Virus record (IMG/VR): IMGVR_UViG_3300033997_000243
Location: 1 to 64,000 of that record
DNA length: 64,000 bases
Direction: 5' to 3' (one strand)
Positions within the stretch are counted from its first letter, which is position 1; the number at the start of each line of letters is the position of its first letter. The notes beneath the pieces were generated by a model that saw nothing but the letters and a program-made list of their open reading frames with translations, was not told where the DNA came from and searched no databases. The position numbers were made by a program, and so were the translations under genes. Below are positions 1 to 64,000 of this stretch, piece by piece.

Positions 1-420
1 AAGATCTCAAGGCATTTGAATTAGCCCACAGCGATCAGTGGAACAGATCATAAAAAGGCGGAGGTCTGCCTAAAATTTGCCTTCGTCAAATTAACAGGCC
101 AGATCTTTTTTTTTTTTTTTTTTTTTGAGGTGGAAAATGAGATCAGTAGAAAAGCAAAGATCTGTTTATTAATTGTTTGTTGGGGATCTGGGCATGGGGA
201 AATTGGATCAAGATCTTAAATCTACTACGTAGATTAAGAGCTGTACTTCGCTCCGCTTCGTACAACCTTAAAAGCAAACGAAAAAGCAAACATACTAACT
301 GGGTTATTGATCTTTTCCAGGATCCTTTTTCCGGTTCCGCCGCGCCGACCTTTCCCCTCACCAACTTTCGCGGACACCGACAACCCGCAGCCGCGCCTTC
401 GCAGCTTCTTCAATAAGGAA
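1..420. other. Non-coding GATC-dense region, candidate replication origin
   Basis: 11 GATC sites in 1-324, a T21 run at 106-126, a hairpin at 214-239, three AAAAGCAAA copies and two GCCGCGCC copies. No convincing gene. Confidence 0.4.
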
Positions 421-425
421 AACTT

Positions 426-860
426 ATGTACAATGACGAAACCTGTAAGCAATTAATCGAGCTTCAAAAGCTTGTCCATGATGCCAGACCAAAAGGTAAA
501 AAACGTGTTGAATTTGAAGAATTCAACCAACTTTTTAATGATCATCCAGAATTATTTTGCATTGGATTGACTAATAGGATATACCTATACTGTAAATATC
601 TTGATAGGCAAGTTCAAGATAGTTTTATAGAATACGTAAATCAGTCACATTCCAAACGAATACCACTAAAGAAAAAATTCCAATATAGAACAGCTTCTGA
701 GAAACGAGGTAAATTTCAATTTGTAGTATTTACTGAGCATCCAATTAAAGATAGTGGCTGGTATGTTTTTGGATTGAACACAGAATTTGCTATGGTTTCA
801 AAAGAAATGATGGATAAGATACAGTCCATTAAAGTCTCTTTTCTTAAAAACCAAATTTAG
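426..860 (+). CDS. Hypothetical protein (144 aa)
   Basis: ATG preceded by TAAGGA RBS; no recognisable motif. Confidence 0.75.
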   Translation: MYNDETCKQLIELQKLVHDARPKGKKRVEFEEFNQLFNDHPELFCIGLTNRIYLYCKYLDRQVQDSFIEYVNQSHSKRIPLKKKFQYRTASEKRGKFQFVVFTEHPIKDSGWYVFGLNTEFAMVSKEMMDKIQSIKVSFLKNQI

Positions 861-903
861 GCCGTAATGCCCATAATTTTTAAATTCCAATCAGGAGAAA
901 TAT

Positions 904-2133
904 ATGACAAGTGTAATTTGTGGATTAAAAGCCGGAAAGAAACCTAAAACTAAGGTTAAGGCCAAGAAAGGCAAAGTAGAAGAAATTGTGGTAAAGAAAA
1001 AGAAGGTTGCTGTTACCAAAGTGGAATTGGGTGACATTGAAAAGACCAAAAAGAAAATGGCAAAGAAGATAGCTGAAGGCGCTATTGATAAGGCCAAAAA
1101 ATCTTCAAAAAAATCTGACTCTGATTCTAAAACAGTTGTTGAGTCCAGCCAAGTTGCTTACGAAAGTGATGATCACTTGATTGTAAAGATTGGCACTAAA
1201 AATGTTCTTGGTCTTTATATAGGCCGTAACCGAATTCTTTTAGAAGATGGGGTTGAACGTGATGACTCTGACAACCAAAAAGAATTTAAACCTGAAGATG
1301 TTATTGCTAACTTAGGCAAAAAGCCAGCTATCGGCAGCGTGTTCGGGGTTAAGATAGAACCTTTTATTAAAAAGTTGACTTTGCCTGATATTGGTGAAGT
1401 TCGTTTATACCGTGAAAAGTTTACTAAACAACATTTTGATCTTCTTAAAAGTTGTTCTGAAACAGTTTTCAAATTGTTCAAAAAACACCGCATGACTTCT
1501 TGGTTAGATAACTTTAGCCATATAGAGTTACGCACTAAAGTAAGTAAGTATGCCGGAACATTTACTTACAAGCGTACAAAAGAAGGTGGCAAAACAGATT
1601 TCATTGTTATCAACGGAATTAATTTCGATGATCGTCAATATCTGGAATACGTACTTACCCACGAATTCTGCCACGGTGTCTGGTTCCGCCAAGTTCCTGA
1701 TCACTTAAAATCAAAATGGGCTGGAGTTTATGGTAAGCGTATTAAACGCCAGTCATTCGATTCGGATGATCTGAAAACACTGTTAAAAGATATTCAAGGC
1801 TACGATGGCGCAATTAATGCGTTCATGAAAGAAATGGCTGACGAAAATCAAGTAACCTTGATTAAAGAAATTTATTCTTATATGAAGCGTGTTCATCGTC
1901 TTGATCGTAATGACGTTGACATGCTGGTTCAGAACAATCGTGATGCACTCGAAGAGTTATGGCCTGAGCATCAAGATATTAGCGATCAAGTAAACGATGT
2001 TGGTTCTGAATATGCCCTTACCAATGTACGTGAATTCTTCGCTGAAACAATGACAGCGCATCTGCAAGGTAAAAAATTGCCAAGCGATGTAACTAAGGCT
2101 TGCGAATCCACAATACAAAAGTTGATTCGTTAA
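904..2133 (+). CDS. Zincin metallopeptidase (lethal-factor-like motif arrangement) with Lys-rich N-terminus
   Basis: AGGAG RBS; HEFCH (HExxH) at 1660-1674; C-terminal SEYALTNVREFFAE supplies the Tyr and third-ligand Glu typical of ATLF-like zincins. Confidence 0.7.
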   Translation: MTSVICGLKAGKKPKTKVKAKKGKVEEIVVKKKKVAVTKVELGDIEKTKKKMAKKIAEGAIDKAKKSSKKSDSDSKTVVESSQVAYESDDHLIVKIGTKNVLGLYIGRNRILLEDGVERDDSDNQKEFKPEDVIANLGKKPAIGSVFGVKIEPFIKKLTLPDIGEVRLYREKFTKQHFDLLKSCSETVFKLFKKHRMTSWLDNFSHIELRTKVSKYAGTFTYKRTKEGGKTDFIVINGINFDDRQYLEYVLTHEFCHGVWFRQVPDHLKSKWAGVYGKRIKRQSFDSDDLKTLLKDIQGYDGAINAFMKEMADENQVTLIKEIYSYMKRVHRLDRNDVDMLVQNNRDALEELWPEHQDISDQVNDVGSEYALTNVREFFAETMTAHLQGKKLPSDVTKACESTIQKLIR

Positions 2134-2142
2134 ACAGATCAG

Positions 2143-2868
2143 GTGCAGACAAAAACTCTGCACCTTTTATCAACGGAATATAACAAAATGAAAGTTCATA
2201 ACACAATAAACCCGTCCGACTACGACAAAAACTCCGAACTAAGATCAAAAGTTTGGACTGAATACACTGAAGGTCATCAAGTAATAGGTATTGATCTCGA
2301 TGAATCTATTCTGGCTACCGTAGAAGTTCTTCTTAACATGGTCAATGAAAGATGCGGAACAAAATACACGTTGTCTGATGTAGTTCGCTATGATATGGTT
2401 GAAACTCTTGGCCTCGATCTTCAAATGTTTTTGGATATTCTACATAACTCTAACTATTTGAGTATGACAAAACCATTTGAACATACAAAAGAATTCATAC
2501 GCAAATTGCGTGATGGAGAATTAAACGAGCAATTCAATTTACGTAATGACCAACCTGTTTACCTTGCATTTATTACACACAGAGGATTCCGCTCTGACGG
2601 CTTTAAACTAACTCACGATGTTTTAGTTGAGAGCGGTTTAATTCCAGATATGTTAATTGTTTGTCCTGTAGGGCATTCAAAGTTGGATATTCTCGATGAT
2701 TTATTTGGCGATAACGTACAACTGATTATAGAAGATCAGCCTAAGATCTTAAATGATTTTACTCAGGCTGGTATTCAAACTGTTAAAAATCTGCGACCTT
2801 GGAATAAAGATCATTGGACAGACTATACAATTGATCTTACTTGCAGTCCTGATCCAATATTTGCTTAA
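2143..2868 (+). CDS. HAD-superfamily 5'(3')-deoxyribonucleotidase-like protein
   Basis: IGIDLDES (DxD motif I), FITHR (motif II), K, IIEDQP (motif IV). True start may be ATG 2188. Confidence 0.75.
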   Translation: MQTKTLHLLSTEYNKMKVHNTINPSDYDKNSELRSKVWTEYTEGHQVIGIDLDESILATVEVLLNMVNERCGTKYTLSDVVRYDMVETLGLDLQMFLDILHNSNYLSMTKPFEHTKEFIRKLRDGELNEQFNLRNDQPVYLAFITHRGFRSDGFKLTHDVLVESGLIPDMLIVCPVGHSKLDILDDLFGDNVQLIIEDQPKILNDFTQAGIQTVKNLRPWNKDHWTDYTIDLTCSPDPIFA

Positions 2869-2913
2869 TTGATTTGAACGCATTTACTCGCATTTACAAA
2901 TCAAACTTTTTAC

Positions 2914-3100
2914 TCGATTCAATGTTAAAAATCAACAGCACTATAATTTGTATTTAGATAGTTCGCTATCTTCCTGGTGGATTAAAGTCAATGGATTTGA
3001 CGCTGTTGATTTGAATCGAAAATGGAGTGAGTTTCCCCTTAACTCCTATTAGATTTACTGGCTGGTTACGATACGCTAATGTCGTGCCAGCCATTTTTTT
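2914..3100 (+). ncRNA. Candidate structured non-coding RNA
   Basis: Long stem (2914-2920/3013-3019 and 2929-2939/3002-3012) enclosing a UUCG hairpin (2956-2971) and a second hairpin (2987-3001), followed by a terminator. No ORF over about 10 aa on the + strand seen. Confidence 0.4.
3059..3100 (+). terminator. Rho-independent terminator
   Basis: TGGCTGG/CCAGCCA stem with an inner TACGATA/TGTCGTG stem, followed by T7. Confidence 0.8.
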
Positions 3101-3111
3101 GTCCTGTCAAT

Positions 3112-3120
3112 ACTGTAAAT
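3112..3120 (+). promoter_or_regulatory. ACTGTAAAT putative phage promoter element
   Basis: The same 9-mer recurs just upstream of gene starts at 6643, 10014 and 28199. Here it is 28 nt before the clamp loader ATG. Confidence 0.55.
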
Positions 3121-3148
3121 CCTAGTGTATAAACCTAGAGGATTTACC

Positions 3149-4303
3149 ATGTCTAAAAAACTTGTCAGTAAGAAACCCAAAACACTCGAAAGTTACAACC
3201 TTCCTGAAAAATACCGTCCAACAAAACTTTCTGATTATATTGGTCAAACTAGCGCTCAAAATACAATGAGTGGTTGGCTTGAGCGTAAACGCTTTCCCTC
3301 AACAATTTTAATCAGCGGTTTAACTGGTAGTGGAAAGACCACGCTTGCCAAAATGATAGCGCGTTACGTAAACTGTGAAAAGAATACAGCTTGCGGTAAA
3401 TGTGATGCTTGTAAATTCTCTGATGACCAAATTCCAGATTTAATTGAAATCAATGCTGGTGAAGCTGGTAACATAGATGACATTCGCAATCTGTTACAAC
3501 GCGCAAAACGTACACCCCGTTTTAACAAACAAATCATTTTGATTGACGAAGCCCATTTACTTAGTGATAAAGCTGAAAGCACTTTGCTGGTTCCACTAGA
3601 AAAGCCGAGCAAAAACTGCATCTGGATTTTATGTACTACTAATCCAGAAAAACTTAAGAACACAATTCGCAATCGCTGCACACACATAACGCTTAATCCA
3701 ATATCAGCCAAAGAAGTTTATGCTCGTTTAGAGATCATTGTGAGAGAAGAAGGTCTTAAGATTAAAGACAAAGACTTATTCAAAAAATGCCTTAAGCGTA
3801 TTGCCGAACTTTGTGAAGGCCAGATGCGTAATGCAATAAGTATGTTGGACACATTGATCAGCATTGTTTCAAGTGGTAACAAATATGATGAAAGTGTTGT
3901 CAGCGATCTTGGTATGCAAGCAACTGAAGAAGAATTGAATTCTGTTTCTGCTGAAATACTTGTTGCAGTTCTTGGTAACAATTTGTTGGGTATCGTTAAA
4001 AACTGCAAAGGTTGCAAAGAACCTCGTAAACTTATTTCACAACTGCGTTATCTTATTGACTGGCAAATTGAAAGTATTACTGGCATTGCAAAATATGTTC
4101 CAGCCATTGGTAAACTTTTTGTTTCGTCCGTTAATAAAAACAAGGTAAAAGTTTCGTTGCCCGCTTTGTTAAAAGTTCAATCTGTTTTACTTGATGTCGA
4201 TCACAAAATCTTAACGGTTCCGGCTTATCCTGCGGCTGTTGCACTTTATACTGCATTAGCTGATTTAAGTGTTGACGACTATTTTAACAAGGTGAAAAAA
4301 TGA
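3149..4303 (+). CDS. dnaX: Clamp loader AAA+ ATPase, DNA polymerase III gamma/tau-like
   Basis: PEKYRP, Walker A GLTGSGKTT, Zn module C...CGKCDAC, Walker B IDEAH and SRC-equivalent IRNRC. GAGG RBS before ATG 3149. Confidence 0.9.
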   Translation: MSKKLVSKKPKTLESYNLPEKYRPTKLSDYIGQTSAQNTMSGWLERKRFPSTILISGLTGSGKTTLAKMIARYVNCEKNTACGKCDACKFSDDQIPDLIEINAGEAGNIDDIRNLLQRAKRTPRFNKQIILIDEAHLLSDKAESTLLVPLEKPSKNCIWILCTTNPEKLKNTIRNRCTHITLNPISAKEVYARLEIIVREEGLKIKDKDLFKKCLKRIAELCEGQMRNAISMLDTLISIVSSGNKYDESVVSDLGMQATEEELNSVSAEILVAVLGNNLLGIVKNCKGCKEPRKLISQLRYLIDWQIESITGIAKYVPAIGKLFVSSVNKNKVKVSLPALLKVQSVLLDVDHKILTVPAYPAAVALYTALADLSVDDYFNKVKK

Positions 4304-4542
4304 TTGAAGTTCAAAACGAAGCATCCATTTCAATAGCTTTATTTTTACTATGCTTATTTTCTGCGGTTGCTGTACTAGCCTTTGCTGTCTACAAGATTTT
4401 CTTTAGTAATCCTGATCACAAAATCAGCTATCATGAATTTGATAATGGTGTGGAATACGATCATCGTGATACTGGTGCAGAAATGAATGACATTATTTCA
4501 CATGCCGAAAAATCTAGGCAAGGAGATAAGAATGATGGATAA
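4300..4542 (+). CDS. Small membrane protein
   Basis: Hydrophobic segment ISIALFLLCLFSAVAVLAFAVY; ATGA overlap with the upstream gene. Confidence 0.7.
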   Translation: MIEVQNEASISIALFLLCLFSAVAVLAFAVYKIFFSNPDHKISYHEFDNGVEYDHRDTGAEMNDIISHAEKSRQGDKNDG

Positions 4543-4855
4543 AACATTTACAATAGATTTTTCTGGATTCTTCCCAAGCGATAAAAGGCCAAAGTTAACA
4601 ATTGATGTTCCTGAGTCTTTTCATGAAAAGGCATTCAGTTCACCTTTACCGACTGAAGGTTGCTTTGATTGTACTTTTGAAGAAGAGAAGCCTTCAGTCG
4701 GTGCAATACGAGATATTTTTTCTAAGTGGGCTGAATTAATGTATGATCAGCCAATTTATAAAGATCCTCTTGCTGAATTTCGTCCGAGAGCACTCAAAGC
4801 TGTTAACGAAATTCAGCAACACAATTTTGAAGTAAATAAAGTATTTACTTGTTAA
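4532..4855 (+). CDS. Hypothetical protein (possibly the N-terminal part of a gene interrupted by TAA 4853-4855)
   Basis: AGGAG RBS before ATG 4532. The same frame stays open after the stop until 5329. Confidence 0.65.
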   Translation: MMDKTFTIDFSGFFPSDKRPKLTIDVPESFHEKAFSSPLPTEGCFDCTFEEEKPSVGAIRDIFSKWAELMYDQPIYKDPLAEFRPRALKAVNEIQQHNFEVNKVFTC

Positions 4856-5329
4856 ATAACAGAGCTTGAACATTGGAGCTATGGTATTCCCGATAGTAAA
4901 TTTTTACGTGAGTACGAATCAGGAACTATTGTAGTTTATATTCCTGTTGTTAAGGCTCAGAAATTTGAAATAATCCACTGTATAGATAAACAATTGTCAG
5001 CTCGTTTGTCTTTTCTTGCAGGTAAAAAAGTTAAAGCTCGTTATTGTTATGCGATTACAGAAAAATTTGAGAAAAACGGTTTAGCATACACCAAACCTGA
5101 TTTGATTGATAACTTTGTCTTGCTTCATACTTTGAAGTTTGGTAATGTAAAAAGTATTTATCACGGATCTACTGAGCTACAGCTTACTGATGGCACTATT
5201 GGAAATAGTTCATTGATAGCAACAGCTGTTCTTGATTATGTAAATCCGTATGATATTGATCCGACCGAACAAAAACCAATGAATAAAGTTTCAGTTGAGA
5301 TTAACACTGAAACCAATGGAGAAATTTAA
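4856..5329 (+). CDS. Hypothetical protein or in-frame continuation of the previous gene
   Basis: Frame open from 4856 (ITELEHWSYG...). The first canonical start is TTG 4994, with no clear RBS. Confidence 0.5.
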   Translation: MTELEHWSYGIPDSKFLREYESGTIVVYIPVVKAQKFEIIHCIDKQLSARLSFLAGKKVKARYCYAITEKFEKNGLAYTKPDLIDNFVLLHTLKFGNVKSIYHGSTELQLTDGTIGNSSLIATAVLDYVNPYDIDPTEQKPMNKVSVEINTETNGEI

Positions 5330-5330
5330 A

Positions 5331-6107
5331 ATGCAAACAATTCAAACTGTACAAAAATCTTTCGGTAGTGATATGCAGCGTATTTGCGTTTCCGGTATGC
5401 CTTCAAAAGAAATCTGCAACTTATTTTTTGATCAACCTGATACTCAGTTCACTGACGGCATTAAAGAATTAATGCTTATTCAGTTTGCTAATGTTCTTGA
5501 TAAAGACTCTATTAATCTTTTATCTGTATCTAAGCGTGTTGATGTGCATTCTCCATTTTCTAAAATTGGTGTTCTTTCTCGTTTGAGAACAACTCGGTTT
5601 CTTACCAACCTTGTACTTCACACTCGTTTTAATGAATACTACAACAATGCTGGCCGCAAAAGATTTTCCGGTAAGTACAGAGTAAGACTTGCAGAAACTG
5701 ATATTGATCAAAAGCGTATTGAAAATAGTGTTGTAGTTAATCCTATGTACGATATTTCAAAACGTATAAGTCACACAATTGTCATGTGTTCTGCGCTTCA
5801 ACGTGAAACATATTTTAAGTATGTTACAGATTTCTTTGCTTTCATAGATAATGTTCGCAATGGAACTATTAGTACAGAACTCGGAGATCAAAGTTCTACT
5901 TTACCTCCGCTTGGCCGCACTGACTACATGCTTAATTCTTCTCAGGTTGTACGTTTAGCTAGTATCTACGAAGATCTTTATAAAATCTTCAAGGCAAGTT
6001 ATGCGAGTGATCTTGATACAGATCAAATTGTTTTCCAAATACGTCCAGATTTACTGATTAAAAAACCTGTGCTTGTTTTTATAGCACCTTCTGAGGTGAA
6101 AGACTAA
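5331..6107 (+). CDS. Hypothetical protein
   Basis: GGAGA RBS before ATG 5331; long ORF tightly packed with neighbours. Confidence 0.75.
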   Translation: MQTIQTVQKSFGSDMQRICVSGMPSKEICNLFFDQPDTQFTDGIKELMLIQFANVLDKDSINLLSVSKRVDVHSPFSKIGVLSRLRTTRFLTNLVLHTRFNEYYNNAGRKRFSGKYRVRLAETDIDQKRIENSVVVNPMYDISKRISHTIVMCSALQRETYFKYVTDFFAFIDNVRNGTISTELGDQSSTLPPLGRTDYMLNSSQVVRLASIYEDLYKIFKASYASDLDTDQIVFQIRPDLLIKKPVLVFIAPSEVKD

Positions 6108-6109
6108 CA

Positions 6110-6649
6110 ATGAATTTTCACGCAGCTGATTTGCATTTCGGTCAGTCGAATGTTTGTAAATACAGAACTCATTTCTCTTCTGTGCAAGAACATGACACTG
6201 TTATTTTTGAAAATATTTTAAGACAACTTAACAAAAGATCTACCCTTTATCTTCATGGAGATATTTGCTTTAGTGAAGAATCGTTAAAGTATATCGAGCA
6301 ATTTCGTGAAACTGGGGCCACCGTTATTTTGATAGGTGGCAACCACTGCACAGATAAAATTCCATTGAAGAGACTGTGCGAAGTCTACTCAGCGGTTTAT
6401 TTTTATCAAAACAAATATGGTTTTACTTTAAGTCATATGCCACTGCATCCAGAACATTTACGTGGTAAATTAAATGTTCATGGCCACTTGCATGATAAAG
6501 TTATTGAAGATCCTCGTTATTTGAATGTTAGTCTTGAACAAACAAACTATCATGCACTTAGCTTGGATCATATTCGTGAAATTTTTTCTGAAAGAATTTC
6601 TTCTGGAAAGCTCTGTGAAACATACAAGCAGAGTCTGAAGTTACTGTAA
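6110..6649 (+). CDS. Calcineurin-like metallophosphoesterase
   Basis: Motifs DLHFG, HGD, GNH, SHMP and HGHLH. Confidence 0.9.
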   Translation: MNFHAADLHFGQSNVCKYRTHFSSVQEHDTVIFENILRQLNKRSTLYLHGDICFSEESLKYIEQFRETGATVILIGGNHCTDKIPLKRLCEVYSAVYFYQNKYGFTLSHMPLHPEHLRGKLNVHGHLHDKVIEDPRYLNVSLEQTNYHALSLDHIREIFSERISSGKLCETYKQSLKLL

Positions 6650-6651
6650 AT
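6643..6651 (+). promoter_or_regulatory. ACTGTAAAT putative phage promoter element
   Basis: Recurrent motif, here overlapping the stop codon of the preceding gene. Confidence 0.5.
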
Positions 6652-6662
6652 AAGGTAGTACA

Positions 6663-6755
6663 ATGTTTGACGATCCACGCATGTTAAGTGAGTTCCAAAA
6701 GATATTTGGTGAACAAAAAGAATCTGAAGAAACCACTGAAACAAAAGAAGAGTAG
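6663..6755 (+). CDS. 30-aa acidic microprotein (MFDDPRMLSEFQKIFGEQKESEETTETKEE)
   Basis: TAAGGT RBS at 6651-6656; fills the gap and stops 4 nt before the SbcC ATG. Below the ORF-track cutoff. Confidence 0.5.
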   Translation: MFDDPRMLSEFQKIFGEQKESEETTETKEE

Positions 6756-6759
6756 AACT

Positions 6760-9108
6760 ATGATTAAGCTAAACGGGTTTGGCCTGAAAAACGTATTGAC
6801 CTTTGAAGATACGCTTCTTGAGGTTGGTAGCGAACATGGGTTGTATGTAATCCACGGTAAAAATTTAGACAGTAGAAATCCAGCTAACAAAAATGCTGTT
6901 GGCAAAAGTCGCTTGTTTTCAAGTATTCCTACTGTCGCTTTTGAAACAGACCCTTTAGCCATCAAAAGTCGAAACAAGAAAGATGTGCTTAAAGGTAAAA
7001 AGAGCACTCACATCCTTGAGGTAGAAAATCATTTAGGTGAATGTTATCGTTTTGAGCAAACAGCTTCTGCTTACAGTGTATTCATCAAAAATAAATCTGG
7101 TGAATATGTTAACGTAAACGAAGCTGGAAAACCAGTGAAACTTGAAATTGCCCGTACCCATTTGGATCGGGCTTTTCCTATTTCCGAAGAAATGTTTTAC
7201 GCAACTTCTTATGTTAGCGATCAACGTAGTTGCAACTTTATAAATGCTAGTCCACAGAATAGATTGGCCTTTATAACAAAATTGTTTGGCCTTGATGTTT
7301 ACGATGAACTACGTAAATATTTTACTAAAAAACTGGGTGAAGTTGCTAAAGCAGAGATTGAATATCAAACTTTAGCTCAAGAACTTAAAGCTGCTCAAAA
7401 AAGAATAGAGGAACTTGAGTGGACTTCTGATAAAAATTCCAAGTTAAAACGTGTCCATGAAAAACTGGATGGTGTCAAAGCCAAACTAAAAAAACTTTAT
7501 GAGTTATCTGGCAAACTAACAACAGCAAAAAACAATGCTGATCGTTTAAAGAAGCTTGTTACCAAACAAAAAGAATTACAAAAAGCTTTGGGTAAGTTAA
7601 GCACCAAAGAAGATCTTGCCAAATTAAGAAGCAACCTAAAACTTTCACAGCAGTTTGAATTTTATGTGGAAGCCAGCTCCGAGTATAAAAGTAAATCTTC
7701 TGTCATTCAAAAATCTTTGGATTCCATAACCAAACCCGAATTAAGCACAGACGAATTAGCTGAACAGTATGAAAAATACGTTAGCCTTATTTCAAAACTT
7801 GAACGCGATCTTGAAAACCAAACAGAAAAATATCAGGCTTATATAGAGATCAAAAAACAAAACTCTAAAGCAACAGCCAAGGCTTCAGCTTTGAAGTCCA
7901 CTTTTCTAAAAACAAAATTTGCAAAAAGTCTTGACCTTACCGAAAAAAATCTTGGCAAGAAAACTGACGCTATTTCCAGTCAGGTAGATTTGCTTAAAAC
8001 TACTGTTGCACTTTGGGATCAACTTCAAGATCATGAACATTTAGCAGGATGTCCTGTGTGTGGATCTGAAAAAGTTAAATACAAAGACCTTGAAAATCGA
8101 GTTAAAAAAGCGCAACAGTATTTAGAGGATTATGAAATATATTCAGAGTATGAAGAATTAGGTTCTTCTGTTGAAAGTATTTCTAAAGTAACCATAGATA
8201 CTAAGCTTGAAACCAAGTTAGAGTCGGCTCGTAAAAAGCTCAAACAAATTCGTGAACAAGGTAAACAATCGGAGCAGTATGATAAGTTGATTGCTCAAAT
8301 GGATTCACTTAAGAAACCAGTCAAACCAAAAGTTATTGTTAAAGAATCCAGCGAATCTATCGAACGTAAAATCGAAGCGCTTTCACTGTTACTTCAAAAC
8401 AAAGATCGCATTAAAGATCTTGGCAGCGAACATTACGATGAAAAAGCCCACTCTCGCGTTCAAAAAGAATTAAAGGAACTGACTCAGGAAAACGATCAGC
8501 TTGAAAAACTTTGGCGTAAATTAAATCTTGCCAAAATTGAATTTAAGAATTTAAGTAAGACTGCTGAAGATCTTTCTAATAAATTGAAGGTTGTAGAGCC
8601 ATTATTAAAAATGCGTGAGCAGTATAAGATATTGCAGACTGCATACTCTCCGAATAATTTAAAGCTACAAGCAGCTGAGGCAATAGTTCGTCAATTAGAA
8701 GATAGCTTAAATCGCTATAGTAGTTTAGTTTTTCTTGAACCTATGAAATTTCAAATTCGCACTCAAGCGAATGGCATAAGTGCAGTTGCCATCCGTAATA
8801 ACGGAGAATCAAGCGACATAGTTTACTTGAGTGGTGCAGAAGCCAACTGTTTCCGTTTATTATTCGCAGTTAGTTTATTGCCATTGATTCCAGAAGAAAA
8901 GCGAACCAATTTCTTGATACTTGACGAACCTGATAGTCGATGCAGTACAGCCGTGCGCGAACATTTGATTAGAGAATTTTTACCAAAACTTCGGCAAATA
9001 GTTCCGCATATATTCTGGATAACACCTAAGAGTATAGATGATTTCCAAGATTATACGCTACTAACAGTAGTTAAAGAAAAAGGATCATCATACCTAGAAG
9101 TATCTTAA
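6760..9108 (+). CDS. sbcC: SbcC/Rad50-like ABC ATPase (recombination nuclease subunit)
   Basis: Walker A G..(insert)..NAVGKS, long coiled coil with CPVC Zn hook, signature LSGAE, Walker B LILDEPD. Likely start ATG 6760. Confidence 0.9.
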   Translation: MIKLNGFGLKNVLTFEDTLLEVGSEHGLYVIHGKNLDSRNPANKNAVGKSRLFSSIPTVAFETDPLAIKSRNKKDVLKGKKSTHILEVENHLGECYRFEQTASAYSVFIKNKSGEYVNVNEAGKPVKLEIARTHLDRAFPISEEMFYATSYVSDQRSCNFINASPQNRLAFITKLFGLDVYDELRKYFTKKLGEVAKAEIEYQTLAQELKAAQKRIEELEWTSDKNSKLKRVHEKLDGVKAKLKKLYELSGKLTTAKNNADRLKKLVTKQKELQKALGKLSTKEDLAKLRSNLKLSQQFEFYVEASSEYKSKSSVIQKSLDSITKPELSTDELAEQYEKYVSLISKLERDLENQTEKYQAYIEIKKQNSKATAKASALKSTFLKTKFAKSLDLTEKNLGKKTDAISSQVDLLKTTVALWDQLQDHEHLAGCPVCGSEKVKYKDLENRVKKAQQYLEDYEIYSEYEELGSSVESISKVTIDTKLETKLESARKKLKQIREQGKQSEQYDKLIAQMDSLKKPVKPKVIVKESSESIERKIEALSLLLQNKDRIKDLGSEHYDEKAHSRVQKELKELTQENDQLEKLWRKLNLAKIEFKNLSKTAEDLSNKLKVVEPLLKMREQYKILQTAYSPNNLKLQAAEAIVRQLEDSLNRYSSLVFLEPMKFQIRTQANGISAVAIRNNGESSDIVYLSGAEANCFRLLFAVSLLPLIPEEKRTNFLILDEPDSRCSTAVREHLIREFLPKLRQIVPHIFWITPKSIDDFQDYTLLTVVKEKGSSYLEVS

Positions 9109-9117
9109 AGGTATTTT

Positions 9118-10020
9118 ATGTCTAAAACTTATGTTGTGTATAACGCTCACACAATGGACGGCCAAGCTTCTGCGTTGGCCGCATATTTTAGATTCAAAAA
9201 TGATGCTATTTATTTAGCATTTGATTATGGAAAGCTCAGCATTTTTGAATATTTTACAAAAGGTGATATAGCCGATCACATTTATATTCTCGGCTTACAT
9301 CTTACACCGCAAGATCTTGCACGTATATCATCTTATGGTAAAAACGTGACATACATAGATCATATGCCTGTTGAGCTATCAGAATCAAGCAAAACCAAAA
9401 TAACTCAGTTTTCCATTCCTGAGCGAAGCACTTGCGTATCTGCATGGTCATATTTTTTACCGAGCGACATGGTTCCAGAAACATTACTTATTATAGAGGA
9501 TGTTGTACTACATAAAAATGAAATATCTAATAGCCGTTTTATTTATGATGGATTGCGTTATAAAATGTTGCAGTGTGAGGAAGATGCGTTTTTATTAAAC
9601 ACCCAACATTTTATAAGCCCTAATTTGTCAGAACTTGCGGTTGAAGGTATGCAAGTTGGTTCGTTTTTTCAAACCACTGCTTCTTATCTTGCATCCAATT
9701 GCGGCTATTCAAATTTATTGGATTACAAATGTGCTTTCATTAACGCGCCCAAACTTTTCTCATATCACATAATCAAACATTTACTTAGTTTAGGAAAATA
9801 CGATTATGTGTTTTTGTATTCTGATTGCAGAGTAAGTGGTTACGTGTATCGCAGTTGGTCAGTAGGATGCAGATCTGGACTTGATTATGACGCTTCATTA
9901 ATAGCAAATATTTTTGACGGCTATGGTACTCAAAGTTTTGCAGGATTTGTCAGCTCTTTAAATTTACGCGAAAACGATATTTGTAGTGAAATAGTTCAGT
10001 ATATAAACGCTAAACTGTAA
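9118..10020 (+). CDS. DHH/DHHA1-family phosphoesterase-like protein with degenerate motifs
   Basis: YNAHTMDG (motif I), YIDHM in place of DHH, and C-terminal GYGTQSFAGF in place of GGGH..AAGF. Confidence 0.7.
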   Translation: MSKTYVVYNAHTMDGQASALAAYFRFKNDAIYLAFDYGKLSIFEYFTKGDIADHIYILGLHLTPQDLARISSYGKNVTYIDHMPVELSESSKTKITQFSIPERSTCVSAWSYFLPSDMVPETLLIIEDVVLHKNEISNSRFIYDGLRYKMLQCEEDAFLLNTQHFISPNLSELAVEGMQVGSFFQTTASYLASNCGYSNLLDYKCAFINAPKLFSYHIIKHLLSLGKYDYVFLYSDCRVSGYVYRSWSVGCRSGLDYDASLIANIFDGYGTQSFAGFVSSLNLRENDICSEIVQYINAKL

Positions 10021-10022
10021 AT
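10014..10022 (+). promoter_or_regulatory. ACTGTAAAT putative phage promoter element
   Basis: Recurrent motif, 25 nt before ATG 10048. Confidence 0.5.
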
Positions 10023-10047
10023 CTACTACAAAGGAGATACCTAAACC

Positions 10048-10854
10048 ATGCCTGTATTTTATGGAGTAGCTGGACATTCACCAGACGAAGTTATTAAAGC
10101 TTTATTGTCTTTTGATTCCAACCCAACTTTTAAGATCATAAAACCCAAATCCGTATTTACGGCAGAAGGTTTGCGTAAAACCAAATATATCATTTGTCTA
10201 AGTCGAGAAGATTTTGTACGCAATTACAAGATTTTGTGTGGGTTAAAGCAAAAAGTTTTTGTATTTGCTTCACCATTATTCTTGCTTGAGTACAAAGGCT
10301 TTAATAGACTTGATTACGGAATTGATTCTGAAAATAAAACTCGAATAGTTGTTTTTGATGAAATAGATTTAGAGGTTCTTTCTAACCCTGTTGAAAAACC
10401 TATACAGAAAAAGAAAGTAACTTATTTGGACATTGTTATTCAAAAAGCCAAATCTGGATCTGTCTTTGACAAGCTAATGACTTACATTTATAAGTTACCT
10501 GCCAAGACTCACCAAAAACCTGTTAAAAAAATCTGCTGTCAGTTTTTACGCAATGATTGGTCTAAAGAAAAGCTTATAGAAGAACTCAAAAGACTTGGCA
10601 CTCAAATAAAACTTAGCTCGGCAATAGTGTCTGGCATAAGTGATATTCTTTTTTCCGATATTGCACGACGCTATCAAATTGCTTTCAAAGAAATAAATGG
10701 TGTTCCTGATGTAGCTGACGTATCAACAGCTTACGATTTGAATCCTTATGAATTCATGTACATTTTAAAAATGCTTGAAAGCGATAAACAAATAACAGAT
10801 AAAAGCAAGGTCAGTATTGATACTTATCTTGCAAATGAAAAGAAGGGGAAATAA
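10048..10854 (+). CDS. Hypothetical protein
   Basis: AAGGAG RBS; 268-aa ORF. Confidence 0.8.
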   Translation: MPVFYGVAGHSPDEVIKALLSFDSNPTFKIIKPKSVFTAEGLRKTKYIICLSREDFVRNYKILCGLKQKVFVFASPLFLLEYKGFNRLDYGIDSENKTRIVVFDEIDLEVLSNPVEKPIQKKKVTYLDIVIQKAKSGSVFDKLMTYIYKLPAKTHQKPVKKICCQFLRNDWSKEKLIEELKRLGTQIKLSSAIVSGISDILFSDIARRYQIAFKEINGVPDVADVSTAYDLNPYEFMYILKMLESDKQITDKSKVSIDTYLANEKKGK

Positions 10855-10855
10855 A

Positions 10856-11713
10856 TTGAATTTGGATTTAACCAAACTTAATCTTCATCCAGACGGTTTA
10901 GCTGAAACCTATCAACGCAATGCCGCATTGATCTTACGACATCTTACTCATTTGATGTATGCTGCTACGCAAAGCGATCAAGCAAAAACAAATGCAAATG
11001 ATTGCTACGAAATAAACCCAGTAAACTTATATAAAGAGCTATTGAATATAACAGACTCTGATCTTGTTGAGCTTCCTTCAGCAGATCGTGCTGTACTTTG
11101 CGCTATGTTCTGTGGCTACTCTAGTCAGATTTATGATCAGACTTTTGCTTACGTGTCTGGTGGTGAAATCGATTTATCAGTTTTCGATGTTGAGTATAAC
11201 GATCTGGATTTGTTTGATTTTATCAGCACTGGTTACAAGTTCACGGACAAGGTTAAATTCAGAACTACTTTGGAAAGAATTCAGAACAACGGAATAATCT
11301 TGTACAGCAAAAAGTTTGGCAATCAAGCTGGTACAAGTTTCGTAAAAACAGTTCAGATAGATCCTCAGTTCATTGATGATTTTTTCTGCAAGCATTACAT
11401 TCGTCCAATGAAGAAAACAGCTGAAGTGAATCACTATAAATATATAGATGAACATTTTGCTACGTTTTTAGAAAAGCTTGGTCTTAATCCTGACTTGGCT
11501 GCTGGTGCTGGTGCTGCTCACGGTGATAAGTGTTATCAGTATCGTGACACTTGGGAAAAATGGGGAATTTCTTTCGAGAAAGGTTGTTGCATTTATTTGC
11601 TAACGTACTACACACCATTTTCAGATACTGTCCGAAATACACCACAAGGTTGGGTAGATCCTTCACATTGGGTTATTTCTAACCGCAATAAGTTTATGTT
11701 TCTTCTTCCTTAA
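10856..11713 (+). CDS. Hypothetical protein
   Basis: AAGGGG RBS before TTG 10856; long ORF. Confidence 0.75.
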   Translation: MNLDLTKLNLHPDGLAETYQRNAALILRHLTHLMYAATQSDQAKTNANDCYEINPVNLYKELLNITDSDLVELPSADRAVLCAMFCGYSSQIYDQTFAYVSGGEIDLSVFDVEYNDLDLFDFISTGYKFTDKVKFRTTLERIQNNGIILYSKKFGNQAGTSFVKTVQIDPQFIDDFFCKHYIRPMKKTAEVNHYKYIDEHFATFLEKLGLNPDLAAGAGAAHGDKCYQYRDTWEKWGISFEKGCCIYLLTYYTPFSDTVRNTPQGWVDPSHWVISNRNKFMFLLP

Positions 11714-11722
11714 GGATATTTT

Positions 11723-12184
11723 ATGAATCCTGATACTGTTGGATCTCATTTAGATTGGCATCGACTGTGTATGGCGGAACTTGCTGATCTATTTCTGCGT
11801 GATATTGCAGACATATCTTTCTCTGATTGTAACTGCAAATATTTTGCGAAAGTAACCATGCGTGATTTTTCAGACGATCCTGATGCTGTCTCTTTAGAAT
11901 CATTAGCATTCACTCTTGCTATTGCACAAAATATCACGCAAAATCTTAAGAAAAATTTAGAGCCTAATAAAATTCAAGTTGGTTCACTTCAGCAAGATTT
12001 CAAAACTTACTACCATAAGCTTTGTCCTGATGCTCCAATGCTTCCTGTCGTAGACATCACTTTGTTTATGAAACAAGTAACAGATTTTGTAAACTACGCT
12101 GGATATTCTATTGATAGCACTCAACACATTTTGTTTGTTCCAGAAAATATCTTCAAGGTATTTTTAGATGAAGTCGAAGTCTAA
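11723..12184 (+). CDS. Hypothetical protein
   Basis: AAGGA RBS; 153-aa ORF. Confidence 0.75.
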   Translation: MNPDTVGSHLDWHRLCMAELADLFLRDIADISFSDCNCKYFAKVTMRDFSDDPDAVSLESLAFTLAIAQNITQNLKKNLEPNKIQVGSLQQDFKTYYHKLCPDAPMLPVVDITLFMKQVTDFVNYAGYSIDSTQHILFVPENIFKVFLDEVEV

Positions 12185-12509
12185 GGTTCCTCAGTTAAAG
12201 GTCGAACGTACTTCTCCGTGTGGTAATAAGAAAAAGATTTATTATTTCTCTGTTACCACTCACTCTTATCCTTCACCTAGCATTACCTTTACTGACTATG
12301 AATATTTAAAACTCATTGACGGAAAATGGAAAGTAACTCAAAACTATAGTGCTGTTGGTCATCCAAGTAATCTTAAAGAATTTCAACTTGATGAAAAGAT
12401 CTTAAAGTTGGCGCACAAGCAGTATTTGAAATTCATAGACAAATATTTAATCATCCATACAAAAGAAGGCAGTTATGTCACGGGAAGTTCAGGTAATTCA
12501 TACAGGTGA
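12168..12509 (+). CDS. Hypothetical protein
   Basis: 113-aa ORF filling the gap between flanking genes, with short overlaps. Confidence 0.65.
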   Translation: MKSKSKVPQLKVERTSPCGNKKKIYYFSVTTHSYPSPSITFTDYEYLKLIDGKWKVTQNYSAVGHPSNLKEFQLDEKILKLAHKQYLKFIDKYLIIHTKEGSYVTGSSGNSYR

Positions 12510-13536
12510 TTGGCATTTTGATGGTCTGAAAAATCATTTCCCTTCCGACCACGCTGACCGCATAGGATTTGAAGTAGAAAAAGTTTACAAGTACGCTGTT
12601 AAAAAGGCAATTCCTTATATTATTGTTGCTGGTGACATAAGCGACAGTTATAAAATGACTGCCGAAAGTATTCAAAAACTTATTGCTGTCTTGAGTAAGT
12701 ACGACAACCACGTTACAACTTTTTACTTGATGGGCAATCACGATTACGGTGATAACAAAACTTCTAGCCTTAGTATCTTTCAGACTATGGTTGAGTTTAA
12801 AATGCTTAAGAACTTTGTGGTTGTAGACCAAAGAGAAATTCGCAAAATTGGTGGAATAGATTTTAATTTCTGCCCATTTCCGTTTACTGAACTGCTGCCT
12901 TCTGATAAACCAGTTGTGAACATAATACACCGTGATGTTCAAGGTGCTGTTGGTGACAATGGCCGCGAATTAAAAGTAAAAGAAGCACTAAAGGTCAATA
13001 GCCAACGTGACTTCACTGTTAGCGGCCATATACATCTGAGACAGTATCTTAAAAAACTCAGAGTCCTTTATCCAGGCGCTTTATTTCAAAAAACCTTTGG
13101 CGAAACACTACCTAAAGGTTTTGCTGTTGTAAAATACAAGGTCAAGAATGGAGTGATGAAAGCTGATTGGGAATACGTAGATAATATTCCTAAATTTAGA
13201 TTGGAAACTGTTCACATAGCAAATCAGAAAGAATTCGCAGCTTTGCGCGTAGATCCAAACATACGCTATAGGCTTTATGTTGCTGACGGTATTGTTGTTC
13301 CTGCAAAACTAAGACAAGATGTTCCAAACATTGACCAGCTTTGGGGAGTTAAAGGTAAAAAGCTTGAGGCTGATTTGGACTACGACCAAAACTTTTTAAA
13401 AGAAGTTAGCGAACTTCCAAAGATAGATCCCATGCTCGGCCTGAAAGATTTTTATAAAACTAATAAACTAAAAAAGGAAGATTTTCTTTTTGGAAAGAAA
13501 GCAGTTACTGAGGCACTCCGAACTTTAGGCTATTAA
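12475..13536 (+). CDS. sbcD: SbcD/Mre11-like nuclease
   Basis: HTGDWH, AGD, GNHD, GHIH and YPGA...QKTFGE motifs; partner SbcC upstream. Confidence 0.9.
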   Translation: MSREVQVIHTGDWHFDGLKNHFPSDHADRIGFEVEKVYKYAVKKAIPYIIVAGDISDSYKMTAESIQKLIAVLSKYDNHVTTFYLMGNHDYGDNKTSSLSIFQTMVEFKMLKNFVVVDQREIRKIGGIDFNFCPFPFTELLPSDKPVVNIIHRDVQGAVGDNGRELKVKEALKVNSQRDFTVSGHIHLRQYLKKLRVLYPGALFQKTFGETLPKGFAVVKYKVKNGVMKADWEYVDNIPKFRLETVHIANQKEFAALRVDPNIRYRLYVADGIVVPAKLRQDVPNIDQLWGVKGKKLEADLDYDQNFLKEVSELPKIDPMLGLKDFYKTNKLKKEDFLFGKKAVTEALRTLGY

Positions 13537-13648
13537 AAATATTTAAAATATTTTATTTTTATTTTTATAATAGTAATTTTAAGGTAAGAGGATTGTGAGA
13601 GATTCTCGTGGAGAGTAATTAATTTAATTTCAAAAGTAGAGGTCTATT

Positions 13649-14389
13649 ATGGCTGTTAAAGGTAAAGGTAAAGGCAAGGACGGCAAAGGCGCTGGTTCTC
13701 GCTTGGGCGGTAACGTAAACGCTCCAGTTAAAAAACAAACTCCCGCTCAGAAAGCTGCTGCTGCTGGTCATGGTAAAAAAATGACTGCTGCTGAAAAAGC
13801 AAAAGCTAAAAAGCAAGCTGAATTACGTGACCGCAAGAAAACTCCTGCTGAGCGTAAGTTTGAAAAAGAACGCGCTAAACTGTTAGCTGAAAAACGTAAA
13901 GCTAAAGAAGGCAAAGCTCCAGCTAAAGCCCCTAAAGCTTCTACAACTTTAAAAGAGCGTTTGGCCGCTTGGAAAGCTCGTGGTGGTACTATCCGTACTA
14001 AACAAAAAGAGCAATTCAAAGCTTTAACTGAACGTCAAAAAGCCAGCAACAAGTTACGTGCTGAAAAACAGAAAGCTGCTCGTGAAGGTATGAAACAACG
14101 CCATGCTGATCAGCTGAAAAAGTACGAAGCTCGTAAACCTGGTACTAAGGCTCCAGCTCCAGCTGGTAAGAAACCTGCTGCTCCTGCTGGCAAAAAGCCA
14201 TCAACAGCTCCTGCTGGCAAAAAGCCAAGTGCTCCAGCCGGTAAAAAACCTGCTGCTCCTGCTGGTAAAAAGCCAAGTGCTCCTGCTGGCAAAAAACCTG
14301 CTGCTCCTGCTGGCAAAAAACCTGCTGGCAAAAAACCTGCTGCACCAGCTGGTAAGAAACCAGGAACTTCGAAGTTCCCTAAGAAGTAA
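13649..14389 (+). CDS. Histone H1-like Lys/Ala/Pro-rich basic protein
   Basis: GAGG RBS, extreme K/A/P composition, nine PAGKK(P) repeats at the C-terminus, own terminator. Confidence 0.75.
   Translation: MAVKGKGKGKDGKGAGSRLGGNVNAPVKKQTPAQKAAAAGHGKKMTAAEKAKAKKQAELRDRKKTPAERKFEKERAKLLAEKRKAKEGKAPAKAPKASTTLKERLAAWKARGGTIRTKQKEQFKALTERQKASNKLRAEKQKAAREGMKQRHADQLKKYEARKPGTKAPAPAGKKPAAPAGKKPSTAPAGKKPSAPAGKKPAAPAGKKPSAPAGKKPAAPAGKKPAGKKPAAPAGKKPGTSKFPKK
14159..14362 (+). repeat. Degenerate ~24-bp coding tandem repeat (PAGKKP[A/S]A)
   Basis: Nine copies of the PAGKK core with synonymous variation. Confidence 0.9.
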
Positions 14390-14404
14390 TTCTTAGTTAA
14401 AAAG

Positions 14405-14436
14405 AAAAGGCCGAGATTAATTTCTTGGCCTTTTTT
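14405..14436 (+). terminator. Rho-independent terminator (possibly bidirectional)
   Basis: AAAAGGCCGAGA-loop-TCTTGGCCTTTTTT. Confidence 0.85.
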
Positions 14437-14506
14437 CGTTTCTGTCGTTAAAAACACTCTGATATATAATTTTAGTGTATATCCATAGCAACCGTTAAGG
14501 CCAATT

Positions 14507-15925
14507 ATGTTTAAGGTAAATCGCTTATCAGAAAGAGCGGAATCAATTCGCTCAGCACGTTCTGTAAAAGAATTAGCTGCTATTATAAGTACACTGAGCG
14601 ATGAAGTTAAAATCTTGAGTGAAGATACGGAACATTTTCTGCAATCTGTATCATCTAAAAAAACTAAACCTTCAGTGTACACGATTGCAATAGCCAGTTC
14701 TAAAACCAACAGAATCGAACTTGGCGATCTAGATGATCAACAAGATAGAATCGAAGAATACGAAGCAAAGAAAGTCAAAAAGAAACGCGAAGCTGGTACT
14801 CCAATTCCTGCTTCAGATGTAAAGCTTCCTAGCGTTACGACAAAATTGACTTCTTTCACTGCTCCTGATTTAAAAGAAATTGCGAAAGAAAATGAAACTC
14901 TGCACAAACTTGAGCAGCACATTGCCGAGCTTGAGATAGCAGAACAAGTTTTAATGAGTTCCACTTTTACAAAGATGGAAAACAATCGTCTGCTTCGTCA
15001 GAATTTACGTGCCTCAATTAACTTGGCTAAGACAGCTGTTGAAGATCAGCTGAAGGCTATGTCCAAAATTGCGCGTGAAACAAGACCTAAACATCATAAT
15101 GCAATGATCAAAGGTGTCGTCGAATATTTAACTGATGTCATCGACAAGCGTTTGTACAGTGCAATTACTCAGAACACTTTTGTCTACAAAACAACTTCTC
15201 CCGACACAACAGCTTATGTTGGTAAATCAGGACGTCCTGAAGGTAAGAGTATTGATCGTAGCAAAATCAACTACCAAACTTTTATTCATATAAAAGATTT
15301 GGTGACTGTTGGCGGTCATGTGCGTGATGATTATTCAATTGTTGTTACTGGTTCAATTGATATTGGAACTGGTGAACTTTCTTACCATGTTATTAGTTTA
15401 ACAAGTGATAAGATTCCTGGTTCTTTCCCAATCGGTAAACCTTTATCTAACACAGCTGAAATGAAACGCTTAATTGGTGCAATGTTAACTCAGGATATGG
15501 GTAATCCAACTCGTGATCGCGTAGCCGTTGGCTTAACAACCAGCCAAATGAAACGTATTCCTGAATTTGCATCAATTGAATATGTTGACCAGTTACGTCA
15601 AGTTGATGATTTCTTGATTTTCCGTTTGGTCAAAGGCTTAAGCAAAGAAGAAGAGTTGGAAGCAAAAACACAAATTGCTGCGGCAGTAGATCGTGTTTAC
15701 TACAACAAGATTGCCGATCTGAAAAAGATTACTTCTCAGATCCAAACACGTACACGACCAAACATGCGTGAAGAAGTCGGCCGCAATTCTCGTCGCAAGT
15801 ACATTCGTGTTGCAATGGTTTCTAAAACCAAACACGATTTGACACGCGATAAGATCAAAAAACTTGGAACGGAACTTCACTTAAAACCTGAAGTCGTGAA
15901 TGAAATGCTTCGGACGATTCAATAA
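14507..15925 (+). CDS. Hypothetical protein (472 aa)
   Basis: Long ORF after an AAGG RBS; coiled-coil-like N-terminal half. Confidence 0.8.
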   Translation: MFKVNRLSERAESIRSARSVKELAAIISTLSDEVKILSEDTEHFLQSVSSKKTKPSVYTIAIASSKTNRIELGDLDDQQDRIEEYEAKKVKKKREAGTPIPASDVKLPSVTTKLTSFTAPDLKEIAKENETLHKLEQHIAELEIAEQVLMSSTFTKMENNRLLRQNLRASINLAKTAVEDQLKAMSKIARETRPKHHNAMIKGVVEYLTDVIDKRLYSAITQNTFVYKTTSPDTTAYVGKSGRPEGKSIDRSKINYQTFIHIKDLVTVGGHVRDDYSIVVTGSIDIGTGELSYHVISLTSDKIPGSFPIGKPLSNTAEMKRLIGAMLTQDMGNPTRDRVAVGLTTSQMKRIPEFASIEYVDQLRQVDDFLIFRLVKGLSKEEELEAKTQIAAAVDRVYYNKIADLKKITSQIQTRTRPNMREEVGRNSRRKYIRVAMVSKTKHDLTRDKIKKLGTELHLKPEVVNEMLRTIQ

Positions 15926-17082
15926 TGCACTTGTCTGCTGCCTCTACATTTAAGCTTAACCCAGTTAATGGTTTAAGCCGACAAGTCAAACGTGCATTGG
16001 TGGTCAGAGAAAACAATGGAACAGAGGATCTAGGTAGACACTTAGGTTCTTTGTTCACATTTATTTTGAATCGATTAGAGAGTTACCCATTTGTTCTTGT
16101 TCGAGCAAATAGCTTTTCTTTAGTGAATGTATCTACTTCACTTGGCAAAAGCTTCGGTTACTCTGAAGTTAATTTTAAGAAAAGAAGCACATTGCCTTCT
16201 AATCTTATAACCTTCACCTTTTGTTTGACTGGCCGACCTTTGAAAAAGATTGAACAGTTAACAACAATCGACTTGATTAGTAATGATTTTCTTTTTGGCC
16301 CCGACCTAAGAAATTTAAACTACTTAACCATTACTGTGGATCAAAGTACGGCTCGTAAATATGGAATTGATTTCAATATTCACAAGCAACTTGAATTTCT
16401 TTATAACACTGTTGGACTTGTCTCAAAAAGTTTTGTTGTTCATCCTCGTGGTTGGTGGGATTCTTCTGTGTATTCCACACATTTTTTAAGAAGTTTGTAT
16501 AACCAATTTTACGAAAAGCAACCTGAGTATCTTTTCAAAGAAGTACCAATTGGCTATTGGCATTACAACAAAAAGTTTTGGCAAGATTACTCACATTTGC
16601 TTGTTCCAAAACTTATCGATGAAGGGTTTTATAAATACTTTACTGTTTTTATCTTGGATAGTATTTACATAGGTCAAAATTTGGATGCTGAAGCATTTAA
16701 CTGGATCTATGGCCCAACTTCCTCACTTACTGCTTTTATTGAATCTGGCATTAGAAAACTTATGTCAGAAATTCATTCAAGCATTCAGCGACAACTAACA
16801 CCTAACGATATTGACATGAACATAATCGATGACAGTGTTCATTGCGTTATTCACTTGCTTTATCGTTATCATGAAACTTTAGGTGTGGGTCTTGATGATC
16901 AACTTGTTGCTTCTCTTTATACTAAAATTCTTCGCAAGGTAACAAAAGGCGATGGCATGTATAGCGAAGAAGCTTATGGTCTTATGAGAAAATTGTTTGC
17001 TGTTCAAGATAAAGCAGCTTACTCACTCATAGATCAAGATGTTGAATTCAAAAAACTCAGCGACCAACTTTTCGAGGAATAA
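15925..17082 (+). CDS. Hypothetical protein (385 aa)
   Basis: TAATG stop-start coupling; long ORF. Confidence 0.8.
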   Translation: MHLSAASTFKLNPVNGLSRQVKRALVVRENNGTEDLGRHLGSLFTFILNRLESYPFVLVRANSFSLVNVSTSLGKSFGYSEVNFKKRSTLPSNLITFTFCLTGRPLKKIEQLTTIDLISNDFLFGPDLRNLNYLTITVDQSTARKYGIDFNIHKQLEFLYNTVGLVSKSFVVHPRGWWDSSVYSTHFLRSLYNQFYEKQPEYLFKEVPIGYWHYNKKFWQDYSHLLVPKLIDEGFYKYFTVFILDSIYIGQNLDAEAFNWIYGPTSSLTAFIESGIRKLMSEIHSSIQRQLTPNDIDMNIIDDSVHCVIHLLYRYHETLGVGLDDQLVASLYTKILRKVTKGDGMYSEEAYGLMRKLFAVQDKAAYSLIDQDVEFKKLSDQLFEE

Positions 17083-17085
17083 GAA

Positions 17086-18246
17086 ATGCGTGTAGTTGAG
17101 GGAAGTCAGCAAAATTTAACACAAAAAATGTTGGAGCCTGACGGAACTCCGATATATCCGTATGAGGGAACCGGAGGCCCAACTGTAACACTTTTTGATC
17201 TTGATAACAGTATCATTGATCGCAGAGAAGCCACCCCCACAACTGTTGTTGGCGAATGGCAAGTTGATTTTGTTTTCCCTAACATGAATTTAACTGATGA
17301 AGTTGATTTGCGTGTTTTATGGGAAATGACTGATGACGGTTGCAACCGTGTCAGTTATGAACTCAAAGTAACTGTAGAACCTGCCACTAATAAGCGTTAC
17401 GGTGATATTGTTTGTTTACACAGAGCATCTGGAAGCAAATTTACTTTTGTACTTGAGGCTCCTGTGAAACAAACAGATTCTGTATTGATGGATATTTCTA
17501 TAAATAATGAATCTGTTCTTGAAGATCTTGATTTGATGACTGATCCAAATGTGACACGTACCATAACAAAAACTCGTGCTGTATTCGAGGTTCCTTTTGA
17601 TATGGACGTTAGTTTGCTAAGACTGGAACCTATAAGCGTTGTTGTTAATCACACTGATGCCAGAATGGTTCCAAACATGCACCAGTCAAATTTGTGGGTC
17701 ATTACAAACCAAATAATGGTAGCTGTTGGTATGATGCAAAAAGCTATTGATAAAGCAAAGCTTGAAAACATTATACCGGAACTTGAATATACTACGGCAG
17801 ATTACGTTAACTATCTGTATCGTGGACTTCAAATGTTTAATAGTTACCCGCCTTTAGTGACATCTATTCGCGGAACAAACATGCAAGGTATTTTATTGCA
17901 TTTGTGGATTGTGTGTTCTTCGTTAGAATGTTTGAAAGCTCAGACTTTAGCTGAAGGTGCAAGTGCTTTTGATTTCAGTGGACAAACTGTTAATCTTAAT
18001 GTAGACAGAACTCCGAGTTTAGAGGCTGCTATAGGCAGACTTGAATCTCAGATTGAAAACGAAGTAAAGCCTTACAAGAAATTGTTAGGCAAGGCCAGTA
18101 TCACTGATAACGATGGATCTATCGGATCATCTAACTTAGCAAGTGCAATAGCACGTAGCTTAGGAAGAACAAGCGTTATTAACAGTGCTACAACAAAACT
18201 GAGAAGAGGTCCGGGATTCTGGATGCGTTCTTCAATAAAGCGTTAA
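17086..18246 (+). CDS. Hypothetical protein, probably virion structural
   Basis: GAGG RBS; beta-rich N-terminal half and helical C-terminal half. The structural role is inference only. Confidence 0.55.
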   Translation: MRVVEGSQQNLTQKMLEPDGTPIYPYEGTGGPTVTLFDLDNSIIDRREATPTTVVGEWQVDFVFPNMNLTDEVDLRVLWEMTDDGCNRVSYELKVTVEPATNKRYGDIVCLHRASGSKFTFVLEAPVKQTDSVLMDISINNESVLEDLDLMTDPNVTRTITKTRAVFEVPFDMDVSLLRLEPISVVVNHTDARMVPNMHQSNLWVITNQIMVAVGMMQKAIDKAKLENIIPELEYTTADYVNYLYRGLQMFNSYPPLVTSIRGTNMQGILLHLWIVCSSLECLKAQTLAEGASAFDFSGQTVNLNVDRTPSLEAAIGRLESQIENEVKPYKKLLGKASITDNDGSIGSSNLASAIARSLGRTSVINSATTKLRRGPGFWMRSSIKR

Positions 18247-18281
18247 TTGATTTCAAAATAAATGTACTATGGAGAATAACC

Positions 18282-19094
18282 ATGCAAGTAAAGATCACAA
18301 GTTTTAAAGCTTTAGCTGGCGGCGCAATGATTATCGCTGACGTATCTCACGGCTTAAATCAAGTTGTGTCTGCTTCTGATTTTCACAACGGTTTTCAGCA
18401 ATTAACTAAAAGCAACATGATGGCCGTTGCTGGAAGTTTTCAAGTTATTGAAAAAAGCCCTTACCGCACTTTAGTACGTGGTGCAGCTATTCCGACAAAA
18501 GACATCATTCGCTATCAAGAAGGTATGGCTGGTTTCCGCAGTCTGAGTAAATCTATTTACGAAGATGAAAACGACAATATGTGGTCACTGACTACAAATG
18601 CCGATGGTAAATATTTAGTACGTGCCAACAATGTTGACAACGCTACTGAAATCAATGAACTTATGGCAAGTTTATGTAGTTCACCGGTTCCTGGTTCTGA
18701 TAATGCATATTTCTCTGCTGTTGCTTCTGCTGACAATGCAAAAGACAATGTTCAAAGCGGTGACTTCGCACTTTACTTACAAAAAGGCGAGTTACGTGCT
18801 GGTGTTGTTTTAGCCAGCGTGAGCGCTGATGGTGCTGATGCTTTGGCAGTTCTTGCTCCGAAAGAAGAAGAGTTGGACATTATCGATCCAGATCAGGTAA
18901 TGACATATTCAAGTTTAAGTGCTGCTCCAGATTTAAGTGGTCTGAAATTAACTGTTCCAGAACACTTAACTGTTGAAGCTGGTTCAGAAAATACAGTAGA
19001 TAAGTTAGTAAGTTTCTACCAAAAAGTTTACGGCTTCAACCGTACTTACTGGGATAAATACGAAGCTATCATTCGCGGCCATGCTTGGGCATAA
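18282..19094 (+). CDS. Hypothetical protein, probably abundant/virion
   Basis: GGAG RBS, strongly biased codons, followed by a terminator. Confidence 0.6.
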   Translation: MQVKITSFKALAGGAMIIADVSHGLNQVVSASDFHNGFQQLTKSNMMAVAGSFQVIEKSPYRTLVRGAAIPTKDIIRYQEGMAGFRSLSKSIYEDENDNMWSLTTNADGKYLVRANNVDNATEINELMASLCSSPVPGSDNAYFSAVASADNAKDNVQSGDFALYLQKGELRAGVVLASVSADGADALAVLAPKEEELDIIDPDQVMTYSSLSAAPDLSGLKLTVPEHLTVEAGSENTVDKLVSFYQKVYGFNRTYWDKYEAIIRGHAWA

Positions 19095-19114
19095 TCTCAA
19101 GATAAGACAAAACA

Positions 19115-19145
19115 AGTGGGGCTTTAATAGCCCCACTATTTGTTT
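19115..19145 (+). terminator. Rho-independent terminator
   Basis: AGTGGGGCT-TTAAT-AGCCCCACT followed by ATTTGTTT. Confidence 0.75.
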
Positions 19146-19158
19146 CTAGGGGAAAAAG

Positions 19159-19929
19159 ATGGCAGGTAAGAAAATAGAATTGTCAGAAATGACTACCAAA
19201 CGAAAAGCCACTTCGGAAAAGAAAAAAGCTAAGGTAGTTGTTAAACAGGAAAAGCCTACTAAAACCAAACCTAAAGTTACTCCACAAGGTAAACCAAAGT
19301 TAAAAACCAAAGAAGTTCCGAAGCCTAAGTTAAAAACCAAAGAAGTTCCGAAGCCTAAGTTAAAAACTAAATCTTCGATTAAAGATAAAAAAGATCTTCC
19401 ATCTAAGTTGACTGGCAAATCTTCAAAATCCTTGCAAGATCTTCAAAAACATAAAGCGGCTTTGGTTGCTGAGGCTAACGGACTTCTTGAGCAAATGGGC
19501 GACAACGTATTCGATGATAATCGTAGATACGTCAATCAATACGAAACAATGTTCAAACAGTTGATAACTATCTCAGACATGGCTGAAAAAAAGTATTTCA
19601 AGAGCAAGGATAGTCGAGACATTTATGCGCTTATGAAAGTTTATGATCAGATGCGCGATGTTATTGCGGATATGAAAAGTTTACAAAATGTTGGCGAATA
19701 CATTGATGCTCTTGTTCAAGATGTTTTGAATCCGTTCGCTATGACTACCTCTCAATCAATTTTGGATTTTGTAAATCATCTTAATTCTTATGTACGAAAA
19801 AACATCCCAACTGATTTGCAAGATGAAGTCATTAAGTATTGTAAAACTCAGGCAAAAGCTTCAGCTGTTAAAATGAAAGAAAGCTATTTAGCCTCCATAG
19901 AAAATACAAAACGTATACTGACAGGTTAA
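19159..19929 (+). CDS. Hypothetical protein with Lys-rich repetitive N-terminus and helical C-terminal domain
   Basis: AGGGG RBS; PKLKTKEVPK repeats. Confidence 0.8.
   Translation: MAGKKIELSEMTTKRKATSEKKKAKVVVKQEKPTKTKPKVTPQGKPKLKTKEVPKPKLKTKEVPKPKLKTKSSIKDKKDLPSKLTGKSSKSLQDLQKHKAALVAEANGLLEQMGDNVFDDNRRYVNQYETMFKQLITISDMAEKKYFKSKDSRDIYALMKVYDQMRDVIADMKSLQNVGEYIDALVQDVLNPFAMTTSQSILDFVNHLNSYVRKNIPTDLQDEVIKYCKTQAKASAVKMKESYLASIENTKRILTG
19297..19367 (+). repeat. Exact 30-bp tandem repeat, about 2.4 copies
   Basis: AAGTTAAAAACCAAAGAAGTTCCGAAGCCT at 19297 and 19327, partial copy at 19357. Confidence 0.95.
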
Positions 19930-19935
19930 ACGCAT

Positions 19936-20301
19936 ATGGGAATTGCTCAGAGAAACCGAGGATTTAAAAAATCCGGCAATAGACTTTCCGGCCCACTTAA
20001 ACCAAAATCCGATTTAAGATCTGGCCCTGAATGGGAAAGAGTAAAAGCTATTGTAAAAGAACGTGATGATTATACTTGTGTTTGTTGTGGTGCTGAGGAT
20101 AATCCTAATAATCCTAGTGCTGTTCAACTGACTGTTGATCACATTGTTCCTGTTGCAAGAGGAGGTTTGAATATTCTTTCAAATCTTGAAACTTTATGCG
20201 CTACCTGTCATTCTAAAAAACGAGGTAAGGCAAATGAGGCAGGTAAACATCTGTTGAAAGCTTTACAAACAAGAAAGAACAAACGTCTATTTGGAGGTTA
20301 A
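19936..20301 (+). CDS. Free-standing Zn-binding HNH endonuclease
   Basis: RDDYTCVCCG...VDHIVP...GG.N..SNL.TLCATCH. Confidence 0.9.
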   Translation: MGIAQRNRGFKKSGNRLSGPLKPKSDLRSGPEWERVKAIVKERDDYTCVCCGAEDNPNNPSAVQLTVDHIVPVARGGLNILSNLETLCATCHSKKRGKANEAGKHLLKALQTRKNKRLFGG

Positions 20302-20304
20302 CCA

Positions 20305-21048
20305 ATGAGTTTTGCCTCTACACTCAAAAAACATGGTTTGCGTATAGGGCACAAATCAGATTCCTACCCTTCTATGGTTAAACAGCATGAAGGTGACGCT
20401 CTTTGGGAAAAATTTAATGATACTCAAACCATAAAAGATGTAAGAACTTTGTATGAAACCAATGCTGATATTCTAGTTAGTATTCTTTTCATAAACTATC
20501 TGAACAATATTACCACTAATGCTTTTGTTGGTGGTAAAAAATACGAAGCAAGTCAATTTAGTTTGAATCTTATAACAACTTTGTTGAAAACTGTAAATAT
20601 TAAATTGAATGAATTGTTTCGTCGAAAAAACTTATTAGTCTTTCGCCAAGGCACTAGATCTATAGATGTTGGATTGAATTACAATTCTTTTCTACATGCT
20701 TCTGCCTTACCAAACGTAAGCATCTATCAGAATCTGATAATTCCAAAAGGTAATATGGATGCGGCTTTGCATACACTTAAGGGATTTCTTTACAGAGATT
20801 TTCCAAAACCTTTAAGTGTTGACCGAGACTTCACTTTAGATTCGATTAAAAAGCAAAATATTTACAGCTGGTTTTTTGTTGGTGATGTTAGTGGAATTAA
20901 GGTGCATTTGAAAAGATTGAACAAAGATATTCTTTGTTTAAAAATATCTTTTGACTTTCCTTACGTTTTACCTATGGGAAAATATACAAAGCAATCTTTC
21001 CATAATTTACTAATAAGATCACTCAATTCATTTAACGCGGGATATTGA
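20305..21048 (+). CDS. Hypothetical protein
   Basis: GGAGG RBS; 247-aa ORF. Confidence 0.8.
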   Translation: MSFASTLKKHGLRIGHKSDSYPSMVKQHEGDALWEKFNDTQTIKDVRTLYETNADILVSILFINYLNNITTNAFVGGKKYEASQFSLNLITTLLKTVNIKLNELFRRKNLLVFRQGTRSIDVGLNYNSFLHASALPNVSIYQNLIIPKGNMDAALHTLKGFLYRDFPKPLSVDRDFTLDSIKKQNIYSWFFVGDVSGIKVHLKRLNKDILCLKISFDFPYVLPMGKYTKQSFHNLLIRSLNSFNAGY

Positions 21049-21050
21049 AT

Positions 21051-21473
21051 ATGAAAAGCACTTCCATTGTTCTTCCTTTGGTGGCAAGAGATTACCCCAA
21101 AGCAATTTTTTCAAGATCTTCAGAAGATGAATCAAATGATGACAAGCAAACTATAGCGGAATTACGCAGACAAGTTGCTTTGCTTGAAGAACGTCTTGCC
21201 TTCTATACGCAAACTGAGGAACTTCCAGAAGATCTTCAGGGCGGTGATGTTCTTGAAACTCCTGAAGAGGATGACAAACTTGCTCAACGTCGAGAGCATA
21301 TTCAGGCAGAGATAGACAATCTTACTTCAGAGAATATGTTTTTGATTTACAATAACAAGGCAACTTGGGACACTTTAAGTTCTTTGGATGCCAAACTTTA
21401 TGCTACAGCTTTGATTCAACGCTGTTCACAAGAAAAAATTGCAGCTAATCCTCTTTGGAATTTATTTATTTAG
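21051..21473 (+). CDS. Hypothetical protein
   Basis: ORF with short coiled-coil segments; ATG 21051. Confidence 0.75.
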   Translation: MKSTSIVLPLVARDYPKAIFSRSSEDESNDDKQTIAELRRQVALLEERLAFYTQTEELPEDLQGGDVLETPEEDDKLAQRREHIQAEIDNLTSENMFLIYNNKATWDTLSSLDAKLYATALIQRCSQEKIAANPLWNLFI

Positions 21474-21488
21474 TGTAAGGAAAAACAA

Positions 21489-24400
21489 ATGGCAATTACA
21501 ATCGACGGAGAATTTACTTCGACGAGTGCTACAGCGGAAGAGTTGTTGACTAAAGCTGTTGCTCCTGTTGAGTTAGATCCGAAATTAAAAAAGCTGTATA
21601 CAGAAGCATTTTACACTGTTAATAACAGACCTACTGAAGCTGGTTTCAAAATGGACGGTTTCCGTGAGGCTGCAAGTAAAACACTTTCTGTCAGCATGGG
21701 CCTTAACAATTTCTTTGCTTTCTGTCGTAAAGCTTTAGAGCAAGCAAATATTTTAGATGATATGCCCGACAGCCAAGTAACTGCTGAGCTTCAAGCATTG
21801 GCATCTAATATTATTCAAATGAATGAAGAACCAAGTGAAGATATGGTTCGCCATTTGTTAATTGCTTTAAGTACACAACGCGATACACAAAGTGAAGATG
21901 CTGAAGATAGTCGCTTTCCAAAAGATATGCCTTTTGAAGATCGTCCAACAGCAAACACTATTATCAAACCTTCCTCACGTTATAAAGGCGGTTACGATAT
22001 TCTGTTTAGTGGACAATATGGTCGTGGCGGTTTAAAACTTCACATCAAACCATTCCCTGCTTTACCGACTCGTCCGAATGATGCGCGTCATTTAGGTATG
22101 ATGCAAACAAACTATTCAACACCAATTGCCCAACGCATTATGGCGGCTGCACAGAAAATCTGTGAATTAGTTACTATGCGTAGTGATAAAGGTGTACTGA
22201 CTTTAGATAACGCGCACCAACGTCGTCTTTGTCAATTTCCAGTTGATTACAACTTCAAAAGTTGGAACAGCGAAATAAGTAAACTGATTGGCTTTCCACT
22301 AAACTTCTTTAATAACTTAGATGGTTCAGTTACTTTGTATAAGAGTTTCCTGAACGTACTGGTTATTATCGAACAAGAGCCAGAGTTAATGCAGCCTTGG
22401 GCTTCTTGGAATTCAAGTCAAACTCGCGCACAAATTTCTGGAACAGAATCTATTGAAGTTCCTCGTCCGAAAAACGAAACTTTAATTACACCAACAGTTG
22501 TATTTACTCCTCGCGTTGGTGGATCTATTTCATTAAGTTTTGAACGCGCTATCGTAAACTTTATGTGTCAGAGCGAAACTGGCGATAAAGCACTTTATTG
22601 TTTAAGCTCTTGGGTTACTCAGTGGGCTGGTGCTTTCTTAAAACCAAAACATGCTAAAGGCATTAACTACGATCCTCGTCGTACTGCACAGTATGTTATT
22701 CCACCAAGTCGTATTCAAGAACTTGCTGGTTATCGTGAGAAATTTGGCTATCATGTTTCTGAAAGTAAATCAGATGATGATGGTCTTGTGATTATGCCTG
22801 ATGGACGTTTCGGTTACATTCCAAGTCCTGCCGATTCTTCAAATGATAATGCACTTGCTTATGAGCAAGCATATGAAGAAATGCTGTCACTTTCTTACGA
22901 ATTAGGTTTACCTGCTGGTAGTCCTGCTGGTGCATCTGTTACCGCAAGTAATCCTGAGAAATTAAATATCGCTGGCACAAACGGTTTAATGGCAGATAAA
23001 AACTCTAAGTTAAAATCAATGCGCGGTGCGCTGATTGCATTTAACTGGGATTACAACACTCTGCTTTACGCAAGTGAAACCGATAACTTAGTTCCAAAAG
23101 ATCTGAACGGTTGTACTCCACCGGACGATCTGATTATGGCAGATTTCCTTGGTTTTGATTTTAAAGAACCAGGAGAAAAATCTCAGAAGAAACATATTTT
23201 AACTTCTCTTTCTGAGTTCCGCCATGATCCTGATGCACTGCATACACTGACAAACTTGAACAGTATTTTGCAAATCAGAAAACTTGCACCAGATTTGAAC
23301 ATTCCTGAAGAACGTAAAAAGTTGGTAGATGCTCCAATTTATTTGCGTGTTTTCTTGAACCAGCGTCTTATCAAGTTATTTGAAACCTACAGCTTTTATG
23401 CAAAAGAAGGTGTGGTTCCAAACATTGTTCAATTGATTGAAGAAACCAAGAAAGAAAAGAATTACACTTCTTTTACCTTGGAAGGTACACCGTTAGACTT
23501 CGATCTGTATAGCAATTTAATTCCTGATACAATTGATGGAAGTTCTTTGCTTGCTGATCATTTATATGGTCAAGGCTATGTTGTACTTGCTTTCCTGTTG
23601 AAAGCATTGGCTGATGCCGAAGGTACTCCCGGAACAAATCTTCACGCCATGATTGCAGATGAAGTCGGCTTTAGTAATGTCAAAACTGAATTGCCTGACC
23701 ATCCTGCTCATTTAAACTTCCGTAGTGCTGATACTACTATGGCCAAGTTTAATAACATCTATACTTACTTTGGTGGTTGTTTATTCAAGAATATGTGTAA
23801 GCATATTACTTTGATTCCGAAGAAAGAGCTGTTATATCCTAAGCGTGACGAAAAAGATTTAAACAACAAAAACTTGCCTTCGTTCAACTATATCAGTACG
23901 GATGTTCTACCGCTTGCTTACATATTTTCAAAGTATGTTCCAAAAGCGTTGGATTATTTTGAACGTGCTGAAGAAATGTTTGACCGCTATCAACAAGATT
24001 CTGATGTTGATGTTGAAGATATTGTTGCTCCAGGTATTGTTGCTGTTAACGGCAAAAAACCTCAAATGTTTCCTCACCAAGTAAAAGCTCACCAGTTTTT
24101 ACGAAAAGCGCCGAAGTATGCAATTCTCGACGTAAGTCCAGGTGGCGGTAAAACATTAATTGGTATTACAGACATTTTATGTTTGGCCGAGAAACACAAA
24201 GCAGATCACTTCGTTCCACTCGTACTTGCTCCAGATGGATTGTGTGCAAACTGGTGTGAAGATACTGCCAAGTTTACTAACGGTAACTGGAATACTATTC
24301 CAATCACAACCAAAATCGTTAAAATTTGGGGTCTGGATTTACTGACCAAGATTATTAAGGATGCTCCACGTAACACAATTATTGTTGCTGGTATTCACTT

Positions 24401-27400
24401 CCTTAGTAAAACAAATACATTCGATTTGACTTTTGGTACGCGCAAAATTAAAATCAGTGGTGGTGTTGAATTCTTAAAACAATTCAATCCTAACTATGTG
24501 TTGCTTGATGAAAGTCATAAAGCAAAAACATTTATGCGTAGTGGCAAGACCTCAACAATTCATACTGTAATCAAAGAAGTATTTACTATGACTGGCGTTG
24601 CTTATGCGCGTTTAGCCACAGGTACTTTGGTTCACGGTATTCTTGCTGATGTTATCGGTCAAGCTGCTTTAATGAATGCTTACGCACTTAAAACTCCTGA
24701 TGAAATGGATAAACTTGGAATCAATCTTTCTGCTGAAGATGGTCCTGGTAAAATGCGTACAAAACTTGGTAAGTATTGCAGCATGATCACTCTGAAACGT
24801 AAAGAGTGGGCGTTCATGTTGCCTAATCCAATTGATACGTTTATTCAAATTCGTTTGTTCGATCCTACAGACGAAACAATGAATAAACTTGGTAACAAGT
24901 TACACCAAGAAGCTTACGAACACGTTATCAACGAAGTTAAATCTATCATTCTTTCTGGTGACATCGGTAAAGCTGATGACGATGAAGATGACGATGATGA
25001 AAACTCTTTCGATGATGAATTGGAAGAAAATGATGACGAAGAAGGTGGCGGTGGTGGTCGTGGAAAAGTTGTTGATGCCAGTGGTGTTATCAATGCTTCT
25101 ATGTTACCTACTATCGACAAAAAATACTTCCAACGTGTTGAGCAGCTAATTACAAATCCTTGGGGTGATTCTTACTTCAAAGAGTTGGCAGCTATTGCTG
25201 GTGTAAGACAAGGCGATTTTGTTCCATCAAAAGTTTCGATGGTAATAGAACGCTTACGTGAACATTTTGAAAGTGTTAAGTATGATGCAAACGCAGATCA
25301 AACTGGACGTATTATTCAGTGGGATCGTGAAATGCAAGCGAAAGAGTACGATATAGTTGAATATAAAGGTCAACTGTATATGCGTCGTCCAATTCCACTT
25401 GGGCCAGACGAATTACCGACTATAAAACGTCGATTGACTCCGAAAACTTCTACGCCACCAGATCAAGATTTGGATAACTGGAAACCGGAGATTAAAGGTA
25501 AGGTACTTATTTTCTGCCGCTACACAGGTAACACGAAATATATTTTCGATTCGTTACCTCCTGAGTACAAACGCAAAGCGCGTATGTTCCACGGTCAGAT
25601 TCCAGAAGATCAACGTAAGCAAAACTTACAAGACTTCATGAAATCAAAAGATGTAGAAATTTTCGTAGCCAACGAACAAGCTATTACAGAAGGTTACAAC
25701 CTTCAAATGGCAAGTCGTATTATTCGTGTTGATACTCCGTGGTCACCAGGTGATTACGAACAAAGTACAGCACGTATTTTCCGTCCAGATCCAGCCGCAG
25801 CAAAATTTACTGATGGTCAACCTGGAGATATGGCGCGTGAAGTTATTTACGTCGATTGGATTATGACTGGCGGTACATTGGAAGTTGGTAAAGTTGCTCG
25901 TTTGATGTGGAAAACTGTTGACAGTATTCGCTTCAATGAAAAAGGCAACAGACGTTATGAACCTTTAAACGAATACGTCTTGAAGCCAATCAAGATGTCT
26001 TTAGACTTGTTGTTTGAGCGCTGTGAATTAGAGGATTACCGTGGTACGTTAGAAGAAACGGAAAATGGTGAAACTCGTATTGTAAACGATTACTTTGGTG
26101 CAAAAGCTTTATTAGCAAACATCGAAGCAAGCGAATTTACGGAAATGCGTAAAACAACTCGTGCGGAAATGTTGGATCTTGATATTCCACCTATTCCAAA
26201 AGATTTCAAAACGATGCCACAAATTCCAACAATGCCGAATCAAAATATTCCTGATCCAGAAGGATTTGGTTTGGTTAAATTGTCAGAATATATTCCAACG
26301 CGCATCGAAGAAATTTTAGAAGATGCAGAAGCAGTGTTGAAAGGTAGTCCAGTTCGTACTGGTTTTGGTACTGGTACAATTGTTGGTTTGCAACGTACTC
26401 GGAAAATTCCTGATCCTGATAATCCAGGAGAAATGATTTCTGATCCACGCAGACCGATTCATAGTGTTCGTATTAAATATCATGAACGTAACATGCTGGA
26501 AAATATACCTCCTGTACTGATGCCTATTAGTATGGTTTATATTGCAACAAAAGTTTCCGGTAAAGTTTATGATCAGTTTTTCAAACCTACAGAAATGTGG
26601 GGAACGAAAACTGAGAAACTTCAGATGGAACGTGCAGCAGCCAAACAACAGGCAGAAGCTGATCGTATTCGCGCTCAGAGAGAACAGGCTGAGGAACAAC
26701 GCATCAAGCAAGAACGTGAAGATGCTCGTCGTCAGACACGCGAACGCGAACGTGCAAATATCCGCAAAGACAACATTGAGAAAAAACGCCCAGTAAATCA
26801 AGGTGTAGAAGTTGTTCCAAAAGTTCCGCGTGTACGGCCAACTGTTAGCGTGGTTCCTGCTGGTACACTTTCAGGTCGTGTTCCACCTAAACGTCCTGTT
26901 GCACCTGCGGCTCCAGCGATTAAACCTAAGAAGATTAAATTAATTCCTTCTTTCTATAACGGCTTATTGTGTATGCACGTTACGAATAATGATGCAGATG
27001 CAGATGGCTTGTTGAAATTTGGCTTCAAAAACTTTGAAGATTTCGTATACGTAGATTTCAAAGCGTTCCCTGCGTACTACGCTTTCTTGAACTGGATTGA
27101 AGAAAAATCAGACAAAGGACAGTTGGAAATTGATGGCCCAACTTATAATCGTTTGGTTGCTGTTTACGATATGTTTAGTGACAAGAAGATCGATCCTAAA
27201 CAACTCTTTAACCAACGTCATGCTAAGAAAATCATGAATGATGTTCAAGATTTTTTCCGTGCGCGTTTGCGTGAAAGCAAGAATACTAAAATGGTTAAAA
27301 TGTATCCGGTAACGATGCACGACCGTTTACGTATTGTTGTGGACAAAGCAACTAACCCATTTGCGAAACGTCTTGAAGGAAAAGCAATTCCTGGTGGCGG

Positions 27401-27557
27401 TGTAGGTGGAACTTGGAAGCTTCATCCTGGTATGCACATTTATTTCGCAGCTGGTAAACGCGAATTCATGAGCAAACTTAAAGAGTTGAAAGAAGCTGGT
27501 TACGTTATCACTAACCAAGATCAACTTGTTGCAAAAATTGATGATTTACGCATGTAA
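21489..27557 (+). CDS. Very large SNF2-family (SF2) helicase/translocase, 2022 aa
   Basis: FPHQ Q-motif, DVSPGGGKT, LLDESH, LATGT, KVLIFC, EGYNLQ.A and QSTARIFR. Long unassigned N- and C-terminal regions. Confidence 0.85.
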   Translation: MAITIDGEFTSTSATAEELLTKAVAPVELDPKLKKLYTEAFYTVNNRPTEAGFKMDGFREAASKTLSVSMGLNNFFAFCRKALEQANILDDMPDSQVTAELQALASNIIQMNEEPSEDMVRHLLIALSTQRDTQSEDAEDSRFPKDMPFEDRPTANTIIKPSSRYKGGYDILFSGQYGRGGLKLHIKPFPALPTRPNDARHLGMMQTNYSTPIAQRIMAAAQKICELVTMRSDKGVLTLDNAHQRRLCQFPVDYNFKSWNSEISKLIGFPLNFFNNLDGSVTLYKSFLNVLVIIEQEPELMQPWASWNSSQTRAQISGTESIEVPRPKNETLITPTVVFTPRVGGSISLSFERAIVNFMCQSETGDKALYCLSSWVTQWAGAFLKPKHAKGINYDPRRTAQYVIPPSRIQELAGYREKFGYHVSESKSDDDGLVIMPDGRFGYIPSPADSSNDNALAYEQAYEEMLSLSYELGLPAGSPAGASVTASNPEKLNIAGTNGLMADKNSKLKSMRGALIAFNWDYNTLLYASETDNLVPKDLNGCTPPDDLIMADFLGFDFKEPGEKSQKKHILTSLSEFRHDPDALHTLTNLNSILQIRKLAPDLNIPEERKKLVDAPIYLRVFLNQRLIKLFETYSFYAKEGVVPNIVQLIEETKKEKNYTSFTLEGTPLDFDLYSNLIPDTIDGSSLLADHLYGQGYVVLAFLLKALADAEGTPGTNLHAMIADEVGFSNVKTELPDHPAHLNFRSADTTMAKFNNIYTYFGGCLFKNMCKHITLIPKKELLYPKRDEKDLNNKNLPSFNYISTDVLPLAYIFSKYVPKALDYFERAEEMFDRYQQDSDVDVEDIVAPGIVAVNGKKPQMFPHQVKAHQFLRKAPKYAILDVSPGGGKTLIGITDILCLAEKHKADHFVPLVLAPDGLCANWCEDTAKFTNGNWNTIPITTKIVKIWGLDLLTKIIKDAPRNTIIVAGIHFLSKTNTFDLTFGTRKIKISGGVEFLKQFNPNYVLLDESHKAKTFMRSGKTSTIHTVIKEVFTMTGVAYARLATGTLVHGILADVIGQAALMNAYALKTPDEMDKLGINLSAEDGPGKMRTKLGKYCSMITLKRKEWAFMLPNPIDTFIQIRLFDPTDETMNKLGNKLHQEAYEHVINEVKSIILSGDIGKADDDEDDDDENSFDDELEENDDEEGGGGGRGKVVDASGVINASMLPTIDKKYFQRVEQLITNPWGDSYFKELAAIAGVRQGDFVPSKVSMVIERLREHFESVKYDANADQTGRIIQWDREMQAKEYDIVEYKGQLYMRRPIPLGPDELPTIKRRLTPKTSTPPDQDLDNWKPEIKGKVLIFCRYTGNTKYIFDSLPPEYKRKARMFHGQIPEDQRKQNLQDFMKSKDVEIFVANEQAITEGYNLQMASRIIRVDTPWSPGDYEQSTARIFRPDPAAAKFTDGQPGDMAREVIYVDWIMTGGTLEVGKVARLMWKTVDSIRFNEKGNRRYEPLNEYVLKPIKMSLDLLFERCELEDYRGTLEETENGETRIVNDYFGAKALLANIEASEFTEMRKTTRAEMLDLDIPPIPKDFKTMPQIPTMPNQNIPDPEGFGLVKLSEYIPTRIEEILEDAEAVLKGSPVRTGFGTGTIVGLQRTRKIPDPDNPGEMISDPRRPIHSVRIKYHERNMLENIPPVLMPISMVYIATKVSGKVYDQFFKPTEMWGTKTEKLQMERAAAKQQAEADRIRAQREQAEEQRIKQEREDARRQTRERERANIRKDNIEKKRPVNQGVEVVPKVPRVRPTVSVVPAGTLSGRVPPKRPVAPAAPAIKPKKIKLIPSFYNGLLCMHVTNNDADADGLLKFGFKNFEDFVYVDFKAFPAYYAFLNWIEEKSDKGQLEIDGPTYNRLVAVYDMFSDKKIDPKQLFNQRHAKKIMNDVQDFFRARLRESKNTKMVKMYPVTMHDRLRIVVDKATNPFAKRLEGKAIPGGGVGGTWKLHPGMHIYFAAGKREFMSKLKELKEAGYVITNQDQLVAKIDDLRM

Positions 27558-27566
27558 GGAAATTAA

Positions 27567-28151
27567 ATGGAAACCAATATCCAACGCTTACAACGTCAGC
27601 AAATGATTTTGAAGTTTCTTGGGTATTATACCGGAGCGTGTGACGGCATTTGGTCTGAAAAGACCATTGCCGCCAAACGTGCTTTTGAAGTTAGCGGTAA
27701 ATTCAGTCCGGCATATCCGAATCATGGTATGCCTTTTGACTTTACCTCAAAACTTCCTTCTGGCATAATGCTTGATTATACGAAACCGAAAAGTGGATTG
27801 CTTACTCACGTAGATATACCAACGGGTTACTACGAAAAGTTGGCTGCTGAACTTGTTAAAGTAGATCAGGTTTTTGATCCAACCCAAAACATAAAAGCCG
27901 CTTACGATCCATTAATGGCTGATACGGTAAGATCTCAAACTGTCGAACCCCGTAGACAGAAAGTTGAACCAGTAGAAGTTATTAAAACTGCTGAAGCGGT
28001 TGTGACTGAAAATGTTGAACAACCGCCTGAGCAAAATAAAGATGCTGGAGCTACCGATAATTCACAGGTAAAAACAGCTGAACAGCTGAATGCTAACCGT
28101 GATCAAAATCGGCATCACAAGCATCCTAATCAAAACCACAGACCGCGTTAA
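27567..28151 (+). CDS. Peptidoglycan-binding-domain protein
   Basis: QMILKFLGYY.G.CDGIW...T.AA.RAFE matches the PG_binding_1 pattern; disordered C-terminus. Confidence 0.7.
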   Translation: METNIQRLQRQQMILKFLGYYTGACDGIWSEKTIAAKRAFEVSGKFSPAYPNHGMPFDFTSKLPSGIMLDYTKPKSGLLTHVDIPTGYYEKLAAELVKVDQVFDPTQNIKAAYDPLMADTVRSQTVEPRRQKVEPVEVIKTAEAVVTENVEQPPEQNKDAGATDNSQVKTAEQLNANRDQNRHHKHPNQNHRPR

Positions 28152-28155
28152 ACTC

Positions 28156-28187
28156 AAAGGGCAGCCTAACGGTTGCCCTTTTTCTTT
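28156..28187 (+). terminator. Rho-independent terminator
   Basis: AAAGGGCAGCC-TAAC-GGTTGCCCTTTTT. Confidence 0.85.
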
Positions 28188-28198
28188 GCTTGTACAAA

Positions 28199-28207
28199 AC
28201 TGTAAAT
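28199..28207 (+). promoter_or_regulatory. ACTGTAAAT putative phage promoter element
   Basis: Immediately after a terminator and 29 nt before the DNA polymerase ATG. Confidence 0.55.
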
Positions 28208-28236
28208 CAATATGTGTAAACTAAGAGGTTAATCAC

Positions 28237-30201
28237 ATGGCAGTTGTTTCAGCAAAGAAAAAACATGCTAAACAAGAGATTCCACTTCGTTGGATAGACT
28301 TAGGCTATAAACCTAAAAAATCCATAAGGGAGGCTCTTAAGTCACGCTTTTCAGATGGAAATCTGTACAACGTGAAAGCAGTCCGGTATAAAAATCCAGA
28401 TGCTAAGAAAAGAATATTATTTGTACTCGATCATGTACCTACAGAAGATCTTGAGAGCAATCGTTTGCTTTCTGGTGCGACAGGTGAAAAGTTTTTATTG
28501 CTTTGTAAACTTGCACACGAGTATTATAGATCGGAATGTGCTGAAAGTGACTATGATTGGGTAGCAACAAACTTTAATCAGTTTAAAACTTATGGTAAAG
28601 CTTACGCAGATACGCTTGATGAAAGCAATCAGGATTTTGCACGGCATTTAAAGCAAACTATTTGTGAGTACAAGCCTGACATTGTTGTTACATTTGGGCA
28701 AGATCCTTTTACTTATTTGTGTCCACTTGCTTATCAAAAATCTAAGCAGAACTTTGTCAACTACTTAGGTCAAGCTGTTGATGCTAACGTAAGTATAAAG
28801 AATAAAGATGGAAAAACAATAGAGCATGATTTTGTTGTAGTTCCTTCTCTTTCATTTAACACAGTATTTAGCACCAAAACAAAAGAGAATTATTATCTTA
28901 GTGGTTATTCAGCCAGAAATCTTGTAACAGCTCTTGATGGCGGTATTAATCGCTACAACATTCAACCTGTACACATAATGAAACGGAACAAATTCGTTCC
29001 AAAGTATAAAACTCATTATGTGACAAAAGTTTCCGAAGTAGAGCGCATTCTGAAAAAGATGGCTGCTGCTGAATACGTGGCTGTCGATACTGAAACCGAG
29101 GATCTTAGTAAGGTTCTTAATAAAGTTCAGACTGTGCAATTATGTTGTGATGCTAAGAACGCTTATGTAATTCCAATTTATCACTTTGATACTCCATTTA
29201 GTCGTAAGGAGCTTGATCGAATCAAAGTGCTTATGCGAATGTTTTTTGAGAGAAAGAATAAAAACAAGTTGCATATTACCACCAACGGAAAGTTTGACCT
29301 TAATGTAATGAGGGCAAATTTTGACATCAGACATTTCAAAGCTGATATGTGGGATATTGCGGCTGGTGAATTCATCTTAGATGAAAACATGAAAGTGTTA
29401 TCTACTGCTACAGGTAAAGGTTACTTTAATTTAGGTAATCTTTCAATGCAGTATGGATGCACTGCTTTCCTTGACAATCCATTTGGTAAAGAAAATCGCG
29501 CACACATTGCACAAACTCCATTGACTGAACCTGTACTTCAATATTGTAGTCTCGACGTTGTTGTTCCTTGGTTGATCTTTCATCAGCAATTACGCAGAGC
29601 GAAAGATATTGGATTTAAAAAGTACCAGAAAACAGTTTCAACCATTGTTGGAGATCAGATACATTCGTTCTCTATTTTGGAATCTACTGGTGCGCTTTGT
29701 GATGTTGATTACTTGTTCTATCTAAAAACAAAAGATAGTCCAGTGAACCAAATCATTAAGGAACGTGAACTCAATATTAAAAACAGCGATGAAGTTCGTA
29801 AAGCCAATAAGATTCTGGCTAAGAATCGTGGTGCGCCTCAACGCGGATTGTTTGGTACTGTTGAACTGAACAACTTTGATCTTAGCAAAGAAGAACATAA
29901 ACAAATATTGTTCTTTGACGTTTGTAAATTGGAACCAGTAAACTTTTCTACCAAGAAAAAGCGTAAAGGTACTGACCAGCCAATGCCTCAGATTGATAAA
30001 CAATTTCAGGCCAAGCACAAAGACGTTAAAATCGTTAAGAACTTCACGGATTTACAAAAAGCTCAGAAGTTACGAAACAGTTATGTGAATAGTTTTATTA
30101 AATTGTTTGCTACTGATAAAGACTTCAAGCACACACGTAGATTAAGACCTAACTATAGTTACCAAGCTGTTGTTACTGGTCGGACGAGTGCATCAAATCC
30201 T
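28237..30201 (+). CDS. polA: Family A DNA polymerase, exon 1 (UDG-like domain, 3'-5' exonuclease, thumb)
   Basis: ExoI AVDTET, ExoII NGKFD, ExoIII YCSLD. Ends at TGRTSASNP, which continues as NLQQVP in exon 2; spliced product 1089 aa. Confidence 0.9.
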
Positions 30202-31058
30202 AGATTGGGCTTCATGTAGGAAACTGCATGTCGAAAGCTACCTAAACGGGGAAGAGTCCTGTGTAGAGAATACATGGGAAGAACCCCGTAGCAAAGAATG
30301 TTATACGTGATATAGTCTTAACCAGAGGAGTAAGATTATGTTACTGACCGCGACTAAATTTCATGGTATTTTTATAAATAAAAGGACAAAGAAGGTATAC
30401 TCTAAACGATCTGGAAGTTTAAAAGAGTTAAAGCAATCCCATGTCTATGATAAAAGGAAGAGAAAACCTAAACCATATATTCAGGTTGGCGTTCCAGAAT
30501 GTACCCTTCTTCATAGAATTATCGCCTATACTTTTATCGGAAATGCTGATGGTTTGACTGTTAATCATAAAAACGGCAATACATTAGATAACCGAATCAA
30601 AAATTTAGAGATAGTGACCCTTGAGCAAAATCTTTTGCATGCAAAAGAAACCGGTTTACTATCGAAAGGCGAAAGTCACGGGAGATCTTTATACAAAGAC
30701 TCTTTATTACTAAAAGCATTGAAGAGAATATCTTCTGGTTTTTCTGTCAAAAGCACCGCTGAAAAATATAAAGTAAGCCAAAGTTATTTAAACAAAGTTA
30801 AAAACGGCGTTTACAGACGAGACTTATTAAATCGCGTATAACAGGAAAAGCTCTAACGACTATCGCTGAAATGCGAGTAGGGTGATAAGCAAATGATCAC
30901 TCCAAACGGTAGCGGCCTACGTTTATTGAAAAATAAATATGGCCTTGATATAGTCTCAACTTCCATTTGTAAAGAATGGAGCGATGTGTAAGACGAGGAT
31001 TGCTGAAACTCGCATCATCGGGATATGTTTTGCGAACATATCTTAAGAAAGAATAAAG
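30202..31058 (+). mobile_element. Self-splicing group I intron (IA2-like, 857 nt)
   Basis: Exon ends in U (30201) and intron ends in G (31058). IGS AGAUUGGG pairs with ligated exons CCU|AAUCU. P2 has a GAAA loop; P3 GCTACC/GGTAGC; P7 GACTA (30858)/TAGTC (30951); P7.1, P7.2, P8 and P9 stems visible. Splicing restores PNLQ in frame. Confidence 0.93.
30338..30841 (+). CDS. Intron-encoded HNH homing endonuclease (I-HmuI-like HNH core)
   Basis: LHRIIA.TF...VNHKNG...DN...NLE.VT..QN..HA with a C-terminal HTH-like segment; GAGGAG RBS; lies in the P6a loop. Confidence 0.9.
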   Translation: MLLTATKFHGIFINKRTKKVYSKRSGSLKELKQSHVYDKRKRKPKPYIQVGVPECTLLHRIIAYTFIGNADGLTVNHKNGNTLDNRIKNLEIVTLEQNLLHAKETGLLSKGESHGRSLYKDSLLLKALKRISSGFSVKSTAEKYKVSQSYLNKVKNGVYRRDLLNRV

Positions 31059-32363
31059 AATCTCCAGCAAGTACCTAGCCGTGATGAATTAGGCTACCAT
31101 ATTAAACGTCTGCTTATTTCTCAACCTGGAACATTATTGATCAAGGTTGACTACTCGGCTCACGAAGTACGTGGTTGGTCTATTATTAGTGGCGATAAAA
31201 ATGTTGCTGATGTTTTCCAAGTTGGTGCTGATTTACGTAATCGCTATAAGTTTGTTCCAGATCCTTGGATTGCTCACCGAATAGAAATTGAAGGTGACGT
31301 TCACCGTATCAACGCTAGTTACTTCTTTGGACTTCCAATCCATGAAGTAAGTAAGCCTATTCGTAACGCAGTAAAAACAGTTATCTTCGGTTTGATTTAT
31401 CAACAAGGTGATGATGGTTTATCCTTATCTACTGGTCAGACTGTTGAGAAAATTCGTGAACTTAAAGCGAAGTTTCTTGAAAGATTCCCTGTTGGTTACG
31501 GTTGGTTTGATACCTGTAAGAAAGATGCGGTTGACAATTTGTTTGTTGAAAGTCCTGTTGGTCGTCGTCGTACATTATGGCCACTGATGTTCAAGAAACT
31601 TGTTGATCGTCAAACTGATTACAGAAGCAAGGACAAACATTTAAACAGTATTATCAATCGTTGTTTACGTCAAGCGGTTAACAGTCCAGTTCAAGGTTTT
31701 GGTAGTGACCTTATGATGTTGGCAATACGTTTGATTGATAAATACAAATATCAACATTTCTTGGACACTGGTAAATATCCATTAATGAACCTTAATGTTT
31801 CCGTACACGACAGTTTAACTGTTGAAGTTGGTTACGAGTGGTTCTGGTTAGCAGTTAAATTTATCGAACGTGCTATGACTACTGGAGCTAAAACTCTGGT
31901 AGAAGAAAAGTTTGATTATAAATTTACTAGCGCACCTGAAATGGATTTTGATATTGGTGGAAACGAGCGGGATGTTAAGGCGTGGAACTTTAGTTTCTTA
32001 AGTATGGAAGCTTTAGTTCGTAAGAGTCTTGAGTTCCAAAGTAAAGAATTGGGCCACAAAGTAAACATTGATAAAGTTGTAGATACTATCATGCAAGATC
32101 AGTATGCTGATATGCCTGAGTGGTTACAAAAACAATTGTGGGCTAATAACATCAAAATCAGAAGTATGCCAAAGAAAAATCCTTTGACTAAAGAGGAAAT
32201 CAAATTGGCTGCTGTTTACGCAAAAGAAACTCGTAGTAACAAAGTTTTACTTGACAAGGCGATTGCTGAAATTGAAGCAAGCAAGAAAAAAGCTGCTAAA
32301 ACAGAATCAACTAGAAGTGAGACAGTTGCTGCGGCCAAGAAGAAACTTAAGGAAGCGGCCTAA
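31059..32363 (+). CDS. polA: Family A DNA polymerase, exon 2 (polymerase domain)
   Basis: NLQQVP, motif A DYSAHEVR, motif B RNAVKTVIFGLIY (Phe at the E. coli 762 position), NSPVQG and motif C VHDS. Confidence 0.92.
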   Translation, partial: NLQQVPSRDELGYHIKRLLISQPGTLLIKVDYSAHEVRGWSIISGDKNVADVFQVGADLRNRYKFVPDPWIAHRIEIEGDVHRINASYFFGLPIHEVSKPIRNAVKTVIFGLIYQQGDDGLSLSTGQTVEKIRELKAKFLERFPVGYGWFDTCKKDAVDNLFVESPVGRRRTLWPLMFKKLVDRQTDYRSKDKHLNSIINRCLRQAVNSPVQGFGSDLMMLAIRLIDKYKYQHFLDTGKYPLMNLNVSVHDSLTVEVGYEWFWLAVKFIERAMTTGAKTLVEEKFDYKFTSAPEMDFDIGGNERDVKAWNFSFLSMEALVRKSLEFQSKELGHKVNIDKVVDTIMQDQYADMPEWLQKQLWANNIKIRSMPKKNPLTKEEIKLAAVYAKETRSNKVLLDKAIAEIEASKKKAAKTESTRSETVAAAKKKLKEAA

Positions 32364-32384
32364 TTAGGCCGCTATGGTTCTTTT

Positions 32385-32759
32385 ATGTTAGAGCAAATTC
32401 TCAAAAAACATTTCCCCGATATTACTGCTGAAACTTTGGCCGAAGTTACGTCAGAGATTAAAAAACAACAGGCTACGGATGCAGCAAATCTTTTGAATCA
32501 TATGCTGGAAAAAGATCCTCGCGCTGTCTCCGCTTTATTATCCACAAATTTCATTTGCAGTCTTGCTATTGCAGATACAGATGTTTTCGCTACCCAACTT
32601 AATCAAGATCTTTGCAGTTTAGGAATTCTTGGACTACTTCAGGGAGTTATTGGTAGCGAAAATATAATTCGCGCTATCCCACATGACGTAGTTGGCTTGA
32701 ATACCGTTTCAGTTGTTCGTTATTTTACAATACAACCTAATACGGAGCAAACATCTTGA
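32385..32759 (+). CDS. Hypothetical protein
   Basis: 124-aa ORF between the polymerase and the clamp. Confidence 0.7.
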   Translation: MLEQILKKHFPDITAETLAEVTSEIKKQQATDAANLLNHMLEKDPRAVSALLSTNFICSLAIADTDVFATQLNQDLCSLGILGLLQGVIGSENIIRAIPHDVVGLNTVSVVRYFTIQPNTEQTS

Positions 32760-33877
32760 GTAATGTATTTGTTGTTGATGGGAAAGAATTAAAGGAAGCA
32801 CTTGATCGAGTTGTACTAACAGTTCCTGTTGGTGAACTCACTCACTACGGTTTTGTTTTTGGTAAAAAAGCCGTTAAGTTGGTTGCTATGGATTCAGACC
32901 GTGTTGCTTCAGTTGTTCTTACCCCGAAAAGATTTAAAGGCGAAGGAGAATTCTTCTTTGCCGATGCTGTTACATTGAAAACAGCTGTTAATGGTCGTGA
33001 TGAAGTTACTATTGAATTCACCCATGATAAAATAGTGTTTTCTGCTGGCCGATTCAAAGGCGATTTAAAACGTAGCGAACCCGGAGCTTCAGCTCTTGCA
33101 GATTTAAAACTTGGATCAAGTATTGACACTGATTCAAGTATAGCAATCGATAAAGATTTTTTCGGTTCATTGGGTGATGGCGTTAAAGTTGCACGTTTAA
33201 AAGATCCATATAACGATAATTACATTCCATCGGCAACAATTGTTTATGATGGTAAGTATTTAACGGTAATGGGTAATGATGATTATCACTTGCATATATA
33301 CAAGCGAAAAATCAAGTCTAAGACTGCGCCTTTGAAACTCACAATACCTATAGGTATTTTTTCTATTTTAGATCGCATTATCAAAGATGATGCTAAATTC
33401 TTTATTACGGACGAGCGTTTGTTTATTCGTGGTAAAAACATAACTGTTTCTTTGCCCCCAATAGATACTGAAGTAAACTTGGAGCAAATAGAAAATTTCT
33501 TGGCTGGACTTAAAAAACCAATCAAATCTTTTACAATAGGTTCTGATTTCGCAACTGCTTTTCAGAACATTGCTGGTTATTTTAAGAAGGGGGTTTCTTC
33601 GCTTTTAATTAAAACCAACAAAGATCGAATCCAGTTACACTATCAAAATGATGGTGGTTCAATTGAAGATGTTGTAAAAGTCAAGGACGCAAAAGGATCA
33701 GAATTTAGCGCTCAAATAGATCCAGTTATCTTTGAGGACAGTTATAAAAACATTCGAGGCTGTAAGAAAATCGAGTTTTCTGTTTATCCTAACAAGCAAG
33801 GAGATCCTGCCTGTTATAAAATGGAAACTGAATTTTCTGATGGAGTCTTGGTAGCTTACGGATATTTCAAAGAATGA
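32756..33877 (+). CDS. dnaN: DNA sliding clamp, DnaN/beta-like
   Basis: 373 aa (beta-clamp size); N-terminal F.VD.KELKEAL.RV; VAMDSDR and VMGNDDYHL resemble the beta ATDxxRL segments. Clamp loader present in the window. Confidence 0.7.
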   Translation: MSNVFVVDGKELKEALDRVVLTVPVGELTHYGFVFGKKAVKLVAMDSDRVASVVLTPKRFKGEGEFFFADAVTLKTAVNGRDEVTIEFTHDKIVFSAGRFKGDLKRSEPGASALADLKLGSSIDTDSSIAIDKDFFGSLGDGVKVARLKDPYNDNYIPSATIVYDGKYLTVMGNDDYHLHIYKRKIKSKTAPLKLTIPIGIFSILDRIIKDDAKFFITDERLFIRGKNITVSLPPIDTEVNLEQIENFLAGLKKPIKSFTIGSDFATAFQNIAGYFKKGVSSLLIKTNKDRIQLHYQNDGGSIEDVVKVKDAKGSEFSAQIDPVIFEDSYKNIRGCKKIEFSVYPNKQGDPACYKMETEFSDGVLVAYGYFKE

Positions 33878-34287
33878 TTATTCGAGATCCTAGATTACCC
33901 TTCAGTATTAGAAAAATGCCGTTGAACACTTTTATTGTTCTCGGCGTTGATTCTAAAAATAAAACTCAGTTGCTTTATGTTACATCAAACGAAAAAAGCA
34001 CTGTTTCAATCGACAGAGACAGTGTTCTTGAATATGGGCCTCATTGCAAATGTTATCCCATAGTCAGCGCAACAAATGCTATAGTGGGATCTCTCCTTTT
34101 AATCGATACTCACTATCTTGAATTTAAAACATCGCACGTTATGGTAACGCGAAAGTCTGAAATAGGATCTTACACGCTTAAACAGGCTGAAGGTGTTGGT
34201 GGACTCATGACTTTTATTGATGAATACGACAACGTATTGATTGTTCCTTATGATCCAACTAACAGCAAACTCACTGTAACTGATTAA
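33874..34287 (+). CDS. Hypothetical protein
   Basis: ATGA overlap; 137-aa ORF. Confidence 0.7.
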   Translation: MIIRDPRLPFSIRKMPLNTFIVLGVDSKNKTQLLYVTSNEKSTVSIDRDSVLEYGPHCKCYPIVSATNAIVGSLLLIDTHYLEFKTSHVMVTRKSEIGSYTLKQAEGVGGLMTFIDEYDNVLIVPYDPTNSKLTVTD

Positions 34288-34297
34288 AGGTGATATA

Positions 34298-34834
34298 GTG
34301 GATAAGCAAACACGCGAAAGAGTAAAGAGAATCCTTAAAAAAGACGCAAAGCTTTTACGTTTGAAACAGACGTTTCAAGATTTGCCTCAATACAATTTGG
34401 ACTTTGATGAATTAAAGCAGGAAATGAAGCACTTGCATTCAAGTCGCAAACTTCATTCACTCGAAGTTAATAGCCCTAACTTCGTTCGCAACTTAAGTAA
34501 GGCAGCTATTTTAGATCATAGCTTTCGTACACGCCTCACCGAAATTCAGGTTATGGGTTTAGAGGCAACAACTCTTTTATCCAAAACTCTGAACAGTATG
34601 GTCGATTATTTGGTTAATGAATATGCCAATGATCTTGCAAAGTTGCGTACAAAAGAAGAAAGAAAACAATTCGTAGTTGGTATCATGGAACCTTACTATG
34701 AATATTTGATTGATGCTGAGCAGTTGCTTCAAATCTGTAAATCTTACATTGACAACATTGATAAAGGCGGATTCATGATAACGCAGTTAGTTAACGCGCA
34801 TCAGGTTATCCGTAAATTTGAAGGTAACACTTAA
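34298..34834 (+). CDS. Hypothetical helical protein (possibly UvsY-like)
   Basis: AAGGTG RBS and GTG start. All-helical and coupled to a UvsW-like helicase; the UvsY call is context inference only. Confidence 0.5.
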   Translation: MDKQTRERVKRILKKDAKLLRLKQTFQDLPQYNLDFDELKQEMKHLHSSRKLHSLEVNSPNFVRNLSKAAILDHSFRTRLTEIQVMGLEATTLLSKTLNSMVDYLVNEYANDLAKLRTKEERKQFVVGIMEPYYEYLIDAEQLLQICKSYIDNIDKGGFMITQLVNAHQVIRKFEGNT

Positions 34835-36495
34835 TGAGTAAGCCACCATTGGTGCTACGAGAACATATCTATATACCAGTGAAGGTTGTTGATATGGATC
34901 TTGCGGAAAAGCATTATATTAAACATTTTTACGAAGAAAAAGTTTGTCGTCGTTGCCCTTATAAACGAGATCGTTTCTCAGAGTTCTGCGCTAACTGCGA
35001 ACTTGGCGGTTATAAAGGTGGCGTTAATTTATTAAAACGTAAAATGGTTGGTGGCACAAACTACGTTGGATTTCCAATAGGTGATCGCTTAAACCTTGAA
35101 GATAAAATTGATATTGATTTTGATGATTTTAAAATCATTGATAAGCGTAAGCGTGTTCCAATGGACAAACGCATAAAGTTTGTTAGTGAATTGAGAGATT
35201 ATCAAATAGAAATTCTTGGTGATTGGAGTAAAGCCAAACATGGCTTGTTAAAAGCTCCACCAAGATCTGGTAAAACAATAACAACATTAGCTATTGCAAT
35301 AAAGATGGGCCAGCGCACAGTTATTATTGCTGACCAAAAAGATTTCCTTGACAACTTTTTAGAGGAAATGGAAGCACATACAAACATCAAACAAATTCAG
35401 GAATTGGCTGGTAAAAAGATCTACGGATTTCTCAAGAAAAAAGAGGACTTTGAGAATTTTCAAATAGGCTTAGCTACCTACCAAAGTTTCATCAAAGATA
35501 GTGGTATGAGTGAGAAGCGGTTAAAGTGGCTTAAAGACAATTTTGGTATGGTATGGTGTGATGAAATTCACCGTGCTAACGCAACACTTTACGCAAAATT
35601 TATCAGTAAGCTTCCGGCACTTTATAAAGGCGGCTGCACCGCGACGGACGTTAGAAAGGACGGACGGCACATAATTATTGAAAATTTAGTTGGCCCAGTT
35701 GTTGCTGAAACTACTGTAGACAGCATGAAACCTGTTGTTACAGTTCACGCAACAGACTGTGCGCCAAAGAACAGAAATAGTTATACTCGTGGGCCAGCTG
35801 CTTGGACATACGCAAACAGATTTTTATCCAAACATCCAGCACGTAATAAAAAAATCATTGAAGGAGTTGTGCATGATTTAAGAGCAGGACGCTCAATTGT
35901 TATGGCTGTTATGTTCAAGGAGCATGTTAAAGAATTGGTCGATGGAATCAATAATGCTTTTGGTGAAAAAATTGCAATTGGCTTTACTGGCGGTGGCGGC
36001 GAAAAGAACAAACGTGAACGTATTCAAATAATTCAAGATGCTCGTGCTGGAAAAGTTCGGGTTGTTGTAGGTATCAGACGTTTAATGCAATTGGGTTTGA
36101 ATGTTCCACGTTGGGACACTCTTTATATGGTTTCTCCAATTAGCAACAAGCCTAACTGGGAACAAGAGTCTCGCCGTATCTGTACTCCAATGGAAGGAAA
36201 GAAGCAACCACTTATTCGTATGTTTGTTGATATTGACATGCCCATTAGTTTTGGTTGTTTTAAAAATACCTTGGGACATAGTATAGAACTTGGCTATCGT
36301 TTAAGCAAAAAAGCAAACAGAGTTTATGGAAGTTTGCTTGATAAAAAGCTACAACGTCCTGATAACGATTCTGGAATGTACGACAGTGAAGAACGTGATG
36401 CGTACTCCGAACGCAAATCTAACAAGAAGAAAAAATCTGGCCCCAATATTGAACGTGGTTTGTTTTCTATGTTTGGAAATATGGCTAAAAAATGA
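34834..36495 (+). CDS. SF2 DNA helicase, UvsW/RadD-like
   Basis: LRDYQ, APPRSGKT, DEIH, TAT..RKDG, GLNVP..D and QESRRI. Confidence 0.9.
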   Translation: MSKPPLVLREHIYIPVKVVDMDLAEKHYIKHFYEEKVCRRCPYKRDRFSEFCANCELGGYKGGVNLLKRKMVGGTNYVGFPIGDRLNLEDKIDIDFDDFKIIDKRKRVPMDKRIKFVSELRDYQIEILGDWSKAKHGLLKAPPRSGKTITTLAIAIKMGQRTVIIADQKDFLDNFLEEMEAHTNIKQIQELAGKKIYGFLKKKEDFENFQIGLATYQSFIKDSGMSEKRLKWLKDNFGMVWCDEIHRANATLYAKFISKLPALYKGGCTATDVRKDGRHIIIENLVGPVVAETTVDSMKPVVTVHATDCAPKNRNSYTRGPAAWTYANRFLSKHPARNKKIIEGVVHDLRAGRSIVMAVMFKEHVKELVDGINNAFGEKIAIGFTGGGGEKNKRERIQIIQDARAGKVRVVVGIRRLMQLGLNVPRWDTLYMVSPISNKPNWEQESRRICTPMEGKKQPLIRMFVDIDMPISFGCFKNTLGHSIELGYRLSKKANRVYGSLLDKKLQRPDNDSGMYDSEERDAYSERKSNKKKKSGPNIERGLFSMFGNMAKK

Positions 36496-37163
36496 ATAAA
36501 CCAAAACCCAAAACCCAAAAAGACATATCGACATTAGTGTCTTGTATCTTTCCTAAAGACCGTGAGAAATTCTTGCTCTCGTGTGGCATGGATCGCCTCG
36601 TTATTGCAAATCGTAGATTAACATTCGACTTGTTAAATTGCGTATCAAGTTTTAAGCCTAAAATTTCTGAGGTCAAAACAAGAAACGTGGGTGAGCAAAA
36701 GCAAATAGAATGCTATCAAAAATTAATGGCAAATCCATTGAAAGGAAGTGGCACTTTTGTTATAAATAGTTTTCCAACTGATCTAAGGGCCAAGCAATTG
36801 GCCGCTGTTGTTATGAATAGAGCTATGGATATTTACAGCGATTTCGATAGCAGACATCGCGCTGGAAGATCCGCTCCAATGTGGATTAAGTTAACTGGCT
36901 ACAGTTCTCATGATGTTATTAAACAAATCCGTGAGACAAATCCTTGCATGTTGGTCATAACAAATATAAATGATGAATCAACTCCGTACAAAATAGAAAA
37001 ACTTCGAGACATTCTCGATGTATTCGATAGCATTCCAAAACTTGTTGTGACAGCTGGACAAGACCCACTTACATTTTTTGCGCGTAAGCTGTATTATCCT
37101 GTCACTGCCGCAATAAGAATTGGTTCCGATCAAAAAATAACACATATTCTGGATATGCTTTAA
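36492..37163 (+). CDS. Hypothetical protein, degenerate DnaC/IstB-like AAA+ fold
   Basis: Pattern FVINSFPTDLRAKQLAAVVMN...MLVITNI...LRDILD...LVVT follows the DnaC layout without intact Walker motifs. Confidence 0.45.
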   Translation: MNKPKPKTQKDISTLVSCIFPKDREKFLLSCGMDRLVIANRRLTFDLLNCVSSFKPKISEVKTRNVGEQKQIECYQKLMANPLKGSGTFVINSFPTDLRAKQLAAVVMNRAMDIYSDFDSRHRAGRSAPMWIKLTGYSSHDVIKQIRETNPCMLVITNINDESTPYKIEKLRDILDVFDSIPKLVVTAGQDPLTFFARKLYYPVTAAIRIGSDQKITHILDML

Positions 37164-37669
37164 TGGACTCACTGCTTTATTGGTTGTTTCAAGGTAAACA
37201 ACATTTACCTATGAAATTTATTTTTCAAAAACCTGTATTCAATGTTACTTTTGATGGTATAAATTTTCAGGATAAGTTTGCCGAGTGGAAAGAAAACAGA
37301 AGCTTTTACGGAAGAAAGTCGAGAGATTTATTGATCCCTCTTAACTATGTAGTAAGGGAAGAACCCGCAACTGGATTCTACTATTTATTAAATGGCTACT
37401 ATGTAGATCCAAAGCAGTATGCAGATTGTGCTTGTCAGGCCGTAACACTACTGGCCAGTTGGTATGTGGAAAGGCATGTTAGCATTGAAGATAGATCGGA
37501 TATGCTTGCAGATTTACCTCATATTGTGGATGCTGATTTCGCTGAAAGTCTTTTGGCCGGAACTTATCATCCATTTGAAATATTTATGAAAAAATTTCCT
37601 TCAGGATCTATACATGACATGCCTCTGTATAGAATAAATCATCCATTCAAAGTTCGGATAAATAAATGA
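37163..37669 (+). CDS. Hypothetical protein
   Basis: TAATG coupling; 168 aa. Confidence 0.7.
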   Translation: MDSLLYWLFQGKQHLPMKFIFQKPVFNVTFDGINFQDKFAEWKENRSFYGRKSRDLLIPLNYVVREEPATGFYYLLNGYYVDPKQYADCACQAVTLLASWYVERHVSIEDRSDMLADLPHIVDADFAESLLAGTYHPFEIFMKKFPSGSIHDMPLYRINHPFKVRINK

Positions 37670-38415
37670 AAATATTAAGTAAATCAGTTTTAGGTATTTG
37701 GCACAAAAAATTCGCATGGTTTCCTGTTACTGACAATCGTGCGGAAGGTAACGACTTGACGACAACAACAATTTGGCTTGAAGATTATTGGAGTCGTACA
37801 ATTGTATCTCGTCAAGATCGTAGTTTAAAAACTCAGGTTCTTACAACCGAAGATTACTTGAAGTTTTGGTTGGAAGCAACTATTCCATTTGTGTACAGAA
37901 GATTACCTTCTGGTTCAGTAGATGCTTTAGATCAAGAAACTTTTATCAAGTGTTACATGGATCGTTCAATCGAAGAAGCTGCTGACACTCTTCAAACGCA
38001 CAACATGCTGACTACTCAACTGGATATACTTATTCCAGAATTCTTAAATACTGGAATAAGTGGTGAAGAAGTTGTGGAGAAAAGTTCGGGCTTGAGTTTT
38101 GAACAGTTCAAGTTTAATCTGCTTGCTCGTGCTTGGAATCCTCATGTTCCAACTTTAATGAAGCAGCATGGTAAAACTTTAGAGCTTCCTGAAGGCCACA
38201 CTTCTGATTCTTTACTCAGTTTGTTGATGGAATCTAAATATTTTGCAAATAATCCTATTTACGCACAGTACGATTATTTGCAGAAAATGCTTTCTGATAA
38301 ACGAATTTGTTTCACATACAATCCTAAAAATGTTGTTACCGGAATAAATTTGATGAACAGTCGCCTTACTCAAGTTGAAATCAGTGTAAGTGTTGCAGCA
38401 CCTAAGAAGGATTAA
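37666..38415 (+). CDS. Hypothetical protein
   Basis: ATGA overlap; 249 aa. Confidence 0.75.
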   Translation: MKILSKSVLGIWHKKFAWFPVTDNRAEGNDLTTTTIWLEDYWSRTIVSRQDRSLKTQVLTTEDYLKFWLEATIPFVYRRLPSGSVDALDQETFIKCYMDRSIEEAADTLQTHNMLTTQLDILIPEFLNTGISGEEVVEKSSGLSFEQFKFNLLARAWNPHVPTLMKQHGKTLELPEGHTSDSLLSLLMESKYFANNPIYAQYDYLQKMLSDKRICFTYNPKNVVTGINLMNSRLTQVEISVSVAAPKKD

Positions 38416-38417
38416 AA

Positions 38418-38606
38418 ATGTCATTAGATGTTCTTAACAGATTATTAGCCGATCCCAAATTAAATCTTCCAAAACACCGCAGAAGCGTTAGTGAAGGCGG
38501 CTCGAATTTAAAGTGGTTAAAAGATCATATCGAGGACAAGAATGAGATTAGTCCAGAATTGCGCTCATTGCTCGATACTCCAATTCAAAATCTTGTGAAA
38601 GGTTAA
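38418..38606 (+). CDS. Small hypothetical protein
   Basis: AAGGA RBS; fills the gap exactly. Confidence 0.7.
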   Translation: MSLDVLNRLLADPKLNLPKHRRSVSEGGSNLKWLKDHIEDKNEISPELRSLLDTPIQNLVKG

Positions 38607-38611
38607 AACTT

Positions 38612-39520
38612 ATGTTCGGCTCAAGTAACGATATGCGACCTAGATGGATAGGATGGGATAAAGCCCGTCCAGATATTCCAGAACAGTTTGAAGAAAAAAC
38701 ATCGGAACCTGATGTCCGAACAGAAGTATATTTGCCTGTATTATTTGACGAATCAAATATAGATCTGACCAGTATCGAAAATCAAATTCAATACTGGCAG
38801 CGCAAGATCGATGAAAACAAGATAATCAAGGCTCATGTTGAATCTCTTGAGGAACAGGTTAATAAAACACTTTCTAAATATCCGACCTATATGGAACTCT
38901 TTCATGAATTAAATATGCTTATAGCAGAAAACATGATTGAGCGCGAAAAATACGAAGAAAATTTAAAGCAGGAAATGCTTCGTATGAAACAGGAAGGAGC
39001 TGCTGGTAAAGAAATTCTTGAAAGACTTCGAGCTTTAAATGAAAGTCAGACAATTAGTGCTAATGAAAAACCTAAATTGTCGGATAAGCAAATTCAAAAG
39101 TTGTATAAAGCTCTCAAGAAAGAACTTAATAGAGTTCTGCATCCAGATAAATTGGGAAGTGATTTCAGCAAAGCAATGTACGATCATGCGAAAACTTTAT
39201 TAGAAGCACATGCTTTTGATGAACTTCGTACATTACTCGATGAATTAAAAATAACCAAGAATAAAAAAGCCAGCAAATTCTCTAAGAAAGCTGCTGCCGA
39301 AAAATTGAAGCGCAGAGTTGAAGAATTGAAGGCACAGGCAATACAAATTCAGGAAGAAGTAAAATCAATTTTACTGAGTCCTCGTGGAATGCTGTGCGCT
39401 GCTTATGAACAATTTGGTGATAGCTATGCTTTGATGCGTACTGCGATTAATTTAATTTCAGAACAAATCAGAATGGCTAAAGCCGAAAAGTTTAGATTCA
39501 AACAAACTGAATTCGACTAG
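38612..39520 (+). CDS. Coiled-coil protein with a J-domain-like HPD motif
   Basis: IQKLYKALKKELNRVLHPDK (HPD at 39140-39148) flanked by coiled coils. Confidence 0.6.
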   Translation: MFGSSNDMRPRWIGWDKARPDIPEQFEEKTSEPDVRTEVYLPVLFDESNIDLTSIENQIQYWQRKIDENKIIKAHVESLEEQVNKTLSKYPTYMELFHELNMLIAENMIEREKYEENLKQEMLRMKQEGAAGKEILERLRALNESQTISANEKPKLSDKQIQKLYKALKKELNRVLHPDKLGSDFSKAMYDHAKTLLEAHAFDELRTLLDELKITKNKKASKFSKKAAAEKLKRRVEELKAQAIQIQEEVKSILLSPRGMLCAAYEQFGDSYALMRTAINLISEQIRMAKAEKFRFKQTEFD

Positions 39521-39525
39521 CCAAC

Positions 39526-39554
39526 AAAGGGATCTTGCGATCCCTTTTCTTTTT
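39526..39554 (+). terminator. Rho-independent terminator
   Basis: AAAGGGATC-TTGC-GATCCCTTTTCTTTTT. Confidence 0.85.
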
Positions 39555-39635
39555 CTACCTCAAAATTTAATCATTGTCAAAACTCCATAATTTATGTCTA
39601 TACTGAAAAAGTATTGTCAATGGAGCAAAAACGCT

Positions 39636-41288
39636 ATGATTAACCCTTCAAATCCGGCACCTGGTGTCTACGGATATATTAAAGACGCTTCTGAAAGATT
39701 TCCACTCGTTTCCTCAAGTATTCCGGCTTATGTTGGCGAAGCTCAACGTGGTAAACCGAATACACCTATTTTCGTAACCGACAATGAAGATCGTCGTGCT
39801 AAGCTTGGCGATCTGAATCCACAAAAATATGGATTTGCTGGTTACTGTTTAGATCGTAACTTAAGAAATACTAACCGTGCGTTTTTCGTGCGTGTTGTCA
39901 ATCAGGCTAAAACTGCTTTTGCTTGGTTGACTGTTGATGATCCGGCTGCTGTTAATCCTGTAATGCGCTTAACAAATAATTCTGTTGCCGGATCTAATGT
40001 TCCTGAAGGCAATGAAGATCCAATGAAAAATATTGGATTTCTTGCAACAACTCCTGGAATTCAAAACGTAACTGGTTTCTTTAGCGCCAAAGATCCAGGT
40101 GCTTGGAATAATCAAATAACTGTTGCTGTTGGCCCATCAAATCCAGCTGGTGTTCCATTACGTTCAAATGGCCACAACCCAAAACATTTGAATGTTTATG
40201 TTTATTACGGAGCATTTGCTGCTGGTATAGCACCGATTGAAAAGTTTACTGTTAGTTTAACTCAAGAAGTTAACGAGAACGGCGAGCAAATGTATATTGA
40301 AGATGTTATTAACGTCAACAGTAAATACATTGATTTCAAACACAACGAATTGTTTGGCGCTCAATACGAATTCGTTACTTCTGCCCACGAAACTTTGGCT
40401 GGCGGTGATGATGGCCAACGCGCCACAGTAACTCAAATAGTTAATGCTTGGGATGCTTACTCAGATCCTGAACAAATTGACATCAGCTTGTTAGTAAACG
40501 CTGGTTACACTCACCATTTGATTCAACACAAAATGTTGCAATTGGCTGAACAGCGCGGTGATGCTTATGCAATTCTTGATACACCAAGTAATATGCAAGA
40601 AGTTTCAAACAGTGTTGCTTATCGTCGTCAAACATTAAATGCTAATACCTTTTGGGGTGGCATGTACGGCCCTGATATTTTGATTTACGATACATTCACT
40701 GATCGCCAGCTTTATATTCCTATCAGTGGTGACGTTGCACAACGTATGGCATTTACCGCAAGTAATCGTGCTCTTTGGTTTGCCGCTGCTGGTATGGAGA
40801 ATGGTACTCTGCAAAATATTCTTGGTGTTCGCCATGAATATGATCAAGGTGCTCGTGATGCTCTGGAACAAGCTCAAGTTAACTACGTGCGTAAACTTCC
40901 AGATGGTTTAGGTTACTGCTTATGGTCACAGAATACATTGCTTGCTCGTGCAAGTGCTTTCCGTGATGCTAACGTAGTTGCACTTTCACTTCACATTTTG
41001 AAAGCCAGCAAAACTTACACAGAGAATAAATTGTTTGATCCAAACGATGCTTTCTTACGTGCAAGTATCAAAACAAGTGCTGATGATTTTATGCGTCCAA
41101 TTAAAGCTGGCCGTGGTGTTGAATATTTCAATAACCAATGTGATGAAAGAAATAACACTAAAGATTTAATTGCAAACGGCGATTTAGTATTGGACATGCT
41201 TTATGATCCGACTATTGCAACAAAACGTGTACACGTTCGTTTCAATTTGAATCCGAAGGGCAGCACTTTTACAGGCATTGAAGCATAA
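39636..41288 (+). CDS. Contractile tail sheath protein
   Basis: PGVY N-terminus, G.AQRG, FFVRV, AKDPGAWNN, LAGGDDG, WFAAAG, FDPND and CDERNNT...I.NG.L motifs. GGAG RBS before ATG 39636. Confidence 0.92.
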   Translation: MINPSNPAPGVYGYIKDASERFPLVSSSIPAYVGEAQRGKPNTPIFVTDNEDRRAKLGDLNPQKYGFAGYCLDRNLRNTNRAFFVRVVNQAKTAFAWLTVDDPAAVNPVMRLTNNSVAGSNVPEGNEDPMKNIGFLATTPGIQNVTGFFSAKDPGAWNNQITVAVGPSNPAGVPLRSNGHNPKHLNVYVYYGAFAAGIAPIEKFTVSLTQEVNENGEQMYIEDVINVNSKYIDFKHNELFGAQYEFVTSAHETLAGGDDGQRATVTQIVNAWDAYSDPEQIDISLLVNAGYTHHLIQHKMLQLAEQRGDAYAILDTPSNMQEVSNSVAYRRQTLNANTFWGGMYGPDILIYDTFTDRQLYIPISGDVAQRMAFTASNRALWFAAAGMENGTLQNILGVRHEYDQGARDALEQAQVNYVRKLPDGLGYCLWSQNTLLARASAFRDANVVALSLHILKASKTYTENKLFDPNDAFLRASIKTSADDFMRPIKAGRGVEYFNNQCDERNNTKDLIANGDLVLDMLYDPTIATKRVHVRFNLNPKGSTFTGIEA

Positions 41289-41299
41289 GGAGAATCCTG

Positions 41300-41962
41300 A
41301 TGGCAAGTCCGGCAATGGAACTTCGTTTACAGAAATTCATTGATGCTGCTGAAATAATCAGTAACATGGGTGATCTTAATAACGAAACACCTGTTGCTTT
41401 GCGTCATCAAGATCCAACAAGTTTACGTACCACAACTTTTGTGTGCAGTCAGGTAGAACCAACTCGTATGGTTCTACCTGCTAACGTAATTTGGATCAAC
41501 TTTGATCGCAATAGCAAATTTTATAAGCAAGCACTACAACGTACAAGTAAAACAAGCGGTTCCCACAGTGAATTTGAACACAGTTGGGAACTTCTGTATT
41601 TCTATGACGAAGTTTTTGATCAGCAATACTATGATCCTTCAGACTTAGAAGGCATGGATGATGAACCAGTTTCTTATGCAACAACATTAGAAGCCGGTAT
41701 TTTTAAACTGACTACTCAACCTACTATTGCACTTGCTCCACGTATCATAAGTGAAGGGCATTATACTCTTACAAATGATCGAGATCCAACTGCACACGAT
41801 CATCCAGAAAAACCTGCAACGATGTTAAAGACAGTCAGCGCCTTTGTTACTGTTCAAAATCAAAATGCTCCAGCTATTGGAATGGCTTTGGTCTGTGACA
41901 GTCACACAACTGCAATTTGGCGCAGATTAACAGAAGCTGATGTAAATATGGGAGCAGCGTAA
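41300..41962 (+). CDS. Virion structural protein, paralogue 1 of 3
   Basis: Follows the sheath; shares EP...LP.NV.WI...YK..L.R and HxHPE.PA.MLKT motifs with the next two genes. Confidence 0.7.
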   Translation: MASPAMELRLQKFIDAAEIISNMGDLNNETPVALRHQDPTSLRTTTFVCSQVEPTRMVLPANVIWINFDRNSKFYKQALQRTSKTSGSHSEFEHSWELLYFYDEVFDQQYYDPSDLEGMDDEPVSYATTLEAGIFKLTTQPTIALAPRIISEGHYTLTNDRDPTAHDHPEKPATMLKTVSAFVTVQNQNAPAIGMALVCDSHTTAIWRRLTEADVNMGAA

Positions 41963-42969
41963 TGGATAGTCGTCAAACAGCATTCGTCGCTGCATTAACC
42001 GAATTTACTCAGATTGAAAATTTAAGTACCAACACTCCAATAATTGCAAAGCGCACTAACAGCGTGTTGGGTAAAACTAATATTTTTGCTTGCTCTAAAA
42101 TTGAACCGCATGAATATGTTTTACCACTTAATGTGATGTGGATTGATTACAACCGAACAAGTTTACGTTACAAACGTGTTCTTGCTCGCGTAAGTAAAGA
42201 TCCTGATCCGCTGTATGGCACTCAGCATACTTGGGTGGCTATAACTAATTTCGATGATATGTGGTATGATCATTTTTACTTACCAGGTGAAGAACCTAAT
42301 GGTGAAATTGAATTAGCTACTGTAGATCGTATCGGTATCGTTACGTTAACTCGTACTCCTACTCATGTGGCTGAACGTGAAACTCCAACAGTTGTTTCTG
42401 CTGAAGATCCACGCAATACAAATCCTCGGAATCCATTGCCTCACGATGGAATGCACCCTGAAATTCCAGCGCGTATGTTAAAAACAACTGGAAGAACTGT
42501 TGTGATTGACAACGGAAATGCGGAAGCAAATTTCTCTGTGATCGCAAATGTATCAGGCGATAGTAGTTACAGAAAATTGTTGCTGTCTGAAGTTCACGAA
42601 ACTTCTCCAACTGCTCCTGCATTAAATCCTTCAGCACTAAATGTTCCTCCTTACTCTGGTGAACTTTTTATTCCAGAGTTAACTGTATTTGATCGTGCTA
42701 ATGGTGTGATTGTTACAGAAGCACGTACATTCACAATTAACATCAAAGCATTTGGTGAATCAGATCCTGAAACAAAATTTAGAACTTATTTAGGCACATT
42801 TGTTCCAAGTGTTATTGTTTTACGTCATGAAGGTGTTATTCAATCCATTTCTGGAAACACTTTTGTGGCTAACCAAGTTGGTAAATACACAATACAAGCA
42901 ACGCTGGTTGACATCAACGGAATGAGCAGCATTCAGGTTGAAGGTGCTGTTGTTGTGGTGGAGGAATAA
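41962..42969 (+). CDS. Virion structural protein, paralogue 2 of 3, with C-terminal Ig-like domain
   Basis: Shared N-terminal domain; C-terminal G.YTIQATL beta-sandwich pattern. Confidence 0.7.
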   Translation: MDSRQTAFVAALTEFTQIENLSTNTPIIAKRTNSVLGKTNIFACSKIEPHEYVLPLNVMWIDYNRTSLRYKRVLARVSKDPDPLYGTQHTWVAITNFDDMWYDHFYLPGEEPNGEIELATVDRIGIVTLTRTPTHVAERETPTVVSAEDPRNTNPRNPLPHDGMHPEIPARMLKTTGRTVVIDNGNAEANFSVIANVSGDSSYRKLLLSEVHETSPTAPALNPSALNVPPYSGELFIPELTVFDRANGVIVTEARTFTINIKAFGESDPETKFRTYLGTFVPSVIVLRHEGVIQSISGNTFVANQVGKYTIQATLVDINGMSSIQVEGAVVVVEE

Positions 42970-42972
42970 ACG

Positions 42973-45588
42973 ATGACTTTAGCTGAATTTATTGAAAAGC
43001 ATTACCAGCTTTGTTCATATCGTGGCATAGATCCGCTCAACCCAATTGATTTCATTATTCAACCAGTTGAAGGTGTTGATGAAACTTGGACATTATTATG
43101 TAGCGTTAGTGAACCTACGTTTTCTCGCGTTGCCTACAATATCTTATGGATGCCATTGAATCCGATTGATCCTAACTACAGAAAAGTTTTGCGTAGAACG
43201 GATCATGAAACTTCAACCGCTCCATACAAAAGTGCTTGGATTGAAATCACCGATTACGATATGTTGTGGGACGAACCTCAGTATTGGATTCCAGTTGTTA
43301 CCGATCCAAATTTGTTAGGTATTGAAACACCTAATGAAAATATTGGGCCAGCAACAACATCGATTTTAGGTCTTGCTTATTTAGAACCTAATCTGCCGGA
43401 TTCGGAAAATAATATAGAGCCAGTTTTACCAATCGGTGTAGAAAAAGACGATTTGCGTATGAGCAATGATCGTTACCCAAATCTGCACACGCATCCCGAT
43501 TACGCAAGAACAATGATAAAGATCAATGCTACGCAATATGCGCGTGTTGATACAAGTTTTCCTCCTGAAGATGGAATGCTTTTATTTTTAGATGCGATTA
43601 ATCCAGATAATGCTAATGAATTTTTAGCTGTATGGCGTTATCCTCGCTCTGAAGATATTGCATTTGTTGACAGAAGCTTGTTAAGTATTGAAATTGTTGG
43701 CCCTACTGTTGTACAAGAACAATCAACTGAGCAGTATGAAGTTATTGCTCATTTCGCTGATGGTTCAAGTCGTGCAGTTGTCCCATCAATATTTGAAAAC
43801 GAGTTAAACACTTCTGCCGCCAGCATAAACATTAGTGGTTTGTTGACAACAAATAACATCAGCGTAAATACTCCGATTAGATTGGCCGCAAGTTATACTC
43901 ATTTAGGTATTACTCGCTCCGCTACTTTGAACGTGAATATAGTTGCTGGTATAGAAGTAATTGCTTTAGAAATTTTAGGTGCTGATGAAGTAACTGAAAA
44001 CACAACGTCAAGTGTTTATAGTGTACGTGCAACTTTCAGCGATAACTCGCAGTCAATTGTAACTCCACTTACTTTTGTTACAAACTCTCCGGCACTTGTG
44101 TCGATAAATCCAAACAGAAGTCTAACTGTTGGTGAAGTTAACGCAGCTACTCCAACAATTCTTACTGCAACCTATAGTTTTGGTGGCGCTACTGCTACAG
44201 CAACAAAACAAGTTACAGTTATTGAAGCTCCTGTTGTCCCACAATCGCTTGCAATTATTGGCCCAAGTCCGGCTACATTAATGGAAGGTGAAAGTTTTGT
44301 ATTTACTTTCCGTGTTACATACAGCGATGGAAGTATAGTTGTTTATAACACAACTAATATTTTCGCAAGCGAGAATACAGCTGTACTTGCTGTAAATCAA
44401 AATGGTGGTGTAGCAACTGGTACTGCTGGAAGTGTTACAACAAATACAACGGTACGATTAAACGCCAGCTATATTGAAGGTGGAGTAACTTTAAATGACA
44501 GTATGAATATTACTGTTACTGATGTTGCTGTTCCAACAGGTGCCGAAATTTATAACGGATTAACTGACTTCTTTGAAGATCAGCCTCAAGTTTTCCGTAG
44601 TCGTATTCGTTTTGATAATAACACAACACTTGCGGTTACAGATAGTACACGTACAGTCTGGAGTATTGTGAATGGTGGCGCTCATGCCTCTATCACAGAA
44701 CATCCAACTGACGGATCTGCAACTTTAGTTCCAAACAATATAACTGCGAACCAAACAGTTCGTATTCGTGTTGTTGTAACTTATAACGGTGTTGATTATG
44801 CGGTTGAGCAAAACTTAACTATTCGCGCTCGTTTAAATACACCAAACACACTGAAAATATTTGAAGCCAGTGTTGCTCCAGCAAACTATGATGGTGCTGT
44901 TACCAGCATTAACGTGAATGCAGGAACAACAGAAGATTTCAAACTTGCTGCAAAAATGTCATTCACTCCAACACAGTGGACAGCTATAGCAGCAAACAGT
45001 GGACAAGTTACGTTCTCAATTGCGTCACCAAACTATGGAATAACTGCTGTTGTTGATCCAAATAACAGTAACAATATTCTTGTTTCAGTTCCATTGAGTT
45101 TAGATCAAAACCGCACAGTGCAATTAATTGCAAGTTATGTGAATGACGGTGGCACCGCTAACGCCAGTTACACAATTAACGCAAAAGCAATTAGCACTGA
45201 CATTTCTCCACGTTTTGGTATGGCTCCACAGCAAAACTTAAAAGCAGATTACGCAACATCTGCATTCTATGATTTGTTGACAGGAACTTTAACTGGAGTA
45301 AACAACGAAACATTCACTACTGGTGCAAGCACTAACATGCAATCGTTGGCTTATATTATGTATCCTAAATCTTGGGGTTACATTTATATTGTCAACACTG
45401 GTAATAATGTTGCTGGTTCTTGGGATGGCGCTGGAACAACTGCAAGCGATGGTACATTTAATAGTGCTGAAGAAGTCACTGTTAATGGCAAGCAGTATTA
45501 TGTTTATCGTGTTACATTCCCTTATGGCCCTGCGATCACTTGGCGCATTAGTTATGGCTCCAGTGTTCCAGATTCAAGTATTCCATAA
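42973..45588 (+). CDS. Virion structural/fibre protein with tandem Ig-like domains, paralogue 3 of 3
   Basis: Shared N-terminal domain, then ~90-aa repeats (L.I.G...V.E...Y.V.A.F.DGS...L.ASY); Thr/Asn/Val-rich. Confidence 0.75.
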   Translation: MTLAEFIEKHYQLCSYRGIDPLNPIDFIIQPVEGVDETWTLLCSVSEPTFSRVAYNILWMPLNPIDPNYRKVLRRTDHETSTAPYKSAWIEITDYDMLWDEPQYWIPVVTDPNLLGIETPNENIGPATTSILGLAYLEPNLPDSENNIEPVLPIGVEKDDLRMSNDRYPNLHTHPDYARTMIKINATQYARVDTSFPPEDGMLLFLDAINPDNANEFLAVWRYPRSEDIAFVDRSLLSIEIVGPTVVQEQSTEQYEVIAHFADGSSRAVVPSIFENELNTSAASINISGLLTTNNISVNTPIRLAASYTHLGITRSATLNVNIVAGIEVIALEILGADEVTENTTSSVYSVRATFSDNSQSIVTPLTFVTNSPALVSINPNRSLTVGEVNAATPTILTATYSFGGATATATKQVTVIEAPVVPQSLAIIGPSPATLMEGESFVFTFRVTYSDGSIVVYNTTNIFASENTAVLAVNQNGGVATGTAGSVTTNTTVRLNASYIEGGVTLNDSMNITVTDVAVPTGAEIYNGLTDFFEDQPQVFRSRIRFDNNTTLAVTDSTRTVWSIVNGGAHASITEHPTDGSATLVPNNITANQTVRIRVVVTYNGVDYAVEQNLTIRARLNTPNTLKIFEASVAPANYDGAVTSINVNAGTTEDFKLAAKMSFTPTQWTAIAANSGQVTFSIASPNYGITAVVDPNNSNNILVSVPLSLDQNRTVQLIASYVNDGGTANASYTINAKAISTDISPRFGMAPQQNLKADYATSAFYDLLTGTLTGVNNETFTTGASTNMQSLAYIMYPKSWGYIYIVNTGNNVAGSWDGAGTTASDGTFNSAEEVTVNGKQYYVYRVTFPYGPAITWRISYGSSVPDSSIP

Positions 45589-45605
45589 GACTAGGAGTTA
45601 GTTTT

Positions 45606-46409
45606 ATGCCGTTGGCAGCTACAGATTTTTATCAGCCAGCGACAAACTTTGTTCCGTTCATCCTTGAGGATAATTTCCTCAAGGGTGGCTACAGAGTTTT
45701 TGCTACAATTGCTGATCGTGATCAATTTTTGGTTGACGCTGCATCTAAAAGTTTTGGTATTGAACAATTTGATGCTCGTAAGAAAATGATGCTCTGTGGT
45801 GTTATGGAAACTCCAGGGATCATTTATTATCTGGATGAAACCAAAGAAGCTTGGCTTGAGTATGAAAGCGGCTTAGTTTTTACCACAGAAACTCCATTGG
45901 AATTTTTAGGTGAAAACCAAGATCGTTTATCTATCAATCCGAACTATTTGGTTCCGCAACAAGGAAAGGCAGTTAGTAAAGTTTTAACTGTTCGACTTGA
46001 CGGCACTATAGGTTGGGAATATGTTGGCCTTGGTGCTGGTCAACGAGTTACAAGAACTTACCAACCGTTGAACAGTATTGCAGCTGGTGAAGAACATCCT
46101 TTTGAACTTAATTTAGGATTGAGTGTATTACTTGCTTATGTAGAAGTTAACACACCTGATTTTGAATTAAAAGGATTTACAACAGCCGCTCGTACTGATC
46201 GAAATCCTTACAAATTTGTAAGTAGTCCAGAATTTCTGTTTGATGAAGGTATTACCAATATAAATGGTGACTACATTAATCACAGGCGTTTTAGCTTTAT
46301 GCTTAATTTGTCTGAAGCACCTAGCACAATGCAATATTTTACTTTAAAAAATGTTGGTGCTGTTGACTCAAGACCTACAGTAACAATCACAGCTTTGACA
46401 TTGCAATAA
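45606..46409 (+). CDS. Putative tail/fibre-associated structural protein
   Basis: AGGAG RBS; within the structural operon; KGGYR...T.ADRD segment. Confidence 0.6.
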   Translation: MPLAATDFYQPATNFVPFILEDNFLKGGYRVFATIADRDQFLVDAASKSFGIEQFDARKKMMLCGVMETPGIIYYLDETKEAWLEYESGLVFTTETPLEFLGENQDRLSINPNYLVPQQGKAVSKVLTVRLDGTIGWEYVGLGAGQRVTRTYQPLNSIAAGEEHPFELNLGLSVLLAYVEVNTPDFELKGFTTAARTDRNPYKFVSSPEFLFDEGITNINGDYINHRRFSFMLNLSEAPSTMQYFTLKNVGAVDSRPTVTITALTLQ

Positions 46410-46420
46410 CAGGAGTTAAC

Positions 46421-47512
46421 ATGCCCGGACATTTTAACAGAACTGGCTTCGTAAATCTTCAGGTTATGGTGCGTGACATAGTTACCGATTTAAAATCAGC
46501 TGGTTTTACTTTGTTAACTGCTTATACAGCAGTCGCGCAAGGTGCAAATACTGCACCTAACCACGATGAAAATACACACGTTTATGTTCTTGCTCCAACG
46601 ACTGCCGTTGATCCATTAGCGGTAGAAGAAGGTGCAACTTCAGATCCAAACTATTCTCGTCGTCAACCTTGGAGACTTGTGATTCAAGTTTCACATGCAG
46701 ATCATTATATACGTTATTGGGCTTGTACCCCAACACAAGTTATTACTGAAGCCAACGGATTAATTTCTGTCTCTGCGTATAAAGCAGATGCAACAGATGT
46801 TCGTCAATCTGGTTTCTTTGGAAAAAATAATATTGTTTCTGTTGGGCCAAATCAAAAGTATTTCTTCCGTGCTTTCAAAGATGCGAATAATACTGTGTGG
46901 CCTAGCTTTAATGGTGAAGAGTTGGATTATGAAGCCTTACCTATGTCCTATATGTTGAGTGTGACCGATCATGGTGTAACATTAAACACATGGGCAGAAA
47001 GTTATGACAGTAGTGGCAAATGCTTTAACTGGTTTGCTATCCAACGTCTTGTGAAAGAAGATGGTTCAATACTGTTAGATGAAAAATCTCCACTGTTTTG
47101 TTTGTTTACTCAAGATGGTGGCGGTGGAACAGATGACAATGCAATTTCACCTGATGGAATTCTTTATTTTGTTGTACGTGAAGAAGATATTTCTGCACCA
47201 ACAATTCCGTTAAGTGCAGTTGTTGCGTCTGCTGATAGTTTCCCATTAATAAATCCTATTCAACAAGTAGGTATGATGGTAAATCGTAACTTTGTTATTC
47301 ATTTCCCTAAAGGTATGAACACACATCGTTACTACTATCCGTATAAGTTGGACATGATTGGATATGCTAGTGCAGAATTACTTTCTCAAAAATCTGTGCA
47401 GCCGTTAACGATGTTTGGGCAACAAAGAGTTTATGAGGCTATTCAAGCCAATTCACCTTATAACAAAGGTGTTCGTATTTGCGTTATGAAACAAGGTGCT
47501 GGTATACAGTAA
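46421..47512 (+). CDS. Putative virion structural protein, paralogue of the next gene
   Basis: Shares VDPLA.E.GAT, RQPWR, TDHGV, KSPLFC.F, YFVVRE.D and RY.YP..LDMI.Y.SA with 47531-48832. Confidence 0.7.
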   Translation: MPGHFNRTGFVNLQVMVRDIVTDLKSAGFTLLTAYTAVAQGANTAPNHDENTHVYVLAPTTAVDPLAVEEGATSDPNYSRRQPWRLVIQVSHADHYIRYWACTPTQVITEANGLISVSAYKADATDVRQSGFFGKNNIVSVGPNQKYFFRAFKDANNTVWPSFNGEELDYEALPMSYMLSVTDHGVTLNTWAESYDSSGKCFNWFAIQRLVKEDGSILLDEKSPLFCLFTQDGGGGTDDNAISPDGILYFVVREEDISAPTIPLSAVVASADSFPLINPIQQVGMMVNRNFVIHFPKGMNTHRYYYPYKLDMIGYASAELLSQKSVQPLTMFGQQRVYEAIQANSPYNKGVRICVMKQGAGIQ

Positions 47513-47530
47513 ATTTTAGGAGATAGCTAA

Positions 47531-48832
47531 ATGGCTACAAGTTATATCGAACGTGGTAATTTTATCAACGTGCAAAGCATGGTCGCTTCTTTAGTGATGG
47601 ATTTGCAAGCTCGTGGTTTCAAAGTGTTGAACATAAACGATTCAGCAGTAACTGCTCACCCAACAACTGTTGATAGCACTGTTAAACGTGTGTTGTTAGC
47701 TGCAACGGAACAAGTAGATCCGTTGGCTATCGAAGATGGCGCAACAATGATGCCAGACGGCACTACTCCGAATCCACTTTATGATAATCGTCAACCGTGG
47801 CGTTTTGTTATCGAAGTGAATTCTGAAGGCGCTGGCGGTATTCCACTTGCAAGCGCTAAAGGTTGGATCAACTGGTATGTTTGTACACCAACAAACATTA
47901 TCGATGCTGATGGCGAATTTAAAGTTGCAATCAGTAAAGATGTTATGGTTGGCACTAACCGTCAAGTTTCTCGCACTGGTTTGTTAACTACAAATTCAAT
48001 TGCTAAAACTCCTAATGGTAAAGATTGGATTCATCCAGATTGTAAGCAAGGTACTGACGCTGCAAGTTGGGCTGCTCTTGCGTATCAAGATCGTCCAAGC
48101 TGGCGCTATGAACACTTCGGCTTCTATATCAACCGCCAAGGTACTGATGTAGTTAACGAAGAATCTATTCCACTGACTTACGCATTATCAACAACCGATC
48201 ACGGTGTTGCATTTATGATGTGGACAGAAGCTCGTGATAACACTGGTGATCGTTTCCATTGGTGGACTGTTCAACGCATGGTTGATAAAGATACTGGACA
48301 AACAATTTTAGGAAATGAAACTCCTGGTGTTGTTGGTAAGTCTCCATTATTCTGCGTATTCAGTATGGCAGGTGGTGGTGATCTGGCTTCAAGCCTTGGT
48401 GATGATATTCAAGGGCCAGATCTGTTGGATGCTTTCGATGACGTTTACTATTTCGTTGTTCGTGAAAGTGATGTTCACACTCCAACAGTTCCAGTTACCG
48501 CTTGTTTTGATACAAACGACAGCTCACGTATTATCAACGTGATGCAACAAGTAAGTATCAGTGAAAACAACGACCTGACCATGAACATGATCAAAGGTCT
48601 GAGTACACAGCGTTATTCATACCCACACGAATTGGATATGATTACTTATATTTCAGCTGATGTTGTTTCTCAGTTTGCTGAAGTAGAAGTTAACGTGTAC
48701 AACGAAATGAACGGTAATGATCCGCATAAACGTGTGTATAAGGCATTGAAAGCAAACCGTCGTGACAACAAAGGTATGCGTTTAATGTTCTTAAAGGCCG
48801 GTGGTGATTTACCTGCTCCTGTTACTCCTTAA
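47531..48832 (+). CDS. Putative major fibre/virion structural protein
   Basis: AGGAG RBS, strong codon bias, paralogue of the upstream gene, followed by a terminator. Confidence 0.7.
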   Translation: MATSYIERGNFINVQSMVASLVMDLQARGFKVLNINDSAVTAHPTTVDSTVKRVLLAATEQVDPLAIEDGATMMPDGTTPNPLYDNRQPWRFVIEVNSEGAGGIPLASAKGWINWYVCTPTNIIDADGEFKVAISKDVMVGTNRQVSRTGLLTTNSIAKTPNGKDWIHPDCKQGTDAASWAALAYQDRPSWRYEHFGFYINRQGTDVVNEESIPLTYALSTTDHGVAFMMWTEARDNTGDRFHWWTVQRMVDKDTGQTILGNETPGVVGKSPLFCVFSMAGGGDLASSLGDDIQGPDLLDAFDDVYYFVVRESDVHTPTVPVTACFDTNDSSRIINVMQQVSISENNDLTMNMIKGLSTQRYSYPHELDMITYISADVVSQFAEVEVNVYNEMNGNDPHKRVYKALKANRRDNKGMRLMFLKAGGDLPAPVTP

Positions 48833-48847
48833 GTTACAAAACTAAAC

Positions 48848-48872
48848 AAAGGCGGCCAAGCGCCGCCTTTTT
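48848..48872 (+). terminator. Rho-independent terminator
   Basis: AAAGGCGGC-CAAGC-GCCGCCTTTTT. Confidence 0.85.
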
Positions 48873-48889
48873 CGTTTGGAGAAATATTC

Positions 48890-51800
48890 ATGCGCTTAAT
48901 AGATGTTCGTCCAGATCGTGAAGCGGGTCAGCGCTATACCTCTCTTACATTTACACCAGATCCTGCATTATTTCTTTTTGATGCTCAAGGCAATCCGTTT
49001 GCTAATATAACTATCAGCAATGGTCAGTTGCAAACACAATCAGGATCAGTTTTAGGTTCCGGTGCAGACGTTGCTCCTGATGCTGAATTGAAAATTTTAT
49101 TAAGTTCTTCAAATACAAATGGCGCAAGCGCTGTTAGTGTGGTTCGACAAAATGGAGTTGTAGTAGGCTATTACGCTCTTATCACAAAAAACATAGCCAC
49201 ATTTAGCTATGATGAACGATACAACGATTTATTTAGTGCTGAAGTGATTCCAGAATTAACTTGGGCTCCTAATAGCCAACGGTATTTAAAAAGTTTCGAT
49301 TTCAATGGCATTCAAACTCACAGTTACGATCTTAATGCTCAGCCTACAAATGCGTTTGCTTTAAATGCGTTTGCTGTATTAGATTTTAATCGTAATCAAA
49401 CAATCATCTTTGATACAGACTCTAAAACTATTGCAAAAACTTTAGCAGGTGCTGGCCCAATAAGTTCCTCAAATTTATATGGCTCAGACCAAATTCGTCT
49501 TTGTACAGCAGTTGCTTACAATAAAGACAATAGTATTGTCATATATGATGCTTTCTTTTCTCCAATAACATCTTTAAGCTTGAGCGATGTTGCCGGAGTC
49601 TTATTCAATGACAATAAGCTTTATGCTTATGCACAAGGCTCCACAGTTTTAAAAGTTTGGGCAGTAGATTCATCTTTAAATTTTGTCGCACAGCCAGATA
49701 TAACATTTGCTGGAAGAATTCACAGTCTTGCCTCAAAAGACACAACCATATATGTTATGTCTGAGCATGAACTTGTGGATCTTAATGATGTGGCTTTAGC
49801 TGCACTAGATGCTGACGCAAGAAACAGTTATGTAAATGATAATACTCTTTACATAACTCACGGCTTTAATTCATTCATTACAAAAATAAACCTCACCGAC
49901 TTTTCTACGCAAAAAATAAATATACCTGACGCATTATTTTTAGATGTTGTGATTGTTCAAGCAAGCGGCCGCATTTATGTCAGTGACGTAGAAGCTAAAA
50001 AAGTTTATGTTCGTGACGAATTTAATCAAGATTGGTCTGTAGGCTTTGGTGCTTATGGTATAGCATTAGCAGATGAAATTTATTTATTTGATGCCTATGC
50101 GAACATTCCAAACAAGATTGATATGGATCAACTTGTTTATACTCTGGATTCTTCGGAATTTATTGATATAACAGATTTTCCATTAGGTGATACAGGTGTA
50201 ACTGGCCCAATTGAAATCCTTACCGCTAATAAGCCAATAAGAATCCAATTGTTTCCGGCGGAATCTAATTACACTTTAATGGTAAATGGTGTACCACAAC
50301 CAAATGTTACTTCAGTTACTTCCAACGATAGTATTCAAGTTCGTTTTGATTATATTCCTGGAGTTCCAGATCCTCTTTTCTTTGGCGTTGTTGTAGACCA
50401 ACAAATTTTCACTGCTTCAGTTTATCTTGATGATAGCAGAATTGTTCCATTTGATTTTAAATTCAATCCTGTATTTGGTGCGGCTCCAGAATCTTTTGTT
50501 GTCAGTAACACCGTAACAATCTCACATTTAACTTCTCCTGTTGAAGTAGAAACTGATACTGGTATTTTTGTACACAACGGAAATTTCGTAGGAACTTCGG
50601 TTATAATTCAAAATGGTGACACACTGGCCGTTCGAGTTCAAGCTGATGCTTTAGGTTGTGCTGTTGTTACCGCAAGAATAACTATTGAACAGGAAAGATT
50701 TGAAACTCCATTTAGTGTTAGTACGCTTGCTGAGTCAGATACTGCTGTATTGCCAAGACCTGTACTTGAATTTGATAGCACATATGACAATCCACTTGGT
50801 ACTTTTGTTTACTCGAATGAAATTAATTTGAGTGGAACAAACTATGAGCCGACTGTATTCAAAATCCCTGATCAATATGAGGCGCAGTTTGTCGTCAACG
50901 GAATTGAATCAGGACAAACAATCACCGCCAGAACAGGCGATAAAATCAAGATCAAAGTTAAAACAACGTATAACTACGACACACCGCACAATGTTGCGGT
51001 CTCGACTTGTTATGCGGTGGGTGGATTCGTTGCTTATACTATTGGTGATACTACTCCTGACGCATTTAACTTTGGAACTATTGTCGGTGCAAGTATAAAG
51101 GATTTTTTATCCAGTAACACAGTTTCAATAACTGGAATTGGAAATTCAGTTAATGTTCCGGTGGTTGTTCCTTACGGCACAGAATTATATCATAATGGAC
51201 AGCGTGTTGATTTAGGATCTGCTCGACTTGATTGGCGCGGTATGCCATTAAATGATGTATTTCGTACAATCAATATGGATGATGGTGATACACTTCAACT
51301 TAAAGGTTATGGCCGACCAATACATGGTGATACTGTAAATCTAAGTGTATATGTTGGAGGGCGTCGAGGCTTTTGGACTATTGAGACTTTTGATAGCAAT
51401 ATCAGTGTTACACTAGATCCCGAACTTTATTTTGGTCAGTTAGGTTCTGCTGTTGAAACAGATACGACAGTTGATTATGTTCGTGCTCAAAGTTATAGCA
51501 TGAAAGTAAATCATAGTAATGGAACTAAAGCGGCCACTGTTCTTAAACCAATAAAAGTCTCTAATGCACCTGTTGTTTTAGGTCAACCTAATAGCATAGT
51601 GCCTGAATCAAATAAAAGTTTGGTTTTGGCTGATCACAGTGAAGTAGTTCCTCAGAAAAATAAAAACTTCTCTGAGATACTACGTGATTCAAACTATGTT
51701 GTTACCAAACCGAATATTGTCACACCTTCAGATTTCAACTATGTGTTTGATGCTGGTGTAGATTTAGTTTCAATGCGTGGACTGAGAATTAATGTAGGTT

Positions 51801-52885
51801 ACGCAAACAATGTTTTATCTATACCAATGTTACTGGAAGTTGTTACTCCTAATAACACAGAACATTTGATTGATGTTGGCCGAAAAGTTGCTGTAGACAA
51901 TTCAGCTCATTTAGTAAATTTAAAATCAAGTATAGCCGTTGTTTATTCAAACGCTACTTACACAGTCAATGTCTTGGACACCAACAATGTTCAAGCCGTT
52001 GTGTTCAGTGGTTATGATAATCCAGTAATATTGACTGAGTTTACCGTTGTTAGGTATGACAATAAGCCTTTCACTTTATTTGATATGTCGAATGGTCAGG
52101 TTCTGCAATTTGGACACTCTCCAACTTACACACCTAACTATGTTTGGAGATCCGACACTGCTTATTACATTGATCGTGATGGTTGGTTTGATGACGAGCA
52201 AAATAGAAACTTTATTACTGCATCGAGAAATTGGTCAGTATCTGAATCACACACTGAAGTAAAAACATCTACGAATTTTTGGATTGTTAAACAACCAGAT
52301 CCTGTTAAATTTGTTTTGGATTATTCAGTTAATGACTCCAATGTTGTGTATGCCAATACTAAATATTCGGTCAGCGATTTGGGATCTGCCTACACGTTCA
52401 CTACGCAATATGCGGTTCCAATGGTAAGTGATTTAATAAGTTTTGCTCCAAAATATGATGCACGATTGAGTGGAACAGATCCAAAATTTGGATTAACTCG
52501 TATGACTGATGGAGATCCATCGAATCGCATTTACATCAAAGATCCATTCGATACTGTAGTACATAAGACAAATTCGCCTGTTGTTATTCGTGAAGTTGCT
52601 TACACAGATACAGATAGAAACTTTGTATTTGCTGTGGCTGCTGTTGAACCACTTGAATTTACATCTACGTTTGTTCGTACTCCACCTGCTAATGAATTGC
52701 ATCCTGGTTATTTTGCAACTCAAGAGCTTGCTGAAGATAACGCACTAACCTATGGTTATACGTCAGGACAATTTTACGCTGTTTACGTTGAAGAGAAAGG
52801 ATGGGCTTGGACAGCCATAATGCCTTGCGAAAACTTATGTAATCCAGACGATTGCCCTCCTCGTGGTTACATTCACGGCGGTTAA
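48890..52885 (+). CDS. Large tail-fibre/adhesin-like structural protein (1331 aa)
   Basis: Beta-propeller-like N-terminal region; repeated P..F.F...SN.V.I.G...NG...GD.L beta-sandwich units; Cys-rich C-terminal CENLC...CPPRGY. Confidence 0.65.
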   Translation: MRLIDVRPDREAGQRYTSLTFTPDPALFLFDAQGNPFANITISNGQLQTQSGSVLGSGADVAPDAELKILLSSSNTNGASAVSVVRQNGVVVGYYALITKNIATFSYDERYNDLFSAEVIPELTWAPNSQRYLKSFDFNGIQTHSYDLNAQPTNAFALNAFAVLDFNRNQTIIFDTDSKTIAKTLAGAGPISSSNLYGSDQIRLCTAVAYNKDNSIVIYDAFFSPITSLSLSDVAGVLFNDNKLYAYAQGSTVLKVWAVDSSLNFVAQPDITFAGRIHSLASKDTTIYVMSEHELVDLNDVALAALDADARNSYVNDNTLYITHGFNSFITKINLTDFSTQKINIPDALFLDVVIVQASGRIYVSDVEAKKVYVRDEFNQDWSVGFGAYGIALADEIYLFDAYANIPNKIDMDQLVYTLDSSEFIDITDFPLGDTGVTGPIEILTANKPIRIQLFPAESNYTLMVNGVPQPNVTSVTSNDSIQVRFDYIPGVPDPLFFGVVVDQQIFTASVYLDDSRIVPFDFKFNPVFGAAPESFVVSNTVTISHLTSPVEVETDTGIFVHNGNFVGTSVIIQNGDTLAVRVQADALGCAVVTARITIEQERFETPFSVSTLAESDTAVLPRPVLEFDSTYDNPLGTFVYSNEINLSGTNYEPTVFKIPDQYEAQFVVNGIESGQTITARTGDKIKIKVKTTYNYDTPHNVAVSTCYAVGGFVAYTIGDTTPDAFNFGTIVGASIKDFLSSNTVSITGIGNSVNVPVVVPYGTELYHNGQRVDLGSARLDWRGMPLNDVFRTINMDDGDTLQLKGYGRPIHGDTVNLSVYVGGRRGFWTIETFDSNISVTLDPELYFGQLGSAVETDTTVDYVRAQSYSMKVNHSNGTKAATVLKPIKVSNAPVVLGQPNSIVPESNKSLVLADHSEVVPQKNKNFSEILRDSNYVVTKPNIVTPSDFNYVFDAGVDLVSMRGLRINVGYANNVLSIPMLLEVVTPNNTEHLIDVGRKVAVDNSAHLVNLKSSIAVVYSNATYTVNVLDTNNVQAVVFSGYDNPVILTEFTVVRYDNKPFTLFDMSNGQVLQFGHSPTYTPNYVWRSDTAYYIDRDGWFDDEQNRNFITASRNWSVSESHTEVKTSTNFWIVKQPDPVKFVLDYSVNDSNVVYANTKYSVSDLGSAYTFTTQYAVPMVSDLISFAPKYDARLSGTDPKFGLTRMTDGDPSNRIYIKDPFDTVVHKTNSPVVIREVAYTDTDRNFVFAVAAVEPLEFTSTFVRTPPANELHPGYFATQELAEDNALTYGYTSGQFYAVYVEEKGWAWTAIMPCENLCNPDDCPPRGYIHGG

Positions 52886-52897
52886 GGAAAAATTTTG

Positions 52898-54595
52898 ATG
52901 AAAAAACTTCGTTTCAACTTAAATCCGTTATCGGTTTCTAACTTGCTTTCTCTTAGTGCTAAATATGATGAACTTGATGATTTTTCTTGGCATAGATTTC
53001 ATGGATCTCGTGGAATAAAAATTGTCCAGCGTAGTCATACTCGCACTATAACTCAGAACGATATTTATGGTATTCGCGCTGCCAGAAGCGGCAACTTTTA
53101 TGTTGTGCTTCCTGATTTATACCATGTAAATTTTGCAATAACTCAAAAAGAAGCTAACAAACTTCTGGAGAACAGTAAAAAAGTCAAAAGACCTGCTATT
53201 AAAAATTTAGCAGGTCAAGACGGCAAGATTGTTCGGGTTATCAATAAACAATCCGACAATCGTGCATGGGATGCGGCTTATTTTAAAGCCGCTCGTGCTG
53301 TTAATGCTGAAGCAAAAGAAGGTGTAAATTTTGCCAATTACCAATGGCGTAGAGTTGGTGATCCTTCAGGCTTTACCGTAAAGAAAGCTGATAAAAAAAT
53401 TCACTACAAACGTGGTGATGTGTTTGGCATTCGCTTTATAAAACCTGCCACTGGTGGAGTGTTAATAGATCAGAATTTTAATCGGTTCGCTATTAACCTT
53501 GACACCTATGACATAATTCTTTCAATGACAACTGTTTTACCAAAAAATAAATGGCCTGAAGGTGGATTCACCAAGGCTGATATGGAAAACAGTATGGAAG
53601 AACAGCGTTTGCGTGAAAAAGAAAAGAGAGCAAGGGAACGTCAATTAATTCGTGAACGGGAAGCTGCTGCAAAACGTAAGCAAATTCAGGAGTTAAGTGA
53701 GAAACGTGCGGCTGAACGTCAAAGACGTAAACAAGAAGCTGAAGATGCTAAAGCTCATTTGCAAACTCTTGAAGAACACATGATTAAAGTTCGTAAATCC
53801 CAAACAGTTAAAATGTCTGACAAGGAAATTGCCAAGCAGATTAAACGTAGACGTTTAGTTAACGCTGAAGATCTTGGCTTGCGTGTTGATCATTTGGCTG
53901 ATGAAGAAGATTTCGATTTGAATTTAGATCTTGACAATCTTCAGATAGAAGGTGAGTTCAATAAAAAGGATGAACCTGAGCGCGAAGCGAAAAAAGTAGA
54001 AGTTGCTGAAATGTTTGAACAGGCAATTTCCGATCTTAAAAAGACTATACCAAAACCTAAACTGGATCTTTCTCAATTTGCTGAAGAAGAAACTGTTGAT
54101 GATCTTGAGGCAGACGAAGAAGTAGAGTACGAGTCCGATGAAGATCAGGAAGAATCTGAAGAAGAGTTTGAAGATGAAGTTGTTGAGGAACCGGAAGAAG
54201 AATTGGTTGAAGATGAAGATCCAGTTGATTTAGATACTGATGATTCAGAAGTAGATACTGCTATTAAAGAGCTTGAAGAACCTGAAGTGAAAAAAGTCGT
54301 TAAAGATTTTGAAGAAGGTTCGATCATAAAGTTCAATAATGATCGCAGTGAACAACGGGAATTCTTGATTTTCGACATATCTACTATGGAAGGTAGCGAT
54401 CACATTATCATCTACAAACTTTATGATTTGACCAACGAGCCTGATGACTATCGTACTGTACGTATTGATAAACGTCAGAAACGTAGAATCGAAGATATGG
54501 CCGAATTTGTTCGCAAGCTTCCGGTTCGTCAGTTGATTGAAAAACAAAGTTTAGCTGACACACTAACAAAAAATAAAGAACCTATTGAGAGTTGA
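52898..54595 (+). CDS. Hypothetical protein with basic N-terminal half, coiled coil and acidic linker
   Basis: AAGGA RBS; leader MKKLRFNLNPLSVSNLLSLSA. Confidence 0.8.
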   Translation: MKKLRFNLNPLSVSNLLSLSAKYDELDDFSWHRFHGSRGIKIVQRSHTRTITQNDIYGIRAARSGNFYVVLPDLYHVNFAITQKEANKLLENSKKVKRPAIKNLAGQDGKIVRVINKQSDNRAWDAAYFKAARAVNAEAKEGVNFANYQWRRVGDPSGFTVKKADKKIHYKRGDVFGIRFIKPATGGVLIDQNFNRFAINLDTYDIILSMTTVLPKNKWPEGGFTKADMENSMEEQRLREKEKRARERQLIREREAAAKRKQIQELSEKRAAERQRRKQEAEDAKAHLQTLEEHMIKVRKSQTVKMSDKEIAKQIKRRRLVNAEDLGLRVDHLADEEDFDLNLDLDNLQIEGEFNKKDEPEREAKKVEVAEMFEQAISDLKKTIPKPKLDLSQFAEEETVDDLEADEEVEYESDEDQEESEEEFEDEVVEEPEEELVEDEDPVDLDTDDSEVDTAIKELEEPEVKKVVKDFEEGSIIKFNNDRSEQREFLIFDISTMEGSDHIIIYKLYDLTNEPDDYRTVRIDKRQKRRIEDMAEFVRKLPVRQLIEKQSLADTLTKNKEPIES

Positions 54596-54596
54596 C

Positions 54597-56561
54597 ATGA
54601 CAAAAACTCAATTAAAATCTTTTCTTAGTGATGGGTGGCGTAAAGCCACTCGCACTGAGTTTGATGCACTATTGGATTATTTAGATCACCAATACTACAA
54701 TCTGGCTAAAAAACCGATTGCAGATAATGATTACGATGATCTGAAGGAAAAATATTTATCTCGGTTTCCTAAATCACCTCGTAAGTTCAAAGTGGGACAT
54801 AAGGTTGGGAATAAAAGAGTCGAAGTGCGTTTACCTAATCCAATGAGTAGTCTTGATAAAATCAAAGACGATAAAAAAATTGGATTATTCACCAAGAAAT
54901 ACAGTGGCCCTTACGTTCTCAGTGACAAAGAAGATGGAATGAGTTTACAACTTTGTTATGACAAAGGTGTTCCAGTCGAATTGTATTCTCGTGGTGATGG
55001 ATTAAAGGGCCAAGATATTTCTCATTTACTTCCTTATCTAAAGATTCCAAAACGCATTAAAATTAAAACACGTTTTGACATTCGTGTCGAAGCAATTGCG
55101 GCTAACTCTACTTTTGATAAACATCTGCATAAGGATTCTGGTGGAGATTTTAGTGCAGTACGTAATGCGGCTGGTGGCATCATTAATAAGTTACCTACCA
55201 GTAAAGATTTTGCAAAGTACGCAAACTACGCAAAACATTTGACTCTGTTCGCCTTTAAAATTCTTAACGGCCAAGGAAGTAAACTTAAACCAAGCGCTCA
55301 GTTTAAATTGCTTGAATCGCTTGGCTTCAAAGTAGTGCCTCATAAAGTTGTCAAAACAATCAACTTCAGTATTCTTTCGGAATACTTGGCAAAACGCATT
55401 CAACTTAGTGATTATGAAATTGACGGCATTGTTGTCGAAGAAGATAACTACTATCCTGTAGGTCATGAAGATCCAAAACACGCTAAGTCTTTTAAAGAAA
55501 ATAGCGCAGCCAGTATGGTGGATATTCCAGTTAAATCTGTTGAGTGGGAAGCAAGTCGTACTGGAAATTTAATTCCGGTTGTTACCATTAAACCTACTCG
55601 AATTGGTGGAGTTACAGTAAGCAACTTTACTGGACACAACGCATTTTATATTCAACATGGATATAAAAGTGAGTTGAAAGATACACCTCCATATAAAGCT
55701 CGACCTTTAGGTAAAGGCGCGATCATTCGTGCTGTAAGATCTGGCGGTGTAATTCCTTATATTGTTGAAGTGGTTAAGGCCGCACCTAAACCACAGATGC
55801 CAGATGTTCCTTATAAAATATCTGGTATACACGCCAAACTTTTAAACAAAACAAGTTCAGGTTCTGATCTTCAGAAGCAAAAGAAAATTGAACACTTCTT
55901 TGTTCGTATCGGTGTGGATGGATTCAAACTTAGTACCGTACAAAAGTTTTGGGACAACGGTTACAAAAAACTCAGCCAATTTCTTAAATTGGATGCCGAA
56001 GATTTTATCAACATCGAAGGTCTAGGTACACGTAAAGCCCAACTGTTTGAACAAAGTTTAGAGAAAGCTTTGAGTGAACTTACCTTTACTAAAGTTGCTG
56101 ATGCCAGCGGTTATCTTTTGAATTTTGGTACTCGTAGACTTGACGCTATTTCTGAAGCATATCCTGATGTTTTATCTTGGGCTGATAAATATAGTCAGAG
56201 TCAGATAGAAACTAAAATACGTATGCTCACTGGTTTTAAAGATTTGGCCGATGAATTTGCTATTGCCTTACCTAAGATCAAAAAGTTTGTAGATACATTC
56301 AAACTCAAGATTAAGGTTGTTAAGAAAGTTATTAAAGGCAATAAATTGTCGGGAACAAACGTAACCTTTACTGGTGTACGTGACGAAGAACTGAAAAAGT
56401 TCATTACAGAGCAAGGCGGCAAGGTACAGGACTGGCGCAAGGACACTAATTTAGTCTTAGTGAAAGATCTTGGCTTCTCAAGTGGAACCACAGGTAAAGC
56501 GCAGGATGCTGGTATTCCAATTATGTCTGTGGAACAATTCCGCAAAAAATACAGGGTGTAA
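54597..56561 (+). CDS. ligA: NAD+-dependent DNA ligase
   Basis: Domain Ia YYN...D.DYD.L, MSSLDK, motif I DKEDG, SRGDG, RNAAGG, EIDGIV, RSGGVIP, HhH segments and C-terminal BRCT (FTG...GG...T..V). Confidence 0.95.
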   Translation: MTKTQLKSFLSDGWRKATRTEFDALLDYLDHQYYNLAKKPIADNDYDDLKEKYLSRFPKSPRKFKVGHKVGNKRVEVRLPNPMSSLDKIKDDKKIGLFTKKYSGPYVLSDKEDGMSLQLCYDKGVPVELYSRGDGLKGQDISHLLPYLKIPKRIKIKTRFDIRVEAIAANSTFDKHLHKDSGGDFSAVRNAAGGIINKLPTSKDFAKYANYAKHLTLFAFKILNGQGSKLKPSAQFKLLESLGFKVVPHKVVKTINFSILSEYLAKRIQLSDYEIDGIVVEEDNYYPVGHEDPKHAKSFKENSAASMVDIPVKSVEWEASRTGNLIPVVTIKPTRIGGVTVSNFTGHNAFYIQHGYKSELKDTPPYKARPLGKGAIIRAVRSGGVIPYIVEVVKAAPKPQMPDVPYKISGIHAKLLNKTSSGSDLQKQKKIEHFFVRIGVDGFKLSTVQKFWDNGYKKLSQFLKLDAEDFINIEGLGTRKAQLFEQSLEKALSELTFTKVADASGYLLNFGTRRLDAISEAYPDVLSWADKYSQSQIETKIRMLTGFKDLADEFAIALPKIKKFVDTFKLKIKVVKKVIKGNKLSGTNVTFTGVRDEELKKFITEQGGKVQDWRKDTNLVLVKDLGFSSGTTGKAQDAGIPIMSVEQFRKKYRV

Positions 56562-56562
56562 T

Positions 56563-57027
56563 ATGAAAAAACGCAGAATCCAATTGAACATACCTTTAAA
56601 AAGTTTGGCTGCTGGTGAACGTGTTCGTAAACAGACTGGTGTTATACCTTATGCTTACGATAAAAAGGGCGTGTTACATATTTTATTAATTAGTTCACGC
56701 CATGCTGGAAACTGGGGCATACCAAAAGGTAAAAAAGAAAAAGACTTGGGCAAAAAAGAAAGTGCTGAAGTTGAAGCTTGGGAAGAAGCCGGAGTCGATG
56801 GTGATGTTACCTTCAATCTCGGCCAATACTCTTACCGCAAAGGATCTACTGGTGTTGCTCAAAAAGTAACTGTGTACGGCCTTAAGGTAGAGAATATGTA
56901 CAAAAAGTTTCCAGAAAAAGATATGCGCGTTCGCAAATGGTTTGAAGCCAAAGATGCTTTGAAAAAACTTAATGCAAAATTGCGCCCATTTCTTTCTCAT
57001 TTGATTGTAAACTTAGACAACGAATAG
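56563..57027 (+). CDS. Nudix hydrolase
   Basis: ILLISSR...WGIPKG and Nudix box G.....ESAEVEAWEEAGV. ATG 56563. Confidence 0.9.
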   Translation: MKKRRIQLNIPLKSLAAGERVRKQTGVIPYAYDKKGVLHILLISSRHAGNWGIPKGKKEKDLGKKESAEVEAWEEAGVDGDVTFNLGQYSYRKGSTGVAQKVTVYGLKVENMYKKFPEKDMRVRKWFEAKDALKKLNAKLRPFLSHLIVNLDNE

Positions 57028-57037
57028 TAGGTACATT

Positions 57038-57958
57038 ATGTTTGGTAGCATGATTGTAGCCAGCGACTATTGGAGACACTTTATACCTTTTGCTCCTGAC
57101 ATTGAAGTATCAGTCACTTTGGGGCAAGAGGTATTTATTGATCTTGAGCCTTATATAATTCAGGGCGCTCGTGATTTCTTTGATAGTTCAAGTCCAGATC
57201 CTTTAGTTCTACCTTTACGTGTTCCTGTTCAACGTGGTTGGCGTTTGGATTATATTGCTGAAGTTATGCCAAAGAAAGGCACTTTACGAAAAGATGAATT
57301 CAAGAAAGGATTTATTTATAGACCTTATGGTGAGATTGGTAATACGGAGGATTGCTTTAACTATCAATTCAGCAATGGAACACAAAAATCCAATTTTGGC
57401 AAAATCTCTATAAATGTAATTGAGCCATTTAAAGTAGATTGGAAAATATATGCTAAAACTCGTGATGATGTTACAGGTATATCTCCTGCGCGTTTCAGAA
57501 TGAGCATTAGCGTTGCGGCCAATCATCCAAGTTTCTTTCTTGATACGATTCACGGTTTCCGTTGGTACTATGAACGTATTTATGTGGATCAAGATGGCTT
57601 TGTTCGTAATGTAAGAACATTCATGTACGGATTTGAAACATTTACCAATTCAGATCAACGTACAACCATGATTGATCGCGCTAGAAATCTTAGCGAAAGA
57701 ACATTTAAAACAGACTCTGACATTGTTGGTATAGATCCTCGCACTAATCTGCGCTATGTACCAACAAACAAGTTTCCTAAAATAGAATGTGAGTTCTGGA
57801 ATTTTCCGTACTCAAGAAGAGTTTATTACGCTTCTGATAGCCCTGCTTTCTATTTGGTCACTGACATGAGCAGACCTGAAGTTTATACTTTACCAATCGA
57901 ATCTTTATTTACAAGAAGCTGGAACACCAGCGGAAAAATAATACTACCACCAGTGTAG
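57038..57958 (+). CDS. Hypothetical protein with an Ig-like (Big_9-type) domain
   Basis: P.KGTL...FIYRP...D.F.Y.FSNG...S..G.I.INV pattern. Confidence 0.55.
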   Translation: MFGSMIVASDYWRHFIPFAPDIEVSVTLGQEVFIDLEPYIIQGARDFFDSSSPDPLVLPLRVPVQRGWRLDYIAEVMPKKGTLRKDEFKKGFIYRPYGEIGNTEDCFNYQFSNGTQKSNFGKISINVIEPFKVDWKIYAKTRDDVTGISPARFRMSISVAANHPSFFLDTIHGFRWYYERIYVDQDGFVRNVRTFMYGFETFTNSDQRTTMIDRARNLSERTFKTDSDIVGIDPRTNLRYVPTNKFPKIECEFWNFPYSRRVYYASDSPAFYLVTDMSRPEVYTLPIESLFTRSWNTSGKIILPPV

Positions 57959-57966
57959 GGGAATTT

Positions 57967-59091
57967 ATGAGAGTTGCAGTTTATACAACATGCTTTAACA
58001 ATTTAAGTATCATTGAGAATTTTCTTGCGGAAACAAAGCAAGCAAGTTTGATCTTTATTATGGATCTTGGAAGTACAGATGGATCTTATGAAGCACTTAA
58101 AGCCGCTGAAAACTCAGATTCCAGAATTAAAGTTTCTGAATTTGGGGCTGCTAGTGGAATGGATTTGGCTGCGGCTAAAAACATGCTTCTTCATATGTGC
58201 CAAAATACTTATGCTGATTGGTGTGTAAATTTTAATATAGACTGCAACTTATCTTTATTTACTAAAGGTGGCTGGTTTTCCGCTCTGGAGAAAGCTGTTT
58301 CAGAAAATCCAAGCGCGACAAATTTTTCTATATCCCACTCACTTCTACAGTTAAGGGATAATAACACTACACTGGGTATTTCCTCCACAACACAAGTTAC
58401 CACTATTGTAAGTGGTACAGCTCGTGCTGTATGGGAACACCCAGTTTTTCCCGTTTTAAAGGCCGTTGGTGATAACGCTTATGCCAGCATTACAATGTCA
58501 ACCTCAAGTTTTGGTATCTATGATTTTATACAACAAAACATAGATTACTGGAACAAGAATCGTTCAAGTCAACTTGCCACTTATTATGCTGCTCGTGCGC
58601 TATCCAATAGCTCTAATATCAAAAGCTTTTTGCCTACACTAGAGGCAGCATTGAACCTTGAGCTTGATAGTAGTCTGGATCTATGTGTAGAAATTTGTTG
58701 TCTGTTAAATCAAATAACAGATGATAGTAAATTTTTATATCGTGCTCTTTCCTATTGCCCTACCTCAAGAGATGTATTTTATTCTCTTGCTCATGACTTT
58801 TTCTTGGATGAAGATTACTGGCAGTGTATAGGCATTTGTCATCAAATCCTCAAGATTCCTCAAGATGCTGATAATTTTATTGTATATCGCGATCCGAACA
58901 TTCTGTCAAAGACATATCACTTACTTTCCACTGCTTTATACAGAATTGATTCCGAGGTTTTACTTGGTGAATCCATAAAATACTTAGAGCAAGCTATTCA
59001 GCTAGATCCTAATTCTGTTGCACTTAAGAATGATTTAGCTAAGTTGATTCAAGCTGCTCAGGAGACTAATAGTGAAGAAAGTACAACTTGA
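57967..59091 (+). CDS. GT2-fold glycosyltransferase-like protein with C-terminal TPR repeats
   Basis: VAVY....N...I..F...IFIMDLGSTDGS...AAAKN...ADWC...W..PV; TPR-like YLEQAIQLDPN. The DxD position reads NID. Confidence 0.7.
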   Translation: MRVAVYTTCFNNLSIIENFLAETKQASLIFIMDLGSTDGSYEALKAAENSDSRIKVSEFGAASGMDLAAAKNMLLHMCQNTYADWCVNFNIDCNLSLFTKGGWFSALEKAVSENPSATNFSISHSLLQLRDNNTTLGISSTTQVTTIVSGTARAVWEHPVFPVLKAVGDNAYASITMSTSSFGIYDFIQQNIDYWNKNRSSQLATYYAARALSNSSNIKSFLPTLEAALNLELDSSLDLCVEICCLLNQITDDSKFLYRALSYCPTSRDVFYSLAHDFFLDEDYWQCIGICHQILKIPQDADNFIVYRDPNILSKTYHLLSTALYRIDSEVLLGESIKYLEQAIQLDPNSVALKNDLAKLIQAAQETNSEESTT

Positions 59092-60769
59092 TCTAGTGGA
59101 TTCATTGTTTGTATCTGAATCCGCAAGAAAAATAACTAAAGAGCCTGATTGGTGGAAAAAATTATCCACCAATCAGCAAAAGAAGTATCTGGAAAAACAC
59201 AAAACAAGTCAACTTGCCAAATACCTGCGTGAAAAAGAAGCGCAGAAAAAACGTCTGGCTAAAAAGAAGGCGGAACGTGCGAATAAAGCAGTTGACGTTG
59301 AACCTGAAGAACTTGATCAGGATATAGCGGAACTTGAAGTTCCAGAGCCTGAAGTTGATTTGGTTCCTCCACTGACTCCTGTAGATCCTGCTAAAAAGAA
59401 GGAAAGTATTTTTAGCAGATTACGTAAAGCTGTTGCTCCAATTTTAAAACGTAAGAAAAGATCTCCAGAAGAATTAGCGGTTGCTATAGAACGTGTAACT
59501 CGTGACGAAATTGATCGCAGAGCAAACGATAAATTTCCACAAGTCAGATCTACAATCGCAGAACAGACATCCAAATTTAGCAATAAAGTAAAATCTGTTG
59601 CTAGTGCCATAAGCGATCAATTATCACCTGCAAAGAAAAAAGAATTAGGTTCTTACCTTAAAGCAAAATCTAAGGGAATGAGTACCAAGAATGATTCTAA
59701 AGGTGAACAAGTTGCTCGTGATGTAGGTTTTGGTCTTGCTGAAGTTGCATTAGGCTTAGGTGCGTTAGTAGCAGTTTTTTCAGGTGCTGCTGTTATAGCT
59801 GGAGCATTGACTGCCGCTTATCTTGGTTTCCGTGATTATAAATCAACTATTCCACGTTCACGTAAAAAAGATATTCCTGTTCCACAACAAGAGCAAGAAA
59901 ATCCAGCTGAAGTTGAACAGAACTCTACTGAAACCAAAGCGCAGGAAAGCACTGATACAAGTAATCAACAAGAGACAGTTCCTTCTGAAACTAAAGTGGA
60001 AGAAGTTAAGACTGAGCCAGTTAAAGAAAAAGACGATCTAGATTTTGAAGATGACGATTCAGAACTTGATCGTATGCTGGAAAATGCACATAAAAGTTTA
60101 GAGGAAGAAGAACCTGCTTCTGAAAAAGCTCCAGAGGAATTGGAAAGTAAATCTTCTGATGCAGAAATTGAAGATGATCCTGTTGAATTCTTAACAGCTG
60201 ATTTTGCTGTGTGGTTACAAGATCAAGATTTAGATTTGATTGCACGTAAGATCTCTGAATACATTGCTATAGAAGAAATGAAGGCCGAAGGTTGGCAACC
60301 AAAGCTTAGTGATTTATCCGATGACGAACTTGACGCTGTTTTAAGTCCTCGTCAAGAAATAGAAGAACTTGTGTCCAATAGTTCTGATGACTCTGATGAA
60401 GATTACGAACAGCTTTATGTTGAAGTTTCTGACGATAAGCCTAAAAAGCTTACACTACGCTGCGATAAAGAATGCGCCAAACTTCCTGTTGATCAACGCT
60501 GGCGCTATAACTTACGCTTTGGAAATCGTATTATAGGAAATATTCGTTGTGTTGACAAAACAACCGGCGGAAAATTTTCACGTAAATGGATATGTGTGTT
60601 AGAGGATGGATTTGACGAAAGCGTATATCGTTCAGGTCGTCCAATTAAAAATGATCAACCGTACACACTTATCAAACGCGGAAAAATTTATCTTGTTCAG
60701 CCAATCAAACAAACATTTGATGAATGTTATGCTTGGGCTAAATTGAACATAGACAAGGAATTTTTATGA
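59072..60769 (+). CDS. Hypothetical protein with central hydrophobic hairpin and acidic linkers
   Basis: GGAG RBS and GTG start; WWKKLS..QQKKYLEKH motif; hydrophobic GFGLAEVALGLGALVAVFSGAAVIAGALTAAYLGF. Confidence 0.75.
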   Translation: MKKVQLDLVDSLFVSESARKITKEPDWWKKLSTNQQKKYLEKHKTSQLAKYLREKEAQKKRLAKKKAERANKAVDVEPEELDQDIAELEVPEPEVDLVPPLTPVDPAKKKESIFSRLRKAVAPILKRKKRSPEELAVAIERVTRDEIDRRANDKFPQVRSTIAEQTSKFSNKVKSVASAISDQLSPAKKKELGSYLKAKSKGMSTKNDSKGEQVARDVGFGLAEVALGLGALVAVFSGAAVIAGALTAAYLGFRDYKSTIPRSRKKDIPVPQQEQENPAEVEQNSTETKAQESTDTSNQQETVPSETKVEEVKTEPVKEKDDLDFEDDDSELDRMLENAHKSLEEEEPASEKAPEELESKSSDAEIEDDPVEFLTADFAVWLQDQDLDLIARKISEYIAIEEMKAEGWQPKLSDLSDDELDAVLSPRQEIEELVSNSSDDSDEDYEQLYVEVSDDKPKKLTLRCDKECAKLPVDQRWRYNLRFGNRIIGNIRCVDKTTGGKFSRKWICVLEDGFDESVYRSGRPIKNDQPYTLIKRGKIYLVQPIKQTFDECYAWAKLNIDKEFL

Positions 60770-61311
60770 AAAAAGCTAAATTGTTTTTAAGTACATCAGG
60801 TGTCAGTGCTATTGTAAAAGGCTACCAGACTCCTGTTTATATGGCTGCACTTCAATGCTTTCCGCCAAATCAACAACTTGATGTTAAAAGAGCTGTTGAG
60901 CAAATAGATTTCTTAGGTAAGCAAGCACTTAAAGAAATGAAAGTCGCTGTTGTTCCTGCGGGTAACAGTGAATTTACTCAAGGAAAGCTTGCCAGCGATT
61001 TAGAAAGTTTACAGCAAGCTTATCAAGCAAGCTTAAGCGGCCACAATAACAAACACGAGTTATACAACTTATTCAATAGTTTGCGTAACCGTGTTGAGTT
61101 GGAAATACGTAAAGAATTTCCTCTTGCAAGTCTTGTAGAAATGTTTGCTTATCTTGACGTTATTTGCAAACACTTTATCGAACAAAATAAAGGCATCGAT
61201 CTTATTTCTGATTACATATTTACTGATGGTCAGAAATTTAAACGTAATCCCACACTGTTGCTTGCTCAGCAAAAACGCTTAGAGCAGCAAATTGCTGAAA
61301 ACATTGATTAA
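60766..61311 (+). CDS. Hypothetical protein
   Basis: AAGGA RBS; leader MKKAKLFLSTSG. Confidence 0.75.
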   Translation: MKKAKLFLSTSGVSAIVKGYQTPVYMAALQCFPPNQQLDVKRAVEQIDFLGKQALKEMKVAVVPAGNSEFTQGKLASDLESLQQAYQASLSGHNNKHELYNLFNSLRNRVELEIRKEFPLASLVEMFAYLDVICKHFIEQNKGIDLISDYIFTDGQKFKRNPTLLLAQQKRLEQQIAENID

Positions 61312-61324
61312 GGAGAAGTACACA

Positions 61325-62119
61325 ATGGTTCCTGTTAAGTTAAATACGGATATAGGTAAGTTTGTATCTTCTTCTTTTGATATTGGCCGTTATTCAGTTC
61401 GTGAAGGTGAAGGTCGCGGTATAGATCTGCACAAACTTTCAAAAAACAATATGGCAATCACAGCTAAACCAGAAATGGTTGGTGGCTGTGAGGGTGTTGT
61501 ACTTGATGTTAATGCTTGGCTTCCAGCCGCTGCAAAAGTTTACAACACAAGTCCTGATATTCGTGATTATGTAATGGTTCCTACTCCGGCATTAATCACA
61601 GATCTGCCAAATACAAATGGCGATAGTGCAAGCTTGAGTGAGTTGTTACAGTTCAAACCTAAGTTGGGTATGCAAGCATACAAAACTTACAAAGGTAAAC
61701 CAACTTTCCGCGAACATGATAATCAGGATCACACCAAAGCGCGTGGCATTATTTTAGATGCTTATTTAAAACCGCTTCGTGGTTTCCGTAACAATCACGC
61801 AAAATTAATTCTGCTGTTGGCATATGATCGTACTCGTGATCCTGAAATCTGTAATCGCATTCTGACAAACGAATGCAATACGCATAGCGTAGGATTTTAT
61901 TACACAAGTTACACTTGCAGTTATTGCGGCCACACTACCCACCAAGACACTATGTTAACTTGTTCACATACTCGTTTAGGTCGCAAGCCGTACTTGAAAG
62001 ATGGGCAAATTGTTTACCGTTGGTGTCACGATTCAACTGGTTTTGAATGCAGCCAAGTTGAAAATCCGGCTTACGTAAGTAACCAACACGATCCTAAAAA
62101 CATTATGATGGTGCGCTAA
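61325..62119 (+). CDS. Prohead (capsid maturation) serine protease, HK97/herpes-type, with Zn-finger insert
   Basis: N.NGD, F.EH (His), HSVG (Ser), CSYC...CSH insert and FECSQVENPA (E.S.V..PA). AAGGAG RBS before ATG 61325. Confidence 0.7.
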   Translation: MVPVKLNTDIGKFVSSSFDIGRYSVREGEGRGIDLHKLSKNNMAITAKPEMVGGCEGVVLDVNAWLPAAAKVYNTSPDIRDYVMVPTPALITDLPNTNGDSASLSELLQFKPKLGMQAYKTYKGKPTFREHDNQDHTKARGIILDAYLKPLRGFRNNHAKLILLLAYDRTRDPEICNRILTNECNTHSVGFYYTSYTCSYCGHTTHQDTMLTCSHTRLGRKPYLKDGQIVYRWCHDSTGFECSQVENPAYVSNQHDPKNIMMVR

Positions 62120-63039
62120 TGGAATTCAGATACAATTCAGATACTCCATTCCAATTAGGTGAATGGTTTAAAATAGAGCGTAATCATTTCTGGCATGTGT
62201 ACTTAGATTCACGTATTAAAATTCGTGATGACAAAGGCGCTGTTGCTGTAGTTGATGAACGTACTTTGCGAGATCTTGTTGAAAAAAGCTTAATGCTTAA
62301 TGGCGATCCTGCTTTGTTCGATTCTGTTTGGATTACACTAAACAACATTAAACCTGTTGCCATTGACTCTAAGGATATTGTTAGCGAAAGTGCAACATTG
62401 AATTACAACTACCGTGTTGTTCTTCAACCTCCTGCAATTAAAAAAGCGCATCCATTAGCAATAGGTTTTCTTGAGGAAAATCTTGAACGCAGAAGAAATG
62501 AATGGTGCTACCCATTAGCTGACATTGAGCGTAAGGCCGTAAATCAAGCTTTAGATTACACAGGATTTAAGAAGAAGATCAACTTAAATCATTTTATTCT
62601 GTGTAAATCTGATGTAGTACCTACTTGCTTCAGTCGTCAAACCGATGCCTCTATAAAAGCGCGTCAGTTGCTTGTTCTGAACTTCAATCAACTTCAAGGC
62701 TTACGTTCAGGTGCAATAACTTCAGGATTCCTTGCTCAAGTTATCACGCACGAGCTTGCTCACTTTTTAATGTATGATGGCATTGTACGTCAATCTCAGA
62801 TGGAGCGTTACAAACAAGCTTTGGTTGCAAGACGTTTGCATCCAGATCAATTTAATCATGCAGGATATACTTATCCTTGGTATGAAGAAGCTTGGGCTAC
62901 ATTGTGTGAGTATATGGTTCACGGTAAATCTGAACGTGGTTTAAGCTGCACAGATGGTTGGGAACTTGCAAAACAATACTTCGATAACAACTTTTTAATT
63001 AACGGAAATCCAACTGGTGATCGCTTAATTAAAATTTAA
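62119..63039 (+). CDS. Zincin metallopeptidase-like protein
   Basis: ITHELAHF (HExxH) with downstream EEAWA third ligand. Confidence 0.65.
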   Translation: MEFRYNSDTPFQLGEWFKIERNHFWHVYLDSRIKIRDDKGAVAVVDERTLRDLVEKSLMLNGDPALFDSVWITLNNIKPVAIDSKDIVSESATLNYNYRVVLQPPAIKKAHPLAIGFLEENLERRRNEWCYPLADIERKAVNQALDYTGFKKKINLNHFILCKSDVVPTCFSRQTDASIKARQLLVLNFNQLQGLRSGAITSGFLAQVITHELAHFLMYDGIVRQSQMERYKQALVARRLHPDQFNHAGYTYPWYEEAWATLCEYMVHGKSERGLSCTDGWELAKQYFDNNFLINGNPTGDRLIKI

Positions 63040-63048
63040 GGAAAACAT

Positions 63049-63447
63049 ATGAAAATCAAAGTATTCGTTTCGCAAAGTTCGTACTCTTTGGCCAGACTTA
63101 AAGCATCTGACTCTAAATTCAGACAGTTGGCTGACGACAGATTTACTTCGTCACAAATCAAAAAACTTATGACCAAAGGAACGAAACTTCTTATGGTTGT
63201 TACAGGTGCTTACACACGTAAGGCTGATAACAAAGTAACTCCACAACTAAACAAATATACTCTTGTCATCAAAGAAGTTGAAATAGCTGGCAACGGAAAA
63301 TTAAAAAGAGTGTTGATTGCTCCAGAAGGTAAACATTCAAAAGATGAAATTAAACCTTTATCTGCGGCTGCTTTGGCAAAACTGTTGAACGGCGAAAAGG
63401 CTACTCTTAAATCTAAGAAAGGCACCAAAAGTGCTTCTCTTAAATAA
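63049..63447 (+). CDS. Small basic hypothetical protein, paralogue of the next gene
   Basis: AAGGA RBS; leader MKIKVFVSQSS. Confidence 0.75.
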   Translation: MKIKVFVSQSSYSLARLKASDSKFRQLADDRFTSSQIKKLMTKGTKLLMVVTGAYTRKADNKVTPQLNKYTLVIKEVEIAGNGKLKRVLIAPEGKHSKDEIKPLSAAALAKLLNGEKATLKSKKGTKSASLK

Positions 63448-63465
63448 ATTCAATAGGAAAATCTT

Positions 63466-64000
63466 ATGAAAATTCAAGTTATGTTGTCTGAGAGCGCAGA
63501 TTTAACTGCTGCCCAAGAAAAGAAAATTGTTGTTGGCGGTACTTTTACTTTATATACAATAGTATCAACTAAAAAGACTCCACCAAGACCGAGCATTGGC
63601 TTTATTCCGAAAGAAACTATAGAGCGCTACAAAAAGATGCCTCCTGTTATAACAAAGGCGGCCACTAACTATCGTATAACCGAAGTGAATAGCACTAAAT
63701 CTGGATCAGTTAAATCCATAGTTGCTGTTGCAGAGCGTGACAATTCTCTTACACGTAAGCATCCCGGCAATTTATCAACTTTAACATTAACTAAAGCTAA
63801 ACTTTTGAGTTTAATCGGAAACAAAATAACAAAAGAAGATGTTGGAAGTCAGAGTATAACACTTACTACAAATTCTAAAGATACAACAGCATTCTTTAAC
63901 AAAACTGAGGCAAAAGACAAACAACGCATAAAAGCCTTAGATGAACAAATAGCTAAACTTCAAAAACAACGTGAAGAATTAGCTGGAGTTCAGAAAAAGC
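63466..64000 (+). CDS. Basic hypothetical protein (runs off the window end)
   Basis: AGGA RBS; ATG 63466, MKIQVMLSESADLTAAQEKK...; open to 64000. Confidence 0.75.
   Translation, partial: MKIQVMLSESADLTAAQEKKIVVGGTFTLYTIVSTKKTPPRPSIGFIPKETIERYKKMPPVITKAATNYRITEVNSTKSGSVKSIVAVAERDNSLTRKHPGNLSTLTLTKAKLLSLIGNKITKEDVGSQSITLTTNSKDTTAFFNKTEAKDKQRIKALDEQIAKLQKQREELAGVQKK

What the first reader, a model, noticed from the sequence alone, without database searches (positions are those of the whole stretch)
52898..64000. Shared N-terminal leader ending in S-x-S on late proteins around the prohead protease: candidate capsid-targeting and maturation code
Seen: unrelated proteins start with a short, usually basic, alternating-hydrophobic segment followed by hydrophobic-x-S-x-S, mostly then A, S or G. 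Examples: MKKLRFNLNPLSVSNLLSLSA (52898), MKKVQLDLVDSLFVSESA (59072), MKKAKLFLSTSG (60766), MVPVKLNTDIGKFVSSSF (the protease itself, 61325), MKIKVFVSQSS (63049), MKIQVMLSESA (63466), and the variant MKKRRIQLNIPLKSLAA (Nudix, 56563). Far upstream, the SNF2 helicase starts MAITIDGEFTSTSA (21489). Internal copies fall at likely domain boundaries: DIVSESA (62119), LESKSS and LVSNSS (59072), LASVSA and YSSLSA (18282). I did not see it at the N-termini of the replication enzymes. Established: T4 internal proteins carry an N-terminal capsid-targeting sequence removed by gp21, and the phiKZ protease cleaves after S/A/G-x-E. Inference: this phage uses a Ser-based leader and cleavage signal to package a helicase, a Nudix hydrolase, a metallopeptidase, a membrane protein and basic proteins into the head for injection. 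If so, the injected cargo could be read from sequence and used as a loading tag.
Basis: partly seen in the sequence, partly recalled or inferred. Interest (0 to 1): 0.8.

Follow-up and report, generated by a model that had tools for sequence, protein, structure and literature searches.

The report
Serine leader tag on phage proteins
About thirty otherwise unrelated proteins of this uncultured 320-kb phage start with the same short tag ending in Ser-x-Ser, and the same motif sits where the capsid protein should be trimmed, so it is most likely the recognition code of the head-maturation protease and a packaging tag, though no protein data yet prove it.

Summary
The window is the first 64 kb of a 319,518-bp jumbo phage of the PaBG/Lu11 ("Lupandier") group. 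Genome-wide, about 32 of 400 proteins begin with M-K-[IV]-[LF]-[IV]-S-x-S-[AS]. S.S is the most enriched gapped pair at residues 3-14, and 33 proteins carry hydrophobic-S-x-S at the N-terminus against 9.5±3.1 in shuffles.

- The carriers share no similarity beyond the leader.
- Serine codons vary, so selection acts on the protein.
- The motif is kept in orthologues from four diverged lineages. In GC-rich PaBG it becomes A-x-A.

The same motif lies at residues 71-76 of the 364-aa major capsid protein. PaBG's capsid protein loses about 20% of its mass on maturation. The motif also lies at the N-terminal edge of the protease family itself, whose model has the T4 gp21 / herpesvirus assemblin fold.

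Carriers are strongly basic and cluster next to the protease and capsid genes. The giant helicase orthologue is a measured PaBG virion protein.

Best reading: a T4-CTS-like leader cut by the prohead protease at small-x-small. Cleavage and packaging remain unproven. New variant of a known kind.

The parts
61325..62119 (+). Head-maturation (prohead) serine protease, 264 aa. Candidate catalytic His131 and Ser188. Cys198/Cys201/Cys213/His215 look like a zinc site.
   Evidence: phrog_18299 'head maturation protease', E 6e-88. tblastn hits to prohead proteases of NCTB, Dickeya JA29, Erwinia phages and PaBG. AF2 model from an 88-sequence alignment, pLDDT 86. Best solved match is T4 gp21 (5jbl, Z 9.9), then the VZV and HCMV proteases. 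Invariant residues.
61325..61375 (+). The protease's own leader, MVPVKLNTDIGKFVSSS, followed by F. Candidate autoprocessing site.
   Evidence: hydrophobic-x-[SA]-x-[SA]-F-[DG] is conserved across about 90 family members, after N-terminal extensions of 0 to about 130 aa. Residues 1-20 have low pLDDT. PaBG has MSRSF at this place.
52898..52957 (+). Leader MKKLRFNLNPLSVSNLLSLS of a 565-aa acidic protein with a KMPT-N domain. The second S-x-S (LSLS|A) is the conserved one.
   Evidence: ORF and RBS. KMPT-N, E 3e-13, residues 29-93. The G001 orthologue has FLSQSA|KFEQLDEY. The PaBG orthologue has MLMIAEA|KVKDL.
59072..59122 (+). Leader MKKVQLDLVDSLFVSES of a 565-aa protein with a Gly/Ala-rich hydrophobic segment.
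   Evidence: All 10 database homologues (44-83% identity) keep S-[EI]-S directly before ARREIT.EPDWW. L044 has LISESA and L045 has LISESS.
60766..60798 (+). Leader MKKAKLFLSTS of a 181-aa protein just upstream of the protease.
   Evidence: The G001 orthologue has MKPKILALSSG, where the motif register is less clear.
63049..63078 (+). Leader MKIKVFVSQS of a 132-aa basic protein (pI 10.3). First gene of a run of leader genes downstream of the protease.
   Evidence: An MKIFVSQSA gene lies at the matching place in G001. No Pfam or PHROG family. The ESM Atlas model is of low confidence.
63466..63495 (+). Leader MKIQVMLSES of a 275-aa basic protein. The gene continues past the window end to genome 64293.
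   Evidence: G001 orthologue has MKVFISHSA.
21489..21527 (+). Leader-like start MAITIDGEFTSTS of the 2022-aa helicase.
   Evidence: phrog_21391 and Helicase_C. G001 has YSVSS and PaBG has NSLSA at the N-terminus. The PaBG orthologue is virion band 1, 221,161.95 Da (PMC7412058 Table 1; mass match; orthology).
56563..56610 (+). Nudix hydrolase start MKKRRIQLNIPLKSLA. A degenerate S-x-A variant; membership uncertain.
   Evidence: NUDIX, E 2.5e-7. The L044 orthologue starts MAKVTLSLSA. The G001 orthologue has HIESAT.
62380..62391 (+). Internal V-S-E-S (residues 88-91) in the 306-aa HExxH protein encoded just after the protease. Possible internal cut site.
   Evidence: G001 has TASTSN a few residues away, so the motif is roughly kept but not in strict register.

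Best explanation
The short N-terminal segment is a leader. Its consensus is M-K-[IV]-[LF]-[IV]-S-x-S-[AS], it is 5-20 residues long, and it alternates hydrophobic residues like a beta-strand. It marks proteins for the prohead and ends in the recognition site of the phage's assemblin-fold prohead serine protease (61325-62119).

The protease prefers a hydrophobic residue followed by small-x-small: Ser-x-Ser in this AT-rich lineage, Ala or Ser in GC-rich PaBG. I infer that it cuts after the second small residue. The same site trims about 76 residues from the major capsid protein (FLSLS|A, genome 75253-76347). A matching site at the protease's own N-terminus suggests self-trimming.

About 32 mostly small, basic, otherwise unrelated proteins carry the leader, together with a 2022-aa helicase and a type IB topoisomerase. 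They would be loaded into the head, lose the leader, and travel with the DNA. This is the T4 capsid-targeting-sequence logic with a different cleavage code.

Shown here:
- the motif, its N-terminal specificity and its conservation;
- the fold of the protease;
- the position of the capsid-protein site;
- the basic character of the carriers.

Inferred:
- that cleavage happens;
- which bond is cut;
- that the leader, rather than the rest of each protein, causes packaging.
For: 1. Enrichment. S.S is the top gapped pair at residues 3-14. The shuffle test gives z = 7.7 in this genome and z = 4.7 in relative G001. The full leader profile (built from the leader candidates themselves, so their own scores are circular) scores 10 or more at 28 N-termini, against 0.8 expected from the rate at internal sites.

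2. It is not paralogy. BLASTP of the carriers with the first 15 residues removed finds one weak pair only.

3. It is not a DNA repeat. The Ser codons vary between TCN and AGY.

4. Conservation with drift.
- 17 of 23 G001 orthologues of leader proteins keep a leader, against 5 of 207 other orthologues.
- Leader lengths differ, for example MKIFVSQSA against MKIKVFVSQSS.
- Two further lineages, with proteases 63% and 48% identical, show the same leaders beside the protease.
- Ten homologues of 59072 all keep S-x-S.

5. S-to-A swaps at homologous places in PaBG:
- VSVS|KKK against VALA|RRG;
- LSLSA|KY against MIAEA|KV;
- capsid protein SLSA against AVAAA.

6. The capsid protein has F-x-S-[LM]-S in all 18 close homologues (one has S-M-S) at residues 71-75 of 364, which is 21% of its length. 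PaBG's capsid protein loses about 20% of its mass on maturation (PMC7412058).

7. The protease family keeps [SA]-x-[SA]-F at the edge of its conserved core. Its fold matches T4 gp21 with Z 9.9, followed by herpesvirus proteases.

8. The carriers have median pI 9.4 against 6.5 for other proteins (p = 3e-7). Eleven carrier genes lie in the block that runs from just upstream of the protease down to the putative scaffold and capsid genes.

9. The PaBG orthologue of the helicase is a measured virion protein. Two carriers have KMPT-N domains. One hits the PHROG 'minor head protein and DNA pilot'.
Against: - There are no proteomic or N-terminal sequence data for this phage or any relative that show a cut at S-x-S.
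- The PaBG mass loss comes from SDS-PAGE and fixes the site only roughly.
- In PaBG the N-terminal enrichment is weak (z = 1.8).
- The closest solved protease, T4 gp21, cuts after Glu, not after a small residue.
- For 99975 (topoisomerase IB) the conserved sequence runs on seamlessly from the motif, as it does in PaBG, so there the motif may be part of the fold.
- Thirty-two cargo proteins, 8% of the genes, is a large number.
- The S-x-S excess in the putative scaffold 72136 is only modest once its Ser content is allowed for (20 against 13.1, P = 0.045).
- Gene starts come from my own simple gene caller.
Confidence: 0.6

Rival explanations
1. The leader is an assembly or targeting strand that docks cargo onto the scaffold, portal or protease, but it is not removed. 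Alternatively, it is removed by another peptidase, such as the HExxH protein 62119 encoded next to the protease.
For: The alternating hydrophobic pattern suits beta-strand addition. An HExxH protein sits directly after the protease, and KMPT-N domains are named for their fusion to metallopeptidases. Nothing here shows the scissile bond.
Against: The motif recurs inside the capsid protein, exactly where maturation cleavage is expected, and at the edge of the protease's own core. A docking strand would not need two invariant small residues that swap S for A together.
Confidence: 0.14
2. The shared start is not a capsid signal. It is either the first beta-strand of small alpha/beta folds that have diverged beyond recognition (MKILV... 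is a common strand-1 start), or a favoured 5' coding context for high expression.
For: MK[IV]L[IV] starts are common in alpha/beta proteins, and A/U-rich early codons favour initiation (own knowledge). In 99975 the motif continues into conserved sequence. Some leader genes form tandem arrays that could be old paralogues, and 197736/198254 are 29% identical.
Against: - Carriers range from 69 to 2022 aa and include known, unrelated folds: helicase, topoisomerase IB, KMPT-N.
- Leader length varies between orthologues by insertions and deletions while S-x-S stays.
- The internal capsid-protein and protease sites are not explained.
- Ser codons are not especially A/U-rich, and both codon families are used.
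- There are no Pfam hits to TIR or Rossmann families.
Confidence: 0.1
3. The leader directs proteins to another destination, for example the phage-encoded GroEL/GroES pair, or to membrane or secretion machinery.
For: The genome encodes what look from their N-terminal sequences like GroEL and GroES homologues at 106.2-108.2 kb; I ran no family search on them. The title of a paper listed in the references of PMC10052503 says the N-terminus of T4 gp23 directs it to GroEL.
Against: The capsid-protein copy is internal, not N-terminal. The hydrophobic run is 3-5 residues, too short for a Sec or lipoprotein signal. The carriers are basic, soluble-looking proteins clustered with head genes.
Confidence: 0.05
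4. Compositional chance in a Ser-rich, AT-rich genome, combined with selective reading.
For: S-x-S is a short motif, and Ser makes up about 7-8% of residues.
Against: Shuffle, internal-window and unbiased pair tests all reject this. The motif is conserved in orthologues.
Confidence: 0.01

Closest known systems
Phage T4 capsid-targeting sequence (CTS) of the internal proteins, removed by the prohead protease gp21
   Same: - A leader of about 10 residues is shared by otherwise unrelated, basic, hypervariable proteins.
- The leader ends at the protease site that is also used on the major capsid protein.
- The genes cluster near the protease and scaffold genes.
- The protease has the same fold (5jbl, Z 9.9).
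[quoted passage not shown]
   Different: - T4's site is (L/I)-x-Glu (own knowledge). Here it is hydrophobic-Ser-x-Ser, with no acidic P1.
- There are about 32 carriers here, against a handful in T4.
- The protease is a separate sequence family with a Cys/His zinc-ribbon-like insert, and it gave no Pfam family at E 0.01 or better, so no Pfam prohead-protease model matched.
- Cleavage and packaging are unproven here.
Giant phages phiKZ (gp175) and SPN3US (gp245): proteolysis of many head and ejection proteins
   Same: A jumbo phage in which many head proteins, possibly including virion enzymes, would be processed by one prohead protease at a three-residue motif with a small residue at P3. All identified SPN3US cuts follow A-x-E (PMC10052503).
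   Different: P1 is Glu in those phages, and their propeptides are often long. Here both key positions are small residues, and most leaders are 5-10 residues. The Lupandier group is a different lineage from the phiKZ-like phages (PMC7412058).
Herpesvirus assemblin (maturational protease)
   Same: Same fold: VZV Z 7.5, HCMV Z 5.9. A small residue at P1 and self-release at its own site. The consensus (V/L/I)-x-Ala|Ser is from my own knowledge. PMC4498786 confirms that PrV assemblin ends in Ala225.
   Different: The herpesvirus substrates are the protease-scaffold polyprotein only. It is not a leader shared by dozens of cargo proteins. I know of no described link between the two specificities.
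Phage P1 Dar system and the 'polyvalent' injected proteins
   Same: Large helicase-type and enzyme cargo is packaged in the head and injected. KMPT-N is a domain named from that protein class. PaBG's virion contains the 221-kDa helicase-like protein.
   Different: No shared short cleavable leader with a defined motif is described for those systems in the papers I could search.

Membership tests
T4-type capsid-targeting leader plus prohead-protease system (as a mechanism) | A prohead serine protease of the gp21/assemblin fold, encoded with the head genes | tested here: met
   phrog_18299, E 6e-88. AF2 pLDDT 86. 5jbl Z 9.9 with 138 of 165 residues aligned. The putative scaffold and the capsid-protein genes lie 10-14 kb downstream.
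T4-type capsid-targeting leader plus prohead-protease system (as a mechanism) | A short N-terminal leader shared by proteins that are otherwise unrelated | tested here: met
   32 carriers. No similarity beyond residue 15, except for one weak pair.
T4-type capsid-targeting leader plus prohead-protease system (as a mechanism) | The leader ends in the same motif at which the major capsid protein is matured | tested here: inconclusive
   FLSLSA lies at residues 71-76 of the capsid protein and is conserved in 18 close homologues. This fits PaBG's roughly 20% mass loss. The true mature N-terminus has not been measured.
T4-type capsid-targeting leader plus prohead-protease system (as a mechanism) | The leader is removed in mature virions and is sufficient to load a foreign protein | not testable with these tools
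   This needs virion N-terminomics and leader-reporter packaging.
T4 CTS / gp21 by sequence specificity ((L/I)-x-Glu) | Glu at P1 | tested here: not met
   The position between and after the two Ser is variable: L, T, I, E, V, Q between them, and A, S, N, K after them. No acidic residue is required.
phiKZ/SPN3US-type motif (S/A/G-x-Glu, A-x-Glu) | A small residue at P3 and Glu at P1 | tested here: not met
   The small P3 residue is shared. Glu is not. The second fixed position is Ser, or Ala in PaBG.
Sec or lipoprotein signal peptide | A hydrophobic core of about 10 or more residues, followed by A-x-A or a lipobox Cys | tested here: not met
   The hydrophobic run is 3-5 residues and there is no lipobox. 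The whole leader is often only 6-10 residues.
One diverged paralogue family (shared descent explains the shared start) | Detectable similarity along the proteins | tested here: not met
   The carriers also include a helicase, a topoisomerase IB and KMPT-N proteins.

The most novel reading that the evidence does not exclude
A sequence-readable 'zip code' (M-K-[IV]-[LF]-[IV]-S-x-S) marks about 8% of this phage's proteome for loading into the head and for delivery with the DNA. The marked set includes a 2022-aa helicase, a type IB topoisomerase, KMPT-N proteins and some 25 basic orphan proteins. The code is read by an assemblin-fold protease with small-x-small specificity, which is closer to herpesvirus assemblin than to T4 gp21. 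If so, the injected cargo of a whole uncultured jumbo-phage clade can be listed from sequence alone, and the leader could serve as a portable packaging tag.
Probability: 0.4. Interest if true: 0.8.

Novelty: new variant of a known kind. Interest (0 to 1): 0.68.

Why it matters
Jumbo phages pack many proteins into the head, but the cargo is known only where virions have been purified and analysed, as for T4, phiKZ and SPN3US. If this leader is the loading and cleavage signal, the head cargo of an uncultured clade can be read directly from genomes. That clade has dozens of metagenomic members and cultured relatives on Pseudomonas, Dickeya and Erwinia.

The cargo would point to early-acting, probably anti-defence or takeover proteins among genes that now have no annotation. 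It would also add a third specificity class for assemblin-fold prohead proteases, small-x-small, beside (L/I)-x-E and (S/A/G)-x-E. Finally, it would offer a short tag for loading foreign proteins into large capsids.

Tried and rejected
- Megablast of 59-64 kb against the phage collection found nothing. The only nucleotide-level kin is an identical IMG/VR contig.
- The single-sequence AF2 model of the protease failed, with pLDDT 29.
- Foldseek against the PDB found nothing for the good model. A profile search of PDB sequences gave only zinc-finger noise. The fold was recovered only by VIA-align and by BFVD.
- Pfam and PHROGs left most leader proteins without a family.
- ESM Atlas look-ups of two carriers were uninformative, so they give no evidence for a shared fold such as TIR or Rossmann.
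- I tested whether PaBG shows the same N-terminal enrichment. It shows it only weakly (z = 1.8), and A.A is not among its eight most enriched pairs, so the genome-wide leader system cannot be claimed for PaBG.
- I matched the PaBG Table 1 masses to ORFs. Only the large or order-consistent ones (gp202, gp213, gp257, gp261, gp94, gp191) are trustworthy. The matches for gp80, gp81, gp214 and gp263 were chance mass coincidences and were discarded.
- The idea that the acidic 777-aa protein 72136 is chopped at many S-x-S sites is only weakly supported once its 13% Ser content is allowed for.
- Literature searches found no earlier description of a cleavage motif for this phage group.

Full report
**What the window is.** The window is bases 1-64000 of a single 319,518-bp contig with 37.6% G+C. 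A 20.8-kb stretch of it, genome 51325-72116, is identical to part of an IMG/VR contig. No close relative exists in the phage collection at the nucleotide level. Protein matches place it with the jumbo myophages PaBG, Lu11, NCTB, Dickeya JA-phages and Erwinia Alexandra-like phages. The PaBG paper calls this the 'Lupandier group' (PMC7412058). The order fibre / KMPT-N protein / NAD ligase / small protein (the Nudix hydrolase here) / 306-aa protein / glycosyltransferase / 59072-like protein / protease is syntenic with PaBG.

**Observation check.** All quoted N-termini and internal copies are present at the stated places.
- In the interval, 6 of 11 genes carry hydrophobic-S-x-S within 22 residues of the start, against 3.1% of internal windows (p = 4e-7).
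- I called genes on the whole genome with a simple hexamer and RBS caller (400 genes). The rate of hydrophobic-S-x-S is 12 per 1000 sites at residues 1-5, 5 per 1000 at residues 6-10, and about 1.5-3 per 1000 further into the proteins.
- Thirty-three proteins have the motif starting at residue 10 or earlier. Shuffles give 9.5±3.1, and equal internal windows give 4 of 392.
- In an unbiased scan of all gapped residue pairs, S.S is the top pair at residues 3-14 (59 against 25.7, p = 1e-8). In the relative G001 it ranks second (52 against 26.3).

**The leader.** Anchored on S-x-S, the preceding residues read K-[IV]-[LF]-[IV], and the following residue is A, S, N, K, G or V. There are two length classes. 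MKI[KR]VF[VI]SxS occurs in the run of genes just after the protease. MKIL[VI]SxS[AS] occurs, for example, in a run of leader genes on the minus strand at 194.5-198.3 kb. A short MIIS[LI]S form also exists. About 32 proteins qualify. Sequences scoring this high are rare inside proteins: 9 sites in about 82,000. That profile was built from the leader candidates themselves, so their own high scores are circular; only the internal rate is an independent control.

**Neither paralogy nor a DNA repeat.** With the first 15 residues removed, the carriers show no BLASTP similarity to each other, apart from 197736/198254 at 29%. They include a helicase, a type IB topoisomerase (PF01028, 1e-15), KMPT-N proteins and many orphans. 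The two Ser are encoded by TCN or AGY in all combinations, so selection acts on the peptide.

**Conservation.**
- The relative G001 is a 286,584-bp IMG/VR contig with a protease 75% identical and no nucleotide similarity to this genome apart from one 73-nt stretch. It shares 230 reciprocal-best orthologues.
- Of the 23 leader proteins that have an orthologue there, 17 orthologues score as leaders and three more keep S-x-S. Only 5 of 207 other orthologues score as leaders.
- Leaders differ in length between orthologues while the S-x-S stays: MKIFVSQSA against MKIKVFVSQSS, MKITLVSTSKSSLVSESA against MKIKVFISSS.
- Two further lineages show the same leaders beside the protease: L044 with a protease 63% identical and L045 with one 48% identical. 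The L044 Nudix orthologue starts MAKVTLSLSA.
- All ten database homologues of 59072 keep S-[EI]-S directly before the conserved ARREIT.EPDWW.
- In GC-rich PaBG the homologous places carry Ala: VSVS|KKKGG against VALA|RRGKG, LSLSA|KY against MIAEA|KV, and capsid protein SLSA against AVAAA. The protease (MSRSF) and the helicase (NSLSA) keep Ser. The requirement therefore looks like small-x-small.

**Link to the protease.**
- The 264-aa product of 61325-62119 is a head-maturation protease by PHROG (E 6e-88).
- With an 88-sequence alignment it folds confidently (pLDDT 86).
- Its best solved match is T4 gp21 (Z 9.9), then the VZV, HCMV and KSHV proteases. BFVD matches include many 'prohead serine protease' / COG3740 entries.
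- His131 and Ser188 are invariant.
- Across the family, a hydrophobic-x-[SA]-x-[SA]-F-[DG] block marks the start of the conserved core. It follows N-terminal extensions of 0 to about 130 residues. Residues 1-20 of the model are of low confidence. That is what an autoprocessing site would look like.

**The capsid protein.** By synteny and homology with PaBG gp80, the capsid protein is genome 75253-76347, 364 aa. It carries FLSLSA at residues 71-76. All 18 homologues with 57% identity or more keep F-x-S-[LM]-S there, and farther clades have [LM]-[ST] or A-x-A. Cutting there removes 21% of the chain and leaves about 288 residues. PaBG's capsid protein was reported to lose about 20% of its mass on maturation, and several PaBG virion proteins are processed (PMC7412058).

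**Properties of the carriers.**
- Median pI is 9.4 against 6.5 for the other proteins (p = 3e-7), and 72% have pI above 8.5. The T4 internal proteins are also basic (own knowledge); PMC3012670 reports that their lysine residues contact the DNA phosphates.
- Eleven carrier genes lie in the block that runs from just upstream of the protease down to the acidic 777-aa protein, a 233-aa protein and the capsid protein.
- Two carriers have KMPT-N domains, and one hits the PHROG 'minor head protein and DNA pilot'.
- PaBG's virion band 1 is gp202, a 'RuvB helicase-like protein' of 221,161.95 Da (Table 1). This matches the 1969-aa PaBG ORF (221,159 Da), which is the orthologue of the 2022-aa helicase at 21489.
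- PaBG tail proteins in that table have orthologues here without leaders.

**Mechanism proposed.** A short amphipathic strand ending in hydrophobic-small-x-small is recognised in the assembling prohead, by the protease itself or by the scaffold. The protease then cuts after the second small residue. This frees the mature capsid protein, its own core and the cargo. The cargo stays with the DNA and is delivered on infection. P1 as the second Ser is an inference. It is the most invariant position, and T4, phiKZ and SPN3US all use a P3/P1 pair (for SPN3US; own knowledge for the others).

**Limits.**
- No cleavage or packaging has been measured.
- PaBG shows only weak genome-wide enrichment.
- In the topoisomerase the motif runs straight into conserved sequence.
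- The Nudix start here is a degenerate S-x-A.
- The HExxH protein 62119 has only an internal site, roughly conserved.
- The multi-site reading of the putative scaffold 72136 is weak.
- My gene caller is home-made.

**Comparison and novelty.** The closest system is the T4 CTS with gp21: the same logic and the same protease fold, but a different motif and many more carriers. phiKZ and SPN3US share the small P3 residue but need Glu at P1. Herpesvirus assemblin shares the fold and a small P1 residue (own knowledge). I found no description of a cleavage motif or a shared leader for the Lupandier group in the searchable literature. I rate this a new variant of a known kind. It is well supported by comparative evidence and untested at the bench.

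Noticed in passing
outside the window: genome 67437-67509 (L001:7437-7509), between genes 66201 and 67630: This 73-nt intergenic stretch is the only nucleotide-level match (89%) between this phage and relative G001. It starts with AGGAGGTGATCC, which is complementary to the 3' end of 16S rRNA, and it contains a hairpin CGTGG...CCACG. There is no tRNA and no Rfam match. It could be a small RNA or a translational element inside the cluster of leader genes.
   Followed up: partly
outside the window: genome 106241-108164, minus strand: Products of 535 aa and 101 aa whose N-terminal sequences look like GroEL and GroES (MAAKDVRFGQDARSL..., MKIKPLQDRLVIRV...). The phage may carry its own chaperonin pair. 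I ran no family search on them.
   Followed up: no
outside the window: genome 99975-101642: A type IB (eukaryote/poxvirus-like) DNA topoisomerase (PF01028, 1e-15) that begins MIISIS|AVSK. The PaBG orthologue begins MHTSLS|AVQK. If the leader reading holds, this would be a virion-packaged topoisomerase IB, as in poxviruses.
   Followed up: partly
outside the window: genome 72136-74469: A 777-aa, 13% Ser, highly acidic protein with two repeated N-terminal modules, each with a Cys-rich ribbon, encoded just upstream of the capsid gene. Its PaBG orthologue is annotated 'ATPase', or '60S ribosomal-like protein L2-A' in the other record, which looks wrong. Its position and composition suggest a scaffold.
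   Followed up: partly
window 39636-41288, and genome 77692-79317: Two tail-sheath paralogues. Both match the PaBG sheath protein gp213, and the annotated PaBG stretches I read show three sheath genes. This points to an unusual duplicated sheath set in the group.
   Followed up: no
window 52898-54595, and genome 80283-80963: Two leader proteins carry the KMPT-N domain, named for its fusion to KTSC and metallopeptidase domains. An HExxH protein (62119-63039) lies next to the protease. These parts may be the separated pieces of what other phages encode as one injected 'polyvalent' protein.
   Followed up: partly
outside the window: upstream of genome 65125, 70964, 197736 and 198254: GGGCTTCGGCCC-type GC-rich hairpins, terminator-like, sit 15-30 nt before the TAAGGAA ribosome-binding site of several leader genes. 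This suggests that these genes are separate transcription units.
   Followed up: no
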